Origin: Saccostrea cucullata
Lineage: Eukaryota
Assembly (NCBI RefSeq): GCF_032062105.1
Contig: NW_026931211.1
Span: 186,001-250,000 of the forward strand
Reading direction: 5' to 3'
DNA length: 64,000 nt
A program made the translations under genes and the position numbers. The notes under the pieces are model-generated. The model saw only the letters and a program-made list of their open reading frames with translations, was not told where the DNA came from and did no database searches. Positions 1 to 64,000 of this stretch are shown piece after piece (within the stretch, counting starts at the first letter, position 1; every line of letters starts with the position of its first letter).

Positions 1-15689: not shown

Positions 15690-18600
15690 TATACAGTGTG
15701 TATGTCAGTAAAACTAAAAATCAGAAAATATGTACTTCAAATCTGTGTCCAGGCGCCTTAAACCCTTTCATATAATTTAATATCGAGTTTTTCTTTATTC
15801 AAATGCTATACATATTACATGTAGCTTCAAAACATACCAGTTTTCATATTTAGATCAGACAACAAATAGTCTCCTTCACTTCCCTCGTTCAGGCCTAGGA
15901 CCATTTTGTTGTTCCCAGTCTTTATCGTGTTCAATGAAACTCGAAATGAATGATCGCTGAAATCATCCTAGCTGGCAACATGATAACTTCTATACAGAAA
16001 CTCAGAATTCACTTGAAAATAAATCCGCACCTCATCAGATGTGGAACGGTGATTAAGCGTTACCGCTATATCGCTGACCCCTGAGGGTAGGTGGAGGAAG
16101 ACGGTGACGGCGCTTCTCCCGGGGTCAGAGAGAACCTTGTAGGGTTTTTCTTTTCTGAGCATGTTCGAGGTTGTCACGTGATGATACTCTGTACAGTTAT
16201 TTGTGTCTATCCAGGAAACTCTTCTCGGAACTGAGAAAAATAAAGATTAATTCATTGTTTAATTTAGAAGGTTCGTCGCTATTTAATTTATCTATAATCT
16301 ACCTTTGGAAAGGATTAATAAACCTTTAAAGCTTACTAGTTTTTAACCAAGGATATCTCTTCTTCGTTAGCAATCTTGAAGAGACTATTTGCGATAGAAT
16401 TCCATTAGTTTTCTTATTCTAAATCCCCTCTAGCTTGTAACAGAGCAAAAATTGTTATCTCTGTCATTGAAACATTAAAAAATCAGGAGCGGAGAAAACA
16501 TCAGAGGTGGGATCAGGTACCATGGAGGAGTGAGCATCCCCTGATGACCGGTCACATTCGTCGTGTGCCTTTTGCCATGATTGGGGAATGACGGGGGAAA
16601 TCTGTCGACAATTGTATATAAATAATTGCCTCACAATAAGTATAAAAAACGTCAGTCAGCATTTGGGTTAGGGTTAGAACATCTACATGCATCGTGTCTT
16701 TTTTCTCTCTCTCAAATAGACTGAATATTCATGATGCGAAAAGTATCTCAATTATTATTATTTCAAGAATTAGTCTTAATTTTATTAATTAGAATATCTT
16801 CATATCAAATATGCTTTAATCACTAGTACTTACCGCAAGATCCGTTGTAATCCATCAGCAATTGTAGTAAATATTAGAGATTCAATTAAAATTTATTTTT
16901 AAAAGTTCAAATTCTGTCACACTTTGTCAAAGAAGAAGCTAGGCACTGATATATGCGTTTTAATACTATTCTATGATAGTTGTCATTGAGAAAATAAAAA
17001 ATGAAAGTAACGAAACGAGGAGACAAATACTTGGAGGCGAAAAATGTGCAAACGATCGACGTCACAATTTCATTAGAACAGACAGACAGACAGATTAATC
17101 GCATAAGTAGTCTTTTTTCTGTATCTTGTAAAAATAAATTGATGTACATATTTTTAATGAAATCATGACTGTTCAAACAAAACTTCTAAAATTTGTGTCA
17201 CGATTCTGTCTTTGCCCTCCGATTTATAAACAAAAGACAGTTACAATATGGCATAGATCGTTGCTTTACAACCAATAAGACTATGAAAGCGCCGGATGAC
17301 CATCACAGCTCTCTGAATTTGTTGCTAAATCTGCCGTAATTTTTTGTGTTCCCCGTATATCATTTACTACATGTACCACTTTAAACAGGCTAAAATTCTG
17401 CAAATACTCTTCATGTTCTAACTACAATAACTTTGACGTCGAAGCAAGTCTGATCTATACATTTACTTGTATCTGATCATGAAGTAAATAGGGTTATTCC
17501 AAAGGTTACAATCTATTTTTGAAACACGATTGTACTAAATCGTCCACAAAATTTACTAGATTACACTCTAACATTGGTCCTTCACCTCTGATCTTTTGAC
17601 CTCAAAAATAGGATTTTACCTCCCTCCTTCCCAGGTTACCTGTCAAACCTGCAATGAGAGGTCAAATAACAGTGCACATATATGTTGAAGACGACACTGC
17701 ATTAATAGTGAATACTGGGGGAATGGAAGGGGGTCTTATGCTACATGTTCACCTGTATGGCATTTATGTCTTCCGATACAAAAGAGTTCTTCATACGAAC
17801 AATTTCTAAAACGAGGGACAGACTGCTGACAATGAAGTTGATGATACAAGGACATATCGTTTGAATAAAAATGTTACAATTATCATGGTCGCTTCACTGA
17901 CCTTGATTTGAAATGATACATGGAGGTGAATAATGACCGATATCTTTCACATTGTAAGACAAATATTTGGTGGAGATACACTCTTCTCTATTTTAATATT
18001 TTTTTTCTTCGATCATTTATTTCAACACATATTTGCACCATTGCATAATTTGAGGTAGGGGGGCTAGATTTTGGAGTCATTCTAAGAGAAACAGGAAACA
18101 TGGTAGAAGGAAGATTAAGACAAGGACGTTTTAAAGACTGAAAGGAAACATGCCAGAAATCTGTTTGAATTCCGATCGATCATTGTGGAAAACCAAGATT
18201 ATTAAGCATAGAAAAAGATGACGGAAGCAAAATATATTTGGTTTCTTTTTTTAAGAAAACGTTTATAAAAGATGTGAAATAGCAAAAATAGAAAATTACA
18301 ATATATTTACAAATTTTTAAAGTGTTTTGCTCTGTTTATCACCAAATTTTATTAGTGTTTTATCATATTCATTCCAAAAATATGAAAAAAGATTTAATGA
18401 TTTTCTTCGTTAAGGTAAGAATGAGATTCAGCATACATTGATTAAAGAATCTAAGGACAATTTGTATATTAGGTCGGGTAAATCCTTGAAAAGATTTGAT
18501 TTAAACGCTTAAATTTTTTCTTAAGTTTATCTATTGCTAAGTCGAATTTTTATTGATAGTTTTTATAGCAATTGTTAGCCATTATTTTCTCCATGAAAAG

Positions 18601-19100
18601 TCTAGGATTATTAAATGCAGCGACCGCTCAACCGATTTTGCATATCACAGTCTTATAATTTGGATAATAAGGAAAATGTAAATCATTTTTGTGTGATTAA
18701 ACAAAAATGTTTTACTTCCAATGGGAATAATAAGCATAAAATAGAGTAAAGCACATTTTCGTAAAAAACAAAGTAATTAAGCCATGCATTTGTCAAACTC
18801 TTTTTGAAACTAAGGATTCTAATTGTATGGCACCAATTTGGTAGGACATATTGAATTTAATTTAATGATAATAATGATTCAGTTTCATTTCTACCCTGAA
18901 ATGTTTAGAAAAAAATTGATAAAAATGCAGAGGTCTGTGTATGATCCAGCATAATATCGATCGAGTAAATATCACATTACAGCGTTAATATCACACTGGT
19001 TTGCTAATATCTTCTGGGCAATGTTATGTTCTGGACCGAGTTATCTTTCGTCCTTTGTAATAGAGTTCTTAACACCGGTCAAGCAAGGCACCGTCAGCCG

Positions 19101-19414
19101 CAATCGCATCATCTCGGGTCTTTCCGTCAGAGGTCGGAAAAACAACCTCGAATGTATTAACATCACCGGATGTTAAAAAATTATACATCTTCCTGTTTAT
19201 TCAAACATAGGATAGACGGAGATAGAAGTTCTTTCTATGGTATATTTTAGGTAATATCATTACATTGAATAAAGTTGAACTCCATATTCCACAGATGAAA
19301 GGTCTCCATGCATTTATTTCAAAGATCGTGAAAAGGGGGAGTTATAATGGCGTCTTCCTAGTACATTCGAAGTCGTTTTTCCGCTAGTCGGAAAGGCCCG
19401 AGAAGTTGCGATTG
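19101..19414. mobile_element. 314-bp MITE with 9-bp TSD (Mutator-like)
   Basis: TIR caatcgcatcatctcgggtctttccg / cggaaaggcccgagaagttgcgattg. TSD cgtcagccg / cgtctgccg. Absent at the paralogous site near 43447-43455. Confidence 0.8.
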
Positions 19415-19506
19415 CGTCTGCCGAAACAACGTAAAGTGAAAGAGAAACCAAAGCTTTTGGCTAGGTTTGGAGAGAAAGAAGACGTTTACACAAATCTGTA
19501 TACATG

Positions 19507-19774
19507 TATAGTGTTTCTCTCCAACATGACTGTGATGGCGGATACAGAGAAACAACTATGGTAAATATTCCGCACTTTACTTAGCTAGTGGTCGCCAATA
19601 ATATACACAATATCACAATGACTTACAGAGATTAGATAAACACGTCTTGTCGGGACTGCATCCAACACAAGAGAGAGAGAGAGAGAGTGTGTTACGTCAC
19701 AGTCCGCATCATTGCAGGACACGTGATCGGAGGCTACAGGGGAATTCGTCCCCAGCTCCTCCAGGACCACTACA
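19507..19774 (-). repeat. 3' LTR (268 bp)
   Basis: TGTAGT...ACTATA on the minus strand. Matches 27699-27962 except one substitution and 4 nt of microsatellite. Confidence 0.95.
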
Positions 19775-19788
19775 CTCCTCCCCATTTT
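19775..19788 (-). promoter_or_regulatory. Polypurine tract
   Basis: aaatgggggaggag immediately before the 3' LTR on the minus strand. Confidence 0.8.
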
Positions 19789-20189
19789 GTAACAGGGCGT
19801 AGCCCGTAAGATATATACAATTGGACAAACTATAATATACAAATAATAAAAAGTTAATACCTAGCATGGCCTATCTTACATACATGCACATGCATTCACA
19901 CAATAATAAATCTTTAAACATTAATGTCTCTAAAATAATAAAAATCACAGATTTAACAGTTCATAGCACAGTCACTCATCCTCCGCGTCATCTCGGAACA
20001 CCACGAGGTCCCTCGCTGTTACCATCCGACTCCTGTCGTCTACCACGTGGTCCAACGTTGATAAATCTGGAGATAGGCTCTGCTACGACGTCTACAGTGC
20101 GGCCAATAAATCAGGATTACCTGTTCCTGATTTAGGTAAGTACAGGTAAGTGCTCCGGGCTGCACGTCCCGGCTATAGTACAAATTAAT

Positions 20190-22045
20190 CTACAAGGACC
20201 CCCTCAACTGAGGCCCAAAAAACACCCTAAAATTTCTAAAAACCAAACCCGCTAGCAGGGCGACATCCTGTCCCCTCGCTGCGGCAACTCGACGGTACAT
20301 TTTTCCGATGTGCCTAGGGCCCATCGGAGCTTCAACTCCACAAGGGAAGTCGGGACTATCCGACTCGACTAACAATCTATCCGTAGGAATAGTCCTGACT
20401 CCTGACAACTGGATCGCGGACATCTCCGCGAACTGACCCCCTACTCCGAAGAATACGGGTCTGCCGGAATCTACCTAGAGCTTCACCTGCCCCGGTCCAC
20501 CAGTAAAGCCATGTATAAAGATAGGAACCAAAATAGGTACGAACATCAAGTCCCGATAGGTAAGACAATCTTGCGTAGGGACGCGGCCCAAAGGGTCGTA
20601 CGCAGTTTCCTTAATGACCAAAATCATCCCAGTACTGAATGTCGCCTGGCGGAAGAATTCCGCCAAGACAAACCTCTGACACCTAGGAGTGGCGGGACCG
20701 GAATAGTCCAGTCCAATCTCCCCCACTACGTAGTTCTTACTCCTACAAACTCCTACTACTCGGGCTACATCCGCCTGCAACACAAAGTCCGCAGACCCAG
20801 GGGAAATCCCCTGAGCCACAACCCACTGCGGATTGCCTAAATCCGAGAGAGGCACCTCCCGGAAACCGTATGTCACACAACCTCTAACCAGCTCCACTTT
20901 CAAGTCAACGGGGCGCTGATCTTCACTTAATAACTCCCCTACAGACTGTCCCCTACACCCCGGAATCTTCCTCGGGAACCACAAACTATCAATTACCTGA
21001 ATCAAAGGGACCTGAGGGTCCGCTGACCAGGAAGGCCCCGGCGCTCCTCTGCTGGCTCCTTCCTCCGGCGGAACTACAACAACAACCGGGGGTTGCGGAC
21101 TCTCCGCTACTACGGTCGTTGTCACCAAGCTTTCCCTAGAGCTTGGGAGACTGTCCGGCACAAGGACCAATCCGCTGACCATCGCCTCCGGAAGCAGTTC
21201 ATCTTCCCACGACTCTACCACATTGGAGCGCGACCGCTCTAAACAACTCCATGCCCCCATAAAATCAGCTCCATTGAGTAAAATAGCAATAACCCTGGGA
21301 TGTATAAGCATCGCCACGTGGGGCAATTCCCCCATCCGCACCCTGCGAATTTCCGGTTCTAAGGGTGGCACTATCCCCAAGTGCGCGGAGAACCTGGCCA
21401 TAAGATCTCTCACACCTGCCGAGAATCCCCACTCGACTTTCCCCATCCGCCTAACTACCCAGAGGCGGAGCTGACCCAGCAACTCGAAATCGCTGGCGCC
21501 CTCAGGGGATACCCTGAGCAGGCGGGCTAACTCAAGAAGGAACTCAAGGAACACTTTGCGATCGTCAATCCCCTAGATGGTATTCCCAAATTTGAGCTAA
21601 CATCGGGGTTGCCCCCGAGAACATCATACCGCATGCGTTAACCGCACATCTGCGGGTGCCCCTAGACCTAACACAACGCACCTGCGGGTAACAACCTTAA
21701 CCTAGCATAGTTAGACAACCCCGCACGTCCGACTCCCAGGGGTCGGGGTGCGCTGGCTTCCTGCCACCTCGCAGGCTCCTGCTCTCTAAGACTCAGCTCC
21801 ACAATCTCCACCTAGGAAGGCTCGAGCCGAACAGGCTCTCTTCGCCCAGCTGGCCGCAATGGAGGCGGCGCATCCGGAATCCCCGTGATGATCCCTCAGC
21901 CTCTTGGCGCTCCAAGGTTCCCTTCCGGCATTTCGGAATCACTCGCCGGTGCGGCCACTTCCGACTCCGCGTCGCTGCGTTCCCGCATCTCTTCCTCGGC
22001 GGAGCTTCCGCCCTCGAAGATAAACTCATCCATTTCCCCAGACAT
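20190..22045 (-). pseudogene. Extra ORF (env position) with C-terminal TatD-like TIM-barrel domain (about 20190-21000); disrupted
   Basis: VIDSLWF..GISP..VVGEIGLDY..IHGFTG..RLLVESDSP..RNFRVFF match the TatD motif order. One in-frame TAG at 20475 joins ORFs 20475-21554 and 20190-20423. The acidic N-terminal part is frameshifted. Confidence 0.8.
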
Positions 22046-22190
22046 CAGCTACGAACCCACAAAGACAGGTAAAATTATCAAACCTATGTCTAAACCTTCC
22101 ACTTCATGCACAACTCTACCTTAACTAGATGTAAACCCAACCGAGACTTGCACATGCTCCGGCATCATTGCGGGAACCTAACTGCTCTAC

Positions 22191-22604
22191 CTAGTCAGTG
22201 TCGACTCCGACGGGACTGCATTCGGGGTAGATATATTGAGGTACAGATTTAGCATAATCCTCACTAATACCTACACACCCAGGATGAAACCAGTCCCGGC
22301 AGTTGTCGCACTGCACCTTGGGATTAGACTGTAAGCAGACACAATATTTTCTGGTTTTAGCTCCCCTAGTGACTCTAGGTCTTTTGGGCGACTTGGGCTG
22401 TACGGACTGATCTAGTCTTTCCGTAACCCGCTTACGAGTACCCATATACGGACCTACTGACTCCGCTGGCTTGGGGCTAACTTTTGAGTGACCCCCACTC
22501 CCCGGGCTCTCAGGACTTAATCCTGAGTCCGCGGTCCCCAGCGGTACAACCACGCCATGTATAGGAGAACTCTCCCCACCTCGGGCTACTGGCTGTCCGG
22601 GCAA
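22191..22604 (-). pseudogene. Integrase C-terminal extension ending in a PHD finger
   Basis: YCVC..VQCDNCRDWFHPGCVG..YIYPEC is a C4HC3 pattern with the 7th ligand C>Y. In frame with integrase across one stop at 22638. Confidence 0.8.
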
Positions 22605-22637
22605 CTTATTCTTATAGTTAATTAACCATTTGGGGAG

Positions 22638-25600
22638 TTACCTGGACTCGCACCTTTTAAGCTTGTCATGGTGCATAACCTTGACCTTGCACCGAGATTT
22701 GACAACAAATATTGTGACCGATTTGGCTTCGACTATGATCCCAGGACCTCTCCAGACTGACTCTACCTTTTTTCCCGCATTGCGGCGCCAGTAAACCAAA
22801 TCTCTGACCTTGAACTTGCTGGTACGGACCTTAATGTCATGCGACCTTTTCACTGCGCGCCCCAGCATTAACCGATTTGGTGTATACCCTGTCTGGCGAT
22901 TGACCGCGGACCGCAATCCTCCAGCCAATGGGCCTAGGTACTTATCCCATGACTTGGGCTGGCCATCGACGTAGCAACGAACCGCGTCCATTAGAGTCAG
23001 GTTATAGCGCTCTACCTGGCCATTCCCTGACGGACGGTAGGGTGTGGTCCTGGCTTTGTGTATCCCTAACATGGCGCAAATCTTACAGAACAGCTCACTT
23101 TCGAAGTTACGGCCCTGATCTGTAAAGATTTCGTAGGGATAGCCAAATCGAGAAAAGAAGTCATTGATAGCGGAATGGGCTGTAACCTCCGCTGTTTGAG
23201 ACGGAAGCGGAATACACTCTACCCACTTGGTAAAGTTATCTACCATCATAAGAATGTATTCGTTTCCGCTATCAGTTCGGGGAAGCGGCCCGAGAAAGTC
23301 CAAATGTACCCTCTCCATCGGGCTTCCGGCTTGATAGCTCTTGAGCTTGGATCTGTTCGGCAACGAACCTCGCTTGTTCCTCGCACATACATCGCAAGTC
23401 TTGACATATAGCTTAATGTCCTTTGTAATGCGCCACCAGTAGAACTGTTGCTTAAGGCCCTCTTTAGTTCTTTGGATTCCCTGGTGGCCGGAGGACGGTA
23501 TGTCGTGACATAAGTGCATGATCTCGGATCGGAGACTCCGCGGCACTAGGAGCCGACGGGGCGCATCCGAGTCATCGGGTTCTCACCAAACAACTCCCGA
23601 CTCGTCGAGATAAAAACAGTCTCGTTCCAGAAGGTAGCACTTCTCTTCCGGACTGCTAACGGTTGGTAAAGTCCCAGACTCTAAGTACTGTCTTAGGTAT
23701 ACTATAGCTTAGTTGTTTTTCTGTTTCTGAGCTAAATCTGCGGAAATGTATGAAGATAGCGAAATTCCCGCAGTGTCACCTTTTAACTGACAGACTTGAG
23801 GACTAACCGTCTCAATCTTGGGATCTAAACTCGACACCCCACTGACATTAATCTGAAAACTGGGAAGTGCAGACGCACTTACAGTCAAAGGAGTATCTTC
23901 CCAAGGACTAGAAACAATGGCCTGACGGAGAGTGGGATCTAACGAATCACAGTTACCCCCTCAGCGGACGGACTTTCCGCTGGCACAGGCGTTTCGTCAA
24001 AGAGTTGGGACAAAGGAATTTCATCGTCTATTTCGGTGTTAAACTCATGCCAGCGTTCGTGGGCTCGGCGGCAATAACGGCATCCGCCGCAGGGCAGGTC
24101 TTCGACCCTAATTCTCGTCGAGTACCCCTGGCATGAATCGGGTATGTCCCGGGACAGAACATCGGCATTCACATGCTTCTTTCCCGGGCGGTGTACGATC
24201 CGCATATTGTACTGGCTCAGTTCTTCGAGCCATCGAGCGATTTGGTTCTGCGGATGCTTGAAGTTCATTAGTCAGACCAGGCTATGGTGATCGGTCCTGA
24301 CCGTGAACTCGCGACCCAGCAGGTAATGGCGGAATTGTCTGGTAAACTTAATAACCGCCAATAGCTCTTTTCGAGTAGTACAATACTGCGCTGTTCTGCG
24401 GATAGCACAGCACTCCCATACCCTATTGTTCTTTCTTTCCCACCCTGGACTTGGCTTAATTCCCTGCCTACGGCATAATCCGAGGCGTCAGTATCCAGGA
24501 TGAAATGACCTGTACTGTTCTGTATCGCTAGAACTGGAGGATTGGTCATTAACTGAATGAGTTCCTCGAAAGCATTATGCTGCTCTTCACCCCACCGGAA
24601 ACCGCCTTTTCCAGTTACTGCATACAGCGGAGCCGCAATTCTGGAGAAGTGAGGGATGAAACTACGGTGATAATTGGCGAAGCCAAGAAAACGCTCTACG
24701 CCCTTAACATCACGCGGAACTGGCCAGTCACGTACTGACTCAATGTACTGATCCTCCATCTAAACTCCGTGCTCGCTCACGGTTCTACCAAGGAACTCGA
24801 CCTTAGTCTTAAACAGCTGGCATTTCCGAGGCTTGAATTTAAGGCCATATGCTCCGAATCGCTCAAACACTTGTCGTAGGTTATCAAGGTGAGCTTGCGC
24901 CGAAGATCCTAGGACTAGGATATCGTCTAAGAAAGCTAAGGCGATCTTCCAGGTAAGTCTATGTAATACCAAATTTACGGCCCTAGCGAAGGTCGCGGGG
25001 GCATTACACAGACCAAACCCCATTCTAGTAAATTCGAATAAGCCGTACTTTGTTATAAAAGGCAGTCTTTTTCCAGTCTTCCGGGGCTATTTTAACCTGC
25101 CAATAAGCCGCGTTATCGTCAAGCTTGGAGAACCAGCGGTTTCCCGCTAGCGTGTCCATGCACTCCTCGATGAGTGGCAGAGGGTACGTGTCCTTGACTG
25201 TCACATTATTCAGGGCTCTATAATCCACGCACCAACGGAAGTTGCCATCCTTCTTCCGGACCAGAAATGGGGCGGACGCCCAGTCTGAAGAAGACGGCTG
25301 GATAACTCCGGCTTTTAACATCTTATCGAGATGACCCTCTTCCTCCCCTTGAAAAACAGTGGGGGAGCGTCGCATCCGCTGCTTGATGGGAGACGCGTTA
25401 CCGGTGTCTATTCGGTGTTCGATCTCGGAAAAACTTCCGAGATTAAGGTCATCTGTAGCAAAGACGTCGGCAAATTTTTTGACTAGCTCCGCTGCCCGAG
25501 ATCTGACTTCCACAGGCGCGGTCTTATTTAACTGCTCTAAGAGTGGGGCGATATGGTCATAGTTCTTATCCCCCTCAAAGGTTACACGACGCACTGTGGG

Positions 25601-26224
25601 CTTAGTATCATTGACTAGATCGGCGGGGACGGCTTTCCCCACCTTAGTGCCAGTCTTAACAATATGACTTCGATCTGTCAAGTTCAAGATGCACAGCTTG
25701 GCTCTGTTTCCTGCAGCGTTGTATGTTCCCGAGGTTACTATACCAGGCGGAAATATGCTAGCTGGTTCTAGCATAAACTCTGGCATATCGGAAATAAGGG
25801 TACTCTCGATAATTTGGGCAGTGTGCGGGGGAATCCGCACTCTGCGGACTGAAACCGCATCGAGTATTGGTACTGACTCATCAACACTCAAAGCAAATGT
25901 AGTGTAGGGAAAGTGCCCTGGCTCTTGGCACTCGTGACATATAATAGGCTTCGGTGCGCGAGGAAGTCCCCTGTTCGGTGACGGATCCCTCGAGGACCCT
26001 CGCTCGGGACTTGATCCTCGGGTGCTGTCCTCCGAGTCGCTGGAGTAGTATTTGCTATACGAGTCCCGATCCGGCGACTCGGAACGGTCCCTGCTGGCAC
26101 GGCGATCAGAACGGTCCCTGCTGGCACGATTAGAGGAACGGTCCCTGCTGACACGATTAGGACGGTCCCTGTTGGCACGATCAAAGGAACGGTCCCTTGA
26201 CTCCGAGCGCCCTCTGCGTGCCAC
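22638..26224 (-). pseudogene. Gypsy gag end and pol (RT, RNase H, integrase), multiply disrupted
   Basis: RT: WASAP..RWCVDYRALN..YPLP, MGFGLCNAPATF, FLDDILV. RNase H: FILDTDASD, RPGKKHVNADVLSR. Integrase: HHCC, HLDFLGP, FTDQGRNF, GNGQVER. Confidence 0.93.
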
Positions 26225-27470
26225 GTAAAGATCTTGACACTCAGAATCTTATCTGGCCCGATAATAACCCAAATTTGGCGACTGACTCCTGTCATTTTGA
26301 CGGTCTCTAGATAGGGATCTTACCGCTCTCGGCCAGCGGCCTAAAGCTCTGCGACTAAGCTGATAAGTTTTCTCTTAATCGCTTCTTCTAGAGTCCCCGG
26401 GGGATTATTAATTAACTGCTGCCCCGCCTCGCCGTCATTACACCCCAGAGCAAAACGAACGACTATTTGCTCTTGGAAAACTTCCGGCGAAATTCCGCTA
26501 CCGAACGCTTTCTGGGCAGTGTCCATTACGCGGTCCCCCAATTGCTCTATAGCTTCGTCCGCTCGCTGGCAGATAGAATTAAATTCCAGCTGTGAGGGAA
26601 GTTTTACCGAATCTCTCCTTCATCCGGAGAACGACTTCTCGGAAACTTAACAGCGCGCCTCGTCGCCTGAAGATATCAAAGTACTTAAGAGCTGCCCCCT
26701 CTAGTGTGAGACTTAGGGCAAACAGAGAGTCGGGATCACTCCACTGATGATATTCGGCTATAGTGGAGAACTTGGCATAAAACGGACCCCATTCAACATC
26801 CCCGTTATATATCACCCCTTTGACCTCGGCCGGAATATTTTTACTGACACAGCTACGGGTACCAGCGGGAAGTAAACTTGGCAGTTGACTCTGGTTCGCG
26901 GTGGTCATTAGCGAATGACCCTGTACTGCATTAGGCAAACCCCTATGACTAGGCACGAGCGACGGACTACCACCTAATGTAACTGACTCCCCAACCAACC
27001 TACCATAGTGGCCAGCGCCCTGACCACTCGAGTTAGCAACACTAGGATGCGCGGACGCTAAGGGCACGGTCGCGGAAGTACCCACTCGGGTGCACCATGC
27101 AACCTGACCCGGGACCGGTGGGTCCGTGCTGGGAAGCACTGGGTAATCGGCCCCCAGACGCAAATGAACCCAAAGTAATAGGACTCGGAAGTCCCGAGGC
27201 TAAACTGTCATTGCCAAATGATGATAGGGAATGACCTTGAGACATTTTTACACTGTGTCCCCCCACAGAAACAGGTACAGACTCTCCGCTATGTGCGGAC
27301 ACTACTGGGGTCACTGCAGGAGTGCGCCAGGGACCCAAGGACTCCCCTGGCTACTAGTCACAACTGACTGACTGACTTTAATATCCTGCATGGGCGGGGG
27401 TGACTGAGGCTGACTAGCCTTCATTAATCCAGCCAATATTTGCGTAATATTACTTAATTGGCCCCCCATA
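26225..27470 (-). pseudogene. Gypsy gag, disrupted (start approximate)
   Basis: YNGDVEWGPFYAKF..W..LSLTLEGAALKYF..MKERFG, then RVMDTAQKAF..VRFALG..PGTLEEAI (retrotransposon gag pattern). Confidence 0.75.
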
Positions 27471-27680
27471 TTTGTCTCCAAAGACCCAACCTGTTTATTA
27501 AAACCACATAGAAATATCTCGCGGCTAATCCGCTAAGAACATATAACAATGTACAAAATACGAAAGAAACTTTAACCTTATATAATTACATTACATAATA
27601 AAAAGGTACTAAAAATCCAAGATGGAGACGGCACTAGCTAACATGTGCTAGGCCGGCACCCCGCTGCCCAGACAAATAAC

Positions 27681-27697
27681 CCTGGGTCGCAGCGTCA
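27681..27697 (-). promoter_or_regulatory. Primer-binding-site-like sequence
   Basis: tgacgctgcgacccagg lies one nt after the 5' LTR and resembles a TGG-started PBS. The tRNA identity was not established. Confidence 0.5.
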
Positions 27698-27698
27698 A

Positions 27699-40799: not shown

Positions 40800-41471
40800 C
40801 AGCAATTGTAGTAAATGTTAGAGATTCAATTAAAATTAATTTTTAAAAGTTTAAATTCTGTCACCCTTTGTCAAAGAAGAAGCTAGGCACTGATTTATGC
40901 GTTTTAAAAACTTTTCTATGATAGTTGTCATTGAGGAAATAAAAAATGGAAGTGACGAAACGAAGAGACAAATACTTGGAGTCGAAAAATGTGCAAACGA
41001 TCGACGTTACAATTTCATTAGAACATACAGACAAACAGACAGACAGACAGACAGATTAATCGCATCAGTAGTCTTTTTCTATATCTTGTAAAAATAAATT
41101 GATGTATTTTTAATGAAATCATGACTGTTCCAACAAAACTTCTAATATTTGTGTCACGATTTTGTCTGCCCTCCGATTTATAGAGCCGGAATCGATAGTC
41201 ATCTCTGAGTTTTTAAAAAGATAAGACAATAAGTAAAACTCCTTAAATTGTTAATATTTTTTATTTTAGCCTTTAAGCATTATAAATCGTCCAAATAGGA
41301 AAAACAAGACCATTACAATATGGCATAGATCGTTGCATTACAACCAATAAGACTATGAAAGCGGGTGGCCATCACAGTTCTCTGAATTTGTTGCTACATC
41401 TACCGTAATTTTTTATGTTCCCCGTATTTCATTTACTACATGTACCACTTTAAACAGGCTAAAATTCAGTA

Positions 41472-41878
41472 AATATATTATTATAACAGTAACTTGATCC
41501 GAAGGGTCGTATCACGTCGAGTTGACAGGCGCGGATCATCAGATCTAACGAGACGCGAAGCGTCGAGTTTGATCTGAAGATCCGCGCCTGTCAACGAATG
41601 ATAAATTTATTATATACCCCCTTATAACTAGCTAAATATAGCAGAATAAAACTTTAGAGATCAATTGTTTAATATTTATCCATAAAACAAAGCATAATAA
41701 CAAGGGACTTTTTCACGCGCAAGAAAAATAACGTCATGTTTTTGCGTACTACGTCATCAGTTTCAGAGAGTGGTGATTCAGAAAACCACAGTGTGGTGAT
41801 TCGGAAAATCGGAAAATCGGATCAAACTCTGTAAAATTAACAGTAACAAAAACAAGGAAATTGATGGGTATATAATAA
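41472..41878. mobile_element. Hairpin-bearing non-autonomous element
   Basis: Palindrome at 41521-41595 centred on acgcGAAgcgt. Occupies the position of about 17405-17848 in copy A. Confidence 0.5.
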
Positions 41879-43748
41879 AAGGATATATCGTTTGAATAAA
41901 AAAGGAACGATTATCATGTTCGCCTCACTGACCTTGATTTGAAATGATACATGGAGGTGAATAATGACCGATATCTTTCACATTGTAAGACAAATATTTG
42001 GTGGGGATACATTCTTCTCTATTTTAATTTTTTTTTTCCGAACATTTATTTCAACACATGTTTGCACCATTTTGAGGTAGGGGGAGCTCGATTTTTTAGT
42101 CATTCTAAGAGAAACAGGGAAATGTGGTAGAAGGAAGATTAAGAGAAGGATGTTTTAAAAACAGAAAGGAAACCTGCAAGATATCTGGTTGAATTCCGAT
42201 CGATCGTGGTGAAAACCAAGATTATTAAGCATAGAAAAAGATTACGGAAGCAAAATATATTTGGTTTCTTTTTTTGTTAGAAAACGTTTATAAAAGAAGT
42301 GAAATAACAAAAATAGAAAAATACAAAATATTTACAAAACAAGTGTTTTGCTCTGTATATCACCAAATTTTACAAGTGTTTTGTCATATTCATTCCAAAA
42401 ATATTAAAAAAAATTGATGATTTTCTTCGTTCAGGTAAGAATGAGATACAGCATACATTGATTAAAGAGTCTATATTTGGACAATTTGTATATTAAGGTA
42501 AATCCTTGAAAAGACTTATTTTGAACGCTTTGATTTTTTGTTAAAGCAATATGAGCTGCAAGTTTGACATGAGAAAATTTTGTTGAAAATTTGTAATTAA
42601 CTGATAAATAGAACATTTATAAACTTCTGTCATTCATATTTGCGTTGGACGAACTTTTTATAAGCTTTAATTGAAGCAAAATTACATGATTGTCGTCCTG
42701 TAGCTCATATTTTATCTATTGCTAAGTCGACAAATATTTATGGACATTTTTCATAATAAATGTTAGCCATAATTGTTTTCTCCATGAATAGTGAAAGGAT
42801 TATTTCATGCAGTGACCGCTCAACCGATTTTGCTCCCATCACAGTCCCATCATTTGGAGAATAAGAAAATAAAAACCATAAATCAACAGGACGATTTTAA
42901 TGCTTTTATTCTGTGTGATTAAACAAAAATGTTTTACTTCCAATGGAAATATATAACACAAAATATATTAAATATAACACAATTAATATTAGGTCGCTTT
43001 GGTACAATAAACGAAAAGGACAAAACAAAAGAAAAATTCAAAATCCGCGATATGTGCTGTTTCAGGCACTTGTAGGATGTTAGGAAAAGCATAAAATAGA
43101 GTAAAGCACATTTTTGTAAACATCAAAGGTCAAGCCATTCGTCAAACTCTTTTCGAAACTAAGGATCCTGAATGTATGGCACCAATTTGGTAGGACATAT
43201 TGAGTTGAATTTAATGATATTAATGATTCAGTTTCATTTCTACCCTGAAATGTTTAGAAAACAATGATAAAAATGCAGAGGTCTGTGTCTGATCCAGCAT
43301 AATATCGAGTACATATCACATTACAGGGTTAATATCACACTGGTTTGCTGTTATAATATCTTCCGGCTGATACCGAGTTACTGGACTAAGTATCTTTCGT
43401 CCTTTGAAATCGAGTTATCGTTCTTTACGCCGGTCAAGCAAGGCACCGTCAGCCGACACAAAGTTAAGTGAAAGAGAAACCAAAGTTTTTGGCTTTGTTT
43501 GGAGAGAAAGAAGACGCTTACACAAATTTGTATACATGTATATAACAATTTAAAAAAAAAACAAATTAATATATGTTCGAATATATGTTTATAATCGTAA
43601 TAAATGAAAAATAATACCGAATTTCAATTCACAAGACACGTTGCTCTGAAGTGCAAACGCGGCTCAGCAATGCTCATTGCATCGTATAAATGGCAGCATC
43701 ATTGATTGTTGTGTAGTAGTAAATGCTCACGTGACGGATGAAATAGTT

Positions 43749-46700
43749 TTACTTTTTCTCACTTTTCTTGAAGAACCCCTTTTTGAATATGGATGACCCC
43801 CTTCTCTCCTCCTTCTGCTGGGGACCATTTGTATCCCCCGGCTTTCTGTAGACGATCAGGTAGTTATAAATATTCGGCATCTCGTCCTCCTCCTTCCGTC
43901 GCCCAAACAAGCTCAGCATGTAGTTTCCGGTTTGTGGGAGATCTATGTGATACTTGATTGTCCCGCCTTTTTCTGGCAGCTTGGCGATGTTGTCCTTGAC
44001 GTCTGTATCTGGTTCTCGGAAAAACTGGTGTGTTACAATGACGTCATCCGGAACCTGAATTTCTATCGTGCACGTGTTTACATCAGTCAGTGTTATCTTT
44101 GGGTCTTTCGGGCTTACTGCTTTAATACCCAAAGACTCAAATGTCGGCTGCGGCCCCCATTTTTCCTTCTTTATTGTCGACTGCTGTTTTTCTATAGTTT
44201 TAGGAAGTTCTACTGGGTTTGCTACTTTAAGGCAGTTGATGAGGTACTTCATGGCGTGAGACAAGGTGGTGTTTTCCCCCGCCTCTTTGGGACGTCCGTA
44301 AATATCCAGTCCGTACTGTCCGACCTGGGGAAGAGTCCCCGTGATATGAATGATGTCTTTCTCTACTTTTGTGGATATAAAAGTATCCAGGGTCTTTGTA
44401 TCCACATTGTTCATCTTAAGTTTAGCGACCACGTGCAGAGGGCGTGGCATTTTCAATTTGATATCGAGGGTATCATCCACGTTCAGGATTCCGGCCTTGG
44501 GGTTTTCTGGAGGATCGTCCCCAGAAGAGCTTCCACTATCTGACATCCTATCCCCTTCACTAGAATCTGGTGAAGATCGAGATTTGGGGGATTTCCCTGG
44601 CCTTGTTTGAAGCACCTTTAATCCAAAATGTCGGTAGGCTTTTTTCGGTCCCCATTCCCCTGATGCACAGTCGGGAAGAGGGTACATTTTACCACTAAGT
44701 GAGTTGCATACGACTTTGAACTTACATGTACACTTTAGTCTGAAGGGAGAAATAGATGTACCCGTGGTCTCCTCAGCGTTTATAAGTCTACTGCTTTCTT
44801 CAATTTTATTTGCAAACACTTCAAAGAAATATTCCCCCACCGCCGGGACGTGTATACTGAACATGACGGTATTGTCTAACATGGTCTGAAACACGAATCT
44901 CTCCAGATTCGCTCCTTTGTATGTTGCCTCCTGTCTTTTCTCTTTGTCTGCGTATCTCATCTGATAATAAAACACCAGATCATTCTCGAATTCTTCTGGG
45001 ATTTTTATCTTGACTTCAGTCCCTCCCTTCTCTGAGGTTTCTAACACGGCGGTCAAGCTCTTCTCAAACCTCATGCCGTAGTGGAAGAAGATAGAGCGGA
45101 CGAACGGAAGTGCTTCGAATTCCTCTAGAGTAATGGGGCTTTCTAGAAGCTGCCATTTTTGATCCGCGGCCCAGAATTCTTGGATGAACTCGTCCGGGTC
45201 TGTCAGGAAGTAGTGCTCGTCATACTGATAGCGGATCTGGTCCTTTGACTTGGGTTTGGGTTTGTCCTTACTCTTCTTGTCTTTGTTGAGCACCAAGTGT
45301 CTGAAAAAAAATAGATAATGTCCATGCCAAAATGTCTCTTTCACAAATCATTACAATACCCGAAAAAGTTTACATATTCGATTTAGAGCAGTCTGCGTAG
45401 AATTGGCAATTTCCCTTTTCTTAAAATCATAATTTTACTTCTCACAGCAACAAATATAGTGCAGTGTTATCTTAATCCAAAAATGTTTATGTTACCGCGT
45501 TTACACTGTAAAAAATGTGTTTAGATGATAGACACTTTCCTAAGCACTTTCTTGTCACACTTTTTTTGATGCGTTGAAATTCTAAACACATTTAATTTCA
45601 TTACGTGTAACGGAAAGTGTTTAGACCCTAAACACTTACATGTTTAGACTTTAAACACTTTACAAAACATGTTATGATACATGTTTACAAATTAAACACT
45701 TGGATGTTTTCGTTGTCTTCCTGCAAGAAAACTGAAAAAATAACAAGTGTTTACATTTTAAATTTTATTCAATGAACATTCAAACATGGATTTTTTATAA
45801 AGAATTTTAAATTAAATATACATTAAATTTTTACACGCTGGTTTTAATTCTAACCAGATTAGCAAGCAGTTATTGCTCATGTCTGTATCAAGTTTAACTT
45901 CCAGCAATTTTTCACTGAGCAACACACGCATAATTTGTTTTCATCTGTGACCGTCAGTAGGTAATCCACTGTCATTATTTGAGAATATTTTTAGGTTGTT
46001 CAAAGCTATAACGAACAGCAGACTTCACAAAACTCAGTTTCCCCAAAAAGTAAGAAGTGTTGAATAATGTAAGAACGATGGCAAGTCATTGTGGACTTGG
46101 AGATGGCAACAGTTTCTCTGATACGTGTATTTTTGCTTTCAAGTTCGATGTGGACCATATCCTGTAAGAAAGAAATTCAAATTTTATCAAAATATGCTTT
46201 TCAATGGCTGGATTTGAATGAACCTTTTTTTTTTTACATGTTTGATAGCTATTATTGTGCTACTTTTATTGAACCTCGTCTATATAACCACTATTTAGTA
46301 TTGATACTGTTATAGATATTATTGATATTCTATAGATATAATGTACTCCTTTCTAGATTTCAGGAATACAAAATATAACCGAAGGTAATCTTGATCTACA
46401 GCTACATGTGCAAACGCATGTCTATTTACGTAGCCCATCATGGTCAATTTATGTAAAATAAAAATAATAGTTAACATACCTTTTATCGGAGTAATGTTGC
46501 AGTTTAAATGCATTTCACAATCTCTTCATGGTTATCACTTTGATTAGCATTCACTTCCTTTAATCCATCTTCTTTAGCTAACATTGGGATTTCCTTTGTT
46601 TCGATAACCGCTCTATTTATCATTCGAATATATATGCGTCATTTCCGGGAAGATAACTCTGCACTTCACAGAAAAGTGTTCAATTTCTAAACACTTATAT

Positions 46701-49700
46701 CTAAACATGTGTTAAATCTTAACATCATTTAGATATAACACATGTTTAGATATAAGTGTTTAGCCGTTAAACACAATCTAACACAACCTAAGTGTTTAGC
46801 CGTTAAACACAATCTTATACATGTTTAGGTCAAAACACGTAATGGAAGTGTTTATTTTCTAAGCGCATTTTTTACAGTGTAGTCTACATTCTATAAAATA
46901 ATTTTACCTCGCTCCCCAGTTACACTGCACCAGCCTCCAGTCCCCGTCGATGAGCACGGCATTCCAAGTATTCTGGAACTGATCGGGTTTGATCTTCATC
47001 CCCGGCTCATATCCCACGCTTTTGGAATGTCCTTTGATCTCCTCACAATGGAGACCTGCGTAACTAAAAATAGACATTATGAAAGAAAGTGTTCAGAATA
47101 AAATACGAGTTATTTGAATCAATGTCTCAATCTTGTTCATTCCTCCGACAATTGTTTTTAATTTAAGACACTTTTTTAACATTGTTGAAAATCTTCACTT
47201 CTAATATAGGAAATTTAGCCTCATTCCTTTCTTTTTAACTCTGTATGTCTACAATCTAAAAATAAACTATACAACTCAAATTGAGAAAAAATAGACCGGA
47301 ACTTTCTTCAGATCTCATTTACCTGCAAAGCCTCATGAAGAGCACGTGGTACGTCTCTGTCCCGTATTTAATTCCCCTGAGGAGTCCCATTGGCGTGTCA
47401 GTCTCAATACTCTCCTCAAATTCCATCACATTTAAATCTTTCACCGTAACCCAGCGGTAGATCGCCCTGAAATAAGCATTATGCTTAACATTATATTGAA
47501 TCCCTTGACCACGACATGCAGTTCTAGATTGCACCGAAAGTTAATTGTCTTCATGTGTTTACATCACTCCTGCCAAGATTAAAACTAGTATTACATACTT
47601 GTGTGAGTTGAACAAAACCTCTCGAACACTCTCAATAATTTTCTGTGAGATCTGAGAATTACCACCAGACCTTCCCTCTCTATATCAAAGAAATTTTGTC
47701 TTTGAAATATAATTTTTGTAAGTTGTAATGAATTTTGTTGTATCCTTCTCACCACTACTGCCATCTTTTGTATCAGTATCGGAATGGCAAACATTAAAAT
47801 CACTTCATTAGTGAAGTGAGTGTAGTATAGTTTAAGTGTCCAGCATAGAATCAGTATCTGTTAGGCTTCCCGTCTAAATAATGATTCCCTGATATAAATA
47901 CTTTTATTTTCAATCAGCAATCATATTTTCAATTTAAAAGTCTATTTTGATCTGGCCAATCTGAAAAGGATTCCAATCCGTCACTATAGAAATCCTCCGC
48001 CATCACTCCATTAAGATAAGTAGATGTGTGTGATTTATTAAGGACATTAAGTGTACATCTAGTTCCTCTAATGTCGGCCTATTTTTGGTCACCAAACCTG
48101 AGCGATCTTACCTGGCCTTCTCCAAATCCGTGACCAGGTTTTCTGTCAGCTGTTGAACCAAATCTGTGTACGTCGGCTGTTCATTCTCTGCAACCTGTGG
48201 TAGAAAAATGTGTTTTCAAACTTTACAATTAATTCTAATCCAGATTACCTGAATTGTCTAATTGCAACATACAAATGATATAAAACAACCGTTTAGTATA
48301 CTGACCTTAATTGTTTGTTCATCAATGTCATTGAACTGTGAGGGGTCCACGTACAGGTCTTTCTTCCTGCAGGATGGGGGGTGGGGTGAGGGAATTTCTG
48401 TGGGGGCGACAGGGATAATCTCCAAGGCCTCCATCGCTTCCTCTATTTCTTCTGTCTCTCCGTTAGGTGTTCCCCCTTCCACTTTCTATATTAACAATAT
48501 ATTCTCTCTTTAACAAAAGTGATAAGATCACTAAATAGCTAATTAAGAGAAAGTTAGAGCATAATAAAGTTTTAATAACTTGGTAATAGAAAATCTACAA
48601 GACTTGTCTTCAGAAAATATCAGCGTGTAATAATTTGGACCACTGGCTATTTACATGAAGTAGAAAGACCCAAAATAAAAATAAATATAAAGATGCATGA
48701 AAATTTTAAGTTAGGTTAGTACTTCTTTATAACCCCCCCCCTCTTCTTGAATGATAATTAGTGCTGCGCTTATCACGTGATTTCACTGAGGGTACTTTAT
48801 AACCCTGTGAAGTTTTACTCACAGATTCGGCGGCCATTTCCTGCTTTAGTTCCTGTTTGAGTTCGTCCTGTTTCTGAGCCAGTATTTCCAACATCTGACG
48901 ACTCTGTCGCGCCACCATCGTCGCTGTTTTCTTTTGTTCCTTCTCCTTCAGCCTCAGTGTCATCGTCTCCTGCTTCTTCTTCTTTTTCTCCTGAATGACG
49001 ACTTCTATCTCTCTCTTCTTGTTCTCAAAGTGTATCGTCATTTGCTAAAAAAAAAAATAAAAACAATGGAAATTGAAATTCTATTTCTATATCAAAAGTT
49101 TAAAATATGTTTTGTATGCAATTCAAAAAGATGCTTGTGTGGAAATCGAGGTTAATGAACAATTGTCTATCATGGCTTGATTATTTTATGCTTCATGTCA
49201 AATGTGAAGGTTTGAACTTTGAAAACACTGCTGAAAGCAGAAATCAACATACAAAGCCCCTTGAAAAAAAGGTCAAAATTTTTAAAACCAAAATATTTAA
49301 TACATGTACATATATATTCATCATGTTTTAATCTTTTATAAAGTGGGGAGCACCTGGCATTCTTAATTTTAAATATGCACAAATATATCCCAAACTACTT
49401 CTTGCAAACGATACCGGTTTTTTTTTTTTGTACATTTTTTAATTTCATATCAATATAAATACCTTTCTTTCGCTGTCCTTCATCTTTTTCTTCTTTTGTC
49501 CAAATTCTTTATCAAATTTTTCCGTTAATTCTTTCAGTCTGGACTCCCATTCATGTTGCAGTTCCGCCGACAGACGGCGCTTTTCCTGCTTTCTCTCATT
49601 CTGAAATTCGTCCAGTAGACGATCTTCCTCTCTCTTGTATTCTGCCTCCAGACGGCGCTGTTCCTCGATCAACTTCTTGCGCTTCTTATACTGTAAAGAA

Positions 49701-52700
49701 AAGGAAACCAGTATATACACAGCATACAATATGATTTAATATCAGGTATATTAAGGATAACATATTCAGTAAGGAATTTATTTTTTATGACTACTTTGAA
49801 GTAAGTTCGACGGACGTCCTGTAAAAGCAGGTCTAAATTCTGTAATGAGTCGTCAGTTTGTCATAAATTGTTACACTGCAATGCTAACACACACATACAC
49901 ACACTTATTAAAAGATATTTTGGAAATAACAAACAAATGTAAAATCAAATGCTCATAAAACAATACAAAATAGGAGCAGAGCAAACACGGACCTCCAAAA
50001 CATCAGAGGTGGGATCAGGTGCTATGGAGGAGTGATCATCCCCTGCTGACCAGTCACTAGGACTGAGAAATAACAAAATCTATGTTGCTTATTTTTAATT
50101 TTAGTGAGCTCAAACTTTATTTGGTGTATGAATTAACAGACAAATGTACCTTCCAATCTTTGAATTAAATTTCAATCCATTCATAATTTTTTTAATAACT
50201 TTTATTGATAATGCATGGATTATATTATGTAATAAGCTTCACAACTTGTGTACTATTTCTGCTATTCAAATGGCTAGATTTTATCAACTTTTAAATATAG
50301 CAAATATCCAGGAAAAATAGATCTATATGCAAAGAAAAATGAATTCTTGTAAATCTCAATTAATATTGTGTTTGTGTTTCGCATATTTTCTTTAATATTG
50401 CTGGAAACATTGACACTGTATTTTTTTTTTAAATTATTCAAACTCGATCCTCTTATACTAGTATGCAGGGCGGTGGCAATCCTAGAATTAGCTGCAGATC
50501 TGTAGTGTTACGGTTAAAATATATTTGTCTTTGACCATAACGCTACAGATCCGATAATGCAAAAAAGGTGCAATATACATCGCAATATTTTTTGCGTACT
50601 TTTGGGAAGAATTTCTCCACTGCAGCTATCCTAGAATGCACATGCCTGCAATATTTTCTAAAATTAACAAACATTGCACGTCTTAAAGGTACATGTATAC
50701 ATATTTTATGTGAATGTTTATCGTTGTGCAATGACCCATGGGCATATCGTTTGAAGTCTTCTCTTCACGTTTTTGGCTACATATCCCCGGTATTAATGTA
50801 TAGTTTTGTTTTTCATGTCATGGCCCACCTTAACCTTGGTTTGTGCGGGGATTCCTAACACGGGACTAAATACAGGGTTTGGTCCTTATGGTCCTACATG
50901 TATCCTTTTGGCTTGTGGCATAAAAAATTCCTGATGCAGCGATTTGATGTATATTTAGGTAACACGTCATTTTCATTCATACCTTAATTCTTCCTTGAGC
51001 AGAGTATGAAAGAATCGTAATTTCCCAGTCTATTTCAAAGAATGATTACATGGCCTTATTTAAAATTAACAATAAACCTTGTGTATTTTAAATGAATATA
51101 AACCTATCCGTTTACAGAATTAACCTGAATGTTGGCGCCTGTGAATACAGACTTCCATTTCAGCAGAAGTTTTCTTTTTAACAATTTTCTTTAAAAATTT
51201 TACTTCCATATATGAGTTTTATTTTGTGTATGTGAGTTTTTTTGCGCATGTATAGAAGATCAATAATTTGATCTTAATTAGCACACAACTGTGATATACA
51301 GCTGGAAAGTTTACGAGTTTCTGGGATTTCCGGTCGAAGACTCGGAGGCAATAAAATATCTATTAATATGACATCTGTAGTCTGTCTATTTTATGTCGAT
51401 ATTACGGGACGAAAATACAATACCAAAAGTCATAAAGATGTCGTGCTCGGGATTTTACGCGCCAAAATCGACAGTCATCCCCTGGGGTGGTGACAGACAC
51501 GCTAGGGCACAATGACCTTCTGAACATGTACACAAGTTTCTTTTGTTTAAGTTACATACAAACCAGACGATTAGAAATCTACATGCTGTTAAAATTAATT
51601 GTGTGATTTAATAATATTCATACATCCCAAATAAGGTTTTAATTTAATGTGTCTAGATAATTTTTTTTATTCCAATGTCTCTATTTTATTTTTGTAGGAT
51701 TTCAGTAGAAATTCGTGATTGTCCCAAATAAATGAAAGAAACCTGAGAATTCCTAACCGAAGCGATTGTTGGGGGTGACAGAACCGTATCGTGACTGGGC
51801 GAGCACACACATGAAAAACTTGGAACTTTTATCTTAATGAAAGCGACTTATGCTCCAAACACTGTTAAACTTCACCCTGGTTTTATTCCTGCCTAGAGTT
51901 TTAGAGATGTTTCAAGAGATCGGCAGCATTTAAGACAACACTGTGTGTCTAATCGCCGCGTTAATCACTGCCGGGTACTTCTCTGTTTCTCGATACAATG
52001 ACGAGGGGGGCTCTTTAATTCCAAAACAGAAGTTCACCGGGTACTCCTGAGAAACAAACAGTGGCATTAAGGGCCACGTAATTCCGATAATCTCTTACGA
52101 TTACAGAGACACCACGCTAATCCAAAGTCAGGGGCTTAATGTAATCCACATTTCTGTAGTTCTCAAGTGAATTACTGAGTAGGTTTTGGTCATAATTTCA
52201 ACTTAATGTTCATATGAACCACCCCTCTTCCCGCGCCCACCTTCTCGCAAGTCTTACATTTACTGTTGGTAGTCACCTGCGTGGCGCAGTGGTGAGAGCG
52301 TCCGCTCTAGAGTCGGAAAGTAAGGAGATGATCCTTTTGTCGTGGGTTCGAATCCCACTGGGGGACGTGGAACCCAGCCCTTCGGATGAGACCGTATAAA
52401 CCGAGCTCCAATCTCAAAGACACGAAAAAGATCACTCAATGCTCAATGGCCGTTAATGACAACTTTGTCATGTTGTAAATTTTGTATTTACTGCCATCCG
52501 GATGACACGAATATAGGACAAAATTTGCAGCTCTCCACCGGCAAGTGGTGGCGTCTCCATGTGAGTGAAAATTCTCGAGAGAGACGTTAAACAACATATA
52601 AGTTTACAAACTTAAATGCATACTTTGAAAGTGTAAACCAACGAAAAAAGGTAAAACCCAATTCTATGTGTATATATTTACAAAAAATTATGCAGCCTAT

Positions 52701-54549
52701 GTTTTGTGTATGTGTTTAACAAATCAAATCATTCGCGTGTGACAGTGGGAAGACGAGAGTCGTCTGAATAGTCGACGGATACGATGGCACATTTCTTTGT
52801 ATTTTACAAAGTTAAAAAATTTATATTTGCTCTTGTCTGCAATAAAACTGGTACTAGAATATCACCTGTACAAACGGTCTTTAATCAGTTCATCTGCACT
52901 TTTAATATAAATATAAGTGTACCCTCTCTCTTAAAAAACATTAAATGAATAACTTTACATGTTTACCACGCTTCCTACATTTGTGGAGTTAATTTTAAGT
53001 GTTTATTTCCATGATAAAAACAGTCCAGCTCTAATGGACTTCTCAGACCATGAAATCTGATTAGCTCCACCATTCTCCTGTGACAGGGGGGTATAAATAT
53101 AGACTCTAACCTGCTCAACAACTTCTCTTATGTCAACAGTCTTCAGTCCTTTTTATGGGCCCCGTATCAACTTTTTCATTAACAAAAGACTTGGAAATCC
53201 ACTTAAGAAAGTGTTGACGTACAATACACATTATATCCCCTCCTGTCAAGCCACGCTCGGTATGTAAAACATCAAAGATGTTATGTATATATTGTTTATG
53301 ATAAAGGTATTCCCCATACAGATATGATTTCAGTTTACCTAATGAATAACATGGGAATTACACCAAGAAAGTAACTAGGGCTATCGCGATTGAGCCTGAT
53401 TGTGCTGTTTTCTTTCGGAGTGACCGGCTCCGAGTTGTCCGGGGAGTTATCGGGGTCCGGGGACCCTCTTGTTTGTCGGGGTTTGATACACAGTATGTAC
53501 AATAATCCTCGGCAAACACAAGCCGATTAGATCTGTTTGGATTGTAGTGTATTCACAGTATTGGTAATCAATAAGAAACGCATGAATAAAACATGCCACG
53601 ACTAAGGAAAGAACTCGTGGCTGTTTACTAGCATTAAATAATGTGAGCTGGGAAATTTTATAGAATGAAAAAGTTATGAGAAATGCAAGTTCATGTTCGT
53701 GACAACCCCCCCCCCTCAACGAACCAACCATGAAAATGTGTTGTGATTTCAAAAAACTTTGACAGATTAAGGGGAGATGTAAGCAAGAAATGTACTCTGG
53801 ACAATTGTGGGAGGCCGCCCGGGGAGGGTGTTCGGAGTTCATAAATCACTAAAAATCAGACTGGTATAGAAATGGAGAGGGGGTGGTTCTGGGGATACTT
53901 TCAATATTTGGCGGGTAGTGATGGAGATACTTACAATATTTGGCGGGTAGTGATGCTTGTCGAGTTTGCGCTGGTAGCCCTGTCGGAGAAGTTGCGCCTC
54001 TATGGGGCCCTTTATGTACAGAGCATTGGCGTCAATATCCACCCCCTTGTGAAGAGATTCAGCTGTTGCACGCTCCGCCACGTAATCCTGGGTTTTGGGG
54101 ACGGTGGTGGCACGTTTGATTGCCACCGCCTCGTAATTATAGTTAGGTTTCCTCAGGGTTCCGGCCAGACGAACCTCCGAGTTCATCTTTTTACTCATCT
54201 TCTTGTAGACATTTTGACTGTTGATGGCGTTTTTGATTCCCATGGCTCGTTCGTCAATGTGTGTCCCCCCGATTCGAGGAACGTGCGTCCCACAGTATAC
54301 CTCGCGATCCGAGGCATCGGTCTGATTGGAGAAATAGTTCTTGATGGTCAGAAACTGACCACAGACTACACACTTGAAACAGTTCCTGTGGAACACTACT
54401 TCGTGGACCGGGCCGATCTTTTCTGCGTGGTATACCTGTGCTTTACACCTGTGACAGGAGTTACCTTCTGTCAGGGTGGGGCGGAAAAGGGAGGAGAGTC
54501 GTTGGTACCCCCGTTCCACGGATTGTGATTCCGCCGTGGCGACTGCCAT
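43749..54549 (-). CDS. Hillarin/KY-family LIM, coiled-coil and transglutaminase-like protein, about 1059 aa. Exons 54549-53935, 49690-49463, 49044-48823, 48485-48306, 48194-48112, 47466-47323, 47063-46908, 45300-43749
   Basis: LIM CHRC..FHRNCFKCVVC..YCGTH; core DLEKARAIYRW, KGHSKSVGYEPG, TWNAVLIDGDWRLVQCNWGA, DEHYFLTDPDEF, WQLLESPITLEEF. Exon phases sum to 3180 nt open. Confidence 0.92.
45504..46879. mobile_element. Non-autonomous CACTG-terminated DNA transposon (EnSpm/CACTA-like) in an intron
   Basis: ta|cactgtaaaaaatg ... cattttttacagtg|ta, with subterminal tgtttaga/taaacac repeats. Confidence 0.75.
50489..50628. mobile_element. Small MITE with a perfect 9-bp TSD
   Basis: tcctagaat|tagctgcag...ctgcagcta|tcctagaat. 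Confidence 0.7.
52273..52595 (+). mobile_element. tRNA-derived SINE
   Basis: A box tggcgcagtgg, B box gggttcgaatccc, body shared with 6128-7166, tail gttaaacaac. Confidence 0.75.
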
Positions 54550-56089
54550 TATTTCCCCGCTGAGTTCACAGAGATCACTGATTCAATAGGCCATAACAAC
54601 GTCCTGACACCAAACACAATATAAATATGTAAATCTAATACACATCAGAAGTATTTCTACCACGAATCTGAATCACACTTCAATCAAAATATCGAAACAA
54701 TGTATATTCCCTTGTATGAACTTTCTCAACTCCGGGATGAGATCCGTTCTTTTCCGATCCTCGAGATCTGTGTGTGAAATTTCTAAAGCGGGCGATTCCA
54801 TTCTTCCGTCAGGTAAGCGCGCAGTAGACCGTGACCATTGACACAGGTACGTAATTTAGGTAACTGATCCATACCTGAGGTAACGAAATACCTGACGTCC
54901 TACACATTCAGGACAAACAATTAACAATCAACTCCAGATAAAGGGTTTATCTATGTAATATCCCCAGCCCACTAATTTACTACCACATTCCACGAGGCAT
55001 TACAATTAATTAGTGTTTTTCAAGGACGTATAGGCAAACGTTTAGCTATTTATATTTAATGACAACATTTATACATTTAAATATCTCGAAGTGTTTTAAA
55101 TTTTTTTTCCAAAATGATTTTAAAGAATTTTAAAATTAAAAAAAACCTTCAAGGTAAATATTACGATCTCATCAAATTCCACTCATTTGTTTTAATAAAG
55201 ATCAAAAATGTAAATATTTGTTTAAAATTCAAAAAAAGTTTCAACGTGTTCTGTTTTCGGTGTAATTGGTCATTCTATAACAAGTCTAAATAGCCATGTT
55301 TGTCGGGCTGACCTGACCGAATTTTGGGTCTTTTAATCCTCTGAAAGCTTAAGGAAAGATATATATCGCCTGTCATCGGATCGGGTAAATCTAACAGATC
55401 AAATCGCAAATCATTGTCAATTTTCTCAGTATTCCATGGAACCACCTCGAGCGTGAAGTAATGAGGACATCCCGAAGTCAATAGAGAGATACAGAGTATT
55501 ACAGTACAGGCCTTGACAGGGTAATACAGTTAGTGGTACAGTCCCGAGAGATATCGATATTTCCTCCCAGGTCTTCTGTATATTTGTCACAGACTGCGCT
55601 TAATGATTGATTAAAAACTATTACTTTTGACTTTCTTGTCTATACTTGACTTTTATTGTAGAAAAGAATATCAATTATTTAGTTAAACCATCCCAGGCTC
55701 GACAAAAGACATCACAGGGTCTGCTACATCTGTTTCATGCATGGGTATTTCACTAGCTATAGAGTATAACAGCATGCAGGTAAAAAAATAAAAGGTATAA
55801 TAAACGAGATACATTTTGATTATATTTCTCAAATGATTATCCAGTATACACAAAACATGCCCTGAGTATAACTAAGACAAACAAATCAATCCATGTTCCG
55901 TACAAATAAGTTGATGCTACAAGATTTCAACAGCATATAGTTTAACGTTATCTTTTTCCAAATTTTGGTCCTTATAATTACCTTATTTACAAATAAACCT
56001 TTCACTGGGTAAGTTTTATCTGACATTGTTAAGTCATTGTAAATTTGACTAGAATTTACCTAGTCTATACCTGATAAATTACAGGGCCA

Positions 56090-56470
56090 GATAGTGGGTG
56101 TGTCCTGTCAACAGGGGAGGCTTACTCCTCCTAGGCACCTGATCCCACCTCTGGACGGGTCATGTTTTATGCTCTTTTCAGAGTTCCTATTCTAAACTAG
56201 ATTTATGAGATTGATAATTGTTCGTTACCTTTACGTTTTACAGCAATTTCCTTTTGGTTTAGCAACCATTCCTGTACAAGAAAGACAATACTGGTTCGAG
56301 AGTCCCCAACGGGATTTGACTCCGACCCACCCCACTTGTTGTGAAATGAAACATAAAGAGATAACGAACAGTATTCAAGATCAAAAGTCCATAAAACAAT
56401 ACAAAATAGGAGCAGAGAAAACACGGACCTCCGAAACATCAGAGGTGGGATCAGGTGCCATGAGGAGTAA
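56090..56470. repeat. Two oppositely oriented copies of the Penelope-associated terminal repeat
   Basis: caggggaggcttactcctcctaggcacctgatcccacctctg and its reverse-like form cagaggtgggatcaggtgccatgaggagta. Further copies near 14200, 16500, 37070, 40390 and 49955. Confidence 0.65.
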
Positions 56471-57211
56471 AAATATCAAAAACTCGAGGTTCTTTTCCGC
56501 AAAAAAAAAAACAAAACATTGAATTTCCTCTGTATTGAAAAAAAATTATTAATTTGACGTATTATACGTGCAAAGTTTTTTCTGCGTCTTTGTTTGGTGT
56601 GTTTTTGTGTTAACTTACATTTTTTTTGAAAGGACAGCATAATGAATAGACGTAAGAAGAAGAGCCTACACCACGTTTATACCTCATATAAAATATTTCT
56701 TAAAAAAATATTTATCGTGTACTAGTACATCTTTTATATGCACACTATTTTGGGAAGGCAGCTCATTGCCTTTAAGGACAATGCCACATTCCGCTTTTAT
56801 AAAAATAACAAGTTTTGTGGCTTAGGGATCGTAGCAAGAAGGAAAACAAATGAAATAAATTTTACATTGGAGATTGTAAACAGAGTGTGGTATTTAGACA
56901 GATTGTGTGGTTAGTTGTCCTGTTTATGTTACAGATAATTATAATTAAGTAGTGAATCATAACTGAAAAGATTCGTTAAGATTCCAGAGAACACAAATGT
57001 TGCTATATAAATACATGTTAAAACTGGAAAACAACATATTTAAGTCAATTTAACTTGCATGCACATTAAGACGAAACATTTTTGTTTGTTTTAGGATTCT
57101 TTGTGGACAGATCTTTGAAAATGAGACAGCTGAGAAGGAGGAAGGAGGGTATACGAATGATATTTGCACCTTTCCTTTATATCCTTTTGAATATAACGTT
57201 TAACCAACTGG

Positions 57212-57648
57212 TAACAAGATGCGTTTATGAAACACGGGTGCCTCCGCGTGGAAGTTTAAGGCGAGGGTTGAAAATTTTCAAATGCAAGTCGAAATCAAAG
57301 GATAGGGTTAAAATTGCTGGCATCCAAAGAAATATCTTATCACAAGGAATAACCCTGTGAAATAATGAAGCCATACATGTAGTACTAACTGTTCAAAATT
57401 AAGTTATGACCAATTAAGTTTAAAGTTGGATTGGGGGGGGGGGGTGTCAAACTCCAAGGTCAAATTTGTGGTACCCAAAGAAAGGTCCTATTACAAGTAA
57501 TACACCTGTAAAATAGGAAAGCCAAAGCCCACTCATTCAATTAAACGTTATGGACAAGGTTAAATTGTTTGCAGACAGACAACTAGACAGACAGACGGAC
57601 AGTGCAACACTATATATCCCCGAATCTTCGAATACGGGGGCATAAAAA
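57212..57648 (-). mobile_element. Helentron-like non-autonomous element, related to 33676-35317
   Basis: aacaagatg end, (caga)n tract, terminal hairpin ccccgaatcttcgaatacgggg, and body similar to the satellite unit. Confidence 0.6.
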
Positions 57649-59281
57649 ATTATACGTGTGTACACGTATACGGTAATAAATTAAATCCGAATTTATCAGA
57701 TGTGCAAGAATAAAGGGGGAGGAAATAATTAAACCCCTGTCAATCATCTGAAATTAAGCCTGGGATTGGATACTTTGATTTGATTGACATTTAGTTTGCT
57801 GTCGTTGTGTATATCCTGTGTACCTTGTCTGAAGATCGTACCGACCATCGAATTAACATTCAGGCTTTTGATGCCTACCGCATATGCCAACGTGATAAAG
57901 AAGCAGGCAAAGCGTTCTTGTTTAATTCATAAGAATATGGCATAAGTATAATTAATCCATCAAATAATTAAATAAATGATAAAAAAAATAATGCCTATAT
58001 TTTATAATTTCAATTTTGATAGGGGAATTTCATTTCATTCACAATGACAATCGCTCATTTTAATTTCTCAAAGCATGGGTTAACTCATAGTTATTCCTCC
58101 ATAATTAACAAAATAAACCGACTCGCGTTTGAAGCTAGTATCATGGAATTAAATAAAATTATTTTTTAAAACAAGGATGGCAACACTGTAACTGTTTACA
58201 TTGTTCAAGTGAAATTTATATTTATTTATACGACAAATTTGTACATGTCGCTAAGTCTTCGAGACATGGTGACGAAGTTACGTTATATTTAACCAGTTTT
58301 AGAATAGATTATAATAACATCTTGCTTTGCATTTAATTAATATTTAAAATTATGAATCCCGAAAGAAAAATGTATGATGCTGATGTTTCCATTCCCGTTT
58401 CACCCATAGGCCGTCAGGGAATCATCTCCGATCTGAACCCCTGGCCATTTTTACAGACCATGCGTTATGGTAAATCACGTAGGGTTTATCTTTAAAAAAA
58501 TATTGATTTAGACGATAATATTTCTGAACAATTTATTCTCAAAACATGGTTCTAAGTTTAATTGTTATTTATCGAGAGACTTAATTATGACCCACTTTCT
58601 CTTTTCGTTTTGCGTACACGACGTGTAATTTATGAATTACTTCCCTTTTTGTCGCCAGATTATTACGACAGATTTTTGTGCTACATGTACATGTATTTCC
58701 ATTATATAACATTTGATTATCAAACACGCAGTATATTGAAATTGTCGAATTATCTAAAATATTAATTTTAAAAGAAAGAATTTTAGAAGGATTCTGTCCC
58801 GCAAAAAAAAAAATGCTACACATGGAAAAAAACGGCTTCGTTTTACAATGTCGTTGGAAAACACATACTAAGTACAGGTAATACACTCAGGTAACATCCT
58901 GTGTATATAGGTAGTATACACAAGTCAGCGTCGTTCCCTCGGGGCTTCTCAGCCGCTTCGATTAAGCTCCACCCCACACCAAATTTACCTGAGGAAAACC
59001 GTACGGTTGAAAACCTCGGCCTTTAACATAATTAAAAGTCTTATTTATTATACTTGGAAATACCCACTGTTAATCACATGTAGTATTAAAACATTCTCAG
59101 GTAATTGAACCCCTTCCATAATGAATACGTATATATAACTGATAAAGATGTACCCGGCCTTGTTATCAGTAATCTACAATTGATCGTTGATCAGTTAATC
59201 ATCACTTCCGTTGCACATATATACGTCCATTGCCATGTTATCATATTAAGAGTGGAAGACATTTTACACAACTCTTAAATC

Positions 59282-61280
59282 ATGTTTCAAATGAATCTCA
59301 CGGCCTTTATGGCGATGGAACCTGTGGACAAGCTGTACCTCGGTTTGGGACTGCTGACGTCATTAACGTCATTGCTCGCGTGCCTGACGCTGTTCGTCGC
59401 CTTCTGCTGTATTCCCGCCATTAGGAACAGGGCACGATACATCGTTCTATGTATCGTGATATCGAACGCAGGCGCTAGTATCGGCACCTTGATGTCAGTG
59501 GCTGTCAAACTAGGTTATCCGGAAGTGTCGTGGAGATCACATCCGGTCTGCGAGTCAGCAGCCGCCATAAGAGTTTTGTTCCAGATCAGTGGCTACCTAT
59601 GGACCTCCACGCTGGCTCTCCATCTTTGTTTCGAGACATGGAAGAAAAAATTGTCAATCGCTCCGTCCATGACGTGGCCTGCACACTGCATCTGCTGGGG
59701 ATTTCCAAGTAAGCGAAACTGTGTCTTCGTAACGGACATTATTGAAGACTTTCCTAATTACACACACGTAAAATTCAAATAAAACTCTGACACCATTCTT
59801 TTGTAAAGTTTCCGAAATTATTTTTTCACCATCAGTTGGTCGAATAAGCAAACTTGGTCTTCTGTTCTTCTTTTATTAGCGGCCATCATGGCCACGCTGG
59901 TGGCGCTTGATGTATTGGGATCAGACATCGGAAGTAAGCCCGGGCACGTGCGGCCGCCCTGGTGTTTGGTGGACCGCCAGATCTCCGACTACAACACGTT
60001 CGCCATTTTGGCGGGAATGGGATGGCGCATGGCGGCCCTCATCTTCTGCTCCATAGTTTACGTTCTGCTACAGTTCAAGTCACTCAAATTGAAAACAGTA
60101 AGTACAAGGCAAAAATCTTATTATATTTGAAATTCTCTTTACACAAAAATGGAATGTTCGATCTTTCGTCGTCAGTGTGGTTCTGAATTGTAGTGGTGAA
60201 TGGATCCATCGGAAAATTCCTATAGAGACAAATTCCCATCAGGCTGTGGACTATCAAACAAAATTTTCGAAAAAAAAACTATTTCTTTTGGGGTTCTTTG
60301 TTGTGTTGTTAAAAAACAATGCGACAATGCCGCAGTAATTGTGTCTTATTGTAAATTTTTAATTTACCAGGATGGCAATAAATTCAAAATTTACAGGACA
60401 ACTGGATTGCCAACTAGTAAATTGTGCCCCATCTGTATTGTTATTCATGTTTAAATGGACAATTTCAGTGCAATTTATATTATTAGCCAAAACCACAGCA
60501 GCCGGAGAGGCGACAGGAGGGGGAAGAGCATCAGAAGCCCGCGGAAAATCCTAATCGACAACTGCGCCATCTATTGATGGTCTTTGTTCTGATGAATATC
60601 TGGGGAGGCTGGCACTACCTGATCTCACAGTATCGTAATGACGTGGACGTTATGGTGGGACTGGAGGTAAAATCCAAAACAAACGGTGACAAAATTGACC
60701 GGTATATAGTACCTATAATGTGCTGAAATATGAACGTGCAACATTACAATGAACTTTGTTATTTTGAGAAAATAAATTATGAAAAAGAATTAAGATTAAA
60801 TTTGATAAACTACATTTACTATGATGGCAAAAAATTCTCAGATCGTGCTGTGAGCTAGAAAATTGTGAACTCTACTCTTTGTATGGCCTTTTCATTTGTT
60901 TTGCTTGAAAATATTTTCTTTCAACAAGTTAACTGTTGTAAGACTATACTCAAATTATTTTTTCTGCATCCGTCGTAACATGGTACGATATGTGAGATAC
61001 TGAGATAGCATGTTTGAGAATACCGTTTTTATTGCAGGTTGTGTGTGACAACATACAGGGCTTTGTCAACACGGGATTCTTTTTTCTGTTTATAAGACAA
61101 GTGCGCAAGGCCATGAGGAAGCTTTGCTGTCAAAGCTTCTGTAAGTGCTGCTGTAAACGTCTCCGGGATGCTAATGTGTCACTTCCGGTAGAGATGGAAC
61201 AGCTGAGAGAAGAGAGTGGTGACCACGCCCTCTTACTCGAGGCCGAAGACGACCGCGTGCACTTTACCAAAGAACCCTGA
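59282..61280 (+). CDS. GPR157/cAMP-receptor-like 7TM GPCR, about 355 aa. Exons 59282-59708, 59880-60097, 60487-60666, 61038-61280
   Basis: Seven hydrophobic segments, TM3 C..AA....F..S.YLWT..LALHL, HCICWGFP, ECL2 WC, TM7 QGFVN, Cys-rich tail. Phases consistent (1068 nt). Confidence 0.85.
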
Positions 61281-62120
61281 CACATGAGAATCTCAGAACG
61301 TGACCAGAATAAAAAACCTAAGGGAGATAATTCCCACAACGTCAGCTAGAGATCCTACGGTCACTAACCATTGCAGACTGCGTGTGAAAGTAAACAATGT
61401 AGTAATATCAGAATATTTTATGAACCCCAGCTATAAATGAATCGCCATTAAAAATTCAGCATTCATAAAACGTTTTTATGTCATACTATAGAAATGTTAT
61501 AAAACAGAGAATATTTAGTGTGTGTTTTATGGATTTATTTTATGATTTTTGTCATGCAATAAAAAAATATTGTAAAAAATAAAAACATATATTTTCACCA
61601 TGTTAAATTACTTCTATAAATCATACCACAATTCTGCATTGACATGTATCAATATAAGAAATAAATTATGTATTCTATAATAAAGACATTCCCAGTTTAG
61701 ACTAGGAGTTGGAACAGGAAAGTCACAAACCTAAAATTTTGTGTGATGCATTAATTTCTCATATAAACACTGTAGAAATGATCAGAACTAGTTTCCCATT
61801 ATCTGCAGTAAGCTTGTCATGATATTTAACGGTAAGTTTGTAAAGGGCTATTTCAATGACAGACTACAATATATCTGAGATCAGAAATACATGTATTTGT
61901 CATGTTAATATATTTCACAATTTACACATGAACATAATGCATGCTGGTCTCTCATCTAATACTGTTTCTGCACCATGAGACTTGTCAAAAATTTGTACTT
62001 AGACCAACAGTCACCTTCATTCTGATAGAGACTTCACCAACAATCACCTAATGGTATATATTTATCACTTGTAGCAGACTTAACAGTCACCTAATTAATA
62101 ATGGTCTGTATCACTTGAGT

Positions 62121-63152
62121 TCAACAACAGTCACCTATAGTTGTCTGCATCATTTTCCGGGTCAGTTCCAGTTTGTGATAGAACCTGAGGACATCTGAAT
62201 TAGCATGGACACAGGATCGGTCGAAGTCCAGTATCCTCAATCCCTGCAGACTCTTGGCGCGGGACAGGGCTACGTACGTCTGTCCAGCCTCAAACACTTT
62301 AGACAGAGACATCTCCACACAATCCAGTGTCATCCCCTGAAACCAGAAATAGGAGACACATAGGTTTCAATGCTCACATGGCTTTGAAGACTGGGGTATA
62401 TGTTTAACACCCCCCCCCCCCCCATTTCAAAAGGCATGTTGGGTTCTCAAGTTTGGACAATGATCAATTTTAAATATCTTTTTTTCAATAAGGTATGTAA
62501 AGCAAATGCACATTTTTTAAACATGTATTTTGTATGAATATTGAGAATTCACCTGAGATTTGTGCAGAGATATTATAAAGTCATGTGAGATGTGTGTATA
62601 AATAATGTGAACTTGCTTGAGATTTTAGAATGAATATTGTGAACTCATCTGAGACTTGTGTTTGGATATTGTGAACTCACTTGAGATTTGTGTATTGATA
62701 TATAAAACATACCTGTGACTTGTGTATGGATATGGCCCATGCCAACTTGAGAGGAAGCTGTTTTCTGTTGATGTAAACTGTTCCAGACAACTTGAACGTC
62801 CATCTTACTGGCCATATCACTTCCTCTTCTCCAGAAACAAACTTCACCACAGGATAATCTGTTGTTGTAAAAATACACACTTGTATATTAACTCAATAAG
62901 GAGTCTTGCTTATGTTATAATTTTTATTTATAAATGAATAATGCATGCAATAGAAACATTAAAATTTTCTATATACTAGTACTTTGAATATAATATCAGA
63001 GATAAAGATTATTTGACAAAAGTAGCCCTGATAAGAGTGACATTATTTGGTTCGACCTACGTACCTTGGTTCTTTTTATCAAATCCAACAACGACCCCCC
63101 GAGCTCCATTCACCAGTCCCCTCTGAACCTCCAGATTTTTGGCCAACATCAC
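62121..63152 (-). CDS. PIF1: PIF1 5'-3' DNA helicase, last three exons (63152-63065, 62858-62713, 62336-62121); 5' exons not identified here and probably beyond the window
   Basis: [64 protein letters not shown]. Confidence 0.9.
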
Positions 63153-63379
63153 CTAAAATGTGATAATGTCAAATCTGAACCACAGATATAGTAGATTTTT
63201 TTTTTACTTACCTCTCATTGTACTCCTATACAATTATAGCGTTCATTTCCATGAAAAGTTTAAGCTACTGGGTTACAGAGACTTAGTCTAAAAATTTCCT
63301 GCATTCTTTATCAAGAAAATAATTAAACATTTACAAAACTACAACGGCATATTCGTGCCATTTTAACAATGTAGAATTT

Positions 63380-63610
63380 TTTTTTTAAATCGTTTGTACG
63401 ATTTAATAAATCGTTTGTACAATTTAACAAATCGTTTGTACAATTTAATAAATCGTTTGTACAATTTGTTTATTAAATCGTTTGTACAAATTATTAAATC
63501 GTTTATACGATTTTTTAAAATAGTTTGTACGATTTTTAAAAATCGTTTGAACAATTTAAGAAACCGTTAGTACGATTTTTAAAAATAGTTTGTACGATTT
63601 AGGAAAATGT
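63380..63610. repeat. Tandem ~19-22-bp repeat (taaatcgtttgtacaatt), probably an arm of a foldback MITE
   Basis: About 10 visible degenerate copies in a PIF1 intron. Confidence 0.7.
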
Positions 63611-64000
63611 TTGTATTTTTAAATAAGATGTGTATATTTTCCTTGTATTAGGAGTTATTTATATTTTTGATCTCACCTTTTATGGTTTATCTTTTAAACC
63701 ACAGCCTAATAGTAACTTGAAATGTTGCATTGTTAATGTGGAAAATATTTAGTATACGCTATGCAATTAATTTATTTTTGATACTTAAGATTTTGATGAA
63801 ATAATACTTGGTCTGAAACAAATAGTAATGGAGATCGGGGTGTTAATAATCTTTAATGCATTGAATCCTGAGTGTTATGTGTTTGTGTTTATTTGAACCA
63901 GACATTGCATCTCATAGATATTCAATATACATGTTGTTTTCTTGTCAAAATATCGACACAAAACAAATAGTTGAGACAAATATTGCGATATTATTTTATA

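Follow-up and report, generated by a model that had tools for sequence, protein, structure and literature searches.

A TatD-fold accessory gene in Ty3/Gypsy retrotransposons of the oyster Saccostrea cucullata

In a 64,000-nucleotide stretch of the Saccostrea cucullata genome (hereafter the window), a gene resembling the TatD nucleases lies between the integrase and the 3' long terminal repeat (LTR) of a retrotransposon, in the env position. This raises the question whether the gene is a long-term component of the element lineage, and whether it encodes an intact metal-dependent nuclease that serves cDNA processing, insertion-gap repair or evasion of host surveillance, as the original prediction suggested. 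The window contains one Gypsy LTR element, on the minus strand at 19507..27962, which is complete from LTR to LTR yet broken. Its features are as follows.

27963..27966, minus strand: target site duplication CATG, 4 bp, read from the flank letters; the other copy is at 19503-19506
27699..27962, minus strand: 5' LTR, 264 bp, TGTAGT...ACTATA
27685..27698, minus strand: stretch directly after the 5' LTR that, from its position, would be the primer-binding site
25910..27529, minus strand: gag region, broken by 12 stops (aligned by tblastn to residues 155-756 of an open sibling)
22191..25903, minus strand: pol, frameshifted, with reverse transcriptase (RT), RNase H, integrase and a C-terminal PHD finger (Pfam RVT_1, RT_RNaseH, Integrase_H2C2, rve, PHD)
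20190..22045, minus strand: ORF2, ~625 codons, not open here; encodes a disordered acidic N-terminus, the C2H2/helical module, an acidic linker and the TatD barrel
21251..21657, minus strand: C2H2 zinc finger and helical module, ~137 aa; approximate bounds, mapped from the open sibling
20217..21002, minus strand: TatD-fold domain; this copy retains one of the five histidines, together with both Glu and the Asp
19775..19788, minus strand: polypurine tract, directly abutting the 3' LTR
19507..19774, minus strand: 3' LTR, 268 bp

The two LTRs are identical at 264 of 269 columns, differing by one mismatch and a 4-nt gap inside a GA run. Paired LTRs, a target site duplication and a polypurine tract are all present in the window copy, as expected of a Ty3/Gypsy LTR retrotransposon. 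The domain order gag-protease-RT-RNase H-integrase is complete in the open sibling; the window copy lacks the protease, with no match there to sibling residues 757-934. The gag of the open sibling shows a weak match to Retrotrans_gag (Pfam). The primer-binding-site-like stretch starts with TGG in the open sibling and is altered in the window copy, and a search of the whole window found no tRNA gene. In two copies with an open ORF2, gag-pol is also open and forms one ORF of about 2200 codons (2228); the TatD-bearing gene is therefore ORF2. The surrounding sequence includes host segmental duplications of 87-95% identity that flank the element, ~19 and 23-24 kb apart (13300-18900, 32400-33200 and 37800-43300), within which short ORFs resemble one another. 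A degenerate non-LTR RT remnant, RTE-like by eye, lies on the minus strand at 10919-12695. Tandem arrays at 33788-35124, 35630-37070 and 63375-63604 are built from a ~147-bp unit repeated nine times, 23-bp units inverted around a 1-kb core, and 21-22-bp units.

ORF2 lies where it was predicted, between integrase/PHD and the polypurine tract/3' LTR. It is intronless and runs on the same, minus, strand from an ATG at 22045 to a stop at 20190, with the PHD end of pol at 22191. In this copy, however, it is not open: the frame shifts twice, near 21677 and near 21575, and meets three in-frame stops. Like pol it is GC-rich, as had been noted (GC 0.56 for ORF2, 0.50 for pol and 0.33 for the flanks). 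The Pfam profile TatD_DNase matches two pieces of the window (E 7.6e-08 and 0.011) and the open sibling (E 7.5e-15), which supports the TatD assignment. The motif series had been described as complete. GEIGLDY (20723-20703), HGFTG (20513-20499), RLLVESDSP (20378-20352) and NFRVFF (20234-20217) are indeed present, but most of the histidines of the series are lost. Similarly, the acidic N-terminus and helical middle are both there, but the middle is a distinct C2H2 and helical domain that the prediction did not name.

A DNA search of the same genome gave at least 44 matches to the window ORF2 family (40 of 51 candidates scored), and ORF2 is open, at 626-628 codons, in 4 of the 30 loci read. Another 39 loci were fetched at 10 kb. 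Of these, 7 are fragments and 32 are preceded, on the same strand, by integrase and/or PHD; in 13, both LTRs are visible, with pairs 91-100% identical. In six disjoint pairs of copies, which share ancestry and are not fully independent, dN/dS is 0.02-0.17 for TatD (upper bootstrap bounds 0.08-0.35), 0.07-0.14 for the module and 0.03-0.18 for integrase; none of the six TatD values is near 1, and comparison of 13 copies with one reference agrees. These values indicate that ORF2 is kept under purifying selection across the family. Because dN/dS of TatD is as low as that of the module, with many synonymous changes, selection acts on the protein. Synonymous divergence is higher in ORF2 than in integrase in four of the six pairs, the more distant ones (up to 1.0 versus 0.22), a pattern compatible with 3' modules having been exchanged on a shared pol. 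Together with rejection of a grouping with host TATDN2 (below), the Gypsy context and low dN/dS bear out the view of ORF2 as a long-term component of the lineage. Our preferred reading, to which we give an even chance, is that ORF2 is an old Gypsy accessory gene, selected yet dispensable in cis, whose module likely binds element nucleic acid and carries an interchangeable hydrolase; in the window family the TatD domain would be a weak exonuclease or a non-cutting end-binder.

To assign the ligands of the TatD site, we used motifs and alignment to E. coli TatD and YcfH, and mapped His149, His174 and His77 of TATDN1 likewise. The HxH pair is lost in all 19 copies that cover the site, where DxHxH reads DCLWF or DSLWF. 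The phosphate-binding His is lost in 31 of 31 copies and the first His of the second metal site in 36 of 36; in the window, GISP stands where GxHP is expected and Val replaces the HxR histidine. The other second-site His, that of HGFTG, is Arg in 28 of 39 copies and His in 9, the window copy among them; a reading of this His as private to the window copy was thus wrong. The acidic ligands are kept: all 39 copies have the Asp, 37 of 39 the outer (second) Glu, and 34 of 35 the bridging Glu. The window family has neither the class II HxH nor the class I (G/A)xN motif. HxH is present in sister families, and the nearest of these (L126, RT 90% identical) keeps every TatD ligand. Among homologues with both acidic motifs, 128-130 of 134 keep each histidine motif; a Saccostrea echinata homologue (P0001) has a partly degenerate site.

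In the sections of PMC10085689 that we consulted, TATDN1 binds two metals through Glu112, Asp222, His149 and His174. Of the mutants described there, Glu112Ala is the sole one that cuts both activities, His77Ala lowers AP endonuclease activity tenfold, and single changes of His149 or His174 leave the exonuclease intact. Set against these mutants, the histidine losses make it likely that the window family has lost AP endonuclease activity. A complete loss of cutting is possible but not certain: the bridging Glu, essential in TATDN1 according to the same sections, is kept, so the domain may still cut. Judged by its residues, the domain is probably a weak or pseudo-nuclease, and the intact metal-dependent nuclease of the original prediction finds no support in the window family. 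One of the main alternatives is that the TatD domain is still a working nuclease, with a site rebuilt around one metal and the Arg, that trims cDNA ends or helps gap repair. The conserved acidic residues, strong purifying selection, a barrel predicted to be intact and the exonuclease activity of the single-His TATDN1 mutants favor this alternative. We nevertheless consider it unlikely, since the loss extends to four or five histidines at once, among them the one that TATDN1 needs for AP endonuclease activity (PMC10085689, same sections), and since no core replication step depends on ORF2 in cis.

The latter point comes from a search with the integrase-PHD end, in which 19 of 40 scored matches were absent from the TatD matches. 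We fetched 18 such loci, and 16 are entirely without ORF2. This ORF2-less sister subfamily has RT 95-99% identical, an open gag-pol of 2162 codons, LTR pairs of up to 99.6% identity and a different 3' region. Other copies, with LTRs 96-100% identical, share microhomology deletions inside ORF2; these recurrent deletions take out the module and spare the 3' TatD part. We conclude from the ORF2-less sisters and the deleted copies with young LTRs that ORF2 is dispensable in cis. A needed role for it in cDNA processing or gap repair is unsupported, as siblings without the ORF include some with near-identical LTRs. Help in trans from ORF2 for these siblings is possible. The deletions were also considered as reverse-transcribed splice products, an idea we rejected as the junctions lie in short microhomologies and not at GT..AG. 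In the ORF2-less sisters L142 (7190-7420) and L151, a GC-rich stretch of ~250 bp is kept between PHD and the AT-rich 3' region; a GC-rich stretch similar in size follows ORF2 in the window, at about 19975-20110.

TatD genes of this kind extend beyond the window family. Pfam TatD has 151 matches in the genome. We fetched 40 other TatD loci. Same-strand Gypsy domains lie upstream in 35 of them, many inside LTR pairs; their RT shares 56-86% identity with that of the window family. Five loci have no such domains upstream (L118, L129, L130, L133, L134). L130 (G000:C18394:57785-61093) is an intronless ORF of 1104 codons with two module copies and a degenerate TatD, with no Gypsy domains in ~10 kb upstream, and is possibly a domesticated element gene. 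L118, L133 and L134 (for example L118:6655-9024) are intact module-TatD ORFs of ~790 codons with no same-strand pol nearby, which we read as non-autonomous elements or domesticated copies. In two families the TatD ORF is in frame with pol, either with no stop after integrase (L114:5770-9006) or with a single stop codon between the two (L119-L121; L119:6804-6808), suggesting a possible pol-TatD fusion or readthrough. In a quick RT tree (66 rows, 173 columns), ten TatD families, the window family and nine others, form two groups within one branch (support 93). The nine other Gypsy families carry the same ORF with intact TatD sites, and nine RTs outside the branch have no module.

At 40 further RT loci, three of which end at contig ends, there is no whole TatD and one TatD fragment. 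At 14 of these the module follows integrase, and what comes after the module varies. In four, the next domain is a metallo-beta-lactamase (MBL) (Pfam E 5.2e-15), with human MBLAC1 closest (E 2.8e-30); MBLAC1 is an RNA endonuclease. One locus, L287, has an SGNH-like domain, its motifs recognized by eye, for which there is no Pfam match and the best match is the ORF1-encoded protein 4c1b (E 0.0095). Six have the module and no enzyme, and wherever the frame is open it continues from pol; in the remaining three the module forms a separate or broken ORF. LTR pairs of 98-99.5% identity enclose one MBL locus, the SGNH locus (each of these two within a 98.8% pair) and three enzyme-less cases; no LTR pair was found for three MBL loci. 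Because SGNH enzymes are not nucleases, L287 weakens the case for one common nucleic-acid role of the cargo. Separately, in more distant Gypsy elements integrase is followed by a short acidic C2H2-finger ORF whose ATG is preceded by an acceptor-like AG (L289:3078-3761, L290:4159-4812, L268:5789-6454); this finger is perhaps related to that of the module.

The exchange of cargo could also mean that ORF2 serves in counter-defence: by hiding or destroying cytosolic cDNA, hybrids or small RNAs, it would keep them from setting off innate sensing or piRNA silencing. Under such a scheme the histidine-less form would be a decoy, and cargo swaps and active-site loss would reflect an arms race. Repeated replacement of the cargo on the RT tree, the accessory position, dispensability in cis and the greater divergence of ORF2 alleles than of integrase (by dS, in four of six pairs) are consistent with this idea. 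A part in silencing is also brought up in the consulted sections of the rotifer element study (PMC5408684), which mention that piRNA biology involves inactive DEDD nucleases. On the other side, pairwise dN/dS is below 0.2 throughout, with no sign of positive selection. Counter-defence overlaps with the preferred reading, an accessory gene with an interchangeable hydrolase, and is inseparable from it here; as an explanation of its own we consider it improbable.

The part that all cargoes share is the module. AlphaFold predicts, for an open copy, a disordered acidic region (residues 1-135), the zinc-finger/helical region (about 136-270), a disordered linker and a TIM barrel (357-623) with pLDDT mostly 80-97. 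The top structural matches of this model are TatD proteins, the first being 1xwy (E 2.1e-10). The C, C, H and H of the finger are invariant in 14 aligned ORFs, and the module of a related family has a confident predicted fold (pLDDT 92). The module corresponds to no Pfam family. Against the PDB there was no Foldseek match at E<=0.001, which is not proof of a new fold; VIA-align gave a best Z of 3.6 among 48,161 chains, and top scores in the ESM Atlas were 0.86, with low recognition. A module profile finds 731 clusters (50% identity) at E<=0.001. Among the best 150 of these library matches, 86 also have TatD, 64, many of them fragments, show no TatD, and none has MBL or SGNH cargo. In several large proteins (P0123, P0125, P0155, P0159, P0136, P0245), as many as five copies of the module stand amid ankyrin repeats or follow a B-box-like finger, and host proteins may carry the module as well.

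These results raise the question whether the module alone matters, with the C-terminal enzymes as passengers or stabilizing folds and TatD kept for structure or for overlapping RNA signals. The module does stand without an enzyme in at least eight loci, six of them in frame with pol, and the library matches with no TatD point the same way. Such an explanation is very improbable in light of the TatD dN/dS, which is as low as that of the module over many synonymous changes, the full catalytic set in most homologues, and the recurrent deletions, which drop the module and spare the 3' part of TatD.

The origin of the TatD domain was addressed with a TatD tree of 80 rows, which includes no full-length TATDN1 sequence; of TATDN1, exons were seen in the genome. 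It recovers the same two big groups as the RT tree, with support 97 and 99. On protein sequences alone, the larger group joins the window family with proteins of Pinctada, Ostrea, Crassostrea, Argopecten, Pecten, Mytilus, Dreissena, Ruditapes, Mactra, Haliotis, Elysia, Diadema and Ptychodera. Host TATDN2 proteins group apart, in a clade with support 97 that includes no element rows, and lack the module. The oyster has separate, intron-containing TATDN2-like and TATDN1-like host loci; its TATDN3-like genes are intronless, with a cluster of genes and fragments at G000:C14024:321533-332807 (L250, L251). For constraint tests we used a subset of 54 rows, dropping 26 (unnamed proteins, near-duplicates and some bacterial rows). 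Nesting of the window family with oyster TATDN2 was rejected in this subset (p-AU 1.4e-53), where the element TatDs fall on one side with support 60 and join TATDN2 with support 87; the data neither establish nor exclude these two groupings. An old capture from a TATDN2-like gene would be the simplest reading. A one-off neutral capture of a host TATDN gene is next to impossible: the element TatDs are as a group nearest to host TATDN2, making an old host origin plausible, but 32 of 39 and 35 of 40 loci are in Gypsy context, the topology test and dN/dS of 0.02-0.17 oppose it, and the host TATDN2 genes are intron-containing, at separate loci and without the module. The absence of ORF2 from many integrase siblings, which could have signaled such a capture, is real.

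A metagenome scan gave matches to the TatD part alone, 25-33% identical, which served as bacterial-type outgroups. Four proteins labelled as TatD of a Candidatus Thiodiazotropha MAG (P0057, P0080, P0084, P0089) group with the element proteins; their source is probably clam DNA that was binned with the symbiont. One predicted protein (P0252) joins a gag-type protease to TatD.

In simple scans, ORF2 shows no signal peptide, no furin site (R-x-K/R-R) and no free transmembrane stretch; its most hydrophobic window lies inside the barrel, and the N-terminus is acidic. The best reading is that it is a non-envelope accessory gene with nothing env-like. Most of 18 ORFs examined have an AG and a pyrimidine-rich run 0-18 nt before the first ATG, with several start calls uncertain. 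Two poly(A) read sets of 12.8 M and 11.3 M records yielded 127 and 110 reads, which left the interior of ORF2 nearly empty; at this very low depth, no splice joint into ORF2 was seen in either set. A 3119-nt contig from a run presumed to be RNA covers the end of pol, ORF2 and the 3' LTR at depth 17, with a 34-nt gap. In line with the preferred reading of ORF2 as an accessory gene, we propose the following model. The acceptor-like AG suggests that ORF2 would be made from an env-style subgenomic, probably spliced, RNA. The module would bind element RNA or cDNA, and intact TatD versions would be class II (HxH) 3'-5' exonucleases/AP endonucleases. The cargo may trim or clear single-stranded DNA, RNA or hybrid by-products of reverse transcription, which could raise yield or lower host detection. 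The window-family barrel may have turned into a weak exonuclease or end-binding pseudo-nuclease, and ORF2 protein could act in trans for ORF-less siblings.

The closest known systems, in the sections of PMC5408684 consulted, are the Juno and Vesta LTR elements of bdelloid rotifers (Rodriguez, Kenefick, Arkhipova 2017), whose ORF3 encodes a DEDDy exonuclease or a GDSL/SGNH esterase. In both groups of elements, the env position is taken by an enzymatic ORF that is no envelope gene, that individual families have gained or lost, and whose cargo includes nuclease and SGNH domains. In contrast to Juno and Vesta, the oyster cargo is TatD (an amidohydrolase TIM barrel) or MBLAC1-like, and all of it sits on one shared C2H2/helical module; purifying selection is strong in oyster ORF2, whereas the rotifer genes are described there as showing no significant departure from neutrality. 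SGNH esterases also occur in ORF1 of LINEs (CR1/RTEX/ZfL2, in the same source), and the ORF1-encoded protein of PDB 4c1b resembles the domain of L287 (E 0.0095); the domain is part of ORF1 in non-LTR elements and follows the module in the oyster LTR element. Class II TatD proteins (E. coli YcfH and YjjV, human TATDN2 and TATDN3, as classified in the consulted sections of PMC10085689) have the fold of ORF2. Intact element families keep HxH, Glu, His, His and Asp as they do, with YcfH the best sequence match. Unlike them, oyster ORF2 is element-borne, intronless and fused to the module, and lies outside the host TATDN2 and TATDN3 groups. Errantiviruses and env-carrying Ty3/gypsy elements, as far as covered in the consulted part of PMC13524379, likewise have an extra ORF between pol and the 3' LTR, and ORF2 shares the acceptor-like AG before its ATG; it differs in encoding an enzyme fold, not a fusogen, and in lacking the signal peptide, furin site and transmembrane anchor.

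The word TatD does not occur in the consulted main text of the rotifer paper (PMC5408684) or of the errantivirus survey (PMC13524379), nor in the main text of an annelid survey (PMC8220671) and a mollusc LTR survey (PMC6238403). A giant squid paper lists TATDN2 among non-Hox genes, in a legend. We found no description of a TatD- or MBLAC1-bearing Gypsy element in the literature, judged by listings and the openings of abstracts, a scope outside which Repbase, GyDB, subscription journals and supplements fall. The novel points are a module common to all cargoes, the existence of alternative cargoes, a histidine-less branch that is under selection, and sisters without the ORF.

A broader proposal, which we advance tentatively and with more doubt than confidence, is that an ancient zinc-finger/helical domain serves retroelements as a dedicated carrier, docking interchangeable host-derived hydrolases (TatD, MBLAC1-like, SGNH) onto the RNA or cDNA of Gypsy elements in molluscs, echinoderms and hemichordates. 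It would act in counter-defence against silencing or nucleic-acid sensing, with the oyster pseudo-nuclease as a decoy branch, and hundreds of annotated 'TatD-like host genes' in marine invertebrates would be element genes. Among non-envelope third genes of LTR retrotransposons, the rotifer cases are, in the consulted account, few and low-copy. Our results extend the known cargo of LTR elements by TatD and MBLAC1-like domains and define a folded domain without a PDB or Pfam match. One genome offers ten TatD families, intact and histidine-less versions, alternative enzymes and ORF-less sisters with the same pol, which are natural controls for biochemistry. Annotations as TatD, YabD-like or TATDN2 in molluscs and echinoderms probably denote transposon genes in many cases, and counting these would inflate claims of gene-family expansion.
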